Sequence record: PZ452611.1
Length of the DNA: 64,000 nt
Source of the DNA: a phage
Reading direction: 5' to 3' (one strand)
Position numbers and translations under genes: made by a program. Below are positions 1 through 64,000 of this stretch, in pieces; the stretch's first letter is position 1, and the number at the start of each line of letters is the position of its first letter. The notes below the pieces were generated by a model. The model did no database searches. It had not been told where the DNA came from and saw only the letters and a list, made by a program, of their open reading frames with translations.

Positions 1-25
1 CCTTTCGCTCCGGTAGGTTTGCAAT

Positions 26-649
26 ATGGCAAAAGTAGAATCCACGCATTGTAAGAGGTGCATCAAGTGCGGGGAGGTGAAAGACCTCTCCGAGTTCTAC
101 AAACACCAAAAGATGTCTGACGGTCATCTTAATAAGTGCAAAGAGTGTTGCAAGAAGGCCAGTAGGGAGGCTGACCAATTTTCCTACGACTCTTCAGAAA
201 AAGGTGTAATACGCGTGCTGTACAAGGCTCAAAAGTGCAACAGCAAGCAAAGAGGTCACCCGCCTCCGACTTACACCAAAAAAGAGTTTAAGGAGTGGCT
301 ATACCTAAACGGTTACAAAGAGTTGTATGATCAATGGGTAGCCAGCGGATACGACAAAAGGAAAAAGCCTTCTTGTGATAGGATAGATGATTTCAAAGGG
401 TACTCTTTTGATAATATCCGTTTAACTACCTGGGGAGAAAATAAAGACAAGCAGACGGAGGATATTCTGTTGCATAGAAGCACCAGCGGTAGACGGTGTA
501 AAAATGTAAGGAGACTGGACATGAATGGCAACGTTCTTAAAGAATGGGTATCCCACAATTCTTGTAGAAGAGAAACCGGAATATGTGTTGATTACTACAT
601 TCATGAAAAAATTCCAGCTCCCGATGGATACCTCTATGAATACTTTTAG
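26..649 (+). CDS. Cys-rich zinc-ribbon protein, possibly homing-endonuclease-like
   Basis: 207 aa ORF; N-terminal CxxC...CxxC cluster (CKRCIKCG...CKECCKK); weak RBS. Confidence 0.35.
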
Positions 650-711
650 CACCTAACTGACATAGCCCTGCCCGAAAGGGTGGGGCATTTTTGTATAAGG
701 AGATCTGAAAA

Positions 712-1128
712 ATGACATTAGAAGATATCATTGTTAAACCTGAGAACTATGACCAATACAACCTGTCAACTCAATCTGTAGACCTCGGATGCGCCACAGT
801 CAGTGCATGGCTGGTTAACGGAAAAGAGCTTGACGAGTGCCTGGAAGCACACATGTCGGTGAATAAATTTCTTGATGAAAATACCCACTGGCTAGAGGGT
901 GCAGGAGTATATGCTTCATGGTTGGAGAGTATGGGATTCGACTACCAATCTGAAGAGGGGTGGTGGAGCTATTTAGCTATCTGCCCAGAGACGCTGCAAT
1001 GCTTCATGAAATATTCTGAAGATTTGGAGTACCGGGCGGTGGTTGATAGTGCCATTGCCCGTTATAGCCGTAAACCTTTTTCCCACGACATTAAAACTGT
1101 GGAAGAGTTTGTTGAAGTTTTCTGTTGA
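712..1128 (+). CDS. hypothetical protein
   Basis: 138 aa ORF preceded by AAGGAGA RBS. Confidence 0.5.
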   Translation: MTLEDIIVKPENYDQYNLSTQSVDLGCATVSAWLVNGKELDECLEAHMSVNKFLDENTHWLEGAGVYASWLESMGFDYQSEEGWWSYLAICPETLQCFMKYSEDLEYRAVVDSAIARYSRKPFSHDIKTVEEFVEVFC

Positions 1129-1224
1129 CACAGGTTGAAAGGTGTGCAATTATAACTTCATAGAACGGGAGGACGTGATGAACGAAGAAAACTGGGATGT
1201 ATAACTAACAGGAGGCCACTGCCC

Positions 1225-1422
1225 ATGATTTATCGAATCCGTGTAAGAGAAGATGCACCAGGCTGTTACTTTGACTGGCGTGGGTGGTGGTTTCTCCACC
1301 CGATGGATGGACTCACAGATAGAATGCTGGATGCTGCCCTTTATACAGATACCGACATAGAATATAATCTCTATCTGAAGGACGGTATAGATAACGGTCT
1401 ATTTGAAGCAATTCCTGTGTAA
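1225..1422 (+). CDS. hypothetical protein
   Basis: 65 aa ORF preceded by AGGAGG RBS. Confidence 0.4.
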   Translation: MIYRIRVREDAPGCYFDWRGWWFLHPMDGLTDRMLDAALYTDTDIEYNLYLKDGIDNGLFEAIPV

Positions 1423-1490
1423 GAGACTGTGATAGCCATGTTTTATGATCTTCCTGTAGCACCACCACCTGTTGAACCTGGAGAACTAAG

Positions 1491-1916
1491 ATGATCTATG
1501 AAATTCCAAAACTGATTCGCGACGATGCCCAAAACGCCCACACCTTTATCATGGGCAAGCGCATGGATATTATTTGTCATAAAGATTTCTGGGAAAGTAG
1601 TTACTTCACAGAGTATTTTGGTAAACTGGACAATGGTCTGCTGATCCAGTTCTACACCGACGAGGAAAACAATATCTGCTGGGAGTTCGAAACTGAAGAT
1701 ATCCATAAACTTCTCACCTTCCTCGGTATTAAGGTTGAGGCCAAGTTTGAAGAAGGTGAGTGCGACGATTGTGGATTCTACGAGGTAACAGATTTCTATC
1801 TTCCGAGTGGTGAGAACCTTTACTATGAAAGCCACTTCGGTAACTCCAATATGCCACAGTGCTGGACTGAGTTTTTTGAAATTGCGGAAGAGGAGCTGGC
1901 ATACCGTGATTATTGA
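1491..1916 (+). CDS. hypothetical protein
   Basis: 141 aa ORF, GGAGA RBS. Confidence 0.5.
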   Translation: MIYEIPKLIRDDAQNAHTFIMGKRMDIICHKDFWESSYFTEYFGKLDNGLLIQFYTDEENNICWEFETEDIHKLLTFLGIKVEAKFEEGECDDCGFYEVTDFYLPSGENLYYESHFGNSNMPQCWTEFFEIAEEELAYRDY

Positions 1917-2364
1917 TACTGTAGAGGGAGATCTAATCTCTCTTTTCAAGAAAGGGTCGGGCCACATGATCCACGGTTGTAACTGCTTTCACACAATGGG
2001 TGCAGGCATAGCGAAAGATATTGCCCGTGAGTTCCCTCAAGCACTGGCAGCCGACAAAGAGACTGCCTATGGTAATCTGGACAAGCTGGGTATGTTTTCT
2101 TGTTGGGAGCATTTTGCCAAGAACAGGGTCGTATATGGAATCAACCTGTATACCCAGTTCTACCCAGGGCCCAATGCTGAATACTTCTCAATAATGAAAG
2201 GTTTTGAGCGAGTCAACGAGGTATTCAAAGGTGTGTCATTGCCGTTCTACATTCCTAAAATTGGATGCGGTATTGGCGGTCTAAAGTGGGAACATGTAGA
2301 AGATGTAATTAATCTTGCAACCACAGATATTGATGTGGTTGTAGTAGAGTACAAAAAGTGTTGA
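1906..2364 (+). CDS. macro-domain-like protein (ADP-ribose binding/processing), putative
   Basis: GDLISLF...IHGCNCFHTMGAGIAKDI resembles macro-domain N-terminal Gly-rich motif; start uncertain (GTG 1906 or ATG 1966), track ORF begins 1807. Confidence 0.45.
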   Translation: MIIDTVEGDLISLFKKGSGHMIHGCNCFHTMGAGIAKDIAREFPQALAADKETAYGNLDKLGMFSCWEHFAKNRVVYGINLYTQFYPGPNAEYFSIMKGFERVNEVFKGVSLPFYIPKIGCGIGGLKWEHVEDVINLATTDIDVVVVEYKKC

Positions 2365-2794
2365 CGACCATCTTCTGAGGTGATATAGTTTCCACAACAA
2401 CTAAGAGAGGAGAGCACTGTGGAGACTAAAATCTTAATTCTTGCTGTGGTAGATACAACCGAAGGAGCTATATTCGAATCTGCAGGAGGGTATTTCTACC
2501 TACCCTACGGAAAAAGAACTGCCGAACCGGGTAAAGATTCAATCATCAAAGTGTTCCCGTGTGCTTTCTGGCTGGAGATTCTGGCATGAAAACCTGCATG
2601 TGTGTGTCCACGCAATCGGATAATCAAGGGCTGTTTGAAGAATATCCAGTAATAGATGGGCCTAGCATATCCTTGTGCGACTTCCTGACTGGGACACGTG
2701 GTGGCTGTACAAAAGTGATGAATATTCAGGCTATTACTTTGCAAAAACATTTACCGGAGAGTTGGTATTTGTTCTGGAGGACTGAGGAGGGCTT

Positions 2795-2989
2795 ATGAGA
2801 AACAAGAAAGAACTTTACTCTGGCGAGTGGATCAACGATCAACAGATTGGAGAGGTAACCTGCTTCCGATGTTTTACCAGGTACAATATTAAAACTGCAC
2901 CAAAAAGTGTTCCAAAGACTGATGGTTATTACATAAAAGAACCTTATTGCCCAAAATGTAAATGCCGATTATATTGGAGTAACCTGTAA
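2795..2989 (+). CDS. small Cys-rich protein (zinc ribbon)
   Basis: 64 aa, CxxC...CxxC, GAGGAGG RBS. Confidence 0.4.
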   Translation: MRNKKELYSGEWINDQQIGEVTCFRCFTRYNIKTAPKSVPKTDGYYIKEPYCPKCKCRLYWSNL

Positions 2990-3251
2990 AAGATTGACAT
3001 CTGAAAACTGCAGTGTATAATATATGCATAAACTAACAGAGAGTGATGTATTATGGTAATTTTTAACCGGGATGGTATCATAGTTAGACAGCACCCGTTC
3101 CTTGAATACTATCAAATTGAGCAATGGTGCTACGGGGATTGCAGTCACTCCTATGGGCAAAGTTGGGGATATCGTACAGTTTTTGAATCCACAGACCTTG
3201 ACAAAGTAAGACAGAAAGTTTTAGAACTTATTAACAACAAGTGAGTATGAT

Positions 3252-3584
3252 ATGGTAACATTAGAAAGACGTAAAGCTATCGCCGCCACACTGGCAGACA
3301 TCTTTTGGGAGTGCAATTTAAAAGATACTAGATATTGTGGCGCATCTGTAGATGCATTGTTCCCACGGCCCACTATTGTTGCAATGGGGAACCTGTTAAA
3401 CGTAGTGTATGGAGCGTGGGACAAAGAAGGTGGATTTTATATCTGGCAACCTGACTACGGGACCTGGAAAGAGGTAAGGGGTGCGGATGACTTTGGGCCT
3501 GCAGTTGCTAAGATGGATGGCTGGGAAATCTATGTTGGAAACGACATGAAGCTGAAGGGCGAGATTGTTTACTGGTTACCTTAA
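3252..3584 (+). CDS. hypothetical protein
   Basis: 110 aa ORF in + early block. Confidence 0.4.
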   Translation: MVTLERRKAIAATLADIFWECNLKDTRYCGASVDALFPRPTIVAMGNLLNVVYGAWDKEGGFYIWQPDYGTWKEVRGADDFGPAVAKMDGWEIYVGNDMKLKGEIVYWLP

Positions 3585-3604
3585 GAAAGTGCAGGAGATA
3601 AAGT

Positions 3605-3850
3605 ATGAACAAAGGGTGGACATTTGTAGACGGCGTTAAAAACATGCCTCTAGGAAAGTATATTGTAGCCATGGCTGATGAGGATGGCAATGTAGATTTC
3701 GGAGCTTGCGAGGTTGTTCTTGCAGGATCTGGTAACTATGTGAGTAAAACCGGGATAATTAACGGTCAGTTCTACTTTGATCACAACCCTGTTGTAGCGT
3801 ATATGGCTATGCCAGAGTTTAAGTTCCCAAAGGAGGATGCAGATGTTTAA
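3605..3850 (+). CDS. hypothetical protein
   Basis: 81 aa ORF, AGGAGA RBS. Confidence 0.45.
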   Translation: MNKGWTFVDGVKNMPLGKYIVAMADEDGNVDFGACEVVLAGSGNYVSKTGIINGQFYFDHNPVVAYMAMPEFKFPKEDADV

Positions 3851-4040
3851 GCTTAAATCTGCATGGAACATCGCTGTGGGTGATGAGATCCGTATCCCCG
3901 GTGGGAAGACCATTATGAAGATATCTCGTATTGAGTACGAAGGTGACCGTGTATTCCACATCTTCGCAGAAGATGGTCGAGAAATTTATATACAGGCAGG
4001 TTCTCACATTTATATCCGTAAGAAAGGGGACGACAAATGA
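3837..4040 (+). CDS. hypothetical protein
   Basis: 67 aa ORF, AGGAGG RBS, 14 nt overlap with upstream gene. Confidence 0.45.
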   Translation: MQMFKLKSAWNIAVGDEIRIPGGKTIMKISRIEYEGDRVFHIFAEDGREIYIQAGSHIYIRKKGDDK

Positions 4041-4366
4041 CAGAGATCATCATTTCAACTGCAGGGTATGTGTTCCTGACAATCATTGCACTGACTATTT
4101 TGGTGACAGTGTATGGGTTTGTTATCCTTCCTATCCTTGAGACATTTAGTTTGTGTCGGTGTTGGAGAAAAGCTTACGGTCCACAACCATGGAAGGACTG
4201 GCCCCACCTAGTGCGCTTAGCGTTCTCTTATGCTTACGATCACTCCAGCAGTGCATGCATAACCGGATACCACGCCCACAACTGGAGCTGGGAAGGGTTG
4301 AGGAAATGGAATGTTACAAAGACCATACCTCTGCGCATGTACAAACCTAAAAACAAAGACAGCTGA
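4037..4366 (+). CDS. hypothetical membrane protein
   Basis: 109 aa, hydrophobic N-terminus, ATGA overlap with upstream stop. Confidence 0.4.
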   Translation: MTEIIISTAGYVFLTIIALTILVTVYGFVILPILETFSLCRCWRKAYGPQPWKDWPHLVRLAFSYAYDHSSSACITGYHAHNWSWEGLRKWNVTKTIPLRMYKPKNKDS

Positions 4367-4384
4367 TACTTGAAAATTCCTGGC

Positions 4385-4960
4385 ATATCAAGTATAAGGG
4401 GGATTTCTAAAATGGATTTCCTCCTTTTGATATTTCACCGGGCTGGATATTTTAAAATTCTTAGAAAATCAGAAAATGGATCGAAAACTAAAATGGATTT
4501 TTTCAGCACAGGCGCGGAAAATTGTGCCAATCTATCTAGCCGTTTGCACCATATTCGAGATCACCGTTCCAGATTTCCCACACATACACACCTCTCCACC
4601 ATACCTTTCTCCACTCACTCTTAGTGATTTATGACGGAAAACCCATCGCTATCAGTGAGTTGCGGTACAATTTTTCCAGTACTCGATCTACTTTTCATCT
4701 CATGGCTTGGATTTTCTGAAAATTTTTCTCGATAAATTTCTCAGTACTCGATCTGTTTTTCGTTTTCTGAATCGGATTTTCTGGAAATCGTTCCGGAGCT
4801 CGACCTGAAATTTTTGGGGACGAAATCGATTTTTCGTTTTCAGAAATGGATTTTTAAAATTTCTATATGGGAATATTTTATGGGATACTGTTTTATAGGA
4901 AATTGTTACGGAGGGTAATTAGCATGCTAACTAAATTTATGAAATGCGAAAAGTTCTCAT
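4385..4960. repeat. ORF-poor repeat region (AAAATGGATTT x4, GGATTTTCTGRAAAT x2, TACTCGATCT x2)
   Basis: short direct repeats read directly in sequence; no convincing RBS-led ORF. Confidence 0.6.
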
Positions 4961-4974
4961 TTAGAATTTTGAAT

Positions 4975-5190
4975 GATAATCATTCTCGTTTGCAGAATAA
5001 CGGGCACCCCCGGTGATTGTCTCCCGGCCCCTACTGCCCCGGCTTGTTATTATAGTAACACACAGGACAAAGAAAGCAAGAAGTTTTTGCATAAATTTTT
5101 AGACGATAATGATAATCGTTCTCATTTTATGCAGCGCCCATCCCCGGTGGTTGTCTCCCCCGTCACCGGTGCCTGCCGTCCTTTCGATAG
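4975..5190. repeat. two ~55 bp direct repeats (GATAATC..TTGCAG..CACCCCCGGTGATTGTCTCCC)
   Basis: copy at 4975-5030 and 5108-5165; related inverted copy at 13801-13850. Confidence 0.55.
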
Positions 5191-5381
5191 GTATATTGTG
5201 CCACCTGGCGGGGCCGCTGTCAACACTTTTCAAAAAATTTTTCTAACCTGATGCGCTAACCGCTGCAACCTGGCGGGGCCAGCCTGGCAGGACCTAACTG
5301 ACCAGGTAGGAGAGAATGAAGGCTTATAATCTGGTGGGCCTGTGCTATAGGATAGGTAACAATTGAAGAGGAGGTACAAAA

Positions 5382-5564
5382 ATGAAAGGTAATATGATCC
5401 CCCTGGAAAATGTAGCGATTAATGACGCTGAGGCTATCGCCCTGGTTGAAAAGGCTATGGCGGGAGCGTTGGAACATAAAGAAGAGTACGAAAAATGGTG
5501 GTTAACCTGGCGGGGGCGGCGGCTGGAGAATTCTGCCCAAAAAATAATTTTAACTAATGGTTGA
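5382..5564 (+). CDS. hypothetical protein
   Basis: 60 aa, GAGGAGG RBS. Confidence 0.5.
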   Translation: MKGNMIPLENVAINDAEAIALVEKAMAGALEHKEEYEKWWLTWRGRRLENSAQKIILTNG

Positions 5565-5643
5565 CAGCTCGGACAGTTCTTGTTATTCTTATCCTCGCAA
5601 GGTGAACAACACCACACTAATTAACAGAGAGGATAAAAAAATC

Positions 5644-5841
5644 ATGAACGCCTACGGAATCAAAGTACGTCGCAGCACTCGCCAGGTGGTCACCGATCAA
5701 ATGGTTTGCCAGGTGGACGTAACCATCAACAACGGGCAAGGCCTTTATAAATTTCGTCGCGGTCATAGCTATACCCTGCAACAGCTTAATCGTTGCGCCC
5801 TGACAAAAGGTCAGATCAACCACTGGTTTAATAAAAAATAA
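5644..5841 (+). CDS. hypothetical protein
   Basis: 65 aa from internal ATG with GAGAGGA RBS (track ORF starts 5557). Confidence 0.5.
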   Translation: MNAYGIKVRRSTRQVVTDQMVCQVDVTINNGQGLYKFRRGHSYTLQQLNRCALTKGQINHWFNKK

Positions 5842-5844
5842 GTA

Positions 5845-5873
5845 TTGACATATAGTCCGACACCAAATACACT
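5845..5873 (+). promoter_or_regulatory. sigma70-like promoter TTGACA-N17-TACACT
   Basis: consensus -35 and near-consensus -10 upstream of gene 5906. Confidence 0.5.
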
Positions 5874-5905
5874 AAAAGCACAAAAGACACTAAGAGGATA
5901 AAATC

Positions 5906-6304
5906 ATGAAAACCACTACCTTTAATTTTGATAATGCAGACTTTTCTTTTTCTGATGTCAAGAACTGCCGCCGTGATCGTGGATTTTACAAGGCTTATAA
6001 TCTGGTGGGCCTGGACGATGACAATAATTTGCACGAAGTAGCTGAGATCCGGTATTATGCCGCCGCCAGTGGGAACACTTACTACTGCGTTTTTTGGATA
6101 CACGACAACAAGAACAATAAGTACGGCTATACTGGCGGCAAGGCAAGCGGTCACGGTTATGATAAAGCTAACGCAGCACTTGAGAGCGCATTAAATGCCA
6201 TGGGGATCACTGCCGACGGCTGGATCTACGAAGAAGAGTTTTTGTCGGCACTTGCTGACCACCTAGGCTATAAAAAGCACATTGTAACATGCGCCCACGA
6301 ATAA
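5906..6304 (+). CDS. hypothetical protein
   Basis: 132 aa, AAGAGGA RBS. Confidence 0.55.
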   Translation: MKTTTFNFDNADFSFSDVKNCRRDRGFYKAYNLVGLDDDNNLHEVAEIRYYAAASGNTYYCVFWIHDNKNNKYGYTGGKASGHGYDKANAALESALNAMGITADGWIYEEEFLSALADHLGYKKHIVTCAHE

Positions 6305-6310
6305 AAATCA

Positions 6311-6338
6311 TTGACACGCTGCAAAATTTAAGTAAACT
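6311..6338 (+). promoter_or_regulatory. sigma70-like promoter TTGACA-N16-TAAACT
   Basis: followed by 5'UTR hairpin GGCGGGAAtgttTTCCCGCC (6349-6367) and RBS. Confidence 0.5.
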
Positions 6339-6386
6339 AGACACAAAAGGCGGGAATGTTTCCCGCCAGCACAAAGGAAAAAGATC

Positions 6387-6791
6387 ATGAATAAGAACGT
6401 ACGCCGCATCATGAACGAGTTGGCAAACGATGAAAAAATTATTGACATGCATTTGATCAACATTTGCCGCCGTTGTGTAACATATAACAACCGCGCCGCA
6501 AAAGCGCGTGAGATGAACGCAAAAGGCACCTTAAAGCCATTCCAGGTGGTGGTAAAGGCCATTAAAGATGTAACTAATACGGCAAACCAGGTACAGGGGA
6601 ACACCAACGAGAGTACCAATATTGATCCGGCTTACATCATGAAACGGATCCGGACCTGCAAGAACAAAGAGCAAGTGTATAATGTCATAGACTGGTTGGA
6701 TTCTATGGGCGATGTGGTTTACAATAGGTTTTCTGCAGCTATCGAGATCCAGCTTGACAGGTTGGACGGTAAAGTACTAAAAACTTACTAA
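6387..6791 (+). CDS. hypothetical protein
   Basis: 134 aa, RBS AAAGGAAAAAG. Confidence 0.55.
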   Translation: MNKNVRRIMNELANDEKIIDMHLINICRRCVTYNNRAAKAREMNAKGTLKPFQVVVKAIKDVTNTANQVQGNTNESTNIDPAYIMKRIRTCKNKEQVYNVIDWLDSMGDVVYNRFSAAIEIQLDRLDGKVLKTY

Positions 6792-6793
6792 GT

Positions 6794-6838
6794 TTATTTT
6801 TAGATGGCCTTGACTCCAGGGCCATCGATAAAGTAAAC
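6794..6838. promoter_or_regulatory. conserved palindromic cassette TTTTTAGATGGCCTTGACT-CAGGGCCATC-ATAAAGTAAAC (copy 1)
   Basis: near-identical 45 bp element also at 7424-7470 and 11166-11210; inverted repeat GATGGCC/GGCCATC flanks TTGACT. Confidence 0.6.
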
Positions 6839-6871
6839 TAATCCCAGTTAAGCGAAAAAGGAGGCTTGAAG

Positions 6872-6991
6872 ATGAGCACTACACGCCAACACACAAAGGT
6901 AACGATTATCGTTTGCATCATTGGTTACATCCTGGCGCAAATGTTGATGGGTAGCGCCAATGATTTCGCAAAATTTTTCTTAGACTTTTAA
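6872..6991 (+). CDS. small hydrophobic peptide (39 aa)
   Basis: AAAGGAGG RBS then ATG; single predicted TM; below track length cutoff. Confidence 0.4.
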   Translation: MSTTRQHTKVTIIVCIIGYILAQMLMGSANDFAKFFLDF

Positions 6992-7071
6992 TTGACAAGC
7001 TAACTTAAATCAGTATAATACTAAGCACATAAACGGGAAAACTTCCCAGAACACCAAAAGGAGAAAACATT

Positions 7072-7422
7072 ATGAATACTTCCATCACTATGACCGCCGA
7101 AGAAAAAGCCCTGCAGATCGCCGCTCTGAAAAAACAGATTGCAGAACTTGAAGACAAGATCGACAATTTTGAAATCGACGAAGACAAATACGACGATAAA
7201 TATGATGAATGGTTGGACGAGATCTACGGCGAAATTATGATCGGAAACATTTCTTTTCTTCCGTCGCGTATCCTCAAGGAGCTAGATCCTATCGCTTACC
7301 GCTGCGGATTTAGCGACTACATCGACAGCCTGGATATTGAGGACGATGAAGAATACCAGGAATTACAGACAGAGCTTGAAGAAGTGAAAGAAGAGCTTGC
7401 AGAACTGGAAGAAAACGAGTAA
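7072..7422 (+). CDS. acidic coiled-coil protein
   Basis: 116 aa, AAAGGAGAAAACATTATG. Confidence 0.55.
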   Translation: MNTSITMTAEEKALQIAALKKQIAELEDKIDNFEIDEDKYDDKYDEWLDEIYGEIMIGNISFLPSRILKELDPIAYRCGFSDYIDSLDIEDDEEYQELQTELEEVKEELAELEENE

Positions 7423-7423
7423 A

Positions 7424-7470
7424 TTTATTTTTAGATGGCCTTGACTTCAGGGCCATCAATAAAGTAAACT
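7424..7470. promoter_or_regulatory. conserved palindromic cassette (copy 2)
   Basis: same 45 bp element as 6794-6838. Confidence 0.6.
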
Positions 7471-7511
7471 TTAGACTGTTAACACTTAACCAATACAGAG
7501 GAGTTAAAACC

Positions 7512-7757
7512 ATGGCCGCACTAATTACCAAATATTATGCCCCTACCAACACCAAAAGCGCCCGTATCATGGTAAAAGGCTTCGGACGTAAAAAGGTGTA
7601 CACCTGGGATTATTCCCTAGACATGGAAGACAACTACACCAACGCGATGACAGATTTTATTAATGAGCTGAACACGCGGATCTTGACAAATTATAAAATT
7701 ACCGATATTGCCTATATAGGGGAAGGCGGGATCTGTTTTGTCGGTATCGTCAAATAA
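7512..7757 (+). CDS. hypothetical protein
   Basis: 81 aa, GAGGAG RBS. Confidence 0.5.
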   Translation: MAALITKYYAPTNTKSARIMVKGFGRKKVYTWDYSLDMEDNYTNAMTDFINELNTRILTNYKITDIAYIGEGGICFVGIVK

Positions 7758-7833
7758 ACTGTTTTTTCGGTGGTCCTGGTAGCAGGGCCATCTATAAAGA
7801 TAGTTTATCAGCACAATGAAAGGAGAAAGTAAC

Positions 7834-8187
7834 ATGATCAGCGGGGCAAGTTTTATTATTGGCGCTATTGCTACGGCTTTAATTGTAAACAAGATCCAAT
7901 CCAAAAACGAAAAAGAGAGCAACGCGCTTACAGAATACCCATTTTGGGTATTCAACGACAATGAAGACTACATTATCAAGTACAAGGATGAGAAAGGGGA
8001 CCAGGTAACACCGAGACCGATCCCAGCTTACAAGATGCAAGAAACATTATACCGCTTAAAGGCTGGCGGCGCAAAAATCGTAGACTTTTGGGGATATGAT
8101 TGCAAGGATCAGGAGACTATAAAACGTCGTATCCGGGCGATTCAGGCAAATATTGAGATCAGTAAAGGGGGCGTTTATGAAAATTAA
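7834..8187 (+). CDS. hypothetical protein with N-terminal TM
   Basis: start moved to ATG 7834 after AAAGGAGAAAG RBS (track 7816). Confidence 0.5.
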   Translation: MISGASFIIGAIATALIVNKIQSKNEKESNALTEYPFWVFNDNEDYIIKYKDEKGDQVTPRPIPAYKMQETLYRLKAGGAKIVDFWGYDCKDQETIKRRIRAIQANIEISKGGVYEN

Positions 8188-8374
8188 TTTCGAAAAAATT
8201 GTAAAGCGCCCCCACGATTCCGAAGAGCTGCCGGAACGCCGCCAGCGTAACAATAAACTGAATAAACCGAAAAGGTTCGGGAAGATCTGGAGAAATCACT
8301 ATGATCGCAAATTACCGGGCCTGCTTTTGGAACGTGAACGACAGGCGGAACGATACCGCCACAAAGACAAATAG
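8177..8374 (+). CDS. small basic protein
   Basis: Arg/Lys-rich 65 aa; internal ATG after AAAGGGGG. Confidence 0.4.
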   Translation: MKINFEKIVKRPHDSEELPERRQRNNKLNKPKRFGKIWRNHYDRKLPGLLLERERQAERYRHKDK

Positions 8375-8382
8375 CAACCAAC

Positions 8383-8410
8383 GCCCCGCCATTGTGCGGG
8401 GCTTTTTATT
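8383..8410 (+). terminator. rho-independent terminator
   Basis: GCCCCGCC-attgt-GCGGGGC followed by TTTTT. Confidence 0.7.
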
Positions 8411-8555
8411 TCTATCCCGCCGATAGCGCCCCTGGTTGGCCCTACAAGCGCCATAAAGGCCCCTACCTATGCAATCCCCTTTCTTAACCTGAAAACAGCG
8501 TCTAGGGCCGTTTTATGGCGTTAAAAATATTATTGACAGTAATTCTATTTAAAGC

Positions 8556-8584
8556 TTGACACCTTGGGATAGTCCGGATATACT
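8556..8584 (+). promoter_or_regulatory. sigma70-like promoter TTGACA-N17-TATACT
   Basis: second TTGACA at 8533; upstream of gene 8620. Confidence 0.5.
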
Positions 8585-8619
8585 AACCACATCAAAGCAA
8601 GAAGGAAGGAGTAAACGCC

Positions 8620-8880
8620 ATGCGTAAATTAAAAAATTTTGATAAAGTAGATGTTGTCCTGAATAATTTTTACTACTGCAATAATAAAGCCGTTTGGTGG
8701 CGTGATAGTTCCACCGATAAAGTTAAAGCGCGCTTTCTCCAAGGGCACTGGCAAGGCCGCCCAGTGATTAAAATCTCGGGGCAATTGGTAGCGTTTAAAA
8801 ATTGCCGCCGTGTTGATGACGTTGAAGAGATTCTAAACATTTTACGCCACAATAATTTAAAAAATAGTGTTGACAAGTAA
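8620..8880 (+). CDS. hypothetical protein
   Basis: 86 aa, GGAAGGAG RBS. Confidence 0.5.
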   Translation: MRKLKNFDKVDVVLNNFYYCNNKAVWWRDSSTDKVKARFLQGHWQGRPVIKISGQLVAFKNCRRVDDVEEILNILRHNNLKNSVDK

Positions 8881-8897
8881 GTCTCAATAAGTATACT
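8870..8897 (+). promoter_or_regulatory. sigma70-like promoter TTGACA-N16-TATACT
   Basis: followed by hairpin GGCGGGAAaacTTCCCGCC (8908-8926). Confidence 0.5.
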
Positions 8898-8954
8898 TAA
8901 ACACACAGGCGGGAAAACTTCCCGCCACTAACAAAGAAAATAGGAGAAAATATC

Positions 8955-9578
8955 ATGACCACCGTTAACATTACCACAGGTTACAATTTAGCTTTCGACG
9001 TGCTGACCGACGAACAAAAAGAAAAAGCCGTTGAAATGGTCCGAGAAAGAGAAGAACACAGCGGGGATAACTTTTTTGCAGAAAGTGTAATTGAAGACTA
9101 TAAAGAATATGTCTTTCCAGAGTATGGCCTTGAAGATACCAAGGTACATTGGTCCGGCTTTTGGTGCCAGGGTGACGGCGCGTCAATCAGTGCGGAAAAC
9201 GTGGATTTAGAAAAATTCTTGCGTAAAGTAAAGGCCCTGACCAAGTTCCGATCAATTCGTCACTTGTTCGGCACAATGCACGATGGCGAGCTATCCGCAA
9301 GTGTTGAGCGTGATCCATATAGCCGCTATAGTCACGAAAACACTGTAAGCGGGTACATCGATACTACATGGCTAGACCTGACCGCCAAACAAGAAAATAA
9401 AGTGGAAGATCTGGAAGAGCTGATCACCGAGACGGTACGGGAGCTATCCCGCAAGGTTTACGTAGACCTGGAGGAGGCCTATCTAGAACAGTTCACTACC
9501 GAAAACCTGATCGGCCTTATTGAGGCCAATGATTGGCGGTTTGATGTGGATGAATATGGAGAGATGAGTTTTTCATAA
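8955..9578 (+). CDS. hypothetical protein
   Basis: 207 aa, TAGGAGAAAATATCATG. Confidence 0.6.
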   Translation: MTTVNITTGYNLAFDVLTDEQKEKAVEMVREREEHSGDNFFAESVIEDYKEYVFPEYGLEDTKVHWSGFWCQGDGASISAENVDLEKFLRKVKALTKFRSIRHLFGTMHDGELSASVERDPYSRYSHENTVSGYIDTTWLDLTAKQENKVEDLEELITETVRELSRKVYVDLEEAYLEQFTTENLIGLIEANDWRFDVDEYGEMSFS

Positions 9579-9667
9579 ATAAAGTGTTGCAATAATCTAA
9601 AAACCTGCTATATTAAAACTCAAGGGGCAAGACGTTTGCCCCCACACAAAACAAAGAGGAAAACATC

Positions 9668-10048
9668 ATGAAAAACACTACCAAAGCTATTTACACCGTT
9701 ATGTTTAACCTGGTTACCTTTCGCGAGGATATGAAAGATCTTCCGCGTGAAACAGTGTGCGACCATATCGAAAACTATCGCAAACTAATCAAAGAGTTGC
9801 CTTTAAAACGTGATCAGTATGCGGCTAACGCCATGCTTAATGCCATGATCAAAAAGATGATCCAGTGTGATTTAATTCTAGCCTATGATTATGCGGGTGG
9901 TCGTTTTGCAGTATACAATCAGCCCGTGCCCGGTATGGGCACCATCGAAGAATTGCACGCGCTCAATCTAAAACAAGATGTGTGGGATAGTATGCCCCGC
10001 GTGGTGGTGTGGGCAGAAAGCGGGAAGATTTACGGCGATAGTTTTTAA
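9668..10048 (+). CDS. hypothetical protein
   Basis: 126 aa, AAAGAGGAAAACATCATG. Confidence 0.55.
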   Translation: MKNTTKAIYTVMFNLVTFREDMKDLPRETVCDHIENYRKLIKELPLKRDQYAANAMLNAMIKKMIQCDLILAYDYAGGRFAVYNQPVPGMGTIEELHALNLKQDVWDSMPRVVVWAESGKIYGDSF

Positions 10049-10112
10049 TCAGGTAACAGGCGGCATATTTGCCGCCTTATTGTTAAACAAAACTGCAAAA
10101 GAGGTACATAGA

Positions 10113-10484
10113 ATGGAATTTATTATTTTGGCTGTATTGGTTGCCTTGTTTAACGCCTGGATCGCTGGCAAGATGGGCAGATCCGCCTTTTTATGGTTTA
10201 TTATATCTATTTTCCTGGGGGTGGTTGCAACTATTGTATTGGTTATCCTTGCAATTGTTGACAAGGGGAATAATAGAAAGGGTAAAGTATTTTCAGACCT
10301 GTACGACGCTCAAACGTTTGTCAACGCCTATTATAGTGATCTTCCAGTCTCCCTACGCTGCAGCTTGGCACAACAGGTTTTTGATGAGGCTAAAACCAGA
10401 GATCAAGCCCATGAGATATGTTTAACTGAGGCGGATCGCCTATTTGAGAGGAATAGAAAATATGTGGGCCAACCGTTTAAATAA
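10113..10484 (+). CDS. membrane protein (2 TM)
   Basis: internal ATG with AAAAGAGG RBS; two hydrophobic helices. Confidence 0.5.
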   Translation: MEFIILAVLVALFNAWIAGKMGRSAFLWFIISIFLGVVATIVLVILAIVDKGNNRKGKVFSDLYDAQTFVNAYYSDLPVSLRCSLAQQVFDEAKTRDQAHEICLTEADRLFERNRKYVGQPFK

Positions 10485-10707
10485 TGCCACGTTAATTAAT
10501 CCCTTTAGTGAAGATTTGAAGCCAGCCGCCTGGCGTGACGGATTCAATAACGAACGCTTTATTTTCAGGCCTGATCTTGAGGAATTTTATAACAATGGAT
10601 CGAACAACAGCGGAGATAATTTTTCTTGTGGTGTGTGTCGTGATAGGACTCCTGGGGGCCATTGTAGATCGCGTCACTACTACCAGAAGGAAAGGGGGAG
10701 ACGATGA
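10444..10707 (+). CDS. hypothetical protein
   Basis: ORF ending in ATGA overlap with next small gene; true start possibly ATG 10462. Confidence 0.3.
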   Translation: MRGIENMWANRLNNATLINPFSEDLKPAAWRDGFNNERFIFRPDLEEFYNNGSNNSGDNFSCGVCRDRTPGGHCRSRHYYQKERGRR

Positions 10708-10823
10708 CAACCAAGGATAAGCCATGCACCGATAAGGTGCGCCGCGTTATGGTATGGCTTGAGATTATCGCCCTTGAAATATTGCTAGGCGTAGGGATGT
10801 ACTTTATCGCTGTAAGTAACTAA
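10704..10823 (+). CDS. small membrane peptide (39 aa)
   Basis: AAAGGGGGAG RBS; hydrophobic core; followed by terminator. Confidence 0.4.
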   Translation: MTTKDKPCTDKVRRVMVWLEIIALEILLGVGMYFIAVSN

Positions 10824-10827
10824 GAAC

Positions 10828-10856
10828 GGCCCCCGATCATGGGGGCCTATCTTTTA
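10828..10856 (+). terminator. rho-independent terminator
   Basis: GGCCCCC-gatcat-GGGGGCC followed by T-rich run. Confidence 0.65.
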
Positions 10857-10963
10857 AAAAAAAATTTTCTTCCGGGGTGTTGCAATCCGGTCCGGAATGT
10901 GGATAATAACAATCAACGGGGAGCTAATCCCCACCACCACAAAAACCAGAAAGGAGAAACAAA

Positions 10964-11164
10964 ATGAGCAACAATATCCGCGTTATTAACTTCAAAAAAG
11001 AAGAAAAAATTGCCGTGCTGATTGACGGTCAAGAAATCTTCAAGGGCGACTATGAAGATCATCAAACGGCGATTAGTATCACTCGCGTGATTGGTTACCA
11101 TAATTTCTACCCCCAAGGCGCTGAGGCAGCAGTTAAACGAATCAAAGAGATTGTAGGCCTGTAA
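10964..11164 (+). CDS. hypothetical protein
   Basis: 66 aa, AAAGGAGAAACAAAATG. Confidence 0.5.
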   Translation: MSNNIRVINFKKEEKIAVLIDGQEIFKGDYEDHQTAISITRVIGYHNFYPQGAEAAVKRIKEIVGL

Positions 11165-11165
11165 A

Positions 11166-11210
11166 ATTTATTTTTAGATGGCCTTGACTTCAGGGCCATC
11201 AATAAAGTAA
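11166..11210. promoter_or_regulatory. conserved palindromic cassette (copy 3)
   Basis: same 45 bp element as 6794-6838. Confidence 0.6.
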
Positions 11211-11255
11211 ATTTAAACCCTGTTAAAATAATCAGTGCAAAAAGGAGTAATGATC

Positions 11256-11555
11256 ATGTTTATACCCGCCAATAATCTTTATTTCTTTGATGGTCAGATC
11301 GTAGACGGTGTGGAAGTGGAGATCACTGGGTGCCCTGGTGGTCAGGCTATGACTTTTCGGAATAATGCCTTTGATGATTCTCGTATCGTTATGAGAATGG
11401 AAGTTACAAAGCTGGACGACAAGAAAACGCTCATTGACTATTCCGTGAAAGATCATCCAGACTACCACATGATCTATGGTGATTTGTGTATTGTTGACCG
11501 TGACAAGGTGGGCGGCATTGTGATCGCTATTGTGAACGATGTTTTCTCTGAATAA
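11256..11555 (+). CDS. hypothetical protein
   Basis: AAAAGGAG RBS then ATG 11256 (track 11235). Confidence 0.5.
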   Translation: MFIPANNLYFFDGQIVDGVEVEITGCPGGQAMTFRNNAFDDSRIVMRMEVTKLDDKKTLIDYSVKDHPDYHMIYGDLCIVDRDKVGGIVIAIVNDVFSE

Positions 11556-11779
11556 TTCCGGCAAATGATGCAAAATAAGGCCCCTAGCAGGGCCTGCAGC
11601 GATATAATCACATAAAGGCTATGCGGTTGCATGGCCTTTATTATTTTAGCGTTACAGCGTCCCCAAGGCGCTTAAAAAATTTTTAAAGAAGTACTTGCAT
11701 CAAGTCCTACAATATGGATAATAGGACGTGTCAGGGGGGCGGCCCCCAATCATTAACCGGATAGATAGGAGTTAAAATC

Positions 11780-12064
11780 ATGGCTATTGTCACCGTTGGC
11801 GATGTAGTGGAAATGGAAGCAAAATACTTAAAAGCGGGTATGCATATCCTACGGAATGATCAAGAATTGTTATTAACGATGGTAGACTATAATCCCGGCC
11901 AGGATTATCCAAGCATCGACATACTTTTTGAGTATGTTGATGAAGAATTGAAAGAGGATGAGGCTTATCAGGGTGAATTCTGCAATTTCTTTTGCCCTGA
12001 TGAGGTTGTAAAAGTTATCTATCAACCTGGCGTACCTTTCCCGCTGCACGCTATCAATAAATAA
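11780..12064 (+). CDS. hypothetical protein
   Basis: 94 aa, TAGGAG RBS. Confidence 0.5.
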   Translation: MAIVTVGDVVEMEAKYLKAGMHILRNDQELLLTMVDYNPGQDYPSIDILFEYVDEELKEDEAYQGEFCNFFCPDEVVKVIYQPGVPFPLHAINK

Positions 12065-12118
12065 ACCTGGCGGGGCCGAAAAGGCCCCAATTATGAAAAT
12101 AAAGAGAGGTAAATCATC

Positions 12119-12352
12119 ATGATGGAACAAATTAAACGCGCTGAGGCTATTAATGGCAATGTGATCTATTTTGTCAGCAAAAACGAAAAAGGCGTACCAT
12201 ATGCGGCGGTAATAGTACAACCTGACGGCGATTATTGGTTTACTGTATACGGATCTTATTCTTTCGGGCGTCCGGTTCATGATAGAATTTTGAAAGTAGC
12301 GAATCCGACCGGGAAAAATATCACAGCAGAAAAATTTTTTGAAAATAGTTGA
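12119..12352 (+). CDS. hypothetical protein
   Basis: 77 aa, AAAGAGAGG RBS. Confidence 0.5.
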   Translation: MMEQIKRAEAINGNVIYFVSKNEKGVPYAAVIVQPDGDYWFTVYGSYSFGRPVHDRILKVANPTGKNITAEKFFENS

Positions 12353-12428
12353 CATGACCATATAAGACTGTAATATATAAATCAAAGGGGGGCAACAAGC
12401 CCCACCAACCACAAAGAGGATAAAAATC

Positions 12429-12608
12429 ATGGCTATTATTGCAAAGACTGAGATCGTAGGCTTAGATTCTATTCTCCTCGCATATGAGGAAGCTATAGAA
12501 ATGTATGTGGTTTCCTATGGTGAATATATCCGTGAATATAAATCTATTGATCTGGCTTTTGAATGTTATATTCGCCAGGTTAATAAAGCGTACGATGATT
12601 ATCGTTAA
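12429..12608 (+). CDS. hypothetical small protein (59 aa)
   Basis: AAAGAGGATAAAAATCATG; below track cutoff. Confidence 0.4.
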   Translation: MAIIAKTEIVGLDSILLAYEEAIEMYVVSYGEYIREYKSIDLAFECYIRQVNKAYDDYR

Positions 12609-12698
12609 AATAGCTTGACAACAAACAACCATCTAACAAAGCATAATACATAAGGCGGTGGAATGGTCCGCCACCTGGAACAAGAAGAGGAAAACAAG

Positions 12699-12803
12699 AT
12701 GAAACAGAAATTAATTGATGCGGTGATCCTGGTTATTGCCCTGGGTATTGGCCTGATTGCAACCATGTCTAATATGATCTTGTCTTCCAACGGTATCGGG
12801 TGA
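12699..12803 (+). CDS. small membrane peptide (34 aa)
   Basis: AAGAAGAGGAAAACAAGATG; hydrophobic. Confidence 0.35.
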   Translation: MKQKLIDAVILVIALGIGLIATMSNMILSSNGIG

Positions 12804-12812
12804 GGTTGGCAA

Positions 12813-13028
12813 ATGATCACTAACAAAACAGGCAAAACAGAATTTTTACGCAACTTACAGATCGGCAAGCCTGAGATCTGGTATTGCACTAAAACACCAC
12901 GTGACGAAATGAAAGACTTCACCGCCACGCTGCAACGGGTAAAGATATCCATCACGCAGAAAAAGGCCTTATTAGTGGTGGAAGGTGAGATCCCCCAAAC
13001 CGTTGTTATAGTTGAGCGTACAGCATAG
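12813..13028 (+). CDS. hypothetical protein
   Basis: 71 aa ORF. Confidence 0.4.
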   Translation: MITNKTGKTEFLRNLQIGKPEIWYCTKTPRDEMKDFTATLQRVKISITQKKALLVVEGEIPQTVVIVERTA

Positions 13029-13119
13029 TTTAATTTATACCGATACCCGAAAATTAACCAACAAAGCATAAACAGGCGGTTACCGCCGCCTTAAACGTAG
13101 CAGAAAGAGGATAGACACA

Positions 13120-13404
13120 ATGAAAAAGATGATCGCAGTGGTTGCCCTGGTTGTTGGACTTAATGCGCCTGTAATGGCTAAAGAGCTGGCAAAAGAGGTT
13201 AATCTAACGGATATTCATGCCGTCAATCAAATCGGGGTTACTTATCGCTTATGCCTTGCCGCTAAAACTTTTAATGACGGTACAACAGAGTACTACGGAT
13301 TCGAGGGTATCCGGTGCGGTGAGCTTGCTCGCGACCTTAAGGAAGATTCAGACCTGGAGGATCTGCCCATAACCGTGAACGGGAAAACTTACGTGAACCG
13401 TTAA
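13120..13404 (+). CDS. secreted protein (signal peptide)
   Basis: MKKMIAVVALVVGLNAPVMA signal-like N-terminus; AAAGAGGA RBS. Confidence 0.5.
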   Translation: MKKMIAVVALVVGLNAPVMAKELAKEVNLTDIHAVNQIGVTYRLCLAAKTFNDGTTEYYGFEGIRCGELARDLKEDSDLEDLPITVNGKTYVNR

Positions 13405-13406
13405 CC

Positions 13407-13541
13407 ATGAAAAAGATAATCATCACCTTGGGGATTGTGGTGGCAATATTGGCGCTCTTCCCCCTTATGGTTAGGTATGTGCTGATCAGTGTTATTCTAG
13501 TGGTCAGCGATCTGGTGTTATATATTAACTCATTGTTTTAG
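13407..13541 (+). CDS. small membrane peptide (44 aa)
   Basis: hydrophobic ORF directly after previous stop. Confidence 0.35.
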   Translation: MKKIIITLGIVVAILALFPLMVRYVLISVILVVSDLVLYINSLF

Positions 13542-13549
13542 GTGCGATA

Positions 13550-13741
13550 ATGACCACTGATGAAGCTGTAAAAGTGTTGGCGGTATTGAGATATCATAAT
13601 CAAACAAAGGTTATAAACGATCCTGATTATGTTGACTCAAAGCGTGAAGATGAGACATTGACCGCAATATGGATTATTCAAGAATTGCTAAAGCGCATGA
13701 CAGAGAAAAACCGACCGGACTACATAGGCGAAAAAATATAA
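13550..13741 (+). CDS. hypothetical protein
   Basis: 63 aa ORF. Confidence 0.45.
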   Translation: MTTDEAVKVLAVLRYHNQTKVINDPDYVDSKREDETLTAIWIIQELLKRMTEKNRPDYIGEKI

Positions 13742-13756
13742 TATTTATAAACTACA

Positions 13757-13787
13757 AAACAGGGCTTGCAATGGTCCTGTTTTTTGT
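13757..13787 (+). terminator. putative rho-independent terminator
   Basis: ACAGG-loop-CCTGT followed by TTTTTT. Confidence 0.45.
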
Positions 13788-13800
13788 TATACTTATTCCA

Positions 13801-13850
13801 CGGCAGGCACCTGGCGACGGGGGGAGACAATCACCGGGGGGTGCCTGTCA
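13801..13850. repeat. inverted copy of GGAGACAATCACCGGGGG element, internally palindromic
   Basis: reverse complement of the 4995-5022 / 5143-5190 motif. Confidence 0.55.
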
Positions 13851-13953
13851 TATAAGAACTATAAAAACCGTTGACATCTGCCAGGGGGTGGGGTAACATT
13901 TATCTTGAAGGGGCAAAAGTGCCCACACAACAACCAGAAGAGAGGAAAACATT

Positions 13954-14226
13954 ATGTCAAGCTGGATTAATCAAGAAGTCGAATCACGTTTTAATGCTAT
14001 TTGGGATCTCATCGAAAAAGAGGACGGAACATCAAGCCCTTACCTCAATAATCTTGAATTCCATTTTGTGGAAGCGATGAACGCAGAACATGATCACGAA
14101 GGTGGTGCGGACGAGTTCGCTAAAAGGTATGGCTTCAACAATGCCAACGAAATGATCGAGGCGGTTGTACTCCAGGCTGAGGAAGATTATCAATTAAAAA
14201 CGCTTGAATTCTGCCGCCGCAAGTAA
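13954..14226 (+). CDS. hypothetical protein
   Basis: 90 aa, AGAGAGGAAAACATTATG. Confidence 0.5.
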   Translation: MSSWINQEVESRFNAIWDLIEKEDGTSSPYLNNLEFHFVEAMNAEHDHEGGADEFAKRYGFNNANEMIEAVVLQAEEDYQLKTLEFCRRK

Positions 14227-14286
14227 TAAGATAATGACACGGGCCAAAAGGCCCACTAATCAGAACCACACAAAGAGAGAAAGAAA

Positions 14287-14505
14287 ATGACAACCCGTAA
14301 AATTAAAGTTGTTTGCATTGAATCTACTGGGGGCGCTTTTGTAGTTGGTCAGGAATATAATGCGGTTTTAATGGGTACGGATTGGAAGGTTAAAGGCCTT
14401 AATGGTTACGAGTACGGCACTACTTGCGGCTTGCGTGGTCGAATCGGATACGTGAGTTTAGACAATAAAGAAAAATTTGTTTTCGACACCCTTGTGAGTA
14501 AATAG
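14287..14505 (+). CDS. hypothetical protein
   Basis: 72 aa, AAAGAGAGAAAG RBS. Confidence 0.5.
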   Translation: MTTRKIKVVCIESTGGAFVVGQEYNAVLMGTDWKVKGLNGYEYGTTCGLRGRIGYVSLDNKEKFVFDTLVSK

Positions 14506-14582
14506 CATGAATTGCTAAAGACTGATCTGCGAACTGCTGTATTATCAACTAATCAAAACGAACCACATAAAGAGGAAACATC

Positions 14583-14846
14583 ATGAAACGTCTGGATCAG
14601 CTTAAATTAGTTCAGTACATGGCCTACAGAATTCTTGAAGTCCAAAAAGGTAGCAAAAAAGAGGTTTGCGAGAAAGCTTATAAGATCTTTACCCGCAAAA
14701 AAGATGACTGGATGCTACGCCAGACCAAAAAGGCTGACATCTTGGGGTACCTGGAAGAAGAGATCCGACTTGAAGAGCAAGAAGAGATCCGCCGCAGTGA
14801 GGCAGATTATCAGGCAGCTTGGGAAAACTGGATGAGTAACAAATAA
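14583..14846 (+). CDS. hypothetical protein
   Basis: 87 aa, AAAGAGGAAACATCATG. Confidence 0.5.
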   Translation: MKRLDQLKLVQYMAYRILEVQKGSKKEVCEKAYKIFTRKKDDWMLRQTKKADILGYLEEEIRLEEQEEIRRSEADYQAAWENWMSNK

Positions 14847-14992
14847 TACAACAAGTTGCACGATCAGGGGGGCAATAAAGCCCCTTGATCACATAAAAAT
14901 TATGCTATCCTTGGTTGACAAGGATCGGCAGTTTTGCTATATTCTTTTTTGAAGGGAAGTTGTAAGAAAATTAACTAAGAGGTAAAAACACC

Positions 14993-15412
14993 ATGAACAT
15001 TAAATCTAATAATCCGGCATATAGCTTTGATAACGCTTTTTGTCACGGTCCGGCGGCGAAAGGATTCGAAATCGATGGTAAACTAATTATTGTCAATGTT
15101 GACGGGGAAGAGGTTGCAGTATATCCGGTGGCAGACGTTAAAAGCCGTTTGCAATGCCGCATGGATGTTACCGCCTACCAGCTTGATCCGGTCCGCATAG
15201 TTGCCCTGGTCCTGGAGGAAGAGATCAAAGCCATGCATCATAGCAATAAGTTTATCGGTGACGCGCAAGATAATATGAAGGTATGCCGCTATAAAGTTAA
15301 TGAAGTGCTTAAAGAATACGGCTTCAAAGATCTGATGATCAAGCGTGATGAAAAATTCCGTTATCGTAACGACCTGGCAAATCGAATCTATGAAATATAC
15401 GAATCATTATAA
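14993..15412 (+). CDS. hypothetical protein
   Basis: 139 aa, TAAGAGG RBS; last gene of + early block. Confidence 0.55.
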   Translation: MNIKSNNPAYSFDNAFCHGPAAKGFEIDGKLIIVNVDGEEVAVYPVADVKSRLQCRMDVTAYQLDPVRIVALVLEEEIKAMHHSNKFIGDAQDNMKVCRYKVNEVLKEYGFKDLMIKRDEKFRYRNDLANRIYEIYESL

Positions 15413-15429
15413 TTTCTTAACTAAACTAT

Positions 15430-15459
15430 CAGGGGCTTTAAAAGGCCCCTTTCTTTTGT
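15430..15459 (+). terminator. rho-independent terminator
   Basis: AGGGGC-ttttaaaa-GGCCCCT followed by TTCTTTTG. Confidence 0.7.
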
Positions 15460-16059
15460 CTGTATTTCTCCTACCACAAACGGCCCAGCCTGGCAAGTGG
15501 AATAATTGACTAGCCAGCAATTACCAACACTGTACAAATATACATATAAAATAACTATTGCATAATCTTTCATCTTGTGGTAGCAGGGCCATTTTTACAC
15601 GTTTTCCTTCCAAAATTGCACGTAATGCAGCTATTGCATAAAATTTAACCTGATGCACATCTTCAATAGCTTGTCAACAACTAAAAATCTTTATAAGTCA
15701 TACACTTACATAACCACAAAAGCGTGTTCTACGTGAAAAATCGAGTATAACTATAGCCGCCAGATCTCAGAATTTACGTACGCTCACCATTCTATAGTCT
15801 GCTAAGTATTTATTCCAACCATAGAATAACAGAATAGTCAATACCTGCATAAAATAATTATTCGTGTAAACTGCATAACATAAATCAGCCGGGGTGTCAA
15901 CATTTTTCGTAAACGGCTCGAAATTATCACTGTGAGCTATCATAAACAGAGAAATCTTTAGTCGTCTAATGTTTACTGTACGTTACTATACTAACTGGAA
16001 TCATTAGATGACTAATAAAAAGATAAGAAATCATTAACAATGCAATTGTTTTATTCATA

Positions 16060-16395
16060 ACAATAAGGCAACTATGCAAACGAATGGCATGGCGCGACGG
16101 AGTCGCGACATAATATAAAAGCAGTAACCATCACCCCCGTGATAGTTTGTCTGCAAACTATTAATCAGATCATAGTTGCCTTGTATTTAGTTAATCATGA
16201 CATAAACTCAGGCATAGCCTTCGTCTCGAGGATGTTAACAAGCAAGGCAACTATAGATCTTCTAATAGTTGCCCTGCTTTTATATTATGTCATAGAAACA
16301 CCCGAAGGGGTGACCAAAGGTCACCTGGCATAGCCAGTGAAATATTGTAAACAAGTTAATTATTATCATGCAAACGAATGGCATGGCTTATCATC
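16060..16395. repeat. repeat cluster: TGCAAACGAATGGCATGGC x2 and GGCAACTAT/ATAGTTGCC x4 in alternating orientation
   Basis: read directly; no coding support. Confidence 0.55.
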
Positions 16396-16560
16396 TCTGT
16401 GTAAATAGTTTGTTTGTAAACAGTTTATACGTGAACAGTTAGCTGTGTAAACTATCAGGCATGTAAGCTATTGAGCATGTAAACAGTAAAGGTCGTGAAC
16501 AGTAAGCGAGCGAATAGTAATGGCGTGAACAATGACAGCGTAAACAGTCAGGCATGTCAA
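16395..16560. repeat. iteron-like array, about 9 copies of GTRAAYAGT at 12-17 bp spacing
   Basis: GTAAATAGT, GTAAACAGT, GTGAACAGT, GTAAACTAT, GTAAACAGT, GTGAACAGT, GCGAATAGT, GTGAACAAT, GTAAACAGT. Confidence 0.6.
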
Positions 16561-18016
16561 TTATGTTCAGTGTGTCACCATTATGTCATATTGTGTCAGA
16601 CAAGTTTTTCTCCTCTTTGTCAAGTGCTGCATGAAAAATTTACAATCTGGTATGGTAGCATTTTTGCGGCCCTGTTTACATTCAGTACTGTATGTATAAG
16701 CCTTGTTGTGTGGGCGCTTAGACGTCTAGACGGTTGGAAGTCTGCAGGTCAATATCTAATCTATTGGTTGCTAACTATATCCCACACAAATAGTAAGAAA
16801 TGCAATTGTTATATGCGTAAACTGTAACTCATGTTATCAATCCCTGTATGGATCGCCAGTGGTGCGCATAATAGGTATTATGTTAAATTGCCAGTAATGA
16901 TAACTATTCTCACAGTGATAGGTATTCTCATTCAACCCCACAAGATAGGTTGCAAATGTTGTGCCACTGTGTGAACGGCCTCGCCTATTAATTTGCCTCA
17001 CTGCCTCGATATTTGAGAATTATTATAAGAATGAGAAGTATTCCCATTTCGTCCGCCTGGCAGCACTCCTGTAGGTCAGGTCAAAATCGGGAGAGAACTG
17101 GACCTGTTCAGATATTTCTGGCTGGCTCTTCAGGTCTGTGTGGGAAAAGCCGACCCCTCCGGCGGCGGGGAGGGGGTCAATTAAAAAATTTACGGGGCAT
17201 ATGAAGCGCTCTTCAGGTAAGGCATGTATTATGGGATGAAACCCTCTTCAGGAAATGATATTTGTGGGTGTGATATTTGCTGGAAAGCTAGATATGACTG
17301 GACTCCTGGCGGGGCAGGGGTAGTACAGACAGGGGAAATATGGGGGATGTAGTTGGGTAAATTGATCAGGCAGGTAGAGTATGGAATATGTTACGAGTAT
17401 GTTAAATATGGAGGGTGAATATCTGCAGGATTTGTGTGTAAAATCAAAGACTTAAGTGGTGTTGTGGTATTTTCTATAAATAATTCAAGTTTAATAGGTG
17501 ATATTTGTCCCTATCCACTTTGTGTGGTAAACAGATTCAGATGAGATTGGTTTACGAGTGTATACATAATATACAAATTAAAGATACAAGAAACCCCCCT
17601 CCCCCTTCGGCTACCATTCACCTTTTCCTCTGACTGGTACTTAAACACTTATTCAGACTCTTCAGGTTATCACCCATATATCATATGGCAGTGACTGGTG
17701 TCCTCCGGCCCCTCTTTCGTCACCCGTCCGCTTCGCCATGCTAATGCCATAGCCAATGGTTCGGTTGTTCACCCTGTTCACTCAGGTGTATCTCCATACC
17801 CCTTCAAACCGAAGAGAACAGAAAACCCGAATTACTCGGTAAAAGAAAAGAGAAGAACTTAATTTTATCAGGATAAGCAAGAATGTCAAGGCATGACTGC
17901 TCACTAAACAAGCAAACAGTCATGTGTGGGAGGTAAGTGATTGTGGTGGTAGGAAATTTAGTTGAAAGATGTGTTATAGGTGCTCCCAGCACTTTAGCCG
18001 GGTAGCTAATTGTGTG

Positions 18017-18298
18017 TCAGTCCAGCGGTTCATCCTCTACTTCACTGAAATCAATGTTCATGGTCTCTTCCCAACCATCGATCTCAGCACAAGAGTGAAG
18101 TTCTTTAGGGTTTACTCCCAAAGCCTCAGCAACAGAGTCTATATTTAACACCTCTGGCAGGTATGATTCATCGAATTCAAGGTAAATCAGGCCACGAGTG
18201 TTGTCAGCCCCACCAAATATTTCTATCTTCATGAAATCTCCTCTGGAAATGAGAGTGTGAACAGGGTTTATACGTTCCAATGCACTGGAATTATGCAC
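18017..18298 (-). CDS. acidic hypothetical protein
   Basis: 93 aa; first ORF of minus-strand block. Confidence 0.45.
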   Translation of the reverse strand: MHNSSALERINPVHTLISRGDFMKIEIFGGADNTRGLIYLEFDESYLPEVLNIDSVAEALGVNPKELHSCAEIDGWEETMNIDFSEVEDEPLD

Positions 18299-18352
18299 GT
18301 TTGCCTCTTCAGGCCATGCTTTAGCATGAGGAACCTGTGTGGGCTCGGTGCT

Positions 18353-18658
18353 TCATAGTCTACCACCCCTGAACTCTTCGTGCTCAGGCATAATAGAGAA
18401 CCAGATATCTACGATGTCCTCCCACGTCAGGTCATCAGCCTCAGGATCTATCTGGAGCGAAGATGGAGAATCTTCAGAATCGAAGTTTTCCTCTTTCGCT
18501 GGCTCAGCCAAGGGACATATAGTCACTCCTTTGGATGTCTCTTCAGATGCATGTGTGTTTATCATGTTCCACCCGTGAGTATTCCTGCAACAGCTGCTAT
18601 GGACGTAATGATCATCAGGATCACCACCAAAACTTCGGACAATGTTTTCATTGTGCAC
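18353..18658 (-). CDS. acidic hypothetical protein
   Basis: 101 aa ORF. Confidence 0.45.
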   Translation of the reverse strand: MHNENIVRSFGGDPDDHYVHSSCCRNTHGWNMINTHASEETSKGVTICPLAEPAKEENFDSEDSPSSLQIDPEADDLTWEDIVDIWFSIMPEHEEFRGGRL

Positions 18659-18925
18659 TCCATATTCTCTAGACTATGTGTTGATACTATCACTGGAGCG
18701 GTAATGTGTCAACAGAAACGCCGCGAGGGTTTGGTTAAAATCCGAGCGTATGGTGATTTGGGTCAAAACGGACGTGCGTTCTCGCTACGCTCGAAAGAGA
18801 GATTTGTTTGTAGACCGTCCTTAAACGCTCTGTAACGAGATTATCTGTCCAAGGTATGCAATCGTGCACCAGATAAAGAAAAGGACGCCACAGAGCGTCC
18901 TAGGTGTCTTAAATTTGATATTTTG

Positions 18926-19237
18926 CTATACCCATGAGGGTTTATCAAGGTTGGAGTAGCTGAAAGGTGTCAAAAGGTGATTGTCAAAATCTCTCAAACT
19001 ATCCAGATCTTTTTCCTCGTCCTGGCACCATCTGTGCCTACATTTATTGTTGTAGTGCATAGAATGCATAGCGTTCTGCAACTTAACAGGTACAAGTGAT
19101 TCAGGAGTAGATAGTATTGTTGGGTATGCCAGAACCACCTCAAACAGTGGAAACACATCGAAACTAAAGTCTACCTCTGCAGAGGTTGATGGCATATAGG
19201 AGTATTTAGCCGCCTTTGTAGACATAATCCACCTCAC
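18926..19237 (-). CDS. hypothetical protein
   Basis: 103 aa, 4 nt overlap with upstream gene. Confidence 0.45.
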   Translation of the reverse strand: MRWIMSTKAAKYSYMPSTSAEVDFSFDVFPLFEVVLAYPTILSTPESLVPVKLQNAMHSMHYNNKCRHRWCQDEEKDLDSLRDFDNHLLTPFSYSNLDKPSWV

Positions 19238-19566
19238 ACAGGTTTGATAATACCTTTACCGAATAACTCTTCGTATCTAATCCTATCCGGATCCCACTCC
19301 TGGATAATTTCGAAGACAATATCCAACCCTGGGATGATCACTTCTCCAGTGTCAAGCTTAGCAAGAACAAAACCGGAAGGTTGAATGGTTTCCCAGTTAC
19401 GGCGATCAGAGTAGAGTACTTCGAAAATATCACCAACCTCAACCCGTTTCTGTTGCTCAAGATGCTCCAGGTTCTCTTTCATGCGGATGCAGCGGATTTT
19501 TCGTGCAGGCCATAGACCGCCTGCATCACGTTCATTTAGCTCTTTTACAGTAATCGGTATACCCAT
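19234..19566 (-). CDS. hypothetical protein
   Basis: 110 aa ORF. Confidence 0.5.
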   Translation of the reverse strand: MGIPITVKELNERDAGGLWPARKIRCIRMKENLEHLEQQKRVEVGDIFEVLYSDRRNWETIQPSGFVLAKLDTGEVIIPGLDIVFEIIQEWDPDRIRYEELFGKGIIKPV

Positions 19567-19621
19567 CCCAAATCTCCTTCATAGATAGTAAAAAGAGGGG
19601 CCCAAGCCCCCCTCTTTGTCA

Positions 19622-19927
19622 TTATTCTACAGAGCGTTTGAACAGAATGTCTGCCTCGGACATGTGCTCAACCTCTTCTTCGATTTTAGCTCGACGTTTT
19701 TCAGCCTCATAGCGAATATCGAACTCAGTAGCCACCAGAGATTTGATGAATTTAGGAGAATACAGATGATCCTGCTTCTCAACGAGAATGATATCCTTAA
19801 TGGCATCTTTCAGATCTTTAATCTGAAGTTGGAGTTCCACCAGTTCTTCGATTGTTTTGCGAAGGCGATCACGCTCTGCAGTGTCAGAAGGAAGAGAGGT
19901 GAACAGTTCAACTTTAGATTTAGCCAT
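19622..19927 (-). CDS. coiled-coil hypothetical protein
   Basis: 101 aa; preferred over antisense + ORF 19616-19954 because the flanking ORF block is on the minus strand. Confidence 0.45.
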   Translation of the reverse strand: MAKSKVELFTSLPSDTAERDRLRKTIEELVELQLQIKDLKDAIKDIILVEKQDHLYSPKFIKSLVATEFDIRYEAEKRRAKIEEEVEHMSEADILFKRSVE

Positions 19928-19955
19928 AGTAAGAGTCTCCTTATGTTGTTTTAAA

Positions 19956-20273
19956 TTAACGTTCTACAAAAATACCGTTCAGTTCAATAACCAGGAATTT
20001 CTGGTCTTCACTATCGTCTCGTGCCAGCACCTCACAGACGTATCGGTCATCTCCATCATCATCGCAGTCAAATACAAGACTGAGAACTTTATCATGATAA
20101 ACCTTCGCCACTACCGCCTCGTAAGTATTGCCGATTGTGAATCCAAGATAATCTCCAATGCATTTGACAACAACATGATCGCCAGCATTCAAGTCAATCT
20201 TCGTCATTACTGCGCTCCTTGGGTAATAATATTGTATGTAAAACTTTAACCAGAGATGTGAATAACGCCCCAA
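19956..20273 (-). CDS. hypothetical protein
   Basis: ORF; real start probably internal Met (MTKIDLN). Confidence 0.45.
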   Translation of the reverse strand: MGRYSHLWLKFYIQYYYPRSAVMTKIDLNAGDHVVVKCIGDYLGFTIGNTYEAVVAKVYHDKVLSLVFDCDDDGDDRYVCEVLARDDSEDQKFLVIELNGIFVER

Positions 20274-20362
20274 AACACACCGATAGCGCTAAAACAGACA
20301 AGGCCATCATTAAAGCTTCAGTAAAATCAGTCACTCCTCACCTCTTGTTAGTCACTATACTG

Positions 20363-20626
20363 TCATTTATCCTTGCCGTCAAGAACTTTTTTAAATCTTT
20401 CAGGGATATCGCCTGTTCTTAGATAGCTCATGACCTCACAAGGTTCCCACTTGAATTTCTTACAAAGCAGGGCGGCTGAGATTGTTTCATTGCGAAAAGA
20501 AAGGATATTAATATCCCATTCTGAGAACCCCAACTTCCGAAGGGTAGCTACAGAAATCCTCACCGCAACCCAGCAGCAAAAACATGCAACAAACGCCACT
20601 GCTATAACCCACATCAGGATGTTCAT
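20363..20626 (-). CDS. membrane protein
   Basis: 87 aa, N-terminal TM helix. Confidence 0.45.
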   Translation of the reverse strand: MNILMWVIAVAFVACFCCWVAVRISVATLRKLGFSEWDINILSFRNETISAALLCKKFKWEPCEVMSYLRTGDIPERFKKVLDGKDK

Positions 20627-20715
20627 ATAAGCACCTTACTGAAATACAAGACACAGTGTTAAGGTTACTGACCAGCAAATAATTAATAGTGCCGTTGCAA
20701 CCTTGGCAAGATTTA

Positions 20716-21003
20716 TCATAGTGCCTCTAAGATTTCATATCCTTCTGGTCGGAATACAAGCCACTCCGTGGCTCCGTTTGGTCGATACGCTTTATACAGA
20801 ACAACCTGATCTCGGCACATGCACATGGCTACATAGTTTTCATCCACACCTGCAGCCTGCATTGCATCTTCTTCTCCGGCAACTGCTTTGCTTACAACTT
20901 CCTTGGTAGGCAGGTGTGCGATCAGCTCGTCACCATCATTAATTCCAAAATGGCGGAGTTCTCCATTGGTATCTTTAATCTTAATCTTAACCAGATCTTT
21001 CAT
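20716..21003 (-). CDS. small acidic protein, paralog family B
   Basis: 95 aa; MK-I/V-K-I N-terminus shared with neighbours. Confidence 0.5.
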   Translation of the reverse strand: MKDLVKIKIKDTNGELRHFGINDGDELIAHLPTKEVVSKAVAGEEDAMQAAGVDENYVAMCMCRDQVVLYKAYRPNGATEWLVFRPEGYEILEAL

Positions 21004-21332
21004 TAGTCTTCCTCCAGGTTCAAAGGCCCTAAGATTTCATATGCCAGATTAGAAGTTACCAGAGGGTCTTCTGCATCTTTAGTATTATACCACCCGTGGA
21101 TAACTAGAGCTCCACCACGCTGCATGTCAAACTGGAACTGTTTTGCCATGTACTCATCAATCTCTAGGATTTCCATGAGGTATTTAATGTTTGGAAGATA
21201 CGCAGTCACTACAGTTCCTTCCACCAATCCTTCAGGCCAACCCACGTCCGGATGACAATCTGGAACTAGAGTGGTCAGCTTAATGGTGTACGCTTTTTCT
21301 GCACGAGCCTTCAGTAACGGGTCAATCTTCAT
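21003..21332 (-). CDS. hypothetical protein
   Basis: 109 aa; start abuts upstream stop. Confidence 0.5.
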   Translation of the reverse strand: MKIDPLLKARAEKAYTIKLTTLVPDCHPDVGWPEGLVEGTVVTAYLPNIKYLMEILEIDEYMAKQFQFDMQRGGALVIHGWYNTKDAEDPLVTSNLAYEILGPLNLEED

Positions 21333-21682
21333 TATTCGTCCTCCTCTTCGGTGCCTGCTTCCAGTAATAAGTTAAGAATATCTTCTGCACAAGGCTCATA
21401 GAACTCTTGACCTTCATTATCGATGATTTTGTAGTCATCCCCGCGAATAATCAGAGGATCACTCTCAAAATTATCGAGACCTTTAACAACGACAACACGA
21501 TCGATTGCCATCATTGTAAGAACTTTATCGACATCTTCCTCTGCTACACCATACTGCAGTAGAATGTCTTTGGTAGGAGGAACAGCATCTACCACAACAC
21601 CGTTACCAAAACCTTCCGGCAAGTTAGCTAAAATATCTTCCGGAACCACACTAACATCAAAACCAGTAATTTCTACTTTCAT
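21332..21682 (-). CDS. small acidic protein, paralog family B
   Basis: MKVEITG N-terminus, acidic C-terminus. Confidence 0.5.
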   Translation of the reverse strand: MKVEITGFDVSVVPEDILANLPEGFGNGVVVDAVPPTKDILLQYGVAEEDVDKVLTMMAIDRVVVVKGLDNFESDPLIIRGDDYKIIDNEGQEFYEPCAEDILNLLLEAGTEEEDE

Positions 21683-21943
21683 TTACAGCACCTCTTCGTC
21701 AACTACTTCATAAAAATGGCCTGGGATTGCAATAGCGTTCTCACCTTCACCTACAAACACAGTTCCGTCAAGAATCAACATCATAAGAATTTCTGGAATA
21801 TCCTCTTCCGGAACGTTGCCAAAACCTTTAATCAGTGTGTAGGTTGGAAGATTTACCTCTAAGATGTCACCATCTTTAGAGCGGAAATCAACACCATCCT
21901 GAATCTCTGCCATTTCAAGGTTTTTCAGTTTAATCTTCATCAA
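21683..21943 (-). CDS. small acidic protein, paralog family B
   Basis: MMKIKLK..., ends YEVVDEEVL. Confidence 0.5.
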   Translation of the reverse strand: MMKIKLKNLEMAEIQDGVDFRSKDGDILEVNLPTYTLIKGFGNVPEEDIPEILMMLILDGTVFVGEGENAIAIPGHFYEVVDEEVL

Positions 21944-22019
21944 TCAGTCTCCCGTCTTGTTAAGATGAAGGTATTATTTCACACAGGGTTGGTGTTGTCA
22001 ACACCTGTGTGCAAGAAAA

Positions 22020-22415
22020 TTACTGAAACAGTGCAGATAAATTACCTTCTGGTGGGAACTTATCTGCCAAAAACGGTGTTAGCACAGTAGCCTTCTGAAG
22101 ATCTGGGGTCCACTCGTTGTTCAGAACATCCCAGTAGTACGCAATGTTGCTGTGTGGGTGCCGCATTACGAACTTTTTCCCTTCGTAGTCATCTGAAACC
22201 TCTACAGAAGAAATAACAACAGAATCTTCAAGGGTTTCTTCATAGAAAGATCCGCCTTCAAATTTCCAACGAGATGCAAGAGCCCCTGCCTTGAACGCTG
22301 CAGATAACGGACTGTCGGCAAGAACATACATTTCTTGCACTCTGTCGCTGCGATCTTTGCTTCTTACGTTGTACACAGTATCTGAGCTATACTCAACACG
22401 GTATAGGCTTACCAT
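22020..22415 (-). CDS. hypothetical protein, paralog family C
   Basis: HPHSNIAYYWDVLNNEWTP matches HPDSRVKHYWNSRTKTWTP in ORF 24222-24620. Confidence 0.55.
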   Translation of the reverse strand: MVSLYRVEYSSDTVYNVRSKDRSDRVQEMYVLADSPLSAAFKAGALASRWKFEGGSFYEETLEDSVVISSVEVSDDYEGKKFVMRHPHSNIAYYWDVLNNEWTPDLQKATVLTPFLADKFPPEGNLSALFQ

Positions 22416-22774
22416 TACCGCACCTCCTCAATAACTTCCACATCTGAACCCACCACAAATGCAAAAGGACAGGTTTCATGAAAGACATCCGGATCGCCGC
22501 CAAGCTTGCTAACAATTTCTCCACCACTAATAAACACAAGCTCACCGATATTCATCAGATTGCTGAAATAGTATCCATAATGATTAAAGAATGCAGCAGG
22601 GTCAGGTAGACTAGTAGCCTCAAGTTCTACATCGGTTGAGATTACTTTCTTATCATAACCTCTCGCCTTCTGAGATGCAAGATCTGCAGAATCTTCAGGC
22701 GACCGGAGATGCACAGGAATTGTTTCACCAATAAAGCGTACTTTCATATTATCACCCAACAACCATAGCTTCAA
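22415..22774 (-). CDS. hypothetical protein, paralog family A-like
   Basis: 119 aa; MKVRFIG internal motif; acidic C-terminus VEVIEEV. Confidence 0.5.
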   Translation of the reverse strand: MKLWLLGDNMKVRFIGETIPVHLRSPEDSADLASQKARGYDKKVISTDVELEATSLPDPAAFFNHYGYYFSNLMNIGELVFISGGEIVSKLGGDPDVFHETCPFAFVVGSDVEVIEEVR

Positions 22775-23015
22775 AAGGGGTCATGAACGAATAAACGGCA
22801 TCATCATCTGCTTCAGGGAATGCTCCCAAAGACTTCATGTCCGAGCCCTTGACAAATACAAGGTTTTGATCAAAAGCTTCTTGGGGGTCAATCCGATACA
22901 TATTTCGTAGAATATCACCTACCTCTTCATCAAGAGGTGAGTATGCTGTGCACGTTTTTCCGATCAAGCTTTGAGAATCAGGGTATCCACCTGAAGTTTT
23001 AAAATAAACAATCAT
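22752..23015 (-). CDS. small protein, paralog family A
   Basis: GYPDSQSLIGKT...VFVKGSDMKSLGA resembles ORF 28532-28765. Confidence 0.5.
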   Translation of the reverse strand: MIVYFKTSGGYPDSQSLIGKTCTAYSPLDEEVGDILRNMYRIDPQEAFDQNLVFVKGSDMKSLGAFPEADDDAVYSFMTPFEAMVVG

Positions 23016-23106
23016 ATAGTATCACCTCTGGTAAGAGATTGGGATTCCTTTCCCACAAATAATTACAAATCTTCCTTATCGAGGAAGTATGCTAATCCAA
23101 GCAGGA

Positions 23107-23376
23107 TTATTCCTCTACAATCTCATACACATCAGGAGTTACAATCAACTCTTCTCCGTTACCCGGTGCAACAAACACCACCAAACCTTCAGGTGTGTGC
23201 TTTTTAGCCATCTCGATAACATCTTCGCGCAGAGCTGGCTCCATCAGATCAAAACCTTCACCCAGGGCATCACGAACCACCTTCATATAGTCCACTGGTT
23301 GTGCTTCAACAATCATGCCTTCAACCAGTCCACAGTTTTTGTCTGCCAGCTCAGTTTTGAATAATTTAATTTTCAT
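23107..23376 (-). CDS. small acidic protein, paralog family B
   Basis: MKIKLFK..., ends YEIVEE. Confidence 0.5.
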   Translation of the reverse strand: MKIKLFKTELADKNCGLVEGMIVEAQPVDYMKVVRDALGEGFDLMEPALREDVIEMAKKHTPEGLVVFVAPGNGEELIVTPDVYEIVEE

Positions 23377-23513
23377 TTAGAGGTCTCCTCAATTATTTGA
23401 TATTAATAGCCGTAACCTAACACATTAACTACAATTGCGATTGCAAACATAATTTCAAAGCATGCAATCTCTACATTTGGGACTAATTTCTTAATCACAC
23501 CCATTGTAGCACC

Positions 23514-23831
23514 TCATTCTCCAAAGTCAATCTTTACTTTGCCTTTCCCCTTACCTTTCTTTCCACCACATTTAGCCAGCTGACGTGCTGCAACATCTAC
23601 CATACGGTCAGTTGCCTCGTAAGCATCACTGCCTTTAGCTTTGGCAATAACTTCTTTTCCAGAATTGTCAAAAATGAACGCCATAACTTCCTGGTGATCA
23701 TTTTCAACTTTTACACTCACACGTGCATAGTTGGCAGAGGGGTGCAAACGCTCCAGCTTAGACATTTTGTGGGAAATGAAAGACACCATACCTTCAGTGA
23801 TTTCTACGTTGCCAGTGATTTCAATTTGCAT
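23514..23831 (-). CDS. hpf: ribosome hibernation promoting factor / RaiA-like protein
   Basis: MQIEITGNVEITEG...KLERL...VSVKVEN...AKAKGSDAYEATDRMVDVAARQL aligns by eye with E. coli HPF recalled from memory (MQLNITGNNVEITEA...ARQL); Lys/Gly-rich tail. Confidence 0.7.
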   Translation of the reverse strand: MQIEITGNVEITEGMVSFISHKMSKLERLHPSANYARVSVKVENDHQEVMAFIFDNSGKEVIAKAKGSDAYEATDRMVDVAARQLAKCGGKKGKGKGKVKIDFGE

Positions 23832-23913
23832 AACGTGTTCCTTTTAAAGAAGAGGGAACCAAACCCTCTTTGAAAACAATGATACTAAATCTGAAGCGTT
23901 GTGTCAACAGTTT

Positions 23914-24204
23914 TTACAGCTTGTTGTCGATAGTTTTTAAAATATCTACAGCAAGATCTGCCATTTTTCGAACATACTCTGCAAACTCAACAGGATCCTT
24001 GATCAAAGAATTCACAGGGTCGTACCCTAGAGCGTTCAAAATGGCTGCAGCATCTACAACCTTCTCATCATTTGCGAAGATCTCTCCGTCAAACTTGTAG
24101 GTCCATTTTGAGTCAACCTTAGCAGAGCAGGGTTTGTCCATGCTTGTTACACCATCGTCTTTAAACTCTCCTGCGTTATCAATATTCAGAACTAAATCCA
24201 TCAT
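23914..24204 (-). CDS. hypothetical protein
   Basis: 96 aa ORF. Confidence 0.45.
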   Translation of the reverse strand: MMDLVLNIDNAGEFKDDGVTSMDKPCSAKVDSKWTYKFDGEIFANDEKVVDAAAILNALGYDPVNSLIKDPVEFAEYVRKMADLAVDILKTIDNKL

Positions 24205-24221
24205 AGTGGTACCTCACTGTT

Positions 24222-24620
24222 TCAGTTTAGCTTTTCTTCAACAACCCCATAGCTTGGGACAGAATCAAGAGCTTTCTGGTTTAAAAGTGGTGTAGCAGAA
24301 TCTGCAAACGGTGTCCAAGTTTTTGTTCTGGAATTCCAGTAATGCTTCACTCTGGAATCTGGATGCACTATAACAAAAACTTTTTCACTTGTCAACACAT
24401 TAATTTCTTCTACACCCTTGCTGATAATTTCTCCGTCATAGCCCCCAGTCTGGTATCCTTCGTACCAGGTTCTTGCATAGGCATAGCCAGCCTGCCAGCA
24501 TGCAGCCTCCTCCGAGGTGGAGATTACGTAGAAGTCCTTCTCAAATTCCGGAATACGCCCTTGCTTTACGCTCCAAGCTCCGCGAATTTTCATTGTAACT
24601 TTGAACAGTTTATTTTTCAC
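24222..24620 (-). CDS. hypothetical protein, paralog family C
   Basis: paralog of 22020-22415. Confidence 0.55.
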   Translation of the reverse strand: MKNKLFKVTMKIRGAWSVKQGRIPEFEKDFYVISTSEEAACWQAGYAYARTWYEGYQTGGYDGEIISKGVEEINVLTSEKVFVIVHPDSRVKHYWNSRTKTWTPFADSATPLLNQKALDSVPSYGVVEEKLN

Positions 24621-24632
24621 AACGGTTACCCA

Positions 24633-24887
24633 TCACAGCTCTGCAATATCTGCATCTGACCCTACCCCAAAGGCATAATAGGACTCTTCCCCGAAATAAT
24701 ATTCAGGTGCACCAGCGGTGATCAGGTCTGATCCTAAGATAAACACCACGTTGTGGCCTACATAACTGTGATGTTGCCGCACAGGATCATCCCACGGCAA
24801 CCCTTCAAAGTATACCGCAGGAACGACCTTTCCCTTCAGGAAGGATTGTCCCAAGTAGACGTTAGAATCAAGAATTTTAACCTTCAT
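24633..24887 (-). CDS. small protein, paralog family A
   Basis: MKVKILDSNVYLGQ...GKVV...GSDLITAGAP. Confidence 0.55.
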   Translation of the reverse strand: MKVKILDSNVYLGQSFLKGKVVPAVYFEGLPWDDPVRQHHSYVGHNVVFILGSDLITAGAPEYYFGEESYYAFGVGSDADIAEL

Positions 24888-25104
24888 GATCGTCCTCCAC
24901 TACCTCTACATCCTCGCCTAGGGCAAAGTTGTAGGTCCACTGACTGTCAAAGCAGTCCTGAGGTGCACCAGCGGCAATAAGATCTGCTCCTTTTATTTTT
25001 AAAAGGTCAGGGTAATCTTCGTTAGGGACAGCAGTAAACACTTTTCCTACTAAAGGCTCCTGACCAATATAGAAGCTTGAATCTAAAACTTTAACTTTCA
25101 TCAA
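24877..25104 (-). CDS. small protein, paralog family A
   Basis: MMKVKVLDSSFYIGQ...GKVF...GADLIAAGAP. Confidence 0.55.
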   Translation of the reverse strand: MMKVKVLDSSFYIGQEPLVGKVFTAVPNEDYPDLLKIKGADLIAAGAPQDCFDSQWTYNFALGEDVEVVEDDHEG

Positions 25105-25388
25105 CGGTCTCCATCAGGTGGTTGTGGGACGTAAACACTGTTACGAATATCGTCCGCAGTATAGTAATAAGTGTCTCCAACCCTATCTCTGGCTGCAATG
25201 TACTCTGCTATGCCAATAAGTGCCATTGATTTGGTGGCGTATCTTCCCAACTCGTTAGCTCCCCAGTAGAATTTAGACCAATAGGGAATAAGACCGAACA
25301 AATATACCTTTTGACGAACTTCCCAGTAAGTGCCTTTCCCGACAAGTTTAAACTCGACTTCACCACTGTTAATCTTTTTCATTATCAA
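25101..25388 (-). CDS. hypothetical protein
   Basis: 95 aa, 4 nt overlaps both sides. Confidence 0.45.
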   Translation of the reverse strand: MIMKKINSGEVEFKLVGKGTYWEVRQKVYLFGLIPYWSKFYWGANELGRYATKSMALIGIAEYIAARDRVGDTYYYTADDIRNSVYVPQPPDGDR

Positions 25389-25681
25389 TCTCCCTCCACC
25401 GTGGTCGGATTGTCAGTAAGAAATTGAGCATTAGCTGGAGGCACACCTGACATTTTCCACACAACCATAAGTTTGTAACCAGGCACTCTATTAAGTGCAG
25501 ATCGAGTAGAGTTTGTGCACGTATATTTTCGCTTTCCAAACCCGTTCTCAAGCATGATCCAGTATCCCGTGTCTTTATCACCTGGAATTGGTAATCCCTC
25601 ATCGTCCACCCATTGAATGGACCATGGCACGATGGCTACAGCTTTATATTTAAACTTTTTAAACCACTCAAAAAGTTTCAT
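25385..25681 (-). CDS. hypothetical protein
   Basis: 98 aa; chosen over overlapping 25369-25602 frame. Confidence 0.45.
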   Translation of the reverse strand: MKLFEWFKKFKYKAVAIVPWSIQWVDDEGLPIPGDKDTGYWIMLENGFGKRKYTCTNSTRSALNRVPGYKLMVVWKMSGVPPANAQFLTDNPTTVEGD

Positions 25682-25776
25682 AATTCAGCCTCGCATAGAC
25701 ATAATCACTATAAACAGGCAAACAATGAATCCGAATGCCACGCCACCCATAAACGTTAATATTGATGCAATCATAG

Positions 25777-25962
25777 TCAATCAGCCTCGCTTGGCAACTC
25801 TTCCACCTTAACATGCCGAAAAGTGTTACCGTAATGGTTGATCCATGACATCAGCTCACTTTCTTGCTCTTCCTCTGGGATGAACTCTCGAATACTGACA
25901 AGTTTTAAGAAAACCCAATCACAATCTGCACCCATTCTACCAGACAGACAATAGTGCTTCAT
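25777..25962 (-). CDS. hypothetical protein
   Basis: 61 aa ORF. Confidence 0.35.
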   Translation of the reverse strand: MKHYCLSGRMGADCDWVFLKLVSIREFIPEEEQESELMSWINHYGNTFRHVKVEELPSEAD

Positions 25963-25981
25963 AAAAACCCTCCATCCTGGT

Positions 25982-26182
25982 TTAGAATACTGCCTCTTTT
26001 AATGATCCAAGGAGCAGCAGGTGTGAAATCTGATCCACATCCATGGTAGATTCAATCTCCTCTTTTTTGAAAGGTTCTCGGCAAAACAGTACTACATTTG
26101 GGTTTTCGCTACGCACTATATAATACAGATCGTTCAAATCATTCTCATAGTAGGTATTAAATTTAAGAATTTTGTCACTCAT
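25982..26182 (-). CDS. hypothetical protein
   Basis: 66 aa ORF. Confidence 0.35.
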   Translation of the reverse strand: MSDKILKFNTYYENDLNDLYYIVRSENPNVVLFCREPFKKEEIESTMDVDQISHLLLLGSLKEAVF

Positions 26183-26466
26183 TTTCTAATCCTCTTCTTA
26201 GATTTTTGTGCAGAAACGCTTTCTGCAATACGAGACAGGCGTTCTTCTGAAGCTTTACCTACCCCAGGTTTCTTGAGCGGGTTATCTTTATGACCGCAAT
26301 CCAATTGGATGCTAGATACCTCCCCAACCTTGTAAGTCAATTCTAACAAAAGGTTGTCGTCCTTGTCAAATGTTTTTACGATAAATTTTTTATCGTCCTC
26401 CTGAACTTCATACCTAGTACCTGCAGTATACAGCATGGTGCCATCAGTGTAGGATATCCAAATCAT
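26179..26466 (-). CDS. hypothetical protein
   Basis: 95 aa, coupled. Confidence 0.45.
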   Translation of the reverse strand: MIWISYTDGTMLYTAGTRYEVQEDDKKFIVKTFDKDDNLLLELTYKVGEVSSIQLDCGHKDNPLKKPGVGKASEERLSRIAESVSAQKSKKRIRK

Positions 26467-26810
26467 TGCACCTCCTTCTGCTGCAACAGCATTAACTCTT
26501 TGTTGGAAATCTTTACTGCTGTCTTTATTGTTCCATCTTCACGGAACCACGACCAGAATTCTACAGTGTCACCACTATCAAGCAAGGCATGACCATGGTA
26601 AAAATCCTTGTCCTTAGACAGTTTCTCATCTATATCTGCATCGACACATTCGTGATCCATAGCATTTTGCCTGAATGCATCGGTTATGCCAATGCATGCC
26701 TTGCTCTCAAGACTGGTATATCCGATATCTTTTAATTCAGTTTCCCAAGTCCAGTATCCTACAAAAGCCACAACAGCTACCCACATTAATATCGATTTAA
26801 TCTTTGACAT
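26463..26810 (-). CDS. secreted or membrane-anchored protein
   Basis: N-terminal hydrophobic segment MSKIKSILMWVAVVAFVGYW. Confidence 0.45.
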   Translation of the reverse strand: MSKIKSILMWVAVVAFVGYWTWETELKDIGYTSLESKACIGITDAFRQNAMDHECVDADIDEKLSKDKDFYHGHALLDSGDTVEFWSWFREDGTIKTAVKISNKELMLLQQKEVQ

Positions 26811-26870
26811 TCTCTCTACCTCTTTCTTAATTTGTTTAATTATGGCACATCCTTTGTGCCTTGTTGCACA

Positions 26871-27332
26871 CTACTTAAACAACAGTTCAAAATAGTGCAA
26901 AATTAACAGAAGTTGAATTACGCCTAGCACAACAGCAAGTATGTTAATCTTAGAATCAAAAAACTTCTTAACTTTTACCCTAAAAGGTTCCTTAATGTCC
27001 TTTACGATCCTATCTATAGATGACCTCATATCCCTGATTACCATCCTGAACATTAAAGACGGATGATCCCTCTCTGTAACGGAATCGAAAACATACTCTC
27101 TTTGATCACAAGGGCCGCCAGCTCTGCGTATTAACCTCTCCACAGAGACCTCGTACGACACACCTGTAACGTAATCATCTATGACAAGGAGTGACGGGTC
27201 TTTATCGTCCAAGGGTATCAAAGTTATCTTTCCAGATTTTGTTAAAATTTCTCCTTTTTCAAGTAAGGTGTACCAATGCTCTCTGCCAAGACTGTTGAGG
27301 CACGTTTTTACATATTTAACAAACATCGTCAC
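26871..27332 (-). CDS. hypothetical protein with C-terminal TM
   Basis: 153 aa; C-terminal LAVVLGVIQLLLILHYF. Confidence 0.45.
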   Translation of the reverse strand: MTMFVKYVKTCLNSLGREHWYTLLEKGEILTKSGKITLIPLDDKDPSLLVIDDYVTGVSYEVSVERLIRRAGGPCDQREYVFDSVTERDHPSLMFRMVIRDMRSSIDRIVKDIKEPFRVKVKKFFDSKINILAVVLGVIQLLLILHYFELLFK

Positions 27333-27532
27333 CCCTCATCGCACGTCTGATATAACCACTCTATAAAATCTTGATACCATTCGCCCTCTGAGCGCTCCGT
27401 AGGCCAATAATCTTCACCCTCTCGTGCATTAAAATCTGAGTATTCAACTTTCCACTCCTTTACCAGCTCGTGGAGAAGGTTTTCAGCCTGCTCTAAAGAT
27501 TTATTTTTTGCCATTGCTGTCTCCTTTTTCAA
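27329..27532 (-). CDS. hypothetical protein
   Basis: 67 aa ORF. Confidence 0.4.
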   Translation of the reverse strand: MKKETAMAKNKSLEQAENLLHELVKEWKVEYSDFNAREGEDYWPTERSEGEWYQDFIEWLYQTCDEG

Positions 27533-27733
27533 GATAGTTATACATCAGAACTGCACCACCTAAGATGGCTACCAGTAACAATACCCCAGATAGCATCTCA
27601 ATAAACATGGCTTGAAACACTGGAAGGTCTCCCTAAATTAACGCACCATTTTAAATACATGCTCTTTTCCCATAAAGGTGCCTGGCTAAGATCTGCGTAG
27701 AACGCAATCTCTTTAAGAACAGTATAAACAGTT

Positions 27734-27970
27734 TTAGGTGCGGTCTCCATCCCTACTCTCCTTTTTCTCCTTACGGATATTCTTGTAGTAATCAACTAGG
27801 CACATTATTACAATGAAGATAACAATAGGCCAAAAAGGTGCAGCAGTGATGATGGTGATAAAATCATCAAACTTCACCTTTCGTCTAGCTACGATGCATA
27901 CACCTGTCAAGAATACCGCTGTTATAACGGCTATTACCAGGTAACCTATTAGCACAGCATTTATACTCAT
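27734..27970 (-). CDS. small membrane protein (2 TM)
   Basis: two hydrophobic helices, basic C-terminus; holin-like topology, weak support. Confidence 0.45.
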   Translation of the reverse strand: MSINAVLIGYLVIAVITAVFLTGVCIVARRKVKFDDFITIITAAPFWPIVIFIVIMCLVDYYKNIRKEKKESRDGDRT

Positions 27971-28001
27971 TAGTCCTCCCTTTTGTAGGTTAAATTATAT
28001 A

Positions 28002-28535
28002 CTACAGATGGTTGCTTATGGTGTCAAGAAAATTATCTCGTTCTTTCTCGGAGTTTTCACAGGTGTAGCTGAAAAACATATCTAGAATAACCTTATTGAT
28101 ATATTCCAGCTCCTCTGTGTTCAGGTACTTAGCAGGATCTACAATGACATCCCAAATATCATACAGACCACACTCATGATATCCATAACGCCACTCAATT
28201 GTCAAGCTGAGCGGCAAATCTTTACCGTCACAAACAACCTTCCATCTACATATGTTGGTATCTGGGCGTATCTGTGCACGGTATACCTGTACAAAATCCA
28301 ATTTGAATTTGAGGTATTCGTCATGCAATTTAAGCACAAAGCTCTCGATTTGTGGAGACACTTTTGCAGCAAACTGTGCGTATTTGTATTTGCACTGGAT
28401 GATCTTTCTGCGTTTTGCAGTTAAATTTTTTGCCGCCAGTTGTTCTTCAGTGTATCTCCACCTACGATCAACAAACGCAACAGGGTCTTTGTCCCCATAG
28501 AGGTCTTCCCAGTTAATCAGAAGCATACCTGTCAC
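28002..28535 (-). CDS. hypothetical protein
   Basis: 177 aa ORF. Confidence 0.5.
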   Translation of the reverse strand: MTGMLLINWEDLYGDKDPVAFVDRRWRYTEEQLAAKNLTAKRRKIIQCKYKYAQFAAKVSPQIESFVLKLHDEYLKFKLDFVQVYRAQIRPDTNICRWKVVCDGKDLPLSLTIEWRYGYHECGLYDIWDVIVDPAKYLNTEELEYINKVILDMFFSYTCENSEKERDNFLDTISNHL

Positions 28536-28765
28536 TCCTCCACAACTTCAAGGCCTTTGCCGCCTCGTTCTGGTAGATTACTTAAAGACAGGTAATACGT
28601 ATAGTCAGGAGAGATCCTGCCAGACTCTGCACCTGCAGCTAATAAATCTTTTCCCTTAACCATGACAACATTATCGTTTGCAGATAACCGTTTTGCTTCC
28701 ACAATTTTACCAATGCAGTCAACCAAGGAAGGGTATCCTAAATCTGTAAGAAATTTAACTTTCAT
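28532..28765 (-). CDS. small protein, paralog family A
   Basis: MKVKFLTDLGYPSL...GKIV...GKDLLAAGA. Confidence 0.55.
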   Translation of the reverse strand: MKVKFLTDLGYPSLVDCIGKIVEAKRLSANDNVVMVKGKDLLAAGAESGRISPDYTYYLSLSNLPERGGKGLEVVEE

Positions 28766-28804
28766 GCTACCTCCTACTTCTACCGTCCCTGGTAAGATAA
28801 ATTA

Positions 28805-29203
28805 TTACTGAACAGAGCGCGGAGCTGGGAAGGATAACTCTTCTAAAGAGAAGATTTCATTTCCCACAATCCATGTTGCCGGATCATCTGGGTTGACTGG
28901 ATAGATAATCATCACCTCGTCCGTGTTACATACCCGCTTTTTACCTGTGAGGTTATCAGCAACCCGCATGCGCGGTTCTTCAGAAATACACAGGTAGCCT
29001 CCTCGGCCCACTGTTCCTTCCACAGGATCCTGCCCTTTGATTACAATGATTATCTTCTCCCCTGTGGCGATATTGCCTTGCACACTAACAGTTTGACCAA
29101 CTTTAGATGTGCCGAACTTGGTGGTTTCAAACATTAAATCTCGAATTACTGTTGCATAGTCTCCAGACACTTTCTTACCTTCTTTAGTGATCTCAATCTT
29201 CAT
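28805..29203 (-). CDS. hypothetical protein, family B-like N-terminus
   Basis: 132 aa, MKIEITK. Confidence 0.5.
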   Translation of the reverse strand: MKIEITKEGKKVSGDYATVIRDLMFETTKFGTSKVGQTVSVQGNIATGEKIIIVIKGQDPVEGTVGRGGYLCISEEPRMRVADNLTGKKRVCNTDEVMIIYPVNPDDPATWIVGNEIFSLEELSFPAPRSVQ

Positions 29204-29472
29204 ACACTGGGCTCCTTAAATGAATCTATGTAATCAATTAAATCCCAAGCATCCCTATGACCTGTCAGAGGGTATACTTCTCCAAGAGGGATCATAGCAA
29301 TAAGTCTATCAAAAACCCAATCTGGACGCAACATTTTATGGTGATACTCCCACTCACCTTCTACAGACTTTTTCTGAGTGATCAGGATCTCTGTGTAGTG
29401 TTTCGCCTGTCTTGAGTAGATTGAGAATGACTTGTACATAAATGACCCCCTCTTGTTGAAAACAAAATACAC
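29200..29472 (-). CDS. hypothetical protein
   Basis: 90 aa ORF. Confidence 0.45.
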   Translation of the reverse strand: MYFVFNKRGSFMYKSFSIYSRQAKHYTEILITQKKSVEGEWEYHHKMLRPDWVFDRLIAMIPLGEVYPLTGHRDAWDLIDYIDSFKEPSV

Positions 29473-29474
29473 TA

Positions 29475-29789
29475 CTACCAGGTCACTGTCAAGTAGGCAA
29501 CTGTGTTATTTTTCTCCGGAGAGATGCCAACAACATCCACCTGCAGACCTCCTGCCCTCAAATCCCCAACAATGTGCGGGAAGTAATCTGAGAGATGCGA
29601 GGGTAGATTTATCGAAAATCCGCATCCCAGAAAGCCTGCTAACGCTTTATTTTGTATCTCCCCTACAATCGCATCATAAATGGAGTTAAGCTCGTCAGGG
29701 AGCGTTACAGGACGTTTTAGCGCTAACTGGTGTAATTTGTCCTTAGCACTCATTTTCATTTCAGGTCTACCTCTGGTGGTGCCAACCAC
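29475..29789 (-). CDS. hypothetical protein
   Basis: 104 aa ORF. Confidence 0.45.
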   Translation of the reverse strand: MVGTTRGRPEMKMSAKDKLHQLALKRPVTLPDELNSIYDAIVGEIQNKALAGFLGCGFSINLPSHLSDYFPHIVGDLRAGGLQVDVVGISPEKNNTVAYLTVTW

Positions 29790-30289
29790 ATAAATGGCGG
29801 CAAGCCTAAACGGTTTTTCTTATCCCACACAAAATATGCATATGCTTGCCCGTCAGTTCTGCCATTTGATTGAAATGACGGACGCTTAGATATTGTGATC
29901 ACAGTGGTAGGTGCATTATCAAGCCACCATTCAAATCTGGCTTTGCTTTCCAGAAAATTAAGACGTAAAAGCATAATAACTACGTCAGCATCTTTCAACG
30001 CCTTGTCTACAAACTCACGAGCCAAGCTGTATGGTGGGTTGGTGATAATACAGTCAACATGGTTGTATTCTGTATTCAGATAGTCAACACCTTCTTGGAT
30101 TTCTCCCCATGCAGATCCTAACGGCATACGGGAGTAGAACACACCTGAGGCACTATTCCTGCAAGGCTCTAAGTAGGTCCAGTCTTCTGGGAACGGAATA
30201 AGGTCATACAGCCCTTCTGCACACCACTCCGGTGTCACATACTCATCGTAGGCGTTACGTTGTTCATCAGGTTTTCTAGCACAAGTCAT
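29756..30289 (-). CDS. DNA methyltransferase (N6-adenine/N4-cytosine class, small phage Dam-like)
   Basis: CIITNPPYS catalytic motif IV. Confidence 0.6.
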   Translation of the reverse strand: MTCARKPDEQRNAYDEYVTPEWCAEGLYDLIPFPEDWTYLEPCRNSASGVFYSRMPLGSAWGEIQEGVDYLNTEYNHVDCIITNPPYSLAREFVDKALKDADVVIMLLRLNFLESKARFEWWLDNAPTTVITISKRPSFQSNGRTDGQAYAYFVWDKKNRLGLPPFMWLAPPEVDLK

Positions 30290-30306
30290 GCAAATCTCCA
30301 GATCAT

Positions 30307-30328
30307 AAAAGCCCTCCGAAGAGGGCTT
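30307..30328 (-). terminator. hairpin terminator or attenuator between ClpP-like gene and methyltransferase gene
   Basis: AAAGCCCTC-cgaa-GAGGGCTTT. Confidence 0.5.
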
Positions 30329-30340
30329 TAGAATTAATGT

Positions 30341-31390
30341 TTAAACTTCTTCGACAATTCCTGCACCCAGGATTTTTTCATTGAGCTCTTTTGCTGTTTT
30401 AATAATATTATCTACCAGACGCTTGCGAGTCTTATCTTTCACCTTAACCTCTTCACCGCCGTTCAGAGTAGTCTTCAATTGAGACAGAATATCCTGAAGT
30501 TCAACGACAGAGAATCTCTGCAGATCTTCTGAAGTAATCTCACCCAGGGCAATTCGGACGGTCTCGCCACTTTCCATCTGCAGATTCAGGAACACAGTGT
30601 GAACATCACCTTTCGAACCACCCGCTTTTGCAGATTCAACAGCATGAACTAACTCATCTAAAGATGTGCACTGGTGAATCTCCGGAAGACCTGCTTCACC
30701 TAACACGCCTTCTTCATCACCTTTTGCCAGAAGCTTTTTCGGTTTTTGTCCGTTCTGGATGCGTTGTATGTTGCCTTCATCCAGAATAATAGCTCCAGTG
30801 CGTGCTGCCAGCTCTTCTCCGTCCAACCACACTTCGCCACCAGCTGTGATGGATGCGATCTCATCTTCTGTCAGCACCCCACCGTAGTATTTTTCGATTA
30901 AGCGTTCGAAACGTTTTTTCCAGTAGCTGACCTGAGTATTCATGTTCACACCGTTACCATAAGTGCCACCTTGGTAGTAGTGGAACATAAACTCTGTGTC
31001 CGGAGCCACAGTGCGTTCTTTGCAACCCAGCCATAAGATTGTTCCCGCAGAGCAGCACATCCCTTCAGCATGTGCAACAACGCTTGCCTGAGACTCGCGG
31101 AATGCCTGCAGATAAGCCATTGCAATGTGCACGCAACCCCCAGGACTATTGATGATCACCCGAATGCTTTCTTCCGGCTGAGCCATACGGATCGTCTGCA
31201 GACGAGACATATGATCTTGTAAGTCTTCCAAATCGTCGATATAAAGAACGTGGTCAACAACTGGTGTTGGGTAGCTGTATGTTTCCATAATACCACCCGG
31301 CATACCGAACATTTTATTACTCATAGGTTCGAAACCGTTCTGTTTTTCTTTCATGCCGTGTACCATGGTGCTACGAGGTGTTAAATTCAT
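30341..31390 (-). CDS. ClpP-family serine peptidase (S14) with long C-terminal extension
   Basis: IINSPGG motif and ClpP-like core in N-terminal half; 349 aa. Confidence 0.6.
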   Translation of the reverse strand: MNLTPRSTMVHGMKEKQNGFEPMSNKMFGMPGGIMETYSYPTPVVDHVLYIDDLEDLQDHMSRLQTIRMAQPEESIRVIINSPGGCVHIAMAYLQAFRESQASVVAHAEGMCCSAGTILWLGCKERTVAPDTEFMFHYYQGGTYGNGVNMNTQVSYWKKRFERLIEKYYGGVLTEDEIASITAGGEVWLDGEELAARTGAIILDEGNIQRIQNGQKPKKLLAKGDEEGVLGEAGLPEIHQCTSLDELVHAVESAKAGGSKGDVHTVFLNLQMESGETVRIALGEITSEDLQRFSVVELQDILSQLKTTLNGGEEVKVKDKTRKRLVDNIIKTAKELNEKILGAGIVEEV

Positions 31391-31450
31391 GAGAAATCCT
31401 TAATATTGGAAGTTGAAAGCTATTTATTTAAACCTGATTCACATTTACCT

Positions 31451-31762
31451 TTATTTAGCAATCACTATAGAGTACTTACGATTGTCAGAAGCATCGCAGC
31501 TCAATGATTGCCAGTCTACCACATACCACGTATCATTGTCAACAATCACTTTATCGCCTGTTCTGTAGCAGGTGCTGCTTTCAATAATCCGAGACTCGAT
31601 AAAGAATCTGTGTCGGCGCTCACGTAGCAACGCTAAGTTGATTATATTGCCACCACTGTCCTTGATCCATACATTCTTGGATCCTTTATATGCCAGAATT
31701 GTCTCGCCGTTATAGACAAACAGGCAGTATATTTTATTTAGTTTCTCTTGTATTGTGGCCAT
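31451..31762 (-). CDS. hypothetical protein
   Basis: 103 aa ORF. Confidence 0.45.
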   Translation of the reverse strand: MATIQEKLNKIYCLFVYNGETILAYKGSKNVWIKDSGGNIINLALLRERRHRFFIESRIIESSTCYRTGDKVIVDNDTWYVVDWQSLSCDASDNRKYSIVIAK

Positions 31763-31865
31763 ACTATCTCCTTCTCCTTGTCTTGTCCGATAATAATATC
31801 TAAAGCTTACCTGTTTGTCAACAACTGTTTTAGATATTTAAGGGTGGAATAACCACCCTTCTGTA

Positions 31866-32654
31866 TTACTCGGAAACAGGGGTCCAAATATGATTTGCAC
31901 GATCCTCTATAAGATTGAGAGCAATCTGACGACCCAACCCGGAACGAACGACATCGTCTGGACTATCAAAGCTGATCATTCCAACCTCGGGATCTGGATG
32001 ACGAGTAAAGAAATCCGTCACCCATGCAAGGCCAGATTTACCAGGGATGTCACGTTGACTATTATCGCCCATAATTACAAGGGTGGCCTGATCAGAGATC
32101 CTTGTAATAATTGACAACATTTCTTCAGGGTTAGTTTGCTGTGCCTCGTCAATCAGGACAAAGCATCGCTCATCGAAACTACGACCACGAATGCTTTCAA
32201 CTTCACAAATCTCGATACGGCTGTTCTGACCATCTCCCAGCATTGCGGCAAAAGCACCTTTGCCAACACGACGACAAATAGTGTCCATCATGCTTCGAAG
32301 ATAGGGCCACAGTTTTTGCATTGCATTCCCTGGTTTAAATCCTGAAGTCTTTCCTGTCTGAACGTAAGGACGTGCAACAATGATCTTATCAATCTCGTTC
32401 TTACGCAGAAGATCACCTGCATATGCAGATGCCATGAATGTCTTACCGGATCCAAACACACCGTTTACAATAATAATCTTACGTGACCCTAGATAATCAA
32501 GATACTTTTGCTGCTTCTTATTCATTGGTCGGAGAGCTGGAGCAGTGTGCTCTCTTTCGTCAGCAAATTTCTCAGCAGCCTTACGCAGGCGATCAGATTT
32601 GCGAGCCTCTCTAGCTTCATCACGCATGCGTTTTGTTTCTTTAGCTCGACCCAT
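31866..32654 (-). CDS. phoH: PhoH-like ATPase
   Basis: Walker A GVFGSGKT, LIDEAQ motif, overall PhoH architecture. Confidence 0.8.
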   Translation of the reverse strand: MGRAKETKRMRDEAREARKSDRLRKAAEKFADEREHTAPALRPMNKKQQKYLDYLGSRKIIIVNGVFGSGKTFMASAYAGDLLRKNEIDKIIVARPYVQTGKTSGFKPGNAMQKLWPYLRSMMDTICRRVGKGAFAAMLGDGQNSRIEICEVESIRGRSFDERCFVLIDEAQQTNPEEMLSIITRISDQATLVIMGDNSQRDIPGKSGLAWVTDFFTRHPDPEVGMISFDSPDDVVRSGLGRQIALNLIEDRANHIWTPVSE

Positions 32655-32692
32655 GTTGGGACTCCTTTCAGATTGAGATGTGCCAAGTACTT

Positions 32693-33043
32693 TTACTGCA
32701 ACAGTTTTTCAATAGCCGCTTCCATGCTGCTTGCAACAGCCTGAACTCGGATATTCATCTCTTCTTGGTGGATCAGCTCCTTAAGCTCTTTAACGGTAAA
32801 TTCTTTAGAGAAACCTTCCACCATGATCTTGTGCAAGGCTTCTTGCGTGTCCACTTGCAAGAACTTTTCCAGTTTGTTGGCAGAGGCTTCTAAATCAGCC
32901 CGAATACGAGGGTCATCTGTGCGATTCAGCATTAGACGTAAGCCATCAAGATTAGTAGAAATAGCATCTGCATGTTGAGTAACTAACCGTGGCAAAATGA
33001 GATCTACAAACTTATTAGCCAAATCGATACGTTCTTGTGTCAC
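32693..33043 (-). CDS. hypothetical protein
   Basis: 116 aa, GTG start. Confidence 0.45.
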   Translation of the reverse strand: MTQERIDLANKFVDLILPRLVTQHADAISTNLDGLRLMLNRTDDPRIRADLEASANKLEKFLQVDTQEALHKIMVEGFSKEFTVKELKELIHQEEMNIRVQAVASSMEAAIEKLLQ

Positions 33044-33153
33044 TGTTGCACCCCCTCTTCATCCTCATGATATTTCTTTTCACGCTTGTGTTTTTTCTTA
33101 AGCTCAAGCGCAATCTCTTTTTTGTACGCCTTCTTCAAGGCTTTTTTAGCCAT
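33040..33153 (-). CDS. small Lys-rich basic protein (37 aa)
   Basis: GGAGGTG RBS; stop overlaps downstream start; below track cutoff. Confidence 0.35.
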   Translation of the reverse strand: MAKKALKKAYKKEIALELKKKHKREKKYHEDEEGVQQ

Positions 33154-33215
33154 TTGGCACCTCCTCTGCTTTCATTACGACAATTATAACCAACTTAACA
33201 AAGCTTTGTCAACGA

Positions 33216-33689
33216 TTAGTCAACCTGAACCCAACCACCTGCTACCTTTTTAAACATTCTTTGGTTATCACTGCCTCTAAAGGGTTTTTTGGTGGGGTTA
33301 TCTTTTTCGTACTTACCATCCATAATGTAATCAACACTATCTTTAATGTGATCAGGGACTTCTTCAAACAAATACCCTGTGTACACCCAGATAGTTTTTG
33401 TGTTGCCGAAGCGTTCACGGATAGCACAAATGATTGAATACATACCATCAATATTGTAAGGCGCTAAAGGCTCGCCACCGCATAATGTAACGCCGGTAAT
33501 ATGGTTTGGTTCTATAGAGCTAAGTATGCTCTCAATTGTGTCATTTGTTAACGGTTCCCCTTTAGCTGGGGACCAAACACTTTTGTTTTGGCAACCTACG
33601 CAGTGATGTGGACAACCAGAACAGAACACTGTTGTCCTAATACCTGGGCCGTCAACCATGCTACACTCTATAATATTAACAACATTCAT
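33216..33689 (-). CDS. nrdG: anaerobic ribonucleotide reductase activating protein (radical SAM)
   Basis: CPHHCVGC radical-SAM cysteine motif; adjacent to nrdD. Confidence 0.85.
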   Translation of the reverse strand: MNVVNIIECSMVDGPGIRTTVFCSGCPHHCVGCQNKSVWSPAKGEPLTNDTIESILSSIEPNHITGVTLCGGEPLAPYNIDGMYSIICAIRERFGNTKTIWVYTGYLFEEVPDHIKDSVDYIMDGKYEKDNPTKKPFRGSDNQRMFKKVAGGWVQVD

Positions 33690-33922
33690 TCCTTGCCCTC
33701 TTTGAGGTAGGGATATTCAGGCCCACAATAATCTCTATCTAAGAAAACAGCTTCTTCCCCTCTGGAATCAGTAGATTTATAATACCCATCACCCTGGTAA
33801 CTAACGAACCAGTAGCACCCATCATCGCTTTCTACTGTTGTGGCTCTGTCCGAATGAAAGATAATTTCGTAATCCTTACCGAATGTAAACCATCTGTTAG
33901 CTTTTACACAGACACCTATCAT
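33686..33922 (-). CDS. hypothetical protein
   Basis: 78 aa, coupled to nrdG. Confidence 0.45.
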   Translation of the reverse strand: MIGVCVKANRWFTFGKDYEIIFHSDRATTVESDDGCYWFVSYQGDGYYKSTDSRGEEAVFLDRDYCGPEYPYLKEGKE

Positions 33923-34073
33923 AAGGAACCTCTCTTCTGTGGTGTGCTTCTATTCAAGATAAGCTTATAAAAGTCCATTTGATGAAGCCGTATAACTTTT
34001 TATACTTACGCTTCAATGCTAACAATTTTATCTTGATTTTCTTGATAGATTTCCGCATTTCGACCCCTTATGC

Positions 34074-34190
34074 TTATAAGTACTCCGCGTCGCATTCAGG
34101 ACAATGCCAAATAAAATCGTCCAGTGCCTTGCACCAACGAAGATTGCAACGACAACCACACTTGCAAATTTTATAAATACCTTTAGACAT
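34074..34190 (-). CDS. small Cys-rich zinc-ribbon peptide (38 aa)
   Basis: AGGAGG RBS; CKCGCRC...HCPEC. Confidence 0.35.
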   Translation of the reverse strand: MSKGIYKICKCGCRCNLRWCKALDDFIWHCPECDAEYL

Positions 34191-34251
34191 ACTGTACCTC
34201 CTAGTTCACTGTGCCAACAATATGCCACATCCTTGTGGCTTTTGTCAAGTA

Positions 34252-36375
34252 TCAGCAACCACAACTTCCGTAGTGCTTAACCCGTTCTATAACTTCCGCT
34301 TGCTTACCTTTATTGTAAGGACGGGAGTTAGGACTGGAAAGGTATCCAGACACACGTCGAATTACGCTGATCGTTCCCTCTTCATGGTTTCCACACTCTG
34401 GACATACAAAGCCTTTAGCTGTTGCACTGAACTCACCAGAGAAACCACACTTGAGACATTTATCCACAGGCTGGTTGATACCAAAATACATAATGTGTTT
34501 ATATCCGAAATCAACAAGAGCTTCCAAAGCATCTAAGTTGTTTTTCAGATTTGGTGTCTCTACGTATCCGATGTTGCCACCAGAAGAGATCATAGCAAAA
34601 CCTTCCTCATACTCCCACTTATCAAAAGGAGAGCTATTGATCCATACTGGCTGATGGAAACTGTTGGTGAGATATTCATGCTCGTGCTTCAACACTTCAG
34701 GATATTCACGATCCAGACAGGTTGCAGCTTTATAGCATAGACTCTCAGAAGGGGTGCCGTACAAGCTAAACGCTAGTCTACTTTCCTTCTTGTATCGCTC
34801 ACAAGCATCTCTCATGTGCTGAAGTATTCCAAGAGCTAAAGCCTTGTCACCCTCCCTGCCCAAAATCTGACAGGTTTCATACACACCAATATACCCAATA
34901 CTGATGGAAGCGTACCCGTCATAGAAGAGTTTATCAATACTCTCTTCAGGATCCAGGCGAGCAAGAGCGCCTTCACACCACATGATAGGGTTCTGCCCTG
35001 CCTTTGTTCCTTTTAGACGGTTAACCCTTACAAGGTGAGCTTCATACGCCAAATCCAGATACTCGTCAAGAACTGCAAAGAAATCAACACCTTCCGTTTT
35101 AGCTTTTGCCGCAATCATTGGCAGGTTAAGGCTAACAACGCCTAAGTTAAATCTGCCAAGGTATTTCTCCTCGCCTGTTTCCAAGTCATTGTATTTGCTA
35201 AGAAAACTCCGGCAACCCATGCTCGTTACTTTACCATCTGTCGAGCCTGTCACTTTACGATTTAGTGGAACAGAAACAAAGTCAGGATAAATCCGCTCTG
35301 CAGAGCATTCCAGAGCTAATCGTTTCAAATCATAGTTAGGATCTCCAGGGTTCATGTTGACACCCTCTTCTAGGAAGAACAGCACTTTAGGGAACACAGG
35401 TGTGATACGTTCTTCACCAAGACCCATTTTGTGGACTTTCAAGTAGTTTTTGGTAATCATTCTACCAAAGACCGAGGTATCCAGTCCTAAACTTAATGTT
35501 ATGAATGGAGTTTGCCCGTTGACAGAAGTTAACGTATTGATTTGATAGAGCAAAGTCTGCATGCTGTCAAATACGTCTTTATCTGTCATTTGCATTGCAA
35601 CAGTCTCAGCATCTGGCAACCAATGTTCCTGGCAAAATTTAAGGTTCTTCTCATAGGTCGCTTCAGCATACTGTGCCAGATAATGATCAATATGGCTCAT
35701 AGTCTGACCCCCATATTGAGCACTAGCTACTGCACTAGAGATTTGGCTAAGGATTGTTGTTGCAACCCCTATTGACTTAGGCTTACTGACATGGGCGTTA
35801 CCAATGTTGAATCCGTTTTCCAACATATCTGGATAATTTACCAAACAACAGTTTGTTAACGGACTGATCAAGTAGTCAAGATCATGCACATGGATGAAGC
35901 CTCTATTGTGCTCTTCTGAGACACGGTCTGGCAGGATCTGTGTTGATGCAAGGTGTTTGCTAAGGATGCCTGCAAGCAGGTCACGATGAGTGTGTACATG
36001 ATTGGTAGGCTTATTTGCGTTTTCTTTTGTAAATTCATCACAAGTGCGATCCAAGAAGCCACTAATATCTGCAAGCAGTTTTCCACCTGCCTCTCTGTTA
36101 TTATCTCTTGTCTGCCTATACTGGATGTATTCTCTGGCTGCACATTTTAAACCCATATCCATAAGAGCGTCTTCAACAAGGATATGGATATTTTTTACAG
36201 AGATCGTGCACTGGTCGGTTGGTAGATTGTTAGCAACAACTTCATTAACCGCGCAGGCGATCCGGTAAGCTTCTTCTTCAGTATGTCCAGACTCAAGTAA
36301 GGCGGACTCTGCCGCCTTGATCACCTTAATTCCGTTATAGAACTCTTCTCTACCGTCCCGTTTTACAACTTTCAC
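34252..36375 (-). CDS. nrdD: anaerobic ribonucleoside-triphosphate reductase (class III)
   Basis: 707 aa; C-terminal glycyl-radical motif RVSGYL and Cys cluster. Confidence 0.9.
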   Translation of the reverse strand: MKVVKRDGREEFYNGIKVIKAAESALLESGHTEEEAYRIACAVNEVVANNLPTDQCTISVKNIHILVEDALMDMGLKCAAREYIQYRQTRDNNREAGGKLLADISGFLDRTCDEFTKENANKPTNHVHTHRDLLAGILSKHLASTQILPDRVSEEHNRGFIHVHDLDYLISPLTNCCLVNYPDMLENGFNIGNAHVSKPKSIGVATTILSQISSAVASAQYGGQTMSHIDHYLAQYAEATYEKNLKFCQEHWLPDAETVAMQMTDKDVFDSMQTLLYQINTLTSVNGQTPFITLSLGLDTSVFGRMITKNYLKVHKMGLGEERITPVFPKVLFFLEEGVNMNPGDPNYDLKRLALECSAERIYPDFVSVPLNRKVTGSTDGKVTSMGCRSFLSKYNDLETGEEKYLGRFNLGVVSLNLPMIAAKAKTEGVDFFAVLDEYLDLAYEAHLVRVNRLKGTKAGQNPIMWCEGALARLDPEESIDKLFYDGYASISIGYIGVYETCQILGREGDKALALGILQHMRDACERYKKESRLAFSLYGTPSESLCYKAATCLDREYPEVLKHEHEYLTNSFHQPVWINSSPFDKWEYEEGFAMISSGGNIGYVETPNLKNNLDALEALVDFGYKHIMYFGINQPVDKCLKCGFSGEFSATAKGFVCPECGNHEEGTISVIRRVSGYLSSPNSRPYNKGKQAEVIERVKHYGSCGC

Positions 36376-36650
36376 TTTTTCTCTCCAAAACCATTTTTAA
36401 CAAAAGAGATGAAATCGTCGGCACCGCCTATATGGACACTTTCAAGATTGCTTTCTAAGAAGATCTGCGGCAACGTTCTGGGTACGATTGGACTGCACTT
36501 CTCAATAAGCTCTTCTTTTGTGTAACCCTCGCCAAGTGTCTTATATACAAAAGGCAGACCTTTACTGACTGCAAATTCTTTTGCTCTTACACAATGTGGG
36601 CAGTTATCTTTACCGTAAATAATAAAGAAAAAAGATTTTTCACAGCTCAT
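36372..36650 (-). CDS. glutaredoxin-like protein
   Basis: CPHC active site, 92 aa, between nrdB and nrdD. Confidence 0.7.
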   Translation of the reverse strand: MSCEKSFFFIIYGKDNCPHCVRAKEFAVSKGLPFVYKTLGEGYTKEELIEKCSPIVPRTLPQIFLESNLESVHIGGADDFISFVKNGFGEKK

Positions 36651-36653
36651 GTA

Positions 36654-37742
36654 TTAAAACTCCCAAATTTCTTCTTCAGCGTCGTTAACAGTTGTGTTGA
36701 CGCGGTAGTCAGTGTTCGACATTTCTTGGTTCGCCGTCTGTTGCAATGAAGGTTTCATCCACACCTGCATAAACGGTAGAGGGTCCTTTGTTGGCGGCAC
36801 AAAGTCTTTGTCGATGCCATAGTAATCATAAATTGGTGAGCAGTTATAGTCAACCCATTCTTTAAGCAACGGTGAGTTAAGACCTATAATCGCTCTTCCC
36901 TCGCTGAAAATATAGTCACTCCAACCGTACTCTTTGGTTCGTACTTCATCAAGAATCTCTTTTAACTCCCCTTTTATCTCAAGGAAGCTTTTCTCCCATG
37001 CCGGATCATTAAGCAGGATATCAATGATGGCAAAATCACCTTTCGAGTGTAGCATTTCGTCAAGCATGATTTTTTGAACAAGCTGCGCCACCTGAACAAA
37101 AATACCCTGTTCAGCTACTGCGAAAGTGCATGCAAAACTTGCAATAAACTCAATACTTTCCAGGGCTAAAAGTGCAAAAAGCGCTCTAAGAATGCATTTC
37201 CGCACAATATCTTCTTTAACACTAGAAGGATCCAGTCGGTATTTTGCACCAATAACCTCAAGCTCTTGCATGTATTTGACAATAACGCCAGATCTGCTCA
37301 GAACGTTTTGGTTTTCCTGAATCTCTTCTATAATCTCACGGGCATTGGGGAGGCATTGTCTAACAATCTCTGAGTAAGTTAGTGCGTGAAGAACTTCAAT
37401 CTCTGACTGTTTCATCAATAGAGTGAAAAGCTCACTATTAGTGATGAATGGTGAAAAGAGGCAGATGATCGATCTTGCCGCAACGCTATCAGCCTCCCAT
37501 TGCCACATCAAGGTCTGCACCATCACATCATAAGTTGACTTGGAGCATGTTACAAAATCTGAAATAGATTGCGACAAATCAACTTCATCCTCTGCCCAGT
37601 CTTGTTCTTTTTGTTTTTTGTATAGTTCAAACAGTTGTGGATATTTTTTGTTGATAGAGTCGTACATACCCATTTGCTGTCCTAGAAACAGCGGATAGTC
37701 ACCAGTTTTATGAGCGGTGTTCTCAGCATTAAATACAGCCAT
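36654..37742 (-). CDS. nrdB: ribonucleotide reductase class Ia small subunit
   Basis: 362 aa ferritin-like protein immediately downstream of nrdA. Confidence 0.8.
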   Translation of the reverse strand: MAVFNAENTAHKTGDYPLFLGQQMGMYDSINKKYPQLFELYKKQKEQDWAEDEVDLSQSISDFVTCSKSTYDVMVQTLMWQWEADSVAARSIICLFSPFITNSELFTLLMKQSEIEVLHALTYSEIVRQCLPNAREIIEEIQENQNVLSRSGVIVKYMQELEVIGAKYRLDPSSVKEDIVRKCILRALFALLALESIEFIASFACTFAVAEQGIFVQVAQLVQKIMLDEMLHSKGDFAIIDILLNDPAWEKSFLEIKGELKEILDEVRTKEYGWSDYIFSEGRAIIGLNSPLLKEWVDYNCSPIYDYYGIDKDFVPPTKDPLPFMQVWMKPSLQQTANQEMSNTDYRVNTTVNDAEEEIWEF

Positions 37743-37781
37743 TATTCTAACCTCTAAAATGGGGCCGAAGCCCCTTTAAAA

Positions 37782-40097
37782 TTATAGTGCACAACTTTCG
37801 CAATACGGATCTTCAACTGAACTATCTGCAATCAAAGGATAGTTCTTTCTGGTTTCATCTTCAGCCTGCTTCTTGGCATGAAGTTCCTCTGCCAAGGAGT
37901 CACCAGCACCAACCCTGGAGTTTAAATAATACCATGTCTTCATCCCGAATTTAGTGGCACGGATAAGGTACCCTAGCTGCTCCTTCATTGAAATTTTACC
38001 ATCTTTCAACTTGGTGTAGTCTATGTATAAATCCGCGCTGATTGCCTGACCTGTGAATTTTTGAATCACAGCATACATATCGATCATGTCGTTAGTATCA
38101 ACGTCCCAAGCCGAGGTGTAATACTCTTTCAACTCATCATAGTCAGGAACGATAAACAGCACCTGCCCTTGTGGCGATTTTTTAAAGATAATGTGCTCAC
38201 GGACAGGATAAACCCCATTAGTGGTGTTTGTTGCCAGCGAAGAGCTTTCATTAGGCATATATGCTTCAAGAACGCTATTACGTAGCCCACCATTTTCAAT
38301 GATTTCTTTACGTAACCCTTCCCAATCCTGTTTAAGAGAAGGATCTTTCACCACGCTATCGACCTCTTTGTTATAGGTGTCGATTGGTAACCAACCTTCT
38401 GGATATTTTGTTTTATGCATCCACTCGCAGACACCACGCTCTTTTGCCAACCGTAAACTTGCCTTATGCAAGCTGTAGCTGTGAAGTTCTGCAAGATCGT
38501 GAACAAGCTGTTTACTTTCAGGAGATCCGTAAGTAACCTTGTGGCTGGCAATAAAATGTGCAACATTGGTAAGGCCAACTCCGATGGATCTGCGTTTTTT
38601 AACAGTGCTCTCCATATTTTCATACGGATATGTCATGATTTCCATAACATTGTCAATCATAAGCACCGTGTAATATGCAACATCCTCATACTCCTCTGGG
38701 GTAACCCTTCCAGCTACAAGTGATGACAGGAAGCACAATGCAACTTCGCCATCATCAACATCGTGCTTGAAGATATTACGCATATCTGAATAGCCTTTTG
38801 TCGGGAGGGCTATTTCTGCACACAGGTTACTTGAATAGATCACATCTTTAAAAGGTGTATGTCTATTCATCTCGTCTGTCCAGTATACGAACAGCCTTCC
38901 AACCTCAATACGCTGCGTGAGCAGTTCAACAGCAAGATCTCTAGCTCGGATCCATGTTTTAGGAATACTGTCATCTTTAGCGATACGATCAACCTCTGCA
39001 TCAAACTCCTCCATAGACATGGTGAAGATACCTTCATGCAGTTGAGGCGCGTGCTTATAAGAAACAAGCATCCAATCTAAATTCTTAGCCACACGGTTGA
39101 TAAACGACCTATTAATACCTATAGAGTAGTCCATGGTGTTGATTCTTTTTGAAGCAACAGTCATAGGGTTTCTCAAACGGATTAGCTCATCAATCTGCGG
39201 GTCTAGTGCAAGGAATGATACTGTTGCAGAACCGCCACGTGATTGTTGTCTGTTCTCCTTAACCCCAGCATCAATACCTCGATAATATGGAATCTTACCC
39301 ATGTGTTTAATAGTGTTACCACGAACACCATCGCCTGCAGATCTTGATGATAAATAGTAGCCGATACCTGCTTGGTTAACCGTCATTGTGTACGCAACTT
39401 CACGTGCCACACCAATAGATTTTGCTGTATCATCAGCTTTTATTACACAACAAGATGCATACCCTGTCTTACCTGTGCGCAGCCCGTTTAAGTACGGTGT
39501 CGGGGCATTGATCTTTAAGTCGGACAGATAAGTGTATAATTTTACAACATCGTTGATACGACGTTCTTTCGGCATATTCTTCATGACAGCCATTGCTATC
39601 CCCATAAACATCATCTGGGGAGATTCAAACAAGGTGTCTTTAAGAGTATCCTTGATCCCGTATTTGTCGCGAAACTGTTTAAGGACTGCATAGCCATAAC
39701 CGAGATCTTTACTGTGGTCAATAACAGCGTCTAAAGTGTTTAGCTCGGTAAAGCTATAGCCCATATCCTCCCAATACCCTTTCTCAACCATGGTATTGTA
39801 AAATGATGGTAAGGAAGGGATCTTTGTAAACCCTCCAAAAGCCTCTTTATAAATCTGACCAATAAGAACACGACCAGCCATACGGGAATGTTCTTCGTCT
39901 TTACGGCTAACACAGGAGTCTATGATAGCTTGGTTAACTTCTTTGGTTGTACATCCATCATACAGTCGTTTGTATGCATCCAGTGCAATATGTGACCAAT
40001 TGCCGTTACCGTCGTCACCGAAAATAGCTGCCTTATTTAAACGTTCTGGATCGAATGCCACTTCACATCCGTTGCTTTTAATTACCTTGGTGATCAA
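37782..40097 (-). CDS. nrdA: ribonucleotide reductase class Ia large subunit
   Basis: 771 aa; N-terminal ATP-cone, NLCAEIALPT active site, C-terminal CESC. Confidence 0.9.
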   Translation of the reverse strand: MITKVIKSNGCEVAFDPERLNKAAIFGDDGNGNWSHIALDAYKRLYDGCTTKEVNQAIIDSCVSRKDEEHSRMAGRVLIGQIYKEAFGGFTKIPSLPSFYNTMVEKGYWEDMGYSFTELNTLDAVIDHSKDLGYGYAVLKQFRDKYGIKDTLKDTLFESPQMMFMGIAMAVMKNMPKERRINDVVKLYTYLSDLKINAPTPYLNGLRTGKTGYASCCVIKADDTAKSIGVAREVAYTMTVNQAGIGYYLSSRSAGDGVRGNTIKHMGKIPYYRGIDAGVKENRQQSRGGSATVSFLALDPQIDELIRLRNPMTVASKRINTMDYSIGINRSFINRVAKNLDWMLVSYKHAPQLHEGIFTMSMEEFDAEVDRIAKDDSIPKTWIRARDLAVELLTQRIEVGRLFVYWTDEMNRHTPFKDVIYSSNLCAEIALPTKGYSDMRNIFKHDVDDGEVALCFLSSLVAGRVTPEEYEDVAYYTVLMIDNVMEIMTYPYENMESTVKKRRSIGVGLTNVAHFIASHKVTYGSPESKQLVHDLAELHSYSLHKASLRLAKERGVCEWMHKTKYPEGWLPIDTYNKEVDSVVKDPSLKQDWEGLRKEIIENGGLRNSVLEAYMPNESSSLATNTTNGVYPVREHIIFKKSPQGQVLFIVPDYDELKEYYTSAWDVDTNDMIDMYAVIQKFTGQAISADLYIDYTKLKDGKISMKEQLGYLIRATKFGMKTWYYLNSRVGAGDSLAEELHAKKQAEDETRKNYPLIADSSVEDPYCESCAL

Positions 40098-40345
40098 TTT
40101 GCTTCCTCCACTTCATTAACGTATTTATCAAGGCAGGTATCAGTATCTTGCTGGATAAAGGTATCCTCTTCTACAGAGATATTTATAATTTTACCTGTAT
40201 ACTCGTCATAATAAACATCATCATACATTTTAATATCGTTTGTCAGGCCGTTGAACCAAAGCCAGCCAACATATTCTGCCCGACTTGCAAAACCAAGATC
40301 CTTCCACTTGGAGTTATGACTCATCTTCACCACCTTAGCTTTCAA
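40094..40345 (-). CDS. hypothetical protein
   Basis: 83 aa, coupled to nrdA. Confidence 0.45.
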   Translation of the reverse strand: MKAKVVKMSHNSKWKDLGFASRAEYVGWLWFNGLTNDIKMYDDVYYDEYTGKIINISVEEDTFIQQDTDTCLDKYVNEVEEAN

Positions 40346-40835
40346 TACCGAATAATTTTTCTAGGCGATGCAGATCTTCAAAATTGAAAGGTTCATCAAC
40401 AATATGAATATCTTCAGCCTTTTCAGATTGTTTTGTATATTTTCTTACATTAACACGATCCTCTACAGGGATATCATACGGAAGATCTTGAACAAGCATT
40501 GCCTCACCAGGTGCTTTATCTACATCTAAAATATCTACACCGTTATACATTTGTGGGTATCTAAAGTCTGCACGCATGACACCAGCAAATACATCTGCCT
40601 TTCGATAATGGGTTGGCTTATTTTTGCATCTAACGTTTTTTCCACGAAGAACATCAATATTTTTTAAATCAAACCCTACGGCGAAGAGTGCAGCTCGGAG
40701 ACCGTTTCGTGTGCGAACGTTAAACCCAGGTACGGTAGCTAGGAAATCTAAAGTAACTGAAATAAATGTCTTTTTAGGAATCATAACATTACTCATATCT
40801 GTCTCCATTTCTGGCTCACCAACAAAGTGAGCCAT
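40335..40835 (-). CDS. hypothetical protein
   Basis: 166 aa; no motif recognised. Confidence 0.45.
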   Translation of the reverse strand: MAHFVGEPEMETDMSNVMIPKKTFISVTLDFLATVPGFNVRTRNGLRAALFAVGFDLKNIDVLRGKNVRCKNKPTHYRKADVFAGVMRADFRYPQMYNGVDILDVDKAPGEAMLVQDLPYDIPVEDRVNVRKYTKQSEKAEDIHIVDEPFNFEDLHRLEKLFGIES

Positions 40836-40894
40836 TATTATAGATTATCTGATACTATTAGTCAACACAAAAGTTACCTATCGCTGTGATAGGA

Positions 40895-41878
40895 TTAACC
40901 TTTCACGAAGTGGTTATTAAGCAGTTGTCTGTGCTGAACCCACCCACAAAAGTTGGCAGACCAGAATTTACCATCACGGTCTTGATGGGTTACACCTTCC
41001 TGCCAAGTACTAATGTCTTGTGTGATTTCACATGAAGACAGGTAGTAGTTTAAACGTTCCATTGCGTTATCGTGATCCATAGGTGTTGCCTGGTGTTCGT
41101 AAGGGCTTGCATGAATACGATCCCCACCAATCAATTTTTTAGCCACACTGTCTGCCTTTTCAAACGTACTGTCAATATTTCGATAAGATACTTGTGCACA
41201 GCAACTAGCACTAATAGACAGAGCTTCTTTAGTATCAAGAATGCAGAGCTTTCCTTCTGTGTCACGTACAGCGTAGTTAAACTCTCCGTCCAAATAAACG
41301 TGCTCTACATATGGAGTGTGCCATTGACCTGGTTTAAGGATTTCAGGAGTGCTATTCACAAGAGCTTCCCACATACAATTAGCCAACATCTGAATCGTAG
41401 GATCCGCATCGTGCCAGCAACGGAGATGGAAAAAATTATTCCACTCTGTGCTTGTTACAACTGTTTTCATGCGTTGGAACGGCTCTACTAAGCGGTTACA
41501 TACTTGTTTATGGTAACCAGCAAGGGCGAACTTCTCTGCATGCCAAGCGGCGTTTTTTGCAGCTTCTTTCCAAAACTCTTCAGGGGTTAGCTCCATGTCA
41601 GTGTACTCTACACGGATCTTTTGATCGTGTTCCCCACCATCTTCCATCCCTTGCTTATTTACACCGAAGCGAACTGGCATTGCCGGATTCTCCACAATCT
41701 GCTGCAGCATCTTGCCGACAGGCACTGCACGGGAAGACATGGCGTTTCGGCTGAATACTCGATGCGTCATAAGCTCTGAGTGAATAATTCGAGGATACTC
41801 TAGCTCAAAAGTGGTGATGCGCTTACCTTTCTCGGAAATGCTGTCAGCAATGATCTTTGCAGTGCACAGTTTTAGCAT
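40895..41878 (-). CDS. ThyX-like flavin-dependent thymidylate synthase, putative
   Basis: HRVFSRNAMSSR resembles ThyX RHR-x7-S motif; nucleotide-metabolism context; 327 aa is longer than typical ThyX. Confidence 0.4.
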   Translation of the reverse strand: MLKLCTAKIIADSISEKGKRITTFELEYPRIIHSELMTHRVFSRNAMSSRAVPVGKMLQQIVENPAMPVRFGVNKQGMEDGGEHDQKIRVEYTDMELTPEEFWKEAAKNAAWHAEKFALAGYHKQVCNRLVEPFQRMKTVVTSTEWNNFFHLRCWHDADPTIQMLANCMWEALVNSTPEILKPGQWHTPYVEHVYLDGEFNYAVRDTEGKLCILDTKEALSISASCCAQVSYRNIDSTFEKADSVAKKLIGGDRIHASPYEHQATPMDHDNAMERLNYYLSSCEITQDISTWQEGVTHQDRDGKFWSANFCGWVQHRQLLNNHFVKG

Positions 41879-42078
41879 TATTTAGCTCTCCTTGTTTTAA
41901 TTTTGGAAATTTCGTCTGGGTTTATATTGGCCTTAAATGCAAGGTATCTGTTAAACATATCAGAGCACATGTCTTGGGTGATCCTGGAGGCATACACTAG
42001 CTTACCCCCCAGATCATATACCTCCAGCCAGTCACCGTATCTGACTACAGGATCTCCACCTTTAGAACATCTGCCCAT
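41878..42078 (-). CDS. hypothetical protein
   Basis: 66 aa ORF. Confidence 0.4.
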   Translation of the reverse strand: MGRCSKGGDPVVRYGDWLEVYDLGGKLVYASRITQDMCSDMFNRYLAFKANINPDEISKIKTRRAK

Positions 42079-42079
42079 T

Positions 42080-42673
42080 TCAAATACCTTCTAAAAACTT
42101 TCCTATTTTATACCAACTATTAGCGGTATAGTCAACACTGACCTTTAACTCCTCGAATTGCTCATAAGGCGTATCTTTTAGGATTTTAATAACTTCAGGT
42201 CGTGAAGCGAATTGGTTAAGGTATTCATGCCTGTCGTCAATTATAACATCTACAGCCACATTTCCTTTGAAATGTGTGGCGTAGAAGCCGTGACCCTGGG
42301 TGTGATCGTCCAGATCCATAAAATCACTGGTCCAACGCTTTAAGAACCTTGATTTAGATGCAAGGTGACCTTTCTTGCATACCGAGATAAATGCAAGCTT
42401 GTGACCACGAGCCACCAAATCTTTCATAACCTCAATAGCCCCCTCTTCAGGCTTAAGAAAGTCGTAGAGGAATGGGTCACTCCAGAAATCAAAAGGCCCT
42501 ATGATGTTTTCTTTGGGGCGATCAGGCCAATACTTTGGCAGATCGTAATACATCAGCCCATTAGAAGGTTTAACGACTGTCTTACTGGCTGGACCATACA
42601 AACGCTCCAACCACTCCCACCATGCTGTTCCTGAATCTACCAGTGTCAAATCTACATCAATTCCGATTAACAT
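42080..42673 (-). CDS. HAD-family phosphatase, putative 5'-deoxyribonucleotidase
   Basis: N-terminal GIDVDLTL (DxDxT) HAD motif. Confidence 0.5.
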   Translation of the reverse strand: MLIGIDVDLTLVDSGTAWWEWLERLYGPASKTVVKPSNGLMYYDLPKYWPDRPKENIIGPFDFWSDPFLYDFLKPEEGAIEVMKDLVARGHKLAFISVCKKGHLASKSRFLKRWTSDFMDLDDHTQGHGFYATHFKGNVAVDVIIDDRHEYLNQFASRPEVIKILKDTPYEQFEELKVSVDYTANSWYKIGKFLEGI

Positions 42674-43284
42674 TCTTCTTGGGCCTCTTTAGCATCAATA
42701 TACTTGCACACAATCTCCGATGCACATTCCCAAGGTGCACCTTCAGGATTTACAACATCGAACTCAATCCCTTTTATTCCGTTCTTTTCCAGACTTAGAT
42801 AGGTTCTGGAATCATTTCCCCAGTCATATCCGACACGGTGAATACGGAACAACAACAGATCTCCACCTGTGCTGTATGCGTACTCACTAAGGCATGCCAG
42901 CTCCTCTTTGAATCCACCATCGGAGTAAACAACAACCCCTTTACCTTTAGGGAAATCTTTCTTCAAGGATGTGACTGCGGCCTTACCGAAAGCATCTTCA
43001 CCAAAGATAGGTTTAATCAGATTTTCACTACAATGGATCATCCATTCTCGCGGAGAAACATGCTTGCCGTCTATCATTAAGAAAGGGCAAGGCTCTTCTT
43101 TGTAGTGGCGGTCATAAAGTGCATTCCAGAGTTGAGGAGTTACACCAGCTGCCTTAATTGCCACGCTGAAGAGCATCTCCTTAACCTCACGGTGGTGTGA
43201 GTTAGGAATAGCTTCCAACAAGAGATCTGCAATGTGATCCTTACCACTGCTGGGTGGGGCGTTAAGAACAATAATATCCATCAA
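42667..43284 (-). CDS. deoxynucleoside monophosphate kinase-like P-loop protein
   Basis: P-loop NAPPSSGKD; resembles T4 gp1 N-terminus. Confidence 0.55.
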   Translation of the reverse strand: MMDIIVLNAPPSSGKDHIADLLLEAIPNSHHREVKEMLFSVAIKAAGVTPQLWNALYDRHYKEEPCPFLMIDGKHVSPREWMIHCSENLIKPIFGEDAFGKAAVTSLKKDFPKGKGVVVYSDGGFKEELACLSEYAYSTGGDLLLFRIHRVGYDWGNDSRTYLSLEKNGIKGIEFDVVNPEGAPWECASEIVCKYIDAKEAQEEC

Positions 43285-43484
43285 AAACCTCCGTGGTATT
43301 CTTCAACTGCATCAATAATACTTTTACACTTATCTACCAGCTCGTTAGCCACTACAGCATCGTCTTCCCAAACAGCTTCCTCAATCTGATCAAGCAATGA
43401 TCGCATCTTGCCCATCATTTCTGGGATAAAGTTTTCTGAAAAGCTGTCTGGAATTGTTAACTTTAGTGTCATTGCGGTCTCCAA
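43281..43484 (-). CDS. hypothetical protein
   Basis: 67 aa ORF. Confidence 0.4.
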   Translation of the reverse strand: METAMTLKLTIPDSFSENFIPEMMGKMRSLLDQIEEAVWEDDAVVANELVDKCKSIIDAVEEYHGGF

Positions 43485-43499
43485 CCATACTATGCGTTA

Positions 43500-43958
43500 T
43501 TAGAAGTTTGTTTTTACACGTCCCTTTTCATCGACCTCGTTATTAGCTAAAAGCGTTACAAAGTCTGTGAAACGGACATGAAGAACTCTTTTCTTATCAA
43601 GGTATCCTAAAGCCACCCCTGAGAAATTTAGCATCAAAGGGGCTAAAGAAGCTCTGGCACTGAAATGCTGTTGTTCTACCCTTCCAACACCCTTAGTGTA
43701 GGATGGGTTAAGATTGTAAGTTCTGAATCCTAGTTTTGTTGGAGCTTTAGAATTAAAAACAACTTTATAGCGTTTCTTACTCAACTTATGCTCCAGGATA
43801 AGCATTCCCTTATCACCCTTGATAAGTTGAAAATCTGTAAAGTGCTCTTTTAAGACGAAAGGTAGTGCCAGCCCCATCGCCTGCCCCCTTTGTACCGCTG
43901 TCTCACCAAAAGCTTTTGCATCAGTAAGTTCTTTGGTCAAGTCTATGCTTTTGATCAT
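43500..43958 (-). CDS. hypothetical protein
   Basis: 152 aa ORF. Confidence 0.45.
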   Translation of the reverse strand: MIKSIDLTKELTDAKAFGETAVQRGQAMGLALPFVLKEHFTDFQLIKGDKGMLILEHKLSKKRYKVVFNSKAPTKLGFRTYNLNPSYTKGVGRVEQQHFSARASLAPLMLNFSGVALGYLDKKRVLHVRFTDFVTLLANNEVDEKGRVKTNF

Positions 43959-44769
43959 ACCTAGTCTCCAAAATGTATTGTAGTTCTTTCTTACCTATAC
44001 TCTTCATTCCGGCAGTCTTACCTGCTTCTTCTTGAAAAGAAGAATAGCATTCAGCAAACACTCTGTCAACACCGTCAACTAAAGATTTTATGAAATATGT
44101 TGATTCTTCAGATTTTGGGTCATCATCCCCCAATACTTTTCCAGCATTATACCCAACACGTCTTACACAGAAGTCGTAGTCATCTGGTGTGCTAAAAGAA
44201 AATAACTTATTCTCTCCAATCTTTACAGGATCCCTATTGCACTCCTTTTTCTCCCAAATTTGGAAAACACATGGCACGTCATAAGGTTTGCCATTAAGTA
44301 AAAACGAGTTCTTAGGGCACCTTTCGCTGTAGACAAGGTGCATCGACATGTCCAATTTGTTTGCAAAAAATATTTTTTCAAATGTCCTCGGCAAGATGAA
44401 GGCTATGGCCCCTCCAAGCTCTAGCAATGATGCACAATGGTTGAAGAATTTGCAAGCTAAAGATGAATTCTTGCCAAATGGTGGGTTACCTATGAAGACA
44501 TCTGCCTTGGGGTGCACCTCCAAGAAGTTTGCCTGAATGCACGGTGTTGGCCCTTCAAATTCAGGATCTGGTACTAAATCGTACGACAGTATCTCTGAAA
44601 ATAGTTTTGAAAAAGAACCCCTTCCAGCAGAGGGCTCAACGTATGCACAATTCCCATACTTATCTTTTACTTTACCAACAAGATATTCTGCATACTCAGG
44701 GTTTGTGTAATATTTGTCGTTGGACTCTTTCTTGCTCAAAGTGCCTCCAAAAGGAAAAGGGAGGCGCAA
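43921..44769 (-). CDS. DNA N6-adenine methyltransferase
   Basis: motif I VEPSAGRGSF and motif IV GNPPFG. Confidence 0.7.
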   Translation of the reverse strand: MRLPFPFGGTLSKKESNDKYYTNPEYAEYLVGKVKDKYGNCAYVEPSAGRGSFSKLFSEILSYDLVPDPEFEGPTPCIQANFLEVHPKADVFIGNPPFGKNSSLACKFFNHCASLLELGGAIAFILPRTFEKIFFANKLDMSMHLVYSERCPKNSFLLNGKPYDVPCVFQIWEKKECNRDPVKIGENKLFSFSTPDDYDFCVRRVGYNAGKVLGDDDPKSEESTYFIKSLVDGVDRVFAECYSSFQEEAGKTAGMKSIGKKELQYILETRYDQKHRLDQRTY

Positions 44770-44784
44770 GCCTCCCCATAATTG

Positions 44785-45774
44785 TTAGATTATCTGAATC
44801 AGGGTGTTTTTCATTTCTTCTCTGGTACGGATGTTGTTACGGTCACGAACAACAGATCCACAACCTTCGCAGCGGTATGTTTTAAATGCACTCAGCTGAG
44901 TATATGCCAAAGCTTCTTCCTCGTGAAGGTGTTCTCCACCACAGCGTGGGCAACGAACCTTTGGCTCCTCGTCCTGGTAGTACAATGACATGTTTGGGTG
45001 CTGCTTAGCAAACGGGCGAGCCAGCAAATACAGTCCTTCCAGAGACAGGATATCACCAACATTATACTCCCGCATCTGTTTAAATGCCTCAAGATCGCCA
45101 TGGACACACTTGATCCACATTTCAAATGTGTGGTCAATCAGTTTCTGCCGGGCTAGTTGGAAGTATTTGCATGCATACTCCAAAGTGTTTGCATTCAAAC
45201 GAAATGCCTTCTTGATCATTTTAAGGGTGTCAACCTCTTTGTAGGGGCTTGTTGGAGGCAACCCGTGAAATGCAAATCGTTGGTTGGCCCACCCGCAGTC
45301 AAAACCTGAATTGTGGGCTACTGCGACATCGCATTTATCCAGATAATACCACAAATCCTGAATCAATTCGAGATCATTGTGAATATCCTCATCCCACATT
45401 TTGTAATCGGGAAGAGCGCAGTCAACCACACTAGGGCTGTCTAACCACTTACCTGCGAAAGTTAGCATATAAGGCATAACTTCAATACCACAGGTTTGAA
45501 TGTTGGTCTTATAGTGCCCAAAGAACCAGCCGTTTGTTGGGGATGTCTCTGTATCATACACCCAAACTTTAGCGCCTTTGTGCTCTTCAAGGAAGCGCTC
45601 CGTTGCTTCTCCTACAATCTCTGACATATTCTCTTGTGCACGTTTAAGCTGTAGTCGGATCCAACTCTCACGTGACTCACGGCCTAAAAATTCACGAGCG
45701 ATTTGTCTATTAGTGTATCCTTGTTGCTTTAGTGTTAAAATTTGCTCAAGAGTTAACTTTGTCATCATCGTCAA
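44785..45774 (-). CDS. DEDD-type 3'-5' exonuclease with C-terminal zinc finger
   Basis: VWVYDTETSP (Exo I), AVAHNSGFD (Exo II), CPRCGG...CEGCG. Confidence 0.6.
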   Translation of the reverse strand: MTMMTKLTLEQILTLKQQGYTNRQIAREFLGRESRESWIRLQLKRAQENMSEIVGEATERFLEEHKGAKVWVYDTETSPTNGWFFGHYKTNIQTCGIEVMPYMLTFAGKWLDSPSVVDCALPDYKMWDEDIHNDLELIQDLWYYLDKCDVAVAHNSGFDCGWANQRFAFHGLPPTSPYKEVDTLKMIKKAFRLNANTLEYACKYFQLARQKLIDHTFEMWIKCVHGDLEAFKQMREYNVGDILSLEGLYLLARPFAKQHPNMSLYYQDEEPKVRCPRCGGEHLHEEEALAYTQLSAFKTYRCEGCGSVVRDRNNIRTREEMKNTLIQII

Positions 45775-45780
45775 GATTCC

Positions 45781-46002
45781 TTAGTAAAACTGAAGAATGT
45801 CTTTTAAAGCGAAGTCACGATATTCGCCCTTGTCTACATCGAAGGCATGCATCAACCACTGCTCTTCTTTATGATATTCTGTAGAGCCAAACCATAAATT
45901 AGGCTCAGTAACGCAGCGATCTGCAACAACACCTTTCCAGTTACGGTATTTCATCCTGATCAGAACTGAATCGCAAGGATTGAATACCTTTTTCATCCCC
46001 AT
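45781..46002 (-). CDS. hypothetical protein
   Basis: 73 aa ORF. Confidence 0.35.
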   Translation of the reverse strand: MGMKKVFNPCDSVLIRMKYRNWKGVVADRCVTEPNLWFGSTEYHKEEQWLMHAFDVDKGEYRDFALKDILQFY

Positions 46003-46546
46003 AGAAATCTCTCTCCTCAGTTTTCTTTATAAACTCCTGCATGTAGAACTCAATAGCCTCATGCTTGGTGCACTCTGGATTAATGACAAGATTGAGATCT
46101 GATTCTGCTCGTGCAATGATCGTAGCTTTAGAGCATCTCCTCAAGAACTTTGTCATATCATCTCTGTAGTTTTTGTGGAGCGGGAAGTCGCTGTAGTCTT
46201 TCTCCAGATAGTCAGCCATCCGGCGCAACGCCTCTGATAAACTGCAATCTGTATACTCGTTACAGTATTTCATCCAGTATTTAAGCACATACCCCTCAAA
46301 GGTATTAGTGCACTGAGACAAAACACCCCTGCAACGACCAGTCAGATGATCATGATCTAGACAAGGCTTACGAAGTGGCTCGCACAAGATAGGATCAAGA
46401 CCATCCTGCTCCTCTGACAATTCTTTTCGAAAGTTGGCTATGTCTTTAGAATCTTTTAGCCACCCGTTATGAACGGGTGCTTTGACAGCTTTCTTTCTTA
46501 TTTTACGCTTTGCGATAATCCCTCCAGATGCGCCCTGCCTATCCAA
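45941..46546 (-). CDS. endonuclease VII-like Holliday junction resolvase
   Basis: CLDHDHLTGRCRGVLSQCTN matches T4 gp49 zinc/HNH-like motif. Confidence 0.65.
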   Translation of the reverse strand: MDRQGASGGIIAKRKIRKKAVKAPVHNGWLKDSKDIANFRKELSEEQDGLDPILCEPLRKPCLDHDHLTGRCRGVLSQCTNTFEGYVLKYWMKYCNEYTDCSLSEALRRMADYLEKDYSDFPLHKNYRDDMTKFLRRCSKATIIARAESDLNLVINPECTKHEAIEFYMQEFIKKTEERDFYGDEKGIQSLRFSSDQDEIP

Positions 46547-47127
46547 TAAGCATCTGCAAGATCGGCCTTACCTTGTACCAAATTGATCCCATCTAGGAAC
46601 CCAGGTTCAGATACTTCACAGGCCTTAACCATCAACTTTTTATCCATCGTAACAGGTTTCTTCACAGTATGCTCTTTACCTGTCTTTTTGTCAAGCTTTT
46701 TCTTCTCCTCGAAAGCAAGTTCCTCAGGAAGATGACTACGAGCAAACTTTTTGGCAGTTGTTGGTGTCACTGTGTGGACCTTAAATAGGCCGTCATTTTC
46801 ACAATCAGCTAAAGCATCCCAAAGCATAACTTCAAGACCGTAAAACAATCCAGCCAGTTCACGTGTGGCATCCCCGCGTGATCCAAAGGAAAGCCCTTCC
46901 ATAACTACGGTGTCAACGCCGTGCGTGTGGATATAATATCTGACCTGTTTGCAGATCCAGTCAATACGCTCAGCAGCTGTTGCAAAAGAAACCGTCCCTG
47001 GTTTCTTCTCTTTTGCAGATGAGCTTTGAGTTCGTAACACAACCTTATGAACAGGCTTTCCATCGTCCCATACAACGCAAGCTGTGTGTGTCAACGACTG
47101 GTCTATGGATAATAGACGCTCTCTCAT
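46498..47127 (-). CDS. RuvC-like Holliday junction resolvase
   Basis: LSIDQSLTHTACVVW, VVMEGLSF, DLADAYWIGRAH resemble RuvC catalytic motifs. Confidence 0.6.
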   Translation of the reverse strand: MRERLLSIDQSLTHTACVVWDDGKPVHKVVLRTQSSSAKEKKPGTVSFATAAERIDWICKQVRYYIHTHGVDTVVMEGLSFGSRGDATRELAGLFYGLEVMLWDALADCENDGLFKVHTVTPTTAKKFARSHLPEELAFEEKKKLDKKTGKEHTVKKPVTMDKKLMVKACEVSEPGFLDGINLVQGKADLADAYWIGRAHLEGLSQSVK

Positions 47128-47456
47128 ACTTCCTCATCCTCCTCTCCTTCATCAGGAGCATAAGCCTTATCTTTGAACAAGACGAGAGAGCAAAGCTTAA
47201 CATCTGTTTCCACACTGGTGAACATGCATAACCGCTCGCCCTCAATCAGTTCACAATCCTCTTTTAAAACAGCAGACCATACACGGTCATCTGCGTAATC
47301 ATCCGTGTACAGGATGTATGAAATGGTGTCATCTTCATACAACCGCCACATACCTGTGGCAACAACGAATGTATTTTTTGTTTTAAGTGTCCCTGTTGTA
47401 TGATCATCCTCAAAAACAGCTTCCATAATTGCGTTATCTACAGCATTTTTAGTCAT
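47124..47456 (-). CDS. hypothetical protein
   Basis: 110 aa, acidic C-terminus. Confidence 0.45.
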   Translation of the reverse strand: MTKNAVDNAIMEAVFEDDHTTGTLKTKNTFVVATGMWRLYEDDTISYILYTDDYADDRVWSAVLKEDCELIEGERLCMFTSVETDVKLCSLVLFKDKAYAPDEGEEDEEV

Positions 47457-48595
47457 CAGATTGCTCCAACATTTCTAAGAACGTTAACAAGTTTTGTCTG
47501 GTCATTAAATGTCCGCTTCATATACAAACAGTCAAAAATTATACTCATCCATTGACCTACGGAAATTCTACGATCAATACCATTGAAGTCAGTATACTTA
47601 ACAACACCTTTCGGGAACCACTTCTTGTACTGATCAATAATAGCCACCCACATCTCCTTTGGAGTGCTGCACTGAGACAGTAGGTAGAATGCTGAGGCAT
47701 CCCCAAACTTACCCTTACCGATAAGTCCTTGATACGGCTTGATGTTGTCAGCAGAGTCACCACACAGCATTTGGTATCCGAAGAACAGCATTCCGTAACC
47801 ACCAACCTCTCCATTAGGCTTCATGAAGATGTTACCCATACCGTTATCGATCAGCATAGGGGTTTCCCTTACAAAATCTCCCTTATCGTTTCGCATAGGA
47901 TCGAACACAAGCCCTGGTAGTGTTCTTTGGTCCTTATCAATAGAGATAATAAACTTGTTGAACTTACCTGTTTTTTGGTAGTGGTTCCAACCTTCAAATT
48001 GCTGGATAGCTAACCAGTCGTCAGCCTCGATACCGTTGATCACTTGAGCATTATACTGCTTTTGGAGATACTGTCTTGCATCTCCAAGCAGCAGTGGTCG
48101 AAGAGTATTGTTACGGTTGGCTTTATATCTTTCCGGCATTGGAAGATCTAGCCTGAAGTTACCTGTGCCTCCAAGTACCCCAACGCACCGATCTTCCGGA
48201 ATACCGAGATAATTAAGGACTGCATTAGCTTTACACTTAATTGTGTGCAAGCAGTTCTCTACAGGATCAGGGGTTTGGATATCCAAGACATCGAAATCCT
48301 CTCGTGTCCACGGAATAAACTCCTTGCCAGCCTTTTTACATGCAGCTTCACGGTTGGTATTCTCAGCTTTTAACCAACCACCAACGGTGTTCTTCTGCCG
48401 CCCCCAGAACTCTGTTCGTGTTTTAAACATCTTCTTACGTCCGGAGGCTTTGTGTGTTACCTCAATTGTCCTTTTTTCACAACTTGCTGCAGCTTGATAT
48501 GCAACCTGATCGAAGTCATAATAAACTATAGCGTCAGGTTCAAGAAGATCAGCCAGACAATCTATGGACTCAATAAGTGGATATTCTCTACTCAA
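47456..48595 (-). CDS. flap endonuclease / 5'-3' exonuclease (T5 D15 / RNase H family)
   Basis: INGIEADDWLAI and GDSADNIKPYQGLIGKGKF match FEN motifs; about 150 aa N-terminal extension. Confidence 0.65.
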   Translation of the reverse strand: MSREYPLIESIDCLADLLEPDAIVYYDFDQVAYQAAASCEKRTIEVTHKASGRKKMFKTRTEFWGRQKNTVGGWLKAENTNREAACKKAGKEFIPWTREDFDVLDIQTPDPVENCLHTIKCKANAVLNYLGIPEDRCVGVLGGTGNFRLDLPMPERYKANRNNTLRPLLLGDARQYLQKQYNAQVINGIEADDWLAIQQFEGWNHYQKTGKFNKFIISIDKDQRTLPGLVFDPMRNDKGDFVRETPMLIDNGMGNIFMKPNGEVGGYGMLFFGYQMLCGDSADNIKPYQGLIGKGKFGDASAFYLLSQCSTPKEMWVAIIDQYKKWFPKGVVKYTDFNGIDRRISVGQWMSIIFDCLYMKRTFNDQTKLVNVLRNVGAI

Positions 48596-48896
48596 AGACC
48601 CTCCTGTTAGTTATTCTGCAAGATGGTTGGATGCTGTAATGGAATGCATCATCACTTTCTGCAATAAGTGACTCAACATCCCAATACTTTTCAAAAAGGA
48701 ACGGATTAGAACCCCAGTGATGAGTTATTTTCATCAAGGAGTCTGGTATCAGATAACCAGAGATCTTAACTACATCGCCAGGTTGAATTGTGTTTTCATG
48801 AAGGTTGCTTGCCTTCTTCAGGATCATACCTTTATGATTCTCGTTTGCATACAACTGGACAATATCTTTATCTTCAACAATAAAAATTTTAAGCAT
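48588..48896 (-). CDS. hypothetical protein
   Basis: 102 aa ORF. Confidence 0.45.
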   Translation of the reverse strand: MLKIFIVEDKDIVQLYANENHKGMILKKASNLHENTIQPGDVVKISGYLIPDSLMKITHHWGSNPFLFEKYWDVESLIAESDDAFHYSIQPSCRITNRRVFE

Positions 48897-48955
48897 ATCT
48901 AGTTCTCCTGGTTTATAAATATCTGAACGATAATATCAGATTAATAACACTTTTG

Positions 48956-49249
48956 TCAAGACTTTTTAGTCTTTCTTGGAGAGCTTTTTGTTGATCTTTT
49001 CCTTTTGTGGTAGATTCCAAGTGCAGCGTTTTCTTGGGCGCACGTTTTAACAGTTCTCAGACAAGAACTTTCAGCTTTAGGCAGGTTTAACTCCCACCAA
49101 CCAAGCCAGTAAAGTTCTGATTCAGACAACTGCTCAGATTCAGCCTTCCGATACAAGGTTCGCATACCTCTGATGATATCGTCCAGAGGTGTATCGAATA
49201 CAAAAGCTGTCTTATCGAATTTCTCTTTTACAGGTCTCTTAGCCATCAA
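48956..49249 (-). CDS. hypothetical protein
   Basis: 97 aa, basic C-terminus. Confidence 0.4.
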   Translation of the reverse strand: MMAKRPVKEKFDKTAFVFDTPLDDIIRGMRTLYRKAESEQLSESELYWLGWWELNLPKAESSCLRTVKTCAQENAALGIYHKRKRSTKSSPRKTKKS

Positions 49250-49703
49250 GGTAACCCTCTATCCACGAAAAGTCAGTCTTCCATTCTGGAACTTTACTAA
49301 GCTCACGCCACTCTGCAAAGCAGTCTCGGTAATACGCCTCTGCCATACCTTTGGTGATCTTATTCACCTTAGCCAACTGATTAACTGCCTGAGCATACTT
49401 TCCACGGATATTTGCTAACCCAGGATGCACCGATGTGTGACAATCTGGGCACAACGCTATCAGTCCGACAAGCCGGATCACTCCCTCTTCGAAAGTGTAA
49501 AGTTCATGGCACTCCACTGGATGTTTGCTACCTTTACCGCCGCACACCTCACAAGTGTAGTTGGCTTCTCTATAGCACTTCTTACGGATCTTATCCCACT
49601 CACTCTTCTTCACAGCGTTTCGGAGGTTATTATACCAAGCTGTTTCTGGGATCAGTTGCACAATAAGCCTGCGTTCAGACTTCATTAAACGTCCGTCTTC
49701 CAC
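49239..49703 (-). CDS. HNH endonuclease-like protein
   Basis: CEVCGG...HPVECHE...CPDCHTSVH pattern. Confidence 0.45.
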   Translation of the reverse strand: MEDGRLMKSERRLIVQLIPETAWYNNLRNAVKKSEWDKIRKKCYREANYTCEVCGGKGSKHPVECHELYTFEEGVIRLVGLIALCPDCHTSVHPGLANIRGKYAQAVNQLAKVNKITKGMAEAYYRDCFAEWRELSKVPEWKTDFSWIEGYLDG

Positions 49704-49712
49704 GTATCCTCC

Positions 49713-49919
49713 TCATTCAAAGAAATGGGTGCGAGGGCAGGAACCTGCCTCACCTTGTTTCACAAGTTCGTAGAGCTCACCTTGGCTTGTCTCATAAAGG
49801 CAAATACGTTTACCATTGTCCCGATATACATCGACAAGATACGCTGTTTCACCTGCAAACACGACACCACAGGCCAGACATGCTGCCATGAACAAAATTG
49901 CCAACAGAAAATCTTTCAT
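49713..49919 (-). CDS. small lipoprotein
   Basis: signal peptide with lipobox AACLAC; downstream of endolysin. Confidence 0.45.
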   Translation of the reverse strand: MKDFLLAILFMAACLACGVVFAGETAYLVDVYRDNGKRICLYETSQGELYELVKQGEAGSCPRTHFFE

Positions 49920-49982
49920 GGTTAAACCCTCCTAAACATTTTATGAGGTAAAAATACCACGTCCGTGTGGTTATGTCAATGA

Positions 49983-50453
49983 TCAATCAAGGACAACACC
50001 GCCTGCCTTTTTAAACACCTCGATCAACTTCTCAATCTTCTGTTCATGCTGACCATATCCAGCACCAGGTAACGAAGCCCAGCGGGAACGGCATTTATGG
50101 ATAGCCTCGTGGATACGCCCTTCGTCAATGTCAGCGAGAGCCTTGCACTCACGGATCAGTTGCAACGCAATCTTGTCCTGACTGGCAGGGCCAAAATCTG
50201 GTAATCCTAACTGTTTCATATAGTGTTTAGCAAACTTCTCCAAAACCTGGTAACGCCCAGCAGCGGAGGAGGTAAGTTTAGCATTTAGCTTAACGTAAAC
50301 ACCGGGGTGCTTGCTGTAATCGCTGAACAGCTTGCCGCCGACTATGACATCGTACCCCCGATCCTTGGTAGGTTGTCTACCATTATCTGTGCCTTCCGAA
50401 TATGCGATCATATCCAAGAAAGCTTTTCGTTGAACATTTTTATCAAGTTTCAT
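49983..50453 (-). CDS. endolysin, lambda R-like lytic transglycosylase
   Basis: NVQRKAFLDMIAYSEGTDNGRQ...YDVIVGG...WASLPGAGYGQHE closely parallels lambda R as recalled. Confidence 0.85.
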   Translation of the reverse strand: MKLDKNVQRKAFLDMIAYSEGTDNGRQPTKDRGYDVIVGGKLFSDYSKHPGVYVKLNAKLTSSAAGRYQVLEKFAKHYMKQLGLPDFGPASQDKIALQLIRECKALADIDEGRIHEAIHKCRSRWASLPGAGYGQHEQKIEKLIEVFKKAGGVVLD

Positions 50454-50576
50454 TTTTCATACTCTCCAGTTTACTCATAACTAACCCGATCAACAACACT
50501 GCATAGTGTGGTTATGTAGGTGCCAATTGAAAACCATCATTCAATTGGTTACCGTTACCTACTAGACCTTCCTACA

Positions 50577-51842
50577 TTATTCCAGCACCTCCCAAGTTTC
50601 TGGATTAAGATTGCGGAATGCGATACCCACAGGGAATTGAGGCACACCGTCCACCGTACGCTGTTGGAATTTTATCGTGATAAATTTGCCAACATATGAG
50701 CAGCATTTTTCGTAGTTCCTTACGGCAAAAGTGCCTTTCATTTTGCATTTGCATTGTGTCCCATCTTTCTCTTCGCAGATAAGAACACCTTCCCCGTTTT
50801 TATCTTTTTCAACACCGATCACTTTTGCTTCAACATCGGTGAACAGTTTCCACTTGAGCAGATCAGTAGAGCGTTGACCGTATTCGTAGGTGCCACGGAA
50901 GTTACGAATAATAGATCCTTCATAACCTTCCTGCATGTACTGTCCGATGGAGTTGCGAACCTCTTCCTCGTTGTAGGAGATCTTGAAAGGAACACCCTCG
51001 ACGTTGGTGAGATGGTTAACTTCACAATAATCAATAACTTCCTGAAGATTTGTGGCCCGATCTTCCCAGCGATGGATGCAATCAGGAACATCGAACACCA
51101 TCAGTTTCAGGTCATAAGAGCAGTAACCTCCATACCGATCAGAATCACGGACAGGTTCTTCATAAACCGGATGATCAACCTTGTTGAAGTCTTTCCATGT
51201 CTCCTCTCCGGCCTTGATCGCTTTCTCACGGCGTTTTATGTCTGCCATGAAATCCTTATCAATTTCTTTCTCAATGTCTTCCAGACTACGCCATTTCTTA
51301 ACGAGGGAGGTTATTTTCTGCAACGGTAAACCGTGAATGTAGAACTCCCCATCAAATTCATCAAAGCCTGTTTCTTCATGCAGGTCTTGTAGCTCACGGA
51401 GGATGTTACCTTTCGGCTCATACACTTTGTTACCGCGAGAGATGAATTTAGGTACACCGTCTACGAATTTGACAAAGCAACGGTTCCCGTCAAGTTTGTG
51501 TTGCAGGTGGCATGGATACACAATAGCGTGTGGTTTTTTCGAAGCATCTTGCGCCAGCATAGGTGAAATGTCAATGGCCTCAAGGTCTTCGACATTTTCT
51601 TTGTAACCCAGCCGGACTTGCTTTTCCCATTTAGACTGCGCCTCTAAAACAGCTTGTTCTTCTGCTGTAGTTTCGTTGGATCGCCCGATGTTTTTGGCTT
51701 CACATTTTGTGGTTTTTGATTGTACAGCGCCACCAACCCTGCCGAACACAACAATAACCTCGTTGCCGCTTGTATCTACTTTCCACATCTGGATGGACCC
51801 GTCTTTATTGCGAGCATAAAGTGTTGTTTTGAATTGATGCAT
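50577..51842 (-). CDS. ATP-dependent DNA ligase
   Basis: KLDGNR motif I; C-terminal EGSIIRNF...GQRS and PQFPVGIAFR match virus-type ligases. Confidence 0.8.
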   Translation of the reverse strand: MHQFKTTLYARNKDGSIQMWKVDTSGNEVIVVFGRVGGAVQSKTTKCEAKNIGRSNETTAEEQAVLEAQSKWEKQVRLGYKENVEDLEAIDISPMLAQDASKKPHAIVYPCHLQHKLDGNRCFVKFVDGVPKFISRGNKVYEPKGNILRELQDLHEETGFDEFDGEFYIHGLPLQKITSLVKKWRSLEDIEKEIDKDFMADIKRREKAIKAGEETWKDFNKVDHPVYEEPVRDSDRYGGYCSYDLKLMVFDVPDCIHRWEDRATNLQEVIDYCEVNHLTNVEGVPFKISYNEEEVRNSIGQYMQEGYEGSIIRNFRGTYEYGQRSTDLLKWKLFTDVEAKVIGVEKDKNGEGVLICEEKDGTQCKCKMKGTFAVRNYEKCCSYVGKFITIKFQQRTVDGVPQFPVGIAFRNLNPETWEVLE

Positions 51843-52111
51843 TACTCTACCTCTTCCTTAAAAATTTTAAACATCTCTTCTTTACTCATTACCAACCAGT
51901 CACCCATAAAATCAACAAGCCAATCACCCTGGTACAAGACTAGGTTACCAAACGGCTCTACAAGCTCACACATACGACGAAGATCTCTGGTCCGAACAGG
52001 TGACGATGTAAACACACCTGTATCAATCCACCGTTGCAGATCAGATACTGATGAAGAGCTTCCGTCAAACTGGTGTGCTTCTACAGGTTTAGCAAGATTA
52101 AATAACGGCAT
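51842..52111 (-). CDS. hypothetical protein
   Basis: 89 aa, start abuts upstream stop. Confidence 0.45.
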   Translation of the reverse strand: MPLFNLAKPVEAHQFDGSSSSVSDLQRWIDTGVFTSSPVRTRDLRRMCELVEPFGNLVLYQGDWLVDFMGDWLVMSKEEMFKIFKEEVE

Positions 52112-52406
52112 TGCAGTCCTCCTTCTCTAATAGGTCTTTTATCGGGTAAACAAGCAGGTGTGGATCGTAATAATTTATAGTTTTATTCTGCCACACTATG
52201 AACTTAATTACAACTAAATTTACCACATCTTTATCTCCATGTAGTCCAACACACAGATTTGTCCATATTTTGTGGTTGAATACTTTGCTGTCGATGTAGA
52301 TCTTAGTGTCAAACTTATCCTCTATCCTACCTATAAGTTTAACCAATTCTTTCATCTGATCTCCAAACACAGCATCGTTTTCAAGATCTCTGGAGTGCTT
52401 GTACAT
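52098..52406 (-). CDS. hypothetical protein
   Basis: 102 aa ORF. Confidence 0.45.
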   Translation of the reverse strand: MYKHSRDLENDAVFGDQMKELVKLIGRIEDKFDTKIYIDSKVFNHKIWTNLCVGLHGDKDVVNLVVIKFIVWQNKTINYYDPHLLVYPIKDLLEKEDCNAVI

Positions 52407-52469
52407 AACTTTCTACCTCACTTGCATACTTTCCGAAACAAGTAAAGCCGGGTAATCCCGGCTATGTTG

Positions 52470-53183
52470 TTAAATATACTCTGTTACATCCTTGAAGCTC
52501 GAAGGCTTCATGATCTTACCTTTACTGTCAAGGAATATGATAACTTTATTACCGTTGTAGAATTCTTCCTTGGCAACAAAACCTTCATATCGACCATCAA
52601 AGCGTCGTTCAAGATCTTTAATCTCCAACTCGATTAGTTGTTCAGCAGGCATATCTGCACTGGCACCGTGTGAATACCGTAGATGGTTGACCCGTGCAAA
52701 CTTGCTGTCATTCGATTTGAGAACCTTACGCATCATCCCGCACACATCGCCGCGAAGCTGGAACAGCAAAGCTGTTGACAACTCTGCTAAGCGGTAAGCA
52801 GACGCTCTTTGCTTAGAGGTGTTTTTCGCAGCGATCAGTGTATCATAGAACTCGCCGATCTTGAACTTAAGACCTCGCGGATTATCAAACAGGTTTGACC
52901 ACTTTTCGTGATTATCATTAACAAGATAAGCGGCATAACTTGTGACAACGTGAAGATCGCAGGCCTCTTTTAGCAGGTGATCTCCACCATCACCTTTCTC
53001 CAGCTCTTCCAAAACCTCATTGAACTCTTCCTCAATGAAGCTAAGCTGTAATTCGAATGGTGTGTATGATTTTTTCACTTTAGCTGCCACACGGTTCCAG
53101 TTTTCCACCCAATTGGCAGACCAAAGGTAGTTTTCAGGCTGAGACAGTTTTTCCAGGTTGTCGATCAGTTTAGTATTCAGCAT
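52470..53183 (-). CDS. MazG-like nucleotide pyrophosphohydrolase, putative
   Basis: FIEEEFNEVLEELEKGD...LKEACDL resembles MazG EExxE/D box; weak. Confidence 0.35.
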   Translation of the reverse strand: MLNTKLIDNLEKLSQPENYLWSANWVENWNRVAAKVKKSYTPFELQLSFIEEEFNEVLEELEKGDGGDHLLKEACDLHVVTSYAAYLVNDNHEKWSNLFDNPRGLKFKIGEFYDTLIAAKNTSKQRASAYRLAELSTALLFQLRGDVCGMMRKVLKSNDSKFARVNHLRYSHGASADMPAEQLIELEIKDLERRFDGRYEGFVAKEEFYNGNKVIIFLDSKGKIMKPSSFKDVTEYI

Positions 53184-53196
53184 TAAAGGTCTCCTT

Positions 53197-53958
53197 TTAA
53201 AGTTCCATAAAGTTTTCTACAGTTTCAATAAATGCTTTATCAGAGAAAGCGTCAACAGCACCGTTAAACCATACAGGGATCCCGCGATCCTCATATTGAT
53301 AAAGGTCGCTACGTGAAATGCCACTTCCATCTGCACTCTGCGAATCATACTTGTTTACAATCAGCAGTTTTGTTCCTTTACAAGTAGCAGGAAACAATTC
53401 CCAGTTAAAATTAATAACTGTGTTAGAACAACCCACTAGGATCACCATATCATTGCTGGTGAGAGATGTCAACAGGTCATACATGTCTGTATACTTAGGA
53501 GCAACCTCGCCGAAGAACACTACATTGGGCTTAACCCAGGTATACTTGCCTGTATCTACCTCCGTGTATCCGATATTTTTAATTACATCATTACCTTCAG
53601 CATCTTCGTAGGTGATTTCAGGCAAATACCCGTGGACATGTAAAATATCTTCATGTTTTACACCAGCACGCTCCAGCAAATCATCTACATTGGTGGTAAG
53701 GTTGATCACACGACCAGACCAGCGGGAATACCACTCAGCGATCCGAAGATGTGCAAGGTTAGGATCAACACTGCCCAGAGCTACACGACGTGCATTGTAA
53801 AAGTCATGCACCTTATAGTAGTTCTTGGCAAAGGTGTGGATGTTGCACACCTCATCGATGCTGAAATTCTCCCACATTGCAGTGCTACCAGATCGGAAGG
53901 TGGGAATACCAGATTCTGCGCTCAAACCAGCACCAGAAATAACAATAAGTCGTCGCAT
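53197..53958 (-). CDS. Sir2-family NAD-dependent deacylase / ADP-ribosyltransferase
   Basis: ISGAGLSAESGIPTFR sirtuin signature, HG motif. Confidence 0.8.
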   Translation of the reverse strand: MRRLIVISGAGLSAESGIPTFRSGSTAMWENFSIDEVCNIHTFAKNYYKVHDFYNARRVALGSVDPNLAHLRIAEWYSRWSGRVINLTTNVDDLLERAGVKHEDILHVHGYLPEITYEDAEGNDVIKNIGYTEVDTGKYTWVKPNVVFFGEVAPKYTDMYDLLTSLTSNDMVILVGCSNTVINFNWELFPATCKGTKLLIVNKYDSQSADGSGISRSDLYQYEDRGIPVWFNGAVDAFSDKAFIETVENFMEL

Positions 53959-53966
53959 AAATGTCC

Positions 53967-54317
53967 TTAGTAGATGTTTTGTTTGATCTCTATTCCAAAC
54001 TTCTTGAATGAGTCAGCAGCAAGCATAAATTTACGAGCTGCCGATGGATTAGAAGTATGCACGAAAATAATCACGTTGTCAATAAGTGGTGGCTTTCCGA
54101 ATACAAGTTTCTCCTCTAGCGCAGAGAAGCAGTCGTACCCTTCAAGAACTTCACCTAGATCATTGTCAAAATACCATTCAGATACGCGTCTGTAGAGCTT
54201 TCTCTTATCATTAAGAAAATCCATAAATTCAGAAGAATTCTTTAGCCACAGAGCGTCTGGGAGTCCATAATCTGACGGATCTCTAAAATCATCAAGCCAC
54301 ACAATCCACTTCTTCAT
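53967..54317 (-). CDS. hypothetical protein
   Basis: start set to internal Met MKKWIVW overlapping RNA ligase stop (track 53967-54389). Confidence 0.4.
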   Translation of the reverse strand: MKKWIVWLDDFRDPSDYGLPDALWLKNSSEFMDFLNDKRKLYRRVSEWYFDNDLGEVLEGYDCFSALEEKLVFGKPPLIDNVIIFVHTSNPSAARKFMLAADSFKKFGIEIKQNIY

Positions 54318-55249
54318 TGCATATAGTCCTCGTTGTGGAAATAGCAGTCCAGTATCTCGCGACGCTCCTGCTCTAATAAGCAATTCCACACATCTTCTGT
54401 ATAGTTGCTACGAATAAATTTTACCATACCGTAAAACTCCTCGTCAACACGTTTAAAAATATCGTCATCCCAAATCTTCCATGCTTTACCTCTCATTACG
54501 GCCTTCCGTGCCAAATAGTATGGAGACTTGATCTTCAGCTGCAGGTCATAAGGGTAGTAAGGCTTACGGATCATATACCCTTCGCCCCTTGTTTCTGCAG
54601 CTAATTCTTTTGCATAGCTGAACGGGATTTCACGCACAGTGTGAGGACGTTTTGCACCAAGGTATTTGGCAATCCCATCTAAAGCTGCTTCTGGTAGCAT
54701 TATTCCAGAATCATTATATCTGCAACCTATCAAATATGCGCCATGGTCTTCTTGAACAATATGCGGATCTGAAGGGTGACAAATTTCAAACATGAATGTC
54801 ATGTTTTCATTGCCCATAACCTTCTTGATAAGATCTAAATCACCACATTGCTCTTGGATGGTTTCCTTTGCAAGGTTACAATATGGAGAATCAAGAGACC
54901 CGGTTGTTGAGAACAATAGGTCACCTTTATGAGATGATACCACACCAAGGAATCCGTTCTTTTTCTCTACCGCAGTAACAAGTTTACTGTCCGGTAGGTT
55001 GGTGGAGTTTTCTCCTAAGTTGAATACTTTTGTGAAAGGCCATGCCACAACATTCCCCTCATTGCCAACAACAATACCTCGGCACTCCAGTAAACGCGGA
55101 GACAAATGCCACAGATTGTTGTAGAATACTTTTCTGGCATATTTATAGATCTTTAATCCAAGATCTGGATAATACCGACTGGTTACAAGACCTTTGTCTA
55201 CTAGGTCATCTGCATTAAAATACTTCATCATACGTTCCTCATTTGTCAT
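54314..55249 (-). CDS. RNA ligase, T4 Rnl1-like
   Basis: LLECRGIVV and KVFNLGEN match T4 Rnl1 (LPDALECRGIMF, KFFNLNEN); nucleotidyltransferase KxNG motif EKKNG. Confidence 0.8.
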   Translation of the reverse strand: MTNEERMMKYFNADDLVDKGLVTSRYYPDLGLKIYKYARKVFYNNLWHLSPRLLECRGIVVGNEGNVVAWPFTKVFNLGENSTNLPDSKLVTAVEKKNGFLGVVSSHKGDLLFSTTGSLDSPYCNLAKETIQEQCGDLDLIKKVMGNENMTFMFEICHPSDPHIVQEDHGAYLIGCRYNDSGIMLPEAALDGIAKYLGAKRPHTVREIPFSYAKELAAETRGEGYMIRKPYYPYDLQLKIKSPYYLARKAVMRGKAWKIWDDDIFKRVDEEFYGMVKFIRSNYTEDVWNCLLEQERREILDCYFHNEDYMQ

Positions 55250-55293
55250 TTTGTCAGTCTATCCTGCCACACAAATAACCTAGTGTCAACACT

Positions 55294-55321
55294 TGAAATT
55301 AACAAAACAGTTAGGTATACT
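55294..55321 (+). promoter_or_regulatory. sigma70-like promoter TTGAAA-N16-TATACT in divergent intergenic region
   Basis: strand switch between Rnl1 (minus) and kinase (plus). Confidence 0.45.
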
Positions 55322-55349
55322 ATCATTAAAATTAAAACGGAGGATTGCT

Positions 55350-55760
55350 ATGTCTAAAATGCTATATATCGTGCGTGGTCTGCCAGGGTCTGGCAAATCA
55401 ACACTGGCAAATGCGCTATCTTTAGAAGGTCTGTATCCACATTTTGAGAACGACATGTTCTGGTATGACGATGACGGCAATTACAACTGGGATGCAAGTA
55501 AAGTAACACTCGCAGCAAAATGGTGCAAAGATAACGTAGAAGATATGATGCGTATGGGATACGACCGTATCGTGGTAAGTAATACGTTTACAAAAGAAAA
55601 ACATGTGCAGGAATATGTTGACATGGCAATCAGTCATGGGTATAGTTATACCGTGATCGTGGTTGAAAACCGCCACGGTAATAAAAGCATTCATGATGTT
55701 CCAGACAAGGTTGTGGATCGTATGGAACGCCAGCTTAAAAACTGCATTAAACTTAAATGA
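55350..55760 (+). CDS. P-loop polynucleotide kinase-like protein
   Basis: LYIVRGLPGSGKST Walker A as in T4 Pnkp kinase domain; start moved to Met after GGAGG (track 55293). Confidence 0.6.
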   Translation: MSKMLYIVRGLPGSGKSTLANALSLEGLYPHFENDMFWYDDDGNYNWDASKVTLAAKWCKDNVEDMMRMGYDRIVVSNTFTKEKHVQEYVDMAISHGYSYTVIVVENRHGNKSIHDVPDKVVDRMERQLKNCIKLK

Positions 55761-55767
55761 GGAATGT

Positions 55768-56322
55768 ATGAAATACTTTGTAACAAGCGACACACACTTT
55801 CTCCACCAGCGGGTCATGGAGTTTGATTCATGTCAAAAACACAGATCTCAGTATGATCACAATCTTGACAGTATGAATGCGGGAATCATCGCCGAGTGGA
55901 ACTCTGTTGTGTCACCTGCAGACACTGTGTTCCACTTGGGAGATATTGCGTGCACTAATGATAAGAATATCAACAAATTACTTCCAGATATTCTAAATAT
56001 GTTGAACGGACATATTATTCTTGTTCGTGGCAACCATGACACAAGGACGACTGTCAGAATTATGAAAGAGTTCTATCACGAGGTTGTAGATTATTACGAG
56101 CTTCGCCACAACAAGAATTTGATCTGTATGAGCCATTACCAATTTGCAAAGTGGAACAGAAAGCCTCACGGATCAGTCCAACTGTTCGGTCATGCTCACG
56201 GAACCACACAACAGTTGTTTGGCAGGCAGCTTGATGTCGGTTGGGATGTGTGGGGGAGACTCTTACCATTAGAAGAGGCATACCGTACTGCAATGAGTTT
56301 TGATATTGACAGCAGGGAGTAA
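55768..56322 (+). CDS. calcineurin-like metallophosphoesterase
   Basis: DTHF, GDIA, VRGNHD motifs; start moved to MKYFVTSD (track 55663). Confidence 0.7.
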   Translation: MKYFVTSDTHFLHQRVMEFDSCQKHRSQYDHNLDSMNAGIIAEWNSVVSPADTVFHLGDIACTNDKNINKLLPDILNMLNGHIILVRGNHDTRTTVRIMKEFYHEVVDYYELRHNKNLICMSHYQFAKWNRKPHGSVQLFGHAHGTTQQLFGRQLDVGWDVWGRLLPLEEAYRTAMSFDIDSRE

Positions 56323-56369
56323 TCCCTGCTATTTTAAAGAAAATTGCCACACAAGGAGAATCAGGAGAT

Positions 56370-56720
56370 ATGAAAGATGGGGATAAGCTGCTATATCTTA
56401 AAGTCCCCCTTGAAATACTATCTATGTCAAAAGTTTTGAATGACACAACTGGGGAGGTTGTTGTTCTTGACTTGTATGACAAGATCGTATACTGCTACCT
56501 GCACAACTGGTATAAGCTTGGAGGAAATTCACGCTTCACACCAAGCACAAGGAAAATTGCAGCAGATGTTGGGATAAAGAAAACAAAAGCAGCAGCGTGC
56601 GTTAAAACTTTAGAATGTGCAGGAGTGGTTGAAACATCCACACAAGGGAGAGGTAAAAGATGCACATTTTCCAAAGTTTTGCCACCAGAAAAAGTTATTC
56701 GAATGTCAACAACTGGTTAG
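56370..56720 (+). CDS. putative HTH DNA-binding protein
   Basis: helix-turn-helix-like STRKIAADVGIKKTKAAACVKTLECAGVV; directly upstream of 21-bp repeat array. Confidence 0.4.
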   Translation: MKDGDKLLYLKVPLEILSMSKVLNDTTGEVVVLDLYDKIVYCYLHNWYKLGGNSRFTPSTRKIAADVGIKKTKAAACVKTLECAGVVETSTQGRGKRCTFSKVLPPEKVIRMSTTG

Positions 56721-56794
56721 ACCAGTAAAAACTTAAATATCTGTACTATAAGGATTCGTATGTTTTATGTTCGCTCTGGAACAGAGGTTAGTAA

Positions 56795-56876
56795 CTGTCC
56801 GTGATACGGACACTACTGTCCGTCACGCGGACACATCTGCCCGTAATACGGACACTAACTGTCCGTGATACGGACA
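56795..56876. repeat. four tandem 21-bp repeats with palindromic core CTGTCCGTGATACGGACAC
   Basis: copies at 56795, 56816, 56837, 56858; GTCCGT/ACGGAC inverted repeat in each. Confidence 0.75.
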
Positions 56877-57363
56877 CATAAAGAATATAACTAAAATAAC
56901 TAAATAATAAAAAATAAAAGATCTAGTACTTATGGTACTAAAGTACATATACTTAACTTATGTAGAATATACTAGATCCTAAGTACCATGTTTTAAATTT
57001 ATTACTTACCATAGGTAGTGTCGGCCCTTCATTGGCACTCGCCTACGAGGGGCGAGATGCCGGGCCTCCGTAGTGCACACATGCAGGTCTGTTAACATGT
57101 GTGGGAGCGAAGCGATAGCGCAGGCCAAAGGCCGAGCACTAATGTGGACCACCGACGAAAGCTTGCCAGCGCCGTAAGGAGTCGGTTGAGAGCCTCCCGC
57201 GCGAGTTTGGATAAAGTTTATGTGTGGAAACGGACAATGAGGCCCCTAAATCGCTCCACAGCCATATAAACTATACCAAGTAAGGCAATCGCACCAGTTT
57301 GATAGAAAAGCTCGTTACAAAGCGATACAGTGAGTTTTTCTATAACTTGAAGAGGAGGCAGCT

Positions 57364-57942
57364 ATGAGTCCACGCAAAGATGACCGTGAAAAGATTGCAA
57401 AACGTTATCAGAATGAAGAACAGATGGAGAAAACTTTCAAGTGGAAGCCAGGTTTCCAGCGTAATCATTCTAACGCTCGTGATCGTAAGCATCCGGATAA
57501 GTGGTTAACACCGCCAAATGATGGCATGCAGGTTGGTGATGAGAAGGAGCTGTCACCTGGAAAAGATGGCAACTACATTCGCACTAAGGACGCTGGTCCA
57601 AAGGATGACAGCTATCTTGTAGATAAGGTTCTTGATGGTATCAATGTAGATGTTGACACTGCACGAAACCTTTTTCTTGGGTGGTATCGCACAGGTTTTT
57701 TCGACATCAAGGCTATTCGTCGTGTTTGTGATATTAAAAAGTCTGCATATGATGACGACTCGTTACATCGCACCCTGAGACAATATTCAGAAAGATATGG
57801 TCATCCGGTTATCACTCTTGACGATGTTAACGAAGTGATGTATCATGCAGAGGTTGTTGCAGGAAGATTTGGTGATGCATATCTTGATATCCTTTCTGCA
57901 AAGGATGAGGTAATGTTAAATAAGATTTACTATGAACGCTGA
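57364..57942 (+). CDS. hypothetical protein
   Basis: 192 aa, GAGGAGG RBS. Confidence 0.5.
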   Translation: MSPRKDDREKIAKRYQNEEQMEKTFKWKPGFQRNHSNARDRKHPDKWLTPPNDGMQVGDEKELSPGKDGNYIRTKDAGPKDDSYLVDKVLDGINVDVDTARNLFLGWYRTGFFDIKAIRRVCDIKKSAYDDDSLHRTLRQYSERYGHPVITLDDVNEVMYHAEVVAGRFGDAYLDILSAKDEVMLNKIYYER

Positions 57943-58141
57943 GGGGCGATTAATGAACAATCCGGTAGCAAAGAACTGTAATAAATTCAACAAGTCTGCT
58001 ATTCACACTGACAGGAAAAAGAGTTGGTTTCCTGACATTGACGAGGAGCTTGAGAGTTACTTTGAAGATTTAGTCACCAATGCGGATGAGGTTGCGATTA
58101 AAGAATACGCAGACAGGCGAGATAAGGCCGGAATCTGTTGA
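57932..58141 (+). CDS. hypothetical protein
   Basis: 69 aa ORF. Confidence 0.4.
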   Translation: MNAEGRLMNNPVAKNCNKFNKSAIHTDRKKSWFPDIDEELESYFEDLVTNADEVAIKEYADRRDKAGIC

Positions 58142-58217
58142 CAAAAATAATGTTACCTGATAAGATCTGCAATATGATGTGATACAATTTTAACTTACGA
58201 GGTCTACAGGTAATGCT

Positions 58218-58460
58218 ATGTTTAAGGTTAAGCTCGTTTTTCGTTCCATGAATGAGGATTATTTAGAAGATGAAGGTGAATTTCGTGCACTGGATGATGC
58301 AATAGATTTTGCCAACGACTTAGCTTGTATGAATACGGGTTATGGGCTATGCTGTTGGGATGGTGGTGTTCAGATCGGTGATAGCAAGATCTTCTACTTC
58401 TACCCTGAGCCTGATAACAAACAAATTAAGTATGTTTTATTTATTTGTGCTTTACAATGA
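58218..58460 (+). CDS. hypothetical protein
   Basis: 80 aa ORF. Confidence 0.4.
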   Translation: MFKVKLVFRSMNEDYLEDEGEFRALDDAIDFANDLACMNTGYGLCCWDGGVQIGDSKIFYFYPEPDNKQIKYVLFICALQ

Positions 58461-58747
58461 GGTTGTTTTCGTGTATCATGATGAATATCCAATTTAAAGA
58501 TGAATTTGATGGCTTTATCTCCGGATGCTTTGAAACAGGGTTCGGAGAAGGCTGAGTTCCCCTTAGAGGGCTTGATAGTGCACCACACTTAAAATGGTAG
58601 GGGCAGCCAGCACATGACGATGTGACCCCAGCCAACCTGTAATAAGGTCGAGCCAAAGTGCGGTAATGGGCTCTGGTAACCCACTTGTTGGGTCTTGCTG
58701 GTCCAGGACGCTGGACAAGTCGCAGGGAATACCACCCTGCGGCGAAC

Positions 58748-58776
58748 TTGACAATCAGTATTTGCTATGATAAAAT
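58748..58776 (+). promoter_or_regulatory. sigma70-like promoter TTGACA-N17-TAAAAT
   Basis: upstream of gene 58805 with RBS GGAGGAAAC. Confidence 0.5.
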
Positions 58777-58804
58777 CCACCTATCACGTGATAATGGAGG
58801 AAAC

Positions 58805-59143
58805 ATGGCGGATACAACTAAAAAGCGTCGCCGTAGAGGCAGACCTCTGAAAGAGGAGTCCAACGCCATTCAGCTAGAGAAGAACATCCTTGATATGAAG
58901 GAATCTTTTATAGCGATGGTTCCAGAAGCTCACAAAGTTTTAAGAGAGCTGATGTTGGACCCGAAAACCAAACAAAATATTCGTCAAAGCATTGCAGAGT
59001 ATGTTCTTGATAAGGCAGACCGAATGCAGGAAGAATATGATGAGATGTTTGGTGAAGAGGAAGAGGTGGTAGTGGAAGAGGCTGAAAAACCAGCACCTTT
59101 TATGCCATTTACTACAGAAATACAGCCTGTTAGCAATAGCTAA
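58805..59143 (+). CDS. hypothetical protein with Lys/Arg-rich N-terminus
   Basis: start at MADTTKKRRRRGRP (track 58685). Confidence 0.5.
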   Translation: MADTTKKRRRRGRPLKEESNAIQLEKNILDMKESFIAMVPEAHKVLRELMLDPKTKQNIRQSIAEYVLDKADRMQEEYDEMFGEEEEVVVEEAEKPAPFMPFTTEIQPVSNS

Positions 59144-59239
59144 AATATTTTCTTGACAAACTTTGCTTAACAGTGTAATATTGTAAACATGGTCTCCCAC
59201 CTTTTCTGGCGGCTAAGGTGTAAAAGAAAGCCACCCAGT

Positions 59240-59314
59240 GCCCTGTTAGCTTAGTGGATAAAGCAGCGGCCTTCTAAGCCGTTGACACTGGTTCGAGTCC
59301 AGTACGGGGTGCCA
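59240..59314 (+). tRNA. tRNA-Arg (anticodon TCT)
   Basis: hand-folded cloverleaf: 7 bp acceptor with two G-U pairs, anticodon loop CTTCTAA, T-loop TTCGAGT, CCA encoded. Confidence 0.75.
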
Positions 59315-59318
59315 AATT

Positions 59319-59405
59319 GGGGAGTTATCCCGTAGAGGTAGCGGTGTAGACTGTAAATCTATTGTCATTGCGACTCGGGTGGTTCGACTCCACCACTCCC
59401 CACCA
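59319..59405 (+). tRNA. tRNA-Tyr (anticodon GTA)
   Basis: perfect 7 bp acceptor GGGGAGT/ACTCCCC, loop CTGTAAA, long variable arm, T-loop TTCGACT, CCA. Confidence 0.8.
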
Positions 59406-59519
59406 AATTTATATTTTTAGATGCATAAATAATACAGATAATGGCATTGATATTTATCGTCGTTTATACTAGTCACTAACTGCTCGAAAATCAGTGTCAT
59501 TATCAGTATAATTTATAAA

Positions 59520-59610
59520 GGAGGGTAGGGAGCAATGGTGCTCAAGCGGTCTTGAAAACCGTCCCGTTGAGGATGACTCGATGATGGTTCGATTCCATTA
59601 CTCTCCGCCA
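59520..59610 (+). tRNA. tRNA-Ser (anticodon TGA)
   Basis: acceptor GGAGGGT/ACTCTCC, loop CTTGAAA, long variable arm, T-loop TTCGATT, CCA. Confidence 0.75.
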
Positions 59611-59708
59611 CATTGTTGACCTTGTAATTAAGCGAAAGCCGGAAGCAGAACCGGATTATCAAATGTTACAGTCGTCATCGCCGACTAGCAACATGGTCAA
59701 CATACTGA

Positions 59709-59805
59709 GCTAGGTAAGCCCTTTGGCAAGGGCGAGGATTTTTAATCCTGAAAATAGACGAGGTAGTCGTTGAATACATAGGTGGTTCGATTCCATCACC
59801 TAGCA
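59709..59805 (+). tRNA. aberrant tRNA-like element (possible tRNA-Lys TTT-like with about 30 nt extra arm)
   Basis: perfect acceptor GCTAGGT/ACCTAGC, canonical D-arm and T-arm (GGTGGTTCGATTCCATC), anticodon-like loop TTTTTAA, but 30 nt insertion between anticodon and T arms. Confidence 0.35.
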
Positions 59806-59812
59806 CCTTTTT

Positions 59813-59888
59813 GCTGATGTAGCACAATCGGTAGTGCAATTGATTTGTAATCAATAGGTTGTAGGTTCAAGTCCTGCCATCAGCACCA
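59813..59888 (+). tRNA. tRNA-Thr (anticodon TGT)
   Basis: acceptor GCTGATG/CATCAGC, loop TTTGTAA, T-loop TTCAAGT, CCA. Confidence 0.8.
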
Positions 59889-59889
59889 A

Positions 59890-59964
59890 GGCCCTGTAGC
59901 TGGAAGGTTCAAGCAAGCGACTCATAATCGCCAGACGGTGGTTCAATTCCACCCAGGGCCACCA
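59890..59964 (+). tRNA. tRNA-Met (anticodon CAT; Ile-lysidine type not excluded)
   Basis: acceptor GGCCCTG/CAGGGCC, loop CTCATAA, T-loop TTCAATT, CCA. Confidence 0.75.
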
Positions 59965-59975
59965 AATAGTAAATA

Positions 59976-60052
59976 CTCCGCGTAGCTCAGCTTGGTAGAG
60001 CGCCTGATTTGGGATCAGGAGGTCGAGTGTTCGAATCACTCCGTGGAGACCA
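59976..60052 (+). tRNA. tRNA-Pro (anticodon TGG)
   Basis: C1-G72 acceptor, D-arm GCTCAGCTTGGTAGAGC, loop TTTGGGA, T-loop TTCGAAT, CCA. Confidence 0.8.
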
Positions 60053-60098
60053 CTTTCAGTTATACTTTAAACATATATAAACAAAAGGAACCTTTAAA

Positions 60099-60368
60099 AT
60101 GTATACACTTAAAATTGTAGAGCGTGTAAATCCAACCCATACCGTAGATTTTCGTGACGATTTCAATCCTCTGGCTGTAAATCTTCGAGAGTCATATCAT
60201 GAACTCAGCTGCGATGCAGTGGTGGTCTTTTTTGAAGACAACTCTGAAGGGGCGGTAGCTTGTGTTGTTGATAGTGAGCAGAAGTTTTATATTTACAGAG
60301 ATGTAGATGCATACTTGATGAATGAAAACGCAGTTACTGTTAGAATCATCCACCGAGTGCCTCGATAA
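60099..60368 (+). CDS. hypothetical protein
   Basis: 89 aa, AAAAGGAAC RBS. Confidence 0.45.
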   Translation: MYTLKIVERVNPTHTVDFRDDFNPLAVNLRESYHELSCDAVVVFFEDNSEGAVACVVDSEQKFYIYRDVDAYLMNENAVTVRIIHRVPR

Positions 60369-60423
60369 GTATTAGTCTCCTTTTAGTTAGTTTCGATCTA
60401 TTTAGGTTACTCAATTTTAACCC

Positions 60424-60457
60424 GCCCCGTTAGCTGTATAGCTGCGGGGTTTTTTCG
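60424..60457 (+). terminator. rho-independent terminator
   Basis: CCCCG...CGGGG hairpin followed by TTTTTT. Confidence 0.7.
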
Positions 60458-60473
60458 TTTCTGGAGCCTTAAA

Positions 60474-60872
60474 ATGATTTCAGGTTTAACATGGCTGAGT
60501 AGGTATAGAGGGATCATAAAAGGTTTAGTTTTTGCAGCGGCTATAGGTACAGCTTATCTTGGGGCCGTGTATTGGTTTAACTCTAAGCTTAATGAAGCCT
60601 ACCAAGAAGGTGTGTTAGCAACAGAGTTGAAGTGGGAACGGATCCTTGATCAGCAACAAAAGCAGGCCGACAAAATTAAAATGGGCCACGCAGAGGAGGT
60701 TAAAAACCTTGAAAAATCCCTTTCTGATCTACAGGATAAATTAAATATAGCTGAGAGGGCAGGTAGAGAAAAGCAGATTATCTACCTCCAATCACCTGAA
60801 GGTAAGAAGTCAACACTTCCTGATCAGCTTATAGATATTTATAATGAGAGTATCAATCAGGAGGATCGATGA
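60474..60872 (+). CDS. i-spanin (Rz-like), putative
   Basis: N-terminal TM helix then coiled-coil domain; overlaps downstream lipoprotein gene. Confidence 0.55.
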   Translation: MISGLTWLSRYRGIIKGLVFAAAIGTAYLGAVYWFNSKLNEAYQEGVLATELKWERILDQQQKQADKIKMGHAEEVKNLEKSLSDLQDKLNIAERAGREKQIIYLQSPEGKKSTLPDQLIDIYNESINQEDR

Positions 60873-61156
60873 GAGTTGCCACACTGTTTATTGCGTGCTT
60901 GTTATTATGTGGGTGTGCAACCAGCGTTGAGAGAGAATACAAGATTGACCCTCCGGATGTAGGAAGGTTGATTGTTAAACCCCCAGAAGGTGCCATGAAA
61001 CCACCTGCTAAAGCTATGCCTTTGAAGAAAGGTGCGCCAGATGCAGTGAATTCTGGCATTATGAGGGATAATAATCTGTCTTGTAGCAATGATAGAGCTA
61101 AATTGATCATTTTGCAAGACTATATTAGAACACTGTTTCCAAAGGAGAGAGGTTAA
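60869..61156 (+). CDS. o-spanin (Rz1-like outer-membrane lipoprotein), putative
   Basis: lipobox LLLCGCA, Pro-rich periplasmic segment. Confidence 0.6.
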   Translation: MRVATLFIACLLLCGCATSVEREYKIDPPDVGRLIVKPPEGAMKPPAKAMPLKKGAPDAVNSGIMRDNNLSCSNDRAKLIILQDYIRTLFPKERG

Positions 61157-61584
61157 TGTCTAAGATTTACGGACCGTGTTCTGAAAAGCAGAAGATGATC
61201 CTCGAAAACGATGCAGATATCTTGGTAATCGGCGGTGCAGCAGGGTCTGGCAAGTCGTTCCTCTTGCAGTTGATGCCACTTAAAATTATTGATGACCCCC
61301 ACAGCTCTGTGGTTATGTTCCGAAGAACAACCCCACAGTTGGAAGGTGAGGGTGGGCTATGGCCTAAAGCAGTAGCTATTTATAGTGATCTGCCTGAAAA
61401 CATTAAGCCAAAGTTTAGAGAGAAGGATCATAAGTTCATTTTTCCACGGTTTGATCCGAACACTGGCAAGTGGGATAGAAGCAAAAAGGGAGCTGTTGTA
61501 AAATACTGCCACATGGAGTATGTACAAGATAAGCTTAACCATCAGGGGCTTGAGTACACCATGGTTTGCTTCGATGAGGGTTAA
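61156..61584 (+). CDS. terminase large subunit, exon 1 (ATPase N-terminus)
   Basis: Walker A GGAAGSGKS, Walker B-like CFDE; frame closes at TAA inside putative intron. Confidence 0.6.
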   Translation: MSKIYGPCSEKQKMILENDADILVIGGAAGSGKSFLLQLMPLKIIDDPHSSVVMFRRTTPQLEGEGGLWPKAVAIYSDLPENIKPKFREKDHKFIFPRFDPNTGKWDRSKKGAVVKYCHMEYVQDKLNHQGLEYTMVCFDEG

Positions 61585-61587
61585 TTT

Positions 61588-61920
61588 GTAGCTCTCGTAA
61601 AACCTCCCTAATTGCGGGGAAATCTTTATTATTGACACCACCAACCTGTTATGGTAACATAATAGAGGCTTCGAAGAGAGATCGAAGGTATGGTAACAGT
61701 GTGTTAATTTAGATAATCCGCAGCGAAGCATCCGAGAGGATGAACGTTCAACGACTAGTCGAAAGACGTAGAATCAAGCGATTCGAAACGGGAGGGTAAG
61801 CGATTGTTGTCGCTTATAAGATATAGTCTGGTCTGCATGGAGACATGCAGCTGCCTGAGAATGGCGGGGCAAGACTAGCGACCTTGCCTGAACATAAACG
61901 ACACAATTCGAATGGGAGCA
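61588..61920 (+). mobile_element. group-I-like intron 1 (no ORF), boundaries approximate
   Basis: ORF-free insert between terminase frames; shares AATTGCGGGGAAATC and ATAGTCTGGTCTGCATGGAGACATGCAGC blocks with second insert. Confidence 0.5.
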
Positions 61921-61933
61921 GATAGACTATCTG

Positions 61934-62221
61934 ATGTCTCGTCTGCGATCTCAGTCAAAGTATCCATCAAGAATGGTTATCAGCTGTAACCCTGATTCAG
62001 AACACATGCTTGCCAAACTGGTTAGATGGTGGTTGGATGATGAAGGGTATCCAGATCCGGAGAAATGCGGTAAGAAAAGATATTTTATCCGACGCGACGG
62101 TGAATTTATTTGGGGAGACTCTAAGGAAGAGTTGATAGAGAAATACACCACGGTTAACGGACTGGGTGTAGAGATCAAGCCAAGACCGTTGTCATTCTCG
62201 TTCATAGGCGCAACCATTAAA
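61934..62221 (+). CDS. terminase large subunit, exon 2 (approximate)
   Basis: short reading frame (open from about 61898) between the two inserts; assigned by position, no terminase motif recognised in this segment. Confidence 0.45.
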
Positions 62222-62224
62222 TGA

Positions 62225-63194
62225 TAGTGGCTTCGTGCAGAAATGCACGTCGAATAACTTCGTTAATTGCTGGGAAATCCGATTGCTAAACGGACAATCA
62301 GCAGCTATAATTACCCTTCCGAACCTGTAGTAGGGAGATGTTTGAAATGAAAAATTTAGGCTTTTTAGGCTACAATCATTATTGTGCTACATACGATGGC
62401 AGAATTTACAGTCTGTATTCTAATAAATTCCTCCATCCTAATGTGCAGAAAAAGACTGGCTATGCTATGGTAACTTTGTGCGAGGACGGTAAAAAGTTCC
62501 AAGTGCTCGTTCACAGAGTGATTGCTATGACTTTTGTTGATAATGACAATCCCAGCGTGAAAACTCAAGTAAACCACCTAGATGGTAATAAGTTGAATAA
62601 CGCCGCATGGAACCTTGAGTGGACAACGCCTGAGGAAAACACACATCACGCTCATGAAATGGGACTTAAAAAGGACTATGTCAATAAATACAGGTCCCTG
62701 GATGATGCCACCGCTCTTGAAATATGTAGGCTGTTAGAGCAAGGCGCAAGGGTAAAAGACATTTGTGAAATGTTTGGTGTCAATCAACCACTTGTAAGTG
62801 GTATAAAGAATGGCTCAGTATACCCAGATATTTCTAAAGAGTTTAACTTTAGAAAAGTGCCAACCTCTAATCGGATAAGTGAGCACAAGATAATAGGTAT
62901 CTGCGAGGATCTTAGTGATAAGGTCTTGTGTGTAAATAAAATAGCTAAGAAGTGGGGAGTAAGTTTTAGTGTTGTTAAAGGAATAAAAGACCGTAAGACT
63001 TACACCTATATTTCAAACAATTACGATTGGTAATGTAGTTCAACGACTATCCTGAGAGGGAGTAGGGCGCAAGCTTATGGCGCTCGAAAAGCGAAGCACC
63101 CTGAAATGGGTGGTGATATAGTCTACTCTGCATGGTAACATGCAGCAGCACGTAAAGGTGCGGAAGGTGGTGTTGCGACCACCTTTGAATATAA
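62225..63194 (+). mobile_element. group-I-like intron 2 carrying HNH homing endonuclease, boundaries approximate
   Basis: conserved blocks shared with intron 1 (TTAATTGCTGGGAAATCC; ATAGTCTACTCTGCATGGTAACATGCAGC at 63118-63146); internal free-standing ORF. Confidence 0.55.
62338..63033 (+). CDS. HNH homing endonuclease (HNH_3 with C-terminal NUMOD/HTH-like repeats)
   Basis: VHRVIAMTF...NHLDGNKLNNAAWNLEWTTPEEN HNH motif. Confidence 0.85.
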   Translation: MFEMKNLGFLGYNHYCATYDGRIYSLYSNKFLHPNVQKKTGYAMVTLCEDGKKFQVLVHRVIAMTFVDNDNPSVKTQVNHLDGNKLNNAAWNLEWTTPEENTHHAHEMGLKKDYVNKYRSLDDATALEICRLLEQGARVKDICEMFGVNQPLVSGIKNGSVYPDISKEFNFRKVPTSNRISEHKIIGICEDLSDKVLCVNKIAKKWGVSFSVVKGIKDRKTYTYISNNYDW

Positions 63195-64000
63195 GGATTC
63201 GATAATCCTGTCTGCTTAAGAGACAACCCAGAATACCTTGCTTTTCTTGAAGGTCTGCCCGAGCTTGAAAAAGCCCAGCTTCTTCATGGCAACTGGTTTG
63301 CAAAGCCTGAGGGTGCAAACTATTTTCAAAGATCTTTCCTTCGTGATGCCGATAGAGTACCCCTTGGATCAGTATCTTGCAGGGCATGGGATAAGGCAGG
63401 AACCGAGAGAACTTCCGGTAATAAATTTCCTGACTTTACCGCCAGTATTAAGGTAAGTAAAGATAGCGACGGCTTTTATTACCTGTCCGGTGATTATTGT
63501 CCTGAGAACGTGGATGACGGGAGGTATTCCACAGGTCTGGAAGGCAAGTTCTGTAAAAAGGCTGGTGAACGAGATGTGATCATCAGGAAACAGGCGCAGT
63601 TTGATGGTGATGATTGTATAATCGTATTCTCTGTGGACCCTGGTCAGGCAGGTAAGAGTGAGTTCTTAACCTCATCCAGATCCTTGCTCGCCGAAGGGTT
63701 CAGGGTTGAAGAAGACCCAATGCCTTCCAACAAATCTAAACTGACAAGGTTCTCACCTTTTGCCAATCTTGCACAACAAGGAATGGTGAGGATTGTAAAA
63801 TCCAGTTTCCATCCTGATACTCTGGAAGCATTTCTGACTGAACTTGAAAAATTCAACGGGGAAAGATCAACATTTAACAGAAAAGACGACTGGGCCGACT
63901 GTGTAGCTTCTGCGATTAATTTCCTGGAGAAAGAGGAGGTAGCACTTCCTTGTGTGATTCCATCAATCTCATCACCTTCTATGTTCAAGCGTTTTATCTA
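63195..64000 (+). CDS. terminase large subunit, exon 3 (nuclease domain), truncated at window end
   Basis: open frame without ATG: LLHGNWF..., VFSVDPGQAGK..., RKDDWADCVASAINF typical of terminase nuclease domain; not in ORF track because no start codon. Confidence 0.65.

Follow-up and report, generated by a model that had tools for sequence, protein, structure and literature searches.

A conserved non-coding zone of Escherichia phage rV5 is most likely a DNA-packaging and end-processing site

Setting and coding content of the zone

The stretch of DNA analyzed here (64,000 nucleotides of record PZ452611.1, hereafter the window) is Escherichia phage rV5 in reverse-complemented orientation. The zone spanning positions 15413-18016 of the window (rV5 104014-106617) carries no annotation in the rV5 record and was drawn in the 2013 rV5 genome paper as a box labelled 'non-coding'. 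The two flanking gene blocks converge on a 459-bp element, the direct terminal repeat (DTR; 16599-17057, rV5 record 104973-105431), which is non-coding and lies between the transcription units, both of which stop short of it. The + strand gene block is closed by an intrinsic terminator (15431-15459, + strand), with a stem at 15431-15450 followed by a T-run; Murica, Schickermooser and Alma carry terminator annotations at the homologous sites. A mildly AT-rich spacer (15463-16060, 32-39% GC) then occupies the genome end on the side of an iteron-like array; it is conserved at 87-96% identity in 17 relatives, and none of its ORFs is both intact and marked by a coding signature. Across 18 genomes, variable columns make up 22% of the terminal repeat and 31-35% of the other spacers.

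A first, sequence-only reading described an ORF-poor, repeat-rich and presumably cis-acting zone, and the present analysis agrees, finding it non-coding and conserved. The repeats that it listed are all present beyond chance, with small coordinate corrections, and are conserved across ~120 Vequintavirus genomes. Of 17 relatives, 3 keep the first of the three ORFs that it named (16139-16333) intact, 1 the second (16495-16827) and none the third (17013-17204), and no ORF of at least 30 aa in 15413-18016 combines conservation with third-position bias among these relatives. Both are seen in the flanking gene gp158, where 112 substitutions fall on third codon positions, 39 on first and 25 on second positions. 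The best preserved candidate, a 47-aa ORF within the DTR (16831-16974), was rejected as lacking a coding signature, since its variable columns are spread evenly over the codon positions (10/11/9), many of its amino-acid changes are radical and no ribosome-binding site precedes it.

Similarity searches of the zone stayed within the genus. Matches with blastn in distant mode were to Vequintavirus only, no Rfam family was detected in the zone at the gathering score or at E up to 1 (two chance-level matches fell on the terminator only), and a search of 5,426 E. coli genomes found nothing similar to the right-hand spacer, leading us to reject a host origin for it. A Fur box matching at 14 of 19 positions (16893, in the DTR) was attributed to chance, many such matches being present in the window; much better Fur boxes lie at ~5 kb of the window. 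In Phapecoctavirus, the spacer is unrelated and comprises no comparable array; the gp159 homologue of that genus is 92% identical and sits ~1.2 kb from the record end, and a 328-bp terminal repeat has been reported there. Synteny of gp153 homologues was unusable because gp153 lies elsewhere in other genera. We found no transcriptome, origin mapping or account of the arrays described below in the literature for any vequintavirus.

The terminal repeat and its flanking motifs

The extent of the DTR is defined by relatives whose ends are recorded. The record of phage Gotham has an annotated 459-bp repeat at either end; the two copies do not differ and align exactly to 16599-17057. The records of bov10K2, bov22_2, ECP2309, HdK5, EdH4 and EcoIv14a_Aya each begin exactly at one of the two DTR boundaries, the DTR is found at two places in each of the EdH4, HdK5 and ECP2309 records, and several relatives deposited with determined ends have records that start or stop inside the zone. 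Terminal repeats with fixed ends, 458-459 bp long, have been reported for Gotham (PMC7471380) and for EdH4 and HdK5 (PMC6563267). These published repeats are the same element as the rV5 DTR, to which they are 92-96% identical with the same boundaries. The cut boundaries, TGTCA|GACAAG on the left and CGTCCGCC|TGGCAG on the right, are both invariant in 18 genomes. The rV5 repeat occurs once in the sequence as assembled or as a concatemer; by homology with these relatives, it most likely stands at each end of the virion DNA. Within it, an 18-bp tandem repeat (TGATAACTATTCTCA / TGATAGGTATTCTCA, 16898-16930, + strand) lies at about the same place, as estimated by coordinate offset, as the period-18 repeat_region of Alma (L023 1828-1862) and the 34-bp repeat_regions of magaca and pangalan.

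Two arrays abut the left boundary of the DTR. The class A iteron-like array (16401-16564, + strand) comprises 10-11 units with the core GTRAAYAGT at a period of 15-16 bp, a refinement of the roughly nine copies first counted. Six units are exact (16401, 16416, 16431, 16479, 16495 and 16540) and degenerate copies at 16447, 16463, 16510, 16525 and 16556 keep strict 15-16 bp phase with them. Only two further exact matches occur elsewhere in the 64 kb, and none of 100 shuffles reached eight matches. Among the 18 genomes, the copy number ranges from 2 to ~10 with phase and core motif retained; MaxTheCat and phita32 have ~2 copies, and the sequence of WM is largely different at this place. The class B array, which was absent from the earlier list of repeats, consists of three TRTGTCA units at a 10-11 bp period (16571-16598, + strand) and ends at the cut, where it forms the small palindrome TGTCA|GACA. 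It counts 1-6 units per genome, and in all 18 genomes neither its last unit nor the boundary varies, as would be expected of a conserved terminase site adjoining the site of cleavage.

Further to the left, two copies of a direct repeat, ATGCAAACGAATGGCATGGC (16074-16093 and 16368-16387, + strand), bracket a 294-bp module. The repeat had been noticed as a 19-bp one; its presence stands, and its length and positions are revised to 20 nt at 16074 and 16368. In phage FV3, the segment between the two copies is missing exactly and one copy is kept, so the module looks dispensable. It contains a long palindrome of 185 bp (16107-16291), a potential cruciform or hairpin, which terminates in a perfect 18-bp inverted repeat and folds as single-stranded DNA with -64.9 kcal/mol (z = -9.1 versus shuffles). 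The four GGCAACTAT copies recognized at the outset do alternate in orientation, at 16067 (+), 16172 (-), 16246 (+) and 16265 (-), for an expectation of 0.56 per window, and they form pairs inside the palindrome. The adjoining segment 16290-16365 is a hypervariable mosaic.

The right side carries different motifs. Three copies of the 9-mer CCTGAAGAG (- strand; they read CTCTTCAGG on the + strand) form a cluster at 17126-17252, beyond the right DTR boundary by 69-195 bp. The four copies of the first list were recovered at 17126, 17209, 17244 and 17658, and a fifth lies at 18305 (the last two at 17658-17666 and 18305-18313 as CCTGAAGAG), all on one strand. The window holds 8 occurrences of CTCTTCAGG against 0.5 expected, and each of 18 genomes has 4-5 copies despite indels between them. 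The G/C palindrome of the first reading corresponds to a G+C-rich hairpin at 17152-17178, followed by GGCTTTT on the - strand and, read from the sequence, weakly terminator-like. Next to it lies a tract (17221-17500; G:C = 80:19 on the + strand) that is C-rich and G-poor in the - strand transcript; when the 64 kb is scanned in 250-nt windows, G/C asymmetry peaks here, and it is conserved in 18 genomes. The - strand transcript across 17500-17250 has C:G = 80:19, a ratio more extreme than anywhere else in the window and in line with the C-rich, G-poor, unstructured RNA of at least 80 nt that precedes the release sites of Rho-dependent terminators, and the tract as a whole resembles a Rho-utilization site, putatively assigned as such. 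A G-quadruplex motif lies in the same tract on the + strand (17309-17344).

Beyond the tract, a non-coding block of ~350 bp (17610-17962) is nearly invariant: 4.8% of its columns vary in 18 genomes versus 34.7% at the third codon positions of gp158, a constraint like that on the first and second codon positions of this neighboring gene. The block includes a near-consensus sigma-70 promoter-like site on the - strand (17889-17862; TTGACA-16-TGaTAAAAT, 11/12, with an extended -10), both hexamers of which are identical in 18 genomes and which is aimed at the DTR ~800 bp away. It also includes a small terminator-like hairpin (CCGAGTAATTCGG then GTTTTCTGTT; 17817-17839, - strand), the first such site after the gp158 stop codon, embedded in a stretch without a variable column.

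A probable packaging site and the competing explanations

In our interpretation, the zone most likely serves DNA packaging and end processing and is not a demonstrated replication origin. The Gotham repeat, the record ends of relatives and the fixed ends reported in two papers all point to a concatemer junction, that is, to the physical termini of the genome; a packaging site had been mentioned as an alternative in the sequence-only reading, and the coincidence of the zone with a DTR at the points where the virion DNA of relatives starts and stops supports this. A fuller version, in which virion ends are fixed, the short DTR is 16599-17057 and both the arrays and the promoter serve the junction, is in our view reasonably probable.

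Replication would generate head-to-tail concatemers with one DTR copy per junction. Terminase would recognize sequences of the junction and cut at the two conserved boundaries, and the DTR would be duplicated so as to stand at both ends of every packaged genome, as in T7. Protein binding is the most likely role of both arrays, the TGTCA array, which is in helical phase and reaches the cut, and the GTRAAYAGT array with its phase of 15-16 bp; the putative ligand is the small subunit of terminase or else an accessory protein of end processing. On the right side, the CTCTTCAGG cluster may be their counterpart. From the promoter at 17889-17862, transcription would enter the junction in the manner of T7 phiOR and A0. 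The + block ends at the intrinsic terminator 15431-15459, and the - block most likely at the hairpin 17839-17827 together with the Rho-site-like C-rich tract 17500-17221.

Several observations weigh against the packaging interpretation. The genome was taken as circularly permuted in rV5's own paper, and in a 2026 paper PhageTerm led the authors to infer that a vequintavirus packages by the headful mechanism. The arrays are possibly not needed, given the ~2 copies of MaxTheCat and phita32 and the largely different sequence of WM, and Mydovirus has no comparable array on the iteron side. The terminator-like hairpin, which lies within ~20-40 nt after the promoter, is also odd if transcription reads through into the junction.

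Variation of this kind could mean that only the boundaries matter and that the arrays are slippage-prone, near-neutral filler by the phage ends with no binding function. Phages that are viable differ greatly in array copy number and sequence, a hypervariable mosaic occupies 16290-16365, Mydovirus does without a comparable array and, to our knowledge, the function of the analogous T7 arrays has never been established. We nevertheless regard this explanation as unlikely, as the units keep their core motif and 15-16 bp phase through turnover in 18 genomes, the TGTCA unit at the cut is invariant and GTRAAYAGT is nearly confined to this spot in the 64 kb.

The headline of the sequence-only reading, a replication origin or regulatory hub, was not upheld: the repeats immediately adjoin the 459-bp DTR at its boundary. 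For an origin, GTRAAYAGT would be the iterons of a phage initiator, the AT-rich DNA or the palindrome would melt and synthesis would start beside the genome end. Iteron-type origins such as lambda ori and plasmid oriV do share with rV5 tandem direct repeats in non-coding DNA near AT-richer sequence; rV5 differs from them in unit length, period, unstable copy number, the lack of a known cognate initiator gene and the polarity of the GC skew. Classical iterons are at least three direct repeats of ~17-22 bp with a cognate initiator, whereas the core here is 9 bp and the period 15-16 bp; the copy number falls from ~10 to 2, and one genome is nearly without the array. The phased direct repeats, the mildly AT-rich flanks, the 185-bp palindrome nearby and a conserved promoter that could prime synthesis (compare T7 phiOL/phiOR beside the T7 ends) speak for an origin, but the palindrome module is deleted in FV3, and of the AT-rich surroundings first invoked only a mild AT-richness remains: 100-bp windows range from 32 to 42% GC versus 43% for the genome, with no sharp AT island beside the array. 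Cumulative GC skew, which had been proposed as a check, reaches its maximum at the zone, which is terminus-like, and not its minimum; gene orientation confounds this signal, which was also the conclusion of the rV5 authors. The minimum lies near 55-56 kb of the window, where four 21-bp palindromic repeats (56794-56879; rV5 ~65.2 kb) make a better-placed candidate. According to the rV5 paper, the replisome is T7-like, and no iteron-binding initiator is described. Altogether, we judge initiation of replication at the arrays to be quite improbable.

It is similarly doubtful that a hidden gene, with 17610-17962 being expressed from the promoter 17889-17862 as a non-coding RNA or micro-protein, explains the conservation instead of packaging: the 4.8% of variable columns, the near-consensus promoter with its extended -10 and the small hairpins and CCTGAAGAG motif in the block would suit such a gene, but there is no Rfam match at E up to 1, the fold of the putative transcript from the 17889 promoter is no better than shuffles (z = -1.2), the ORFs of the block show neither third-position bias nor ribosome-binding sites, no similarity exists in E. 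coli genomes or other genera, and variation in the block is too low for a covariation test.

Returning to the packaging interpretation, a speculative and rather unlikely extension is that 17610-17962 and the promoter form an undescribed cis-acting or RNA element of large myoviruses that couples host-polymerase transcription across the junction to end processing or end replication. Such an element would be a sigma-70-driven analogue of T7 phiOR plus the concatemer-junction pause signal, with the iteron arrays acting as a protein-loading platform.

Relation to known genome ends and implications

The closest parallel is the T7/T3 junction, which likewise comprises a short non-coding direct terminal repeat. 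In T7, ~12 CCTAAAG units at 13-bp spacing directly follow the 160-bp repeat and further copies precede the right repeat, and transcription from the promoters A0 (leftward) and phiOR enters the repeat. Both phages have arrays of 7-9-bp cores against the repeat at a fixed spacing below 20 bp (13 bp in T7, 15-16 bp in rV5), motif clusters flanking the repeat on both sides (SRL and SRR in T7), promoters reading into the repeat and an inverted repeat near the junction. Chung et al. reportedly proposed, in 1990, a hairpin intermediate for T7. The two systems differ in that rV5 is a 138-kb myovirus using the host RNA polymerase, so that its promoter is of sigma-70 type, in repeat length (160 bp versus 459 bp in rV5) and in the different motifs carried by the two sides in rV5. 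The T7 genes all run left to right whereas the end genes of rV5 point outwards, and no sequence similarity links the two.

Short repeated boxes also form terminase sites in other phages, such as the R sites of lambda cosB, the P1 pac hexamers and SPP1 pacL/pacR. As in these, rV5 has short boxes in helical phase beside the cleavage site, its TGTCA units ending at the cut with a 10-11 bp period; these phages differ in producing cohesive ends or headful series and not short direct repeats.

Among nearer relatives, Mydovirus KB57 has an equivalent convergent non-coding zone, the place of the repeat in that genus, and its CTGAAG cluster occupies the same relative position as the CCTGAAGAG cluster of rV5, with no array comparable to the one on the iteron side. 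A word-7 comparison with KB57 gave weak matches only, a single one of them colinear, at the iteron-side repeat end (E = 0.02). Mydovirus phage DP has an annotated 514-bp terminal repeat, the KP12 record starts at the same point and a 514-bp DTR with fixed ends was determined for KPP-1 by PhageTerm. The papers examined on Vequintavirus and Mydovirus repeats (among them PMC7471380 and PMC6563267) give their length alone; none of these papers connects the repeat with the 'non-coding' box of rV5 or gives an account of the arrays, the palindrome, the G/C tract or the invariant block.

Our analysis corrects the reference description of the Vequintavirus type phage, with the 'non-coding' box and the 'circularly permuted' genome giving way to a physical genome end. 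Vequintaviruses are common candidates for therapy and biocontrol, and true ends and cis-acting sequences matter for their engineering, for rebooting and for consistent start coordinates; the judgement of transduction risk also gains, because fixed-end packaging rarely packages host DNA. The zone provides a defined set of candidate terminase-recognition sequences with one strongly constrained element beside them, and it suggests that a T7-style junction, with arrays on both sides and inward promoters, also exists in a large, unrelated myovirus.

A very probable concatemer junction in the non-coding region

The region at 15413–18016, bounded by gp159 (+ strand, stop 15412) and gp158 (− strand, stop 18017), is 100% identical to the opposite strand of positions 104014–106617 of Escherichia phage rV5 (NC_011041; rV5 coordinate = 122030 − window coordinate). 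The reference record has no annotation between the two genes. The 2013 rV5 genome paper depicts the region as a grey box 'labeled non-coding', ascribes a GC-skew change at 104425–105475 to the switch in transcription direction, reports that, between genes 163 and 164, bidirectional terminators had been expected and were not found, and calls the genome circularly permuted.

An alignment with 17 other vequintaviruses shows that the region is non-coding: none of its ORFs is both preserved and subject to third-position bias. The three ORFs named in the sequence-only reading are intact in 3/17, 1/17 and 0/17 relatives. The neighbouring gene gp158 displays a clear bias (112 third-position substitutions versus 39 and 25), and the best-preserved ORF of the region, 16831–16974, has 10, 11 and 9 variable columns by codon position and no ribosome-binding site.

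A blastn search of phage records revealed that several vequintavirus records start or stop inside the region, always at query position 1187 (window 16599) or 1645 (window 17057); bov10K2, bov22_2, ECP2309, HdK5, EdH4 and EcoIv14a_Aya start exactly on a boundary. The Gotham record has an annotated 459-bp repeat_region at either end, the two copies of which are mutually identical and align exactly to window 16599–17057, and 'short terminal redundancies of 458 bp' were reported for EdH4 and HdK5 (Korf et al., PMC6563267). Both boundaries, TGTCA/GACAAGTTTT and CGTCCGCC/TGGCAGC (slash, boundary), show no variation across the 18 aligned genomes. Together, these findings strongly argue that the 2.6-kb 'non-coding box' is a concatemer junction, made up of the direct terminal repeat plus the DNA that lies immediately inward of either physical end. 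The rV5 termini are assigned by homology (92–96% identity and identical boundaries) rather than from reads. We also observed 18–19 GenBank records named 'Campylobacter phage' (MG0656xx, e.g. MG065666 and MG065690) that are 92–96% identical to this region of an E. coli phage and are probably mislabelled or contaminating vequintaviruses.

Anatomy and variation of the junction

The + strand block ends at an intrinsic terminator (15431–15459), followed by a conserved, mildly AT-rich spacer (15463–16060) and a module (16074–16387) enclosed by 20-nt direct repeats starting at 16074 and 16368. The module harbors a 185-bp palindrome (16107–16291; single-strand fold z = −9.1) and looks dispensable, since in FV3 precisely the stretch flanked by these repeats is missing. 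The class A array of GTRAAYAGT units (16401–16564) has six exact copies within 16401–16548, with only two elsewhere in the 64 kb, and 10–11 units in strict 15–16 bp phase when degenerate copies are included. A class B array, absent from the sequence-only reading, follows with three TRTGTCA units of 10–11 bp period (16571–16598) and ends at the cut inside a small palindrome, TGTCA/GACA. The terminal repeat itself (16599–17057) is variable in 22% of columns, and an indel hot-spot lies immediately beyond its right boundary. Further right are three CTCTTCAGG copies (17126–17252) with a G+C hairpin at 17152–17178, and a G/C-asymmetric tract (17221–17500; G:C = 80:19), the most asymmetric of the window and conserved in the 18 genomes. 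As a − strand transcript this tract would be rich in C and poor in G, resembling a Rho-utilisation site. It also contains, ~250 bp outside the right boundary of the terminal repeat, a G-quadruplex motif, GGGGCAGGGGTAGTACAGACAGGGGAAATATGGGGG (17309–17344, + strand), of a type found in 18/18 genomes. Every repeat that the sequence-only reading had listed is real upon re-examination, including four copies of GGCAACTAT in alternating orientation and four of CTCTTCAGG inside the region, with a fifth at 18305, all on the same strand.

Class A copies range from about two (MaxTheCat, phita32) to about ten with the phase retained, and largely different sequence occupies their position in WM. Class B has 1–6 units per genome, the one touching the cut being invariant, and four or five CTCTTCAGG copies are kept in all 18 genomes despite intervening indels. 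Given this turnover, the arrays might be neutral, slippage-prone filler.

Further right again is a nearly invariant block (17610–17962), in which only 4.8% of columns vary, compared with 34.7% at gp158 third codon positions and 31–35% in other spacers. It encloses a near-consensus sigma-70 promoter-like site (TTGACA-16-TGaTAAAAT; 17889–17862, − strand) pointing to the terminal repeat, with a small terminator-like hairpin downstream (17839–17827). The block might encode a hidden RNA or micro-protein; it matches no Rfam family, does not fold significantly and lacks a coding signature.

The replication origin suggested by the sequence-only reading finds no positive support: the repeat unit and period are atypical, the arrays are unstable in copy number, the palindrome appears dispensable, an iteron-binding initiator is not known, and cumulative GC skew, which it had put forward as a check, has terminus-like polarity here, though confounded. 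For an origin or operator array, a better-placed candidate lies at 56794–56879, where four tandem 21-bp units ACTGTCCGTGATACGGACACT, each with the palindrome GTCCGT-N3-ACGGAC, precede very AT-rich DNA (56880–57000) near the divergent-transcription zone in which cumulative GC skew is at its minimum (~54–56 kb).

Elsewhere in the window, a second ORF-poor zone (4635–5255) contains near-consensus Fur boxes at 5105–5123 (17/19 to GATAATGATAATCATTATC) and 4969–4987 (15/19), each with CCCCGGTGRTTGTCTCCC ~20 nt beyond, and T-rich short repeats (4680–4860). Within the tRNA cluster, ARAGORN called a tRNA-like gene of 99 nt whose anticodon, 'atcc', has four bases (59709–59807; Rfam tRNA score only 35.5 bits). 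A group I intron (61572–61850; Rfam, 84.9 bits) is probably the counterpart of the interrupted large-terminase gene described in the rV5 paper.

Junctions in other phages and a packaging model

The junction architecture recurs in another genus within the subfamily. A convergent, gene-poor zone spans ~1.8 kb in Klebsiella phage KB57; phage DP has an annotated 514-bp terminal repeat and KPP-1 a 514-bp repeat identified by PhageTerm, and the KP12 record starts at the same point within the convergent gene-poor zone. Five CTGAAG copies occupy the 600 bp preceding the equivalent boundary in KB57, a parallel to the CTCTTCAGG cluster that is only suggestive because the hexamer is also common in KB57 coding DNA, and no class A-like array was found in KB57. 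The spacer that separates the terminal repeat of this Mydovirus from its last gene (L026, the KB57 sequence, 3441–3618) contains sigma-70-like promoters aimed at the repeat; one precedes KB57_184, a 39-aa hydrophobic ORF with a good ribosome-binding site and no rV5 equivalent. In Phapecoctavirus, from a different subfamily (Schickermooser, ESCO5; record ends L011 / L009), a 92% identical gp159 homologue lies ~1.2 kb from the record end, a 328-bp terminal repeat was reported (PMC6563267) and the intervening spacer is unrelated to that of rV5; thus, the two share the end-adjacent gene but not the end.

In T7, about 12 (A/T)CCTAAAG units spaced 13 bp apart (174–340) lie directly past the 160-bp terminal repeat, and more copies lie ahead of the right repeat. 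The T7 record places A0, a leftward promoter of E. coli type, at 224 and two T7 promoters, phiOL and phiOR, at 405 and 39229; A0 and phiOR read into the terminal repeat. The rV5 plan is the same, with an array, the repeat and a motif cluster plus inward-reading promoter, and the large inverted repeat near the junction is counted in this shared plan. Chung et al. reportedly proposed in 1990 a hairpin intermediate for T7 concatemer processing.

From the observed positions, conservation and variation of the junction elements, we infer how the concatemer junction could be bound, cleaved and transcribed. Concatemers would contain one repeat per junction; terminase would recognise junction sequences and cut at both invariant boundaries, and the repeat would be duplicated to be present at both ends of each virion genome. 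The TGTCA array, in helical phase and touching the cut, and the GTRAAYAGT array, in 1.5-turn phase, may be binding sites for the terminase small subunit or for an accessory protein, although we put a packaging role of the arrays at an even chance. The C-rich tract and hairpins might halt the 37-kb leftward transcription unit short of the end.

For relatives, the central fact was already known, since the vequintavirus terminal repeat has been published. Our analysis adds a description of the flanking arrays, palindrome, G/C-asymmetric tract and invariant block, ties the repeat to the unexplained 'non-coding' region of rV5 and corrects its description as circularly permuted. The rV5 junction belongs to the T7-type junctions.

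Follow-up and report, generated by a model that had tools for sequence, protein, structure and literature searches.

Three families of small, diverged paralogous proteins in a minus-strand gene block of Escherichia phage rV5

Large virulent phages carry many genes for small proteins of unknown function. A densely packed minus-strand block in the window studied here (the whole 64,000-nt stretch of phage DNA that was analysed, 100% identical to the Vequintavirus Escherichia phage rV5 / O157 typing phage 5) raises the question of how many of its small genes descend from common ancestors, and what such arrays might do for the phage. A first-pass annotation made from the sequence alone had grouped ORFs of this block by eye into three families, here A, B and C; the ORFs that it lists all exist on the minus strand. 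Its central claim, that diverged paralogous families stand in tandem, is borne out by pairwise, profile and shuffle tests, with some changes in membership. We find 12 small genes belonging to families A (5), B (5) and C (2) within 20716–28765, so that about 8 kb of the 138-kb rV5 genome contains every family member; a genome-wide scan of all six reading frames (1012 ORFs) returned no A, B or C copy beyond this interval. Together the three families supply 12 of the roughly 26 genes of the block. Their members, and one ORF that we exclude, are as follows:

28805–29203, minus strand: conserved 132-aa gene, gp121; not a member, with its own family phrog_5748
28532–28765, minus strand: family A, 77 aa, rV5 gp122; solitary copy; phrog_5009 at E=6e-36
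24877–25101, minus strand: family A, 74 aa from ATG 25101, gp135; first gene of A-A-C module 1; protein modelled
24633–24887, minus strand: family A, 84 aa, gp136; 12 residues inserted between strands 2 and 3; shares 11 nt with the A gene upstream
24222–24620, minus strand: family C, 132 aa, gp137; directly after the A pair; phrog_7379 at E=1e-73
23107–23376, minus strand: family B, 89 aa, gp141; leave-one-out HMM E=6.6e-5
22752–23015, minus strand: family A, divergent, 87 aa, gp142; first gene of A-A-C module 2
22415–22747, minus strand: family A, divergent, 110 aa from ATG 22747, gp143; about 45 residues inserted between strands 2 and 3
22020–22415, minus strand: family C, 131 aa, gp144; follows the second A pair immediately, with a 1-nt overlap; phrog_7379 at E=2e-66
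21683–21940, minus strand: family B, 85 aa, gp145; opens the run of four B genes, with promoter P150 upstream of it; leave-one-out E=2.7e-5
21332–21682, minus strand: family B, 116 aa, gp146, net charge −22; leave-one-out E=4e-4
21003–21332, minus strand: family B, 109 aa, gp147, missed in the first-pass annotation; leave-one-out HMM E=0.007
20716–21003, minus strand: family B, 95 aa, annotated shorter in rV5; leave-one-out E=1.2e-4

In all-versus-all alignments controlled with shuffles and with real and reversed decoys, within-family pairs lead both the 496 Smith-Waterman (SW) and the 528 hhalign comparisons, and similarity rises above shuffled sequences for A (z=21) and C (z=16.9) and, in leave-one-out HMM searches, above decoys for B. 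All five ORFs originally assigned to family A hold up in BLASTP, SW, phmmer and profile E-values. The tandem genes 24877 and 24633 match at BLASTP E=2e-14 (z=21 against shuffles; hhalign 99.9%), and the solitary 28532, from which a 174-aa gene (28002–28526) lies 5 nt downstream, matches 24877 at BLASTP E=6e-7 (hhalign 97%); these three all match phrog_5009 over their full length at E=7e-32 to 2e-38. The two divergent members are joined to them by E=8.6e-8 against a profile built from the remaining four and phrog_5009 E=1e-4 for 22752–23015, which also has its own family, phrog_13920, and by phmmer E=9e-4 from 24877 and z=8 to both 24633 and 24877 for 22415–22747. The true starts are probably ATG 25101 for the 24877 gene and ATG 22747 for the ORF first delimited as 22415–22774. 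The family has a motif, G-x-[DE]-L-[IL]-x-x-G-A, and a conserved core; strands 2 and 3 are separated by a variable insertion site that takes up from 0 to about 45 residues. Both proposed members of family C are likewise confirmed (BLASTP E=4.5e-9, SW z=16.9, and both in phrog_7379).

Family B holds together more weakly, and four of its five proposed members (20716, 21332, 21683 and 23107) are retained. In leave-one-out HMM searches each of these four is the top non-member hit (E=3e-5 to 4e-4), with the best decoy at 0.1–0.7. The link between 21683 and 21332 reaches 95.5% in hhalign with enriched profiles, and a divergent allele found in phage MiataMamis connects 21683 with both 21332 and 20716: the profile built from 21683 and this allele matches 21332 at E=6e-8, and the connection to 20716 is at E=1e-3. 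The 20716 gene is further tied to 21332 (SW z=8.0) and to 21683 (hhalign 53%), and 23107, the most weakly linked member, to 21683 (SW z=6.1) and 20716 (hhalign 38%). The overlooked gene at 21003–21332 is a fifth member, matching 21332 over 67 columns (hhalign 85%, E=6e-6). We reject 28805–29203, which gives HMM E≥2.9, hhalign values of at most 2% and no SW link, lacks an acidic C-terminus (it ends in FPAPRSVQ) and belongs to a separate PHROG, phrog_5748.

The misassignment of 28805–29203 goes back to two of the features by which family B had been drawn, which are partly features of translation signals. Acidic residues in the last six positions average 1.67 where the next start lies within 8 nt and 0.89 otherwise (P=3e-4), and the contrast persists without the family members (1.39 versus 0.83, P=0.004), because GAGG/GGAGG codes for Glu and Gly. 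The acidic C-terminus is thus in part the Shine-Dalgarno sequence of the next gene. From this one could argue that the families are not homologous at all, and that their resemblance reflects A-rich MK[IV]K starts, Glu-rich ends and composition: acidic residues at the end come up about two times as often where another gene starts close by, Shine-Dalgarno motifs fall inside the C-terminal acidic codons, and the one rejected ORF was assigned on precisely such features. We consider this extremely improbable, and for families A and C largely refuted already. The alignments are full-length and carry conserved internal motifs, within-family pairs head both sets of comparisons, and leave-one-out profiles part members from real and reversed decoys by three to four orders of magnitude. 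Few proteins other than family members begin with M(M)K[IV] (2 of 10, in 132 proteins), and 23107 retains its EIVEE end though the next gene is 91 nt away.

Gene order reinforces the pattern, with A-A-C present twice and four B genes contiguous. This order suggests segmental duplication of an A-A-C unit, and pairwise similarities do not single out orthologous pairs among the A copies. Junctions with 0–4 nt of overlap or abutment, as first described for the whole array, are found at 21683/21332/21003/20716, 22415/22020, 25101/24877 and 29200/28805; elsewhere there is the 11-nt overlap between the 24877 and 24633 genes, and the remaining junctions of the block are gaps of 4–91 nt. The layout is compatible with the translational coupling proposed from it, which may or may not operate, since each of these tightly packed genes carries its own strong Shine-Dalgarno sequence.

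Conservation in related phages supports the genes as coding sequence. Every copy is intact and under purifying selection (pN/pS 0.04–0.33 in seven Vequintavirus genomes), copies are present and 85–100% identical in about 118–123 Vequintavirus records (more than 100 genomes), and those found in a divergent syntenic relative (L015) are intact and under purifying selection at 30–97% amino acid identity. Copy number varies among related phages, and one source of variation lies in the tandem A genes, which share a direct repeat:

24705–24735, no strand assigned: 31-nt direct repeat, copy 1; 84% identical to its partner, at a spacing of 256 nt
24961–24991, no strand assigned: 31-nt direct repeat, copy 2

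The repeat encodes the G-x-D-L-I-x-A-G-A-P motif of both genes. Two contigs (L011 and L012) have a single 70-aa hybrid A gene from which exactly the 256-nt segment between the repeats is deleted, which marks the repeat as the substrate of an unequal recombination that collapses 24877 and 24633 into one gene. In phage Bas59, isolated on E. coli K-12, 24308–28129 is deleted, which takes away two A genes and the greater part of a C gene; L015 has neither the 24633-type nor the 24222-type copy but retains a 44-aa remnant of A; and MiataMamis carries the strongly divergent allele (51% identity) at one locus. Comparison of these genomes indicates that copies are still gained or lost through unequal recombination and deletion.

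The block also contains two consensus sigma-70 promoters, both intergenic:

23879–23907, minus strand: consensus sigma-70 promoter, rV5 'P144', located ahead of HPF/RaiA, 23107 (B) and A-A-C module 2
21973–22001, minus strand: consensus sigma-70 promoter, rV5 'P150', TTGACA-17-AATAAT with extended −10, upstream of the B array; annotated in NC_011041

The count of promoter-like sequences in the region, 33, is not above that in shuffled controls (26.9±5.3). An HPF/RaiA gene (23514–23831) lies between the two A-A-C modules, and the block's neighbours include, besides HPF/RaiA, a ClpP-like protease, a Dam-type methylase and PhoH. All A and B members are acidic (pI 4.05–5.4), and 21332–21682 consists of 25% Asp+Glu. 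The main text of the rV5 paper reports only gp133, among the genes of the block, from virions (PMC3606486).

Structure prediction gives a confident answer for one family: the 24877 protein is modelled as an SH3-like five-stranded beta-barrel (pLDDT 92.7), and we predict with confidence that family A is a barrel of this kind, 65–87 residues in length. The best structural neighbours of the model are the KOW domains of Spt5/NusG and SH3-like ribosomal proteins, with no significant Foldseek match in the PDB. Membership in the KOW family (PF00467) is rejected, as no member has a Pfam hit at E≤0.1. For family C, the AlphaFold2 (AF2) model of 24222–24620 is poor (pLDDT 56.7). A Kelch-repeat identity was also rejected: the family C profile matches only designed, six-fold symmetric SAKe proteins, at an E-value (2e-10) added up across identical blades, none of the matching stretches being significant by itself; natural Keap1 scores about E=1.5, and the AF2 model is unreliable.

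What, then, might these proteins do? That they match nothing recognisable, as noted at first, is borne out by searches of Pfam, NCBIfam, PADLOC, the PDB (sequence and fold) and the literature, which returned no characterised homologue of any family; no paper tying these PHROGs to a function came to light, nor any transcript or other experimental data on these genes. A host-takeover or anti-defence role, as first suggested, is a plausible hypothesis. The account that we favour, and think rather probable, is that the families are small, mostly acidic, non-virion accessory proteins that arose by old local duplications within an rV5 transcription unit starting at host-type sigma-70 promoters and serve as early small binding modules during takeover. 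Promoter consensus and gene layout suggest that they would be made early, by host RNA polymerase; they may then bind host, or possibly phage, macromolecules while the cell is taken over, each paralogue perhaps having its own partner set by its variable loop and surface. Since they are negatively charged, protein binding or nucleic-acid mimicry would be likelier than nucleic-acid binding. A bolder extension, which we regard as improbable, would make family A a 'binder scaffold' widespread among phages: a barrel whose surface and strand 2–3 loop can vary freely, and which unrelated virulent phages would time and again have multiplied in tandem or fused into chains of several repeats to obtain panels of host-protein inhibitors. 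In rV5, two A proteins and one C protein would then work together as a three-protein unit, duplicated as a whole.

The same small, acidic and probably early proteins in a tightly packed block could instead form an anti-defence repertoire, with every paralogue directed against another bacterial immune system or allelic variant and new inhibitors arising by duplication. Varying copy number, the divergent MiataMamis allele and the loss of part of the block from a phage isolated on E. coli K-12 all fit such a repertoire, and the net charge of −22 of 21332–21682 recalls Ocr, ArdA and Arn, acidic DNA-mimic inhibitors of phages whose small size and strong negative charge are shared by the rV5 proteins, this one above all. 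We nevertheless judge it unlikely. High identity across the Vequintavirus records and low pN/pS give no arms-race signal and little presence/absence mosaic; known anti-defence proteins (Ocr/ArdA/Arn-type mimics, Acr and similar) showed neither sequence homology, in Pfam, NCBIfam and PDB sequences, nor fold homology; and the literature is as silent on this role as on others. Vequintavirinae are moreover reported to be frequent targets of abortive infection and exceptionally sensitive to restriction-modification (PMC8594841), and this sensitivity speaks against an Ocr-like activity. Alternatively, the proteins might be cofactors of the phage's own transcription, translation, replication or assembly, for example barrels of the KOW/SH3-like type docking on RNA polymerase or the ribosome together with the HPF/RaiA homologue. 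The structural neighbours, the position of the HPF/RaiA gene and the strong conservation of each paralogue, which fits a fixed housekeeping role, speak for this possibility, but KOW and ribosomal barrels are basic RNA binders while family A is acidic, a Pfam KOW match is absent, and Bas59 is viable although its deletion removes two A genes and the larger part of a C gene, so that we hold it to be quite improbable.

Early binding modules in takeover thus remain our preferred reading, and the paralogy itself has practical consequences. With 12 genes reduced to three families, the block contains fewer independent unknowns; one family now has a confident fold; and the natural deletion and hybrid variants are ready-made genetic controls. 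Family A occurs in several groups of coliphages that serve phage therapy or belong to model collections such as BASEL, so that a function assigned to it once would apply to many genomes. That acidic C-termini can reflect embedded ribosome-binding sites is, in practice, a caution for anyone drawing small-protein families by eye.

Set against existing resources, this is an ordinary, already annotated kind of feature, now described in greater detail. PHROGs holds end-to-end matches labelled 'unknown function' for all three families (phrog_5009 for the A core, phrog_13920 and phrog_13661 for divergent A, phrog_7379 for C, and phrog_12155, 12359, 11868, 12794 and 12457 for B), and block proteins match their own profiles at E=1e-24 to 1e-76. 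It already has one group for the three core A genes and one for both C genes, but splits A into three groups and B into five, and therefore most of the paralogy found here is not recorded there. Family A has no sequence relationship in Pfam to other SH3-like barrels (KOW of Spt5/NusG, PsaE, eukaryotic SH3, ribosomal L21e/L24), and has its own motif. A search of 1.84 billion representatives yields 50 clusters with its domain at E≤1e-3, two or three repeats being fused in some of them, and BFVD and tblastn place it in unrelated virulent phage groups (RB49/Phi1, Merlin, T1-like phages, Stephanstirmvirinae and Vibrio phages), often in tandem, adjacent or fused, with adjacent copies in Phi1 and a Klebsiella phage. 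Proteins of Phi1/RB49 (ORF073-074), Citrobacter phage Merlin, Shigella phages pSf-1 and Sf20, and Vibrio phage VpV262 (Q8LT73/Q8LT74) share the domain at profile E-values down to 1e-10 with a similar predicted fold (BFVD TM up to 0.83), often as neighbouring genes or two to three repeats per chain; at only 20–45% identity, they convey breadth rather than mechanism.

The paralogy is real, but of a sort often met in large virulent phages rather than a novel type of system. Among such phages, the SPO1 host-takeover module and the T4 'plastic periphery' of small early ORFs are blocks of small early genes. The T5 pre-early genes form another small early 'host-takeover' block (PMC13250531). Like these, the rV5 block is dense, with genes of 60–130 codons, strong Shine-Dalgarno sequences and host-type promoters, is partly dispensable, and lies beside host-modulating genes (HPF, ClpP-like, PhoH). 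Unlike them, it has no sequence homology to characterised takeover proteins, and draws nearly half of its genes from just three families.

The 20000-30000 interval matches Escherichia coli O157 typing phage 5 (KP869103) and rV5 (NC_011041) at 100% over its full length by megablast, as well as more than 100 other Vequintavirus genomes at 90-98% identity. The rV5 equivalents of the genes considered here are gp121-gp148 (ORFs 126-153), all annotated as 'hypothetical protein' except gp139 (RaiA/HPF homologue) and gp128/ORF133 (26871-27332; 'virion structural protein'). We find that this block contains three old, locally duplicated families of small-protein genes, A, B and C, each copy of which has been individually kept by selection. 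Scanning of all six-frame ORFs of at least 40 aa from the window and the rest of the genome (n = 1012) with three family HMMs revealed no further A, B or C copy elsewhere, with the twelve genes restricted to 20716-28765. The leftward minus-strand unit around the arrays also encodes a ClpP-like protease, a Dam-type methylase and PhoH. In transcription order, with genes named by their lower coordinate, the block reads:

28805, minus strand: unrelated to the families
28532, minus strand: A
28002, minus strand: 174-aa protein; next come about ten unrelated small genes
24877, 24633, 24222, minus strand: A, A, C
23914, minus strand: unrelated to the families
P144: annotated rV5 sigma-70 promoter
23514, minus strand: HPF
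33-codon ORF: unrelated to the families
23107, minus strand: B
22752, 22415, 22020, minus strand: A, A, C
P150: annotated rV5 sigma-70 promoter
21683, 21332, 21003, 20716, minus strand: B, B, B, B

The twofold occurrence of the A-A-C order suggests a segmental duplication. From similarity scores the A copies of one module cannot be matched to those of the other, perhaps reflecting sequence exchange among neighbouring copies.

Several other genes of this genome deserve mention. Between the A-A-C modules lies a gene for HPF/RaiA (23514-23831, minus strand; Pfam Ribosomal_S30AE, a ribosome hibernation factor) with its own consensus sigma-70 promoter, whose product is 94-100% identical within Vequintavirus and 64% identical in L015, a distantly related metagenomic contig. 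Mid-block, among small genes and remote from the structural and lysin genes, are gp133 (26871-27332, minus strand), which mass spectrometry is reported to place among the predominant virion proteins, and the putative two-TMD holin gp129 (27734-27970, minus strand) (PMC3606486). A plus-strand tRNA cluster at 59240-60052 comprises seven genes (Arg, Tyr, Ser, Thr, Met, Pro), including a 99-nt ARAGORN call at 59709-59807 with a four-base anticodon 'atcc' and no definite isotype.

All ORFs listed in the first-pass annotation are present, and the families it recognized by eye are largely supported by all-against-all BLASTP of 132 strand-consistent window proteins and by Smith-Waterman comparison of 32 block proteins (496 pairs, 200 shuffles each), in which the top ten pairs all fall inside those families. 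Each of the five ORFs named for family A is real, as judged from pairwise scores (24633/24877, E = 2e-14, z = 21; 24877/28532, E = 6e-7, z = 14.7; 22415 against 24633 and against 24877, z = 8; 22752 against 28532, z = 6.6) together with an iterative HMM search of the window proteome plus reversed decoys. Seeded by 24877, this search recruited 24633, 28532 and 22415; the profile so obtained detected 22752 at E = 8.6e-8 (best decoy, 0.2). The true starts of 24877 and 22415 are most likely ATG 25101 and ATG 22747 (MKVRF...) respectively, in agreement with the rV5 annotation and PHROG profile matches. The two C genes are unambiguous relatives (E = 4.5e-9, z = 16.9), both in phrog_7379.

Support for family B is weaker than for A and C but stands for four of its five named genes. 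Leave-one-out profiles detected 21332 (E = 4e-4), 21683 (E = 2.7e-5), 20716 (E = 1.2e-4) and 23107 (E = 6.6e-5), each as the first non-member match with best decoys at 0.1-0.7, and a two-sequence profile of 21683 and its 51% identical allele from phage MiataMamis matched 21332 (E = 6e-8) and 20716 (E = 1e-3). When profiles were enriched with orthologues from the divergent relative, 16 of the 17 best of 528 hhalign pairs lay within one family, the B pairs being 21332/21683 (95.5%), 21003/21332 (85%), 20716/21683 (53%) and 20716/23107 (38%). By this profile evidence 21003-21332, absent from the first-pass list, is a fifth B member. The listed 28805-29203, by comparison, has no link to B in Smith-Waterman, HMM or hhalign comparisons, lacks an acidic end and belongs to its own phrog_5748.

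Other candidate relationships fell away. Sequence does not support uniting A and B in one superfamily: neither family's profiles detect the other, hhalign between A and B peaks at 13% (23107/28532), and 24877 reaches only E = 0.5-0.7 against B profiles. A match of 24222 to 28002-28535 in a first hhalign run was due to a fusion protein from phage Bas59 in the profile. Possible further window paralogues, 18017/3252/60099 and 20363/26463, are marginal (E = 0.003-0.1). The products of 20363-20626 and 26463-26810 (both minus strand) have similar N-terminal hydrophobic segments, MWVIAVAFVACF and MWVAVVAFVGYW; this likeness (phmmer E = 0.04-0.12; hhalign 55% over 13 columns) may be merely a common membrane anchor.

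Conservation as coding sequence, on which the first-pass reading had been staked, is clear. All twelve genes are intact wherever the region is present among seven other Vequintavirus genomes (79-100% amino acid identity), with pooled pN/pS of 0.04-0.33, no different from neighbouring genes. L015, a syntenic and far more distant relative (30-97% identity per protein), keeps four A, five B and one C gene in unchanged order. Together, these observations indicate that the ORFs are genuine genes and the duplications old; in their DNA sequences the paralogues are no longer recognisably similar, save for one 31-nt repeat. Matching records also include 18 GenBank entries labelled 'UNVERIFIED Campylobacter phage' (MG0656xx, e.g. 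MG065662.1), 93-97% identical to rV5 here; as they are classified as Vequintavirus, this host label looks doubtful.

Copy number varies among relatives, as the first-pass annotation had proposed to check, and recombination between neighbouring copies is ongoing. In L011 (133 kb) and L012, two assembled contigs, one 70-aa gene replaces 24877 and 24633, its N-terminal part resembling the former and its C-terminal part the latter. The 256 nt absent from these contigs equal the spacing of the 31-nt repeat, which encodes G-x-D-L-I-x-A-G-A-P in both genes, identifying the event as unequal homologous recombination between tandem paralogues. The BASEL phage EduardKellenberger (Bas59), a viable phage isolated on E. 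coli K-12, lacks window 24308-28129, and at least part of the set is gone with it: two A genes and the greater part of one C gene. In the distant relative L015/L014, the second tandem A gene is only a 44-aa remnant and there is no 24222-type C gene. This relative also has an extra gene with a match to Pfam PF27050 (Phage_P22_Y8K6) separating its C gene from the B array (L015 8802-9098; L014 5731-6027), a position occupied in rV5 by promoter P150 only. Phage V18 (KY683736.1) has three other block deletions (window 27679-28493, 25999-26178 and 25281-25496), and its 22752 and 22415 orthologues are annotated as short fragments on contiguous DNA, pointing to frameshifts or sequencing errors.

A GGAGG/GAGG Shine-Dalgarno sequence precedes the start of each member by 5-10 nt. 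The junctions described at first pass as abutting or overlapping by 1-4 nt are so in the B array and at 22415/22020 (0 to -1 nt), but 24877/24633 overlap by 11 nt and spacing elsewhere is +4 to +91 nt. The last codons of the upstream gene contain the Shine-Dalgarno sequence of the downstream gene, as in GAA GTT GTG GAG GA before 28535 and GAAGAGGAGGAC before 21332. Among window proteins, Asp/Glu content of the last six residues is about doubled where the next start lies within 8 nt of the stop (1.67 vs 0.89, P = 3e-4; 1.39 vs 0.83, P = 0.004, without the twelve family members). The acidic 'VEE' C-terminus taken as a mark of family B is thus partly a ribosome-binding-site constraint, which explains the lone false assignment, 28805-29203.

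An AlphaFold2 model of 24877, built from an 11-sequence alignment of paralogues and orthologues, is confident (mean pLDDT 92.7, pTM 0.80) and has five strands with a short helix following strand 3; family A is accordingly modelled as a barrel fold. Foldseek found nothing significant for this model in the PDB, nor did sequence profiles find a solved relative among PDB sequences. The paralogues differ chiefly in an insertion between strands 2 and 3, which 24877 and 28532 lack; 24633 has 12 inserted residues, 22752 has 18 and 22415 about 45. Across 1.84 billion representative proteins, the A profile matched 50 clusters at E <= 1e-3, mostly of 65-87 residues with the pattern MKVKLL..GGY.G...GK.V.A ... 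G.[DE]L[IL]..GA ... Y.F..G.E.E[VI].E; a few chains carry two or three repeats, with DUF3310 fused to one. By tblastn and BFVD, the domain also occurs in Krischvirus (RB49/Phi1), Moonvirus Merlin, T1-like phages, Stephanstirmvirinae, and Proteus and Vibrio phages, always in uncharacterised proteins. Phi1 has it in at least two adjacent genes, ORF073 (1e-10) and ORF074 (3e-9), plus three weaker neighbours, and one Klebsiella phage in two neighbouring genes, so the adjacent multi-copy arrangement recurs in family A. A separate homologue search with A and C returned close Vequintavirus relatives only, and a related-locus search of viral contigs with P0030 found nothing.

Families B and C, found by tblastn in Vequintavirus only, have no Pfam, NCBIfam, PADLOC or PDB match, in line with the first-pass impression. 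The C model is poor (pLDDT 56.7). A Kelch relationship for 24222-24620 (residues 53-87) is probably spurious, an artefact of designed repeat proteins: the C profile scores E = 2e-10 against the designed symmetric Kelch SAKe6 by summing weak matches to six identical blades, vs about 1.5 against natural Keap1.

The A and B products are all acidic (pI 4.05-5.4; window median 6.0), with 21332 reaching a net charge of -22. They may be small binding modules for host or phage macromolecules, the paralogues each specialised for a different partner, and P144 and P150, both consensus sigma-70 promoters, would drive their expression early; we found no transcript data in the literature. KOW and ribosomal barrels typically bind RNA or DNA; the acidic charge argues against such binding here and favours protein binding or nucleic-acid mimicry. 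An anti-defence version of this idea is possible but not favoured: every copy is strongly and uniformly conserved, and Vequintavirinae reportedly show high sensitivity to both restriction-modification and abortive-infection systems (PMC8594841). In the reported virion proteome, gp133 is the sole block protein that the main text names, the A, B and C products being absent (PMC3606486).

GenBank has held these genes since 2008, and PHROGs already groups the three core A genes together, as well as the two C genes. Paralogues are not mentioned in the rV5 genome paper, and literature searches on paralogy in rV5, anti-defence in Vequintavirus, the PHROG numbers and transcriptomics turned up nothing specific on these families. 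What is new here is the full membership (five A, five B, two C), including the joining of 22752 and 22415 to family A and the recognition of B as a family, along with family A's fold and breadth, the array variants that arose by recombination or deletion, and the embedded Shine-Dalgarno sequences as an explanation of acidic ends.

Large virulent phages commonly have dense blocks of small early genes, some of them paralogous. Because such blocks are familiar, we regard the arrays described here not as a new kind of feature but as an instance of modest significance.

Follow-up and report, generated by a model that had tools for sequence, protein, structure and literature searches.

The closest described relatives of the phage protein considered here are the two hibernation factors of E. 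coli, HPF (YhbH; PDB 2rql, 4v8h, 6h4n), which consists of a single S30AE domain, and RaiA (YfiA, protein Y; PDB 4v8i, 1n3g), which shares the fold and carries an extended, flexible tail at its C-terminus. The RaiA tail overlaps the RMF site and prevents ribosome dimerisation (PMC13152769; also bioRxiv 10.1101/2025.10.07.680626). Phage-borne members of the family were reported by Mizuno et al. (2019, Nat Commun 10:752, PMC6375957) from Escherichia phage rV5 and, alongside it, from Cronobacter phage GAP32 and Escherichia phage PBECO4 (phrog_8990). The latter two proteins are likewise carried by large myoviruses, but they are only 17-22% identical to the rV5 protein in a structure-based alignment and are placed in a different PHROG; since the GAP32 protein also groups with Firmicutes sequences (Mizuno et al. 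2019, PMC6375957), the GAP32 and PBECO4 copies are independent acquisitions. A purely functional analogy, that of a phage protein targeting the ribosome early, is offered by PhiKZ gp014, a jumbo-phage protein that is made immediately on infection and binds the host ribosome directly (Gerovac et al. 2024, PMC10914614). For this protein, binding has been proven by experiment, but it is unrelated and does not block the decoding channel: its target is the 5S rRNA of the 50S central protuberance, which it clamps, and it remains on ribosomes that are translating (PMC10914614).

The stretch of DNA analysed here (the window, 64,000 nucleotides) corresponds to Escherichia phage rV5 (DQ832317 / NC_011041; 100% identity, orientation reversed). 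On its minus strand, at 23514..23831, lies ORF144 (ABI79209), which begins with ATG, comprises 105 codons before its TGA stop and encodes the 105-aa product MQIEITGNVEITEGMVSFISHKMSKLERLHPSANYARVSVKVENDHQEVMAFIFDNSGKEVIAKAKGSDAYEATDRMVDVAARQLAKCGGKKGKGKGKVKIDFGE. The original prediction, made from the letters alone, had placed a phage-encoded hibernation factor of the HPF/RaiA type at exactly these coordinates, with the strand left unnamed. The open reading frame is 100% identical to positions 98197-98514 of DQ832317, where the GenBank product is "sigma 54 modulation factor" with a note citing Klebsiella P17161; the RefSeq product is "ribosome-associated translation inhibitor RaiA", and relatives among the typing phages and the BASEL collection carry the names "hpf" or "ribosome hibernation factor". 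Annotation of the gene dates from the deposition of the rV5 genome, and its existence and family are already known from GenBank, RefSeq and Mizuno et al. (2019). Because its exact accession appears in the latter work as a phage-encoded HPF (PMC6375957), the identification is a correct rediscovery. The rV5 genome paper does not discuss ORF144 and the LL12 Keio screen paper makes no mention of hpf, rmf, raiA or ribosomes; our literature search found neither later papers on any phage HPF nor a knockout phenotype or protein-in-infection data for ORF144.

The new elements of this work are the isolation and age of the phage lineage, the purifying selection on it, its conserved promoter, the loss of two lysines (K80 and K89) that are nearly invariant in bacterial members, and a conserved, disordered, basic tail, together with a re-reading of the published ribosome-association test. 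We propose, with a probability of roughly 50%, that the ORF144 product is a diverged HPF homologue that binds the 30S decoding channel and competes there with the hibernation factors of the host. Mizuno et al. (2019, PMC6375957) had speculated that a viral HPF might compete with its cellular homologue and thereby prevent ribosome dimerisation, so that the idea of competition at the ribosome is already published.

Family membership and predicted fold

The ORF144 product is almost certainly a member of the S30AE (HPF/RaiA) family. It matches Pfam PF02482 (Ribosomal_S30AE) with 48.3 bits against a gathering score of 23.7 (E = 1.8e-12); this match, which the original prediction had named as its check, spans residues 3-88 and covers the whole profile of 88 positions. 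The HPF/YfiA family model NCBIfam TIGR00741 is also passed (45.9 bits, cut-off 40.9). With the finer models the result is different: the HPF equivalog model NF007780 gives 55.8 bits, below its cut-off of 125, and the RaiA equivalog model NF007654 gives 17.6 bits, below its cut-off of 158. Identity in a MAFFT alignment is 43% to E. coli HPF and 22% to E. coli RaiA. By these scores the protein is a family member nearer to HPF than to RaiA and an orthologue of neither, in spite of its RefSeq name. The full-length alignment with E. coli HPF that had been drawn by eye was reproduced by HMMER, which pairs residues 1-89 with residues 1-89 (E = 5e-12 against all PDB sequences), a similarity that by this alignment is far beyond chance. 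All the motifs on which the alignment by eye had relied are present in the product, namely MQIEITGNVEITE, KLE, VKVE, G-D-Y-A-D and ARQL.

The core of the protein (23568..23831, minus strand) comprises the PF02482 match. An AlphaFold2 model built from a 146-sequence alignment has a mean pLDDT of 84.8, with block means of 82-98 for residues 1-90, and predicts secondary structure elements in the order E-H-E-E-E-H (strand 2-7, helix 13-29, strands 33-43, 46-55 and 60-67, helix 70-89), the same topology as in E. coli HPF. When this model was searched against the PDB with Foldseek, the top 36 of 36 matches were HPF, RaiA or pY structures, with V. cholerae HPF as the best (TM 0.93, rmsd 1.0 Å; 4hei) and E. 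coli HPF also among the leaders; superposition on the V. cholerae and E. coli proteins gave TM values of 0.85-0.93. With the cut-offs of the family-level models passed, an HPF fold predicted and the genome being that of phage rV5, the central claim of a phage-encoded HPF/RaiA-like S30AE protein stands. The long type of HPF (about 180-190 aa, with a linker and a C-terminal dimerisation domain) is not matched by a product of 105 aa whose residues 91-105 are predicted to be disordered, and no dimerisation domain was found in it, S30AE being the only Pfam match at E <= 10. PHROGs lists the rV5-type family (phrog_12469) under "unknown function".

Like E. coli HPF (42-43% identity over the full-length alignment), the phage protein thus has a single S30AE domain, and its core is similar in size and in charge (net charge -2 in both). 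It shares with RaiA the fold and, we expect, the binding site. By analogy, the phage protein may work most like RaiA, in view of its fold and extended tail, yet by sequence it descends from the short-HPF branch.

rRNA-contact residues and the C-terminal tail

The HPF residues that contact rRNA have been named in a structural study of Gram-negative hibernating ribosomes (bioRxiv 10.1101/2025.10.07.680626). Five of these 11 residues (K26, E60, R83, K87 and K91) are identical in the ORF144 product and two more are replaced conservatively (Q29 by Arg, H62 by Ile). The phage protein differs from E. coli HPF at T53 and H55, both of which are Phe, at K80, which is Val, and at K89, which is Gly, so that three of the five residues of the basic track on helix alpha-2 (K80, R83, K87, K89, K91) are kept. 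In an alignment of 237 bacterial HPF-type and RaiA-type proteins, Lys occupies position 80 in 233 and position 89 in 231. Both lysines are missing from both phage lineages, i.e. the rV5 type and a diverged sister lineage: the sister lineage has Thr at position 80, and position 89 is Gly or Ser in the phages. The HPF-specific E60 is kept in rV5 but is Val in the sister lineage. K80V, H55F and T53F had been considered as evidence of lost ribosome binding and were rejected as such, since Phe at position 55 is also found in four bacterial members and Val or Thr at position 80 in three of 34 diverse HPF-like members. Among the substituted contacts only K80 and K89 are notable, and their loss is suggestive, not decisive.

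The original prediction had also described a Lys/Gly-rich tail added to the HPF-like part, and this tail, GGKKGKGKGKVKIDFGE (residues 89-105; 23517..23567, minus strand), is real, with a net charge of +4. Its residues 91-105 have pLDDT values below 50 in the AlphaFold2 model and are thus predicted to be disordered. Counted past the K87 position, the tail is 18 residues long in rV5 and 16 in the sister lineage, whereas bacterial tails have a median of 8 residues in HPF-type proteins (exactly 8 in 109 of 139; also 8 in E. coli HPF) and a median of 23 in RaiA-type proteins. Across seven Vequintavirus genomes the tail is invariant up to F103, and codons 94, 95, 97 and 100 vary synonymously only. 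An end motif K-[IW]-D-[FY] is common to both phage lineages. The tail is comparable to that of RaiA in length; in charge it is not, as the E. coli RaiA tail has a net charge of -3 and ends in the acidic NFVEEVEEE, while the phage tails (+4 in rV5, +3 in the sister lineage) are without such an acidic aromatic end motif. Because the phage tail is strongly basic and RaiA tails are acidic overall, the analogy between them is one of length only. The tail is the clearest innovation of the phage protein, and its additional lysines might stand in for the missing K80 and K89.

Distribution, selection and promoter of the gene

A tblastn search of a phage collection found the gene in 119 records, nearly all at 95% protein identity or above; one of the 119, labelled "Salmonella", is not a phage copy but the gene of the host itself on a bacterial contig and was set aside. 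In about 119 Vequintavirus genomes the gene bears one of the names sigma 54 modulation factor, RaiA or HPF, and no tblastn match was obtained in other genera of the Vequintavirinae or in the phi92 and phAPEC8 groups. A word-indexed protein search reached no further than the cluster of phage proteins, which has 163 member sequences, and a variant with 64% identity, P0004. When 1.84 billion cluster representatives were scanned exhaustively with HMMER, P0004 (65%) was the only close relative, and no other true member of the family exceeded 45% identity (E 2.5e-7 or worse). The second-best match of that scan, P0126 (1160 aa, eight matching stretches), is a PPC-domain repeat protein and its score is therefore a repeat artefact. 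P0004 is encoded on contigs of up to 126-137 kb within a colinear block in which homologues of rV5 ORF138-152 (28-84% identity) follow in the same order and the HPF homologue stands between the counterparts of ORF143 and ORF146.

ORF144 is under strong purifying selection: pN/pS lies at 0.03-0.07 among the seven Vequintavirus genomes, where pS goes up to 0.41. Compared with the sister lineage (L002), pS is 0.79, i.e. saturated, and pN in the core is 0.22, with the protein still about 64% identical and synteny kept. The low pN/pS and the saturated synonymous sites against a syntenic lineage argue that this is an old, constrained gene, neither a passenger nor a recent pick-up. Judged by the database scans, ORF144 represents an isolated, old phage lineage with at most 45% identity to any bacterial HPF. 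This age and constraint qualify the conclusion of Mizuno et al. (2019, PMC6375957), who took the similarity to cellular HPF as a sign of relatively recent transfer.

The gene is preceded by a sigma-70-type promoter, P144 (TTGACA-17 nt-TATCAT; 23879..23907, minus strand), which lies 48 nt upstream of the ATG, scores 11/12 in a consensus scan and is also annotated in DQ832317. In seven members of the genus the -35 element is invariant and the -10 element is TATCAT or TATTAT; the -35 element is also kept in the diverged sister lineage. A near-consensus promoter of this type fits transcription by unmodified host RNA polymerase, i.e. early expression, and ORF144 is probably transcribed early in this way from the predicted promoter; a Vequintavirus transcriptome that could confirm the timing was sought in the literature and none was found. 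A Shine-Dalgarno-like AAGGA (23839..23843, minus strand), read from the sequence, is located 7 nt upstream of the ATG, and at the equivalent place phage Mangalyan has an annotated ribosome_binding_site. A 7-bp hairpin in the 5' UTR (AAGAGGG-loop-CCCUCUU; 23850..23870, minus strand; MFE -9.9 kcal/mol) is of doubtful significance and was rejected as a regulatory element, with z = -0.71 against shuffled sequences, partial conservation in the genus and absence from the sister lineage.

In contrast to the E. coli HPF gene, which resides in the rpoN operon, ORF144 lies behind its sigma-70 promoter within an extended series of small genes that share one orientation and have unknown functions. The block of small genes foreseen in the original prediction was therefore found, and its description as "early or middle" is borne out only indirectly, by way of the conserved promoter. 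Since the flanking genes are small unknowns without Pfam matches, the context gives no functional clue.

Ribosome association and possible functions of the ORF144 product

The ribosome association and 100S/70S gradient analysis suggested with the original prediction had been carried out earlier by Mizuno et al. (2019, PMC6375957), who expressed the ORF144 protein from pBAD24 in E. coli NM522, harvested the cells at OD600 = 1, pelleted the ribosomes for 20 h through a sucrose cushion containing 500 mM NH4Cl and then separated them on a gradient. By mass spectrometry the phage HPF was found in the crude extract and was absent from purified 70S and 100S ribosomes, and its expression left the abundance of 100S particles unchanged (PMC6375957). 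We re-read this experiment from the mass spectrometry tables of that work (Supplementary Data 2-5, PMC6375957). In the crude extract of the cells expressing phage HPF (Supplementary Data 5), RMF (score 217), HPF (210), RaiA (188) and the phage HPF are all present. In the ribosomes purified from these cells (Supplementary Data 4, complete, 71 proteins) all four are absent. Ribosomes from cells expressing bS21 (Supplementary Data 2) or bL12 (Supplementary Data 3), to which phage HPF does not apply, are also devoid of RMF and HPF, and they contain RaiA with scores of 22.6 and 137.2, respectively. Because host HPF and RMF were not retained by the same procedure, the absence of the phage HPF is uninformative on ribosome binding: the published result that it does not bind ribosomes is without a valid positive control, and it does not refute the manipulation of host ribosome activity or dimerisation that the original prediction had suggested. 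RaiA itself withstood the 500 mM NH4Cl wash in two preparations and the phage protein did not. Host RaiA was thus on the ribosomes in two of two preparations lacking phage HPF (other viral proteins were expressed in these) and in none of one with phage HPF, which is compatible with competition for a shared site and, with one sample per condition, semi-quantitative scores and values near the detection limit of the method, is a weak hint.

We consider it rather probable that the ORF144 protein binds ribosomes. In the reading that we prefer, ORF144 encodes a homologue of the short, gammaproteobacterial-type HPF that has diverged but is intact in structure; it was captured long ago by an ancestor of the Vequintavirus phages and has been kept since then under strong purifying selection. 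It would be transcribed early in infection by the unmodified host RNA polymerase from its near-consensus sigma-70 promoter. The core would dock, as HPF and RaiA do, in the 30S head-body channel of host ribosomes that are vacant, over the A site and the P site, and the long, flexible, polybasic tail may run toward the 3' end of the 16S rRNA and the RMF site, like the tail of RaiA, so that the phage protein would compete with host HPF, RaiA and RMF. Its binding would be weaker and more salt-sensitive than that of the host factors, because the protein lacks K80 and K89, two nearly invariant lysines that contact rRNA. Ribosomes might then be kept as undimerised, easily reactivated 70S particles rather than as 100S dimers, a direction of effect that we put forward only tentatively. 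If the protein does act on host ribosomes, it would show in compact form how a virus can turn a dormancy factor of its host to the control of the ribosome pool, and would bear on how lytic phages of the rV5 group, which are widely used in E. coli O157 biocontrol and in therapy, cope with slow-growing or stationary hosts. The differences from host HPF, i.e. the two lost lysines and the long conserved basic tail, offer concrete mutants and assays for function.

Other functions can be envisaged for a protein of this fold. The canonical action of HPF, which together with host RMF drives 70S ribosomes into inactive 100S dimers, either shutting off host translation or parking ribosomes and protecting them from nucleases in starved infected cells, would be in keeping with nearest characterised relatives that are short HPFs and not RaiA by both identity and model score, with V. 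cholerae and E. coli HPF as the best structural matches and with the HPF-specific E60 in rV5. We nevertheless think it quite unlikely, as E60 is not kept in the sister lineage, the tail is twice the length seen in 109 of 139 HPF-type proteins and long RaiA tails block RMF, 100S particles did not change discernibly on expression in E. coli (in cells at OD600 = 1), and if ribosomes were silenced wholesale from an early promoter, the translation of phage proteins would suffer too. The opposite role, that of an anti-hibernation factor, is unlikely as well in our estimate. A weak-binding decoy, highly expressed from the early promoter, would evict or exclude tightly bound RaiA, HPF and RMF from dormant ribosomes and would then be readily displaced by initiation factors, so that the translation machinery of stationary-phase or stressed hosts would be woken for the phage; signatures of such a role would be seen in the missing contacts at K80 and K89, in the conservation of the polybasic tail and in the loss of RaiA from the ribosomes of cells that express the protein (Mizuno Supplementary Data 2-5). 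A somewhat larger, still minor, chance is given to a fold that has been put to a new use and no longer binds the decoding channel but some non-ribosomal target. The failed ortholog-level HPF model together with Phe at both H55 and T53 makes a changed target possible, and the loss of K80 and K89, the isolation of the lineage among the 1.84 billion representatives, the separate PHROGs family of unknown function and the failure to detect the protein in purified 70S/100S point the same way. Against this, the negative ribosome experiment had no working positive control, the substitutions at K80 and H55 also occur in a few bacterial members, seven of the 11 contacts are identical or conservatively replaced with the core charge unchanged, and the model superposes on ribosome-bound HPF with an rmsd of about 1 Å.

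Two further explanations are very improbable. That ORF144 is a passenger, a recently captured fragment of a host hpf gene without phage function, would agree with the relatively recent transfer assumed by Mizuno et al. (2019, PMC6375957), but the protein is only 43% identical to host HPF and has no close bacterial relative, and the gene is maintained in about 119 genomes with its own conserved promoter; the low pN/pS, and a protein still 64% identical to that of the syntenic sister lineage at saturated synonymous sites, mean that this reading has in effect been refuted by the analysis of selection. The original GenBank product name would make the protein a modulator of sigma-54-dependent transcription. 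The name is a historical one (Pfam "Sigma 54 modulation protein"; Klebsiella P17161 in the GenBank note) and goes back to the location of hpf within the rpoN operon, and every structure solved for the family is that of a ribosome complex or of a protein that binds ribosomes. The window does hold one perfect -24/-12 consensus, at 16951-16966, but chance alone would yield one like it in 8 of 100 shuffles and, when one mismatch is allowed, consensus sites are not enriched in the window (3 observed, 2.5 expected), so that the link to sigma-54 was rejected.

Host hibernation factors and the HPF family

Published mass spectrometry of E. coli ribosomes and extracts covers the rV5 HPF, the 105-aa S30AE family protein encoded by ORF144 (23514-23831, minus strand), together with the hibernation factors of its host. 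Ribosome preparations contained the host factor RaiA when the cells made viral bS21 or bL12. When they made rV5 HPF, RaiA was absent from the ribosomes, yet present in the crude extract; host HPF and RMF were missing from all three ribosome preparations, i.e. bS21, bL12, and rV5 HPF (Mizuno et al. 2019, PMC6375957, Supplementary Data 2-5).

In the Vequintavirus phages slur16 and V18 (loci L008 and L009, positions 151-471), the homologue is a 106-aa variant with GNNVEIT in place of GNVEIT, which restores a residue missing in the rV5 protein relative to E. coli HPF. The product name "ATP-dependent protease La type I", assigned to the HPF homologue in several Vequintavirus records, is wrong. Eighteen GenBank records titled "Campylobacter phage" (among them MG0656xx, OR062525/28/30, and MT884008-11, ~97.5-98% identical) match rV5-like coliphage DNA in the hpf region, and every one of the 18 carries the HPF gene with at least 95% protein identity. 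These records are probably mislabelled or contaminant sequences.

Small genes surrounding hpf

Paralogues are present among the small minus-strand genes that surround hpf (20716-25104): ORF142 (24222-24620) and ORF149 (22020-22415) both match phrog_7379. The same holds for ORF141 (24633-24887) and ORF147 (22752-23015) with phrog_5009, and ORF140 resembles ORF141. A Pfam search gave no match for any of these five ORFs. The annotated ORF145 (23403-23504, minus strand; phrog_15151), encoding a hydrophobic protein of 33 aa, starts 9 nt past the hpf stop codon and is kept across Vequintavirus; the diverged sister lineage L002, in which hpf is syntenic, has no ORF145 and a non-coding gap of 83 nt lies in its place.

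Gene-free region and RNA elements

A 2.6-kb stretch without annotated genes (15413-18016) is flanked by the convergent ORF164 (14993-15412, plus strand) and ORF163 (18017-18298, minus strand). It contains iteron-like repeats that include GTAAAC at 16431, 16447, and 16463, i.e. at 16-nt spacing, with additional copies at 16540 and 16817. A 20-nt sequence at 16074 recurs unchanged as a direct repeat at 16368, and the two arms of an 18-nt inverted repeat (16107-16124/16274-16291) match perfectly. We regard it as a candidate for a replication origin or for a regulatory role. The same stretch includes a perfect match to the sigma-54 -24/-12 consensus, TGGCACAACATTTGCA (16951-16966, minus strand), the single one in the window versus 0.10 expected by chance; at least one perfect site occurred in 8 of 100 shuffles, and the match is probably coincidental.

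On the plus strand, a tRNA gene cluster (59240-60052) comprises Arg-TCT, Tyr-GTA, Ser-TGA, Thr-TGT, Met-CAT, and Pro-TGG. An odd tRNA-like gene of 99 nt (59709-59807, plus strand), to which ARAGORN gave the anticodon "atcc" and no amino acid, scored just 35.5 bits with the Rfam tRNA model. At 61572-61850 (plus strand) lies a complete group I intron, which spans positions 1-253 of the 253 in the Rfam model RF00028 and scores 84.9 bits.
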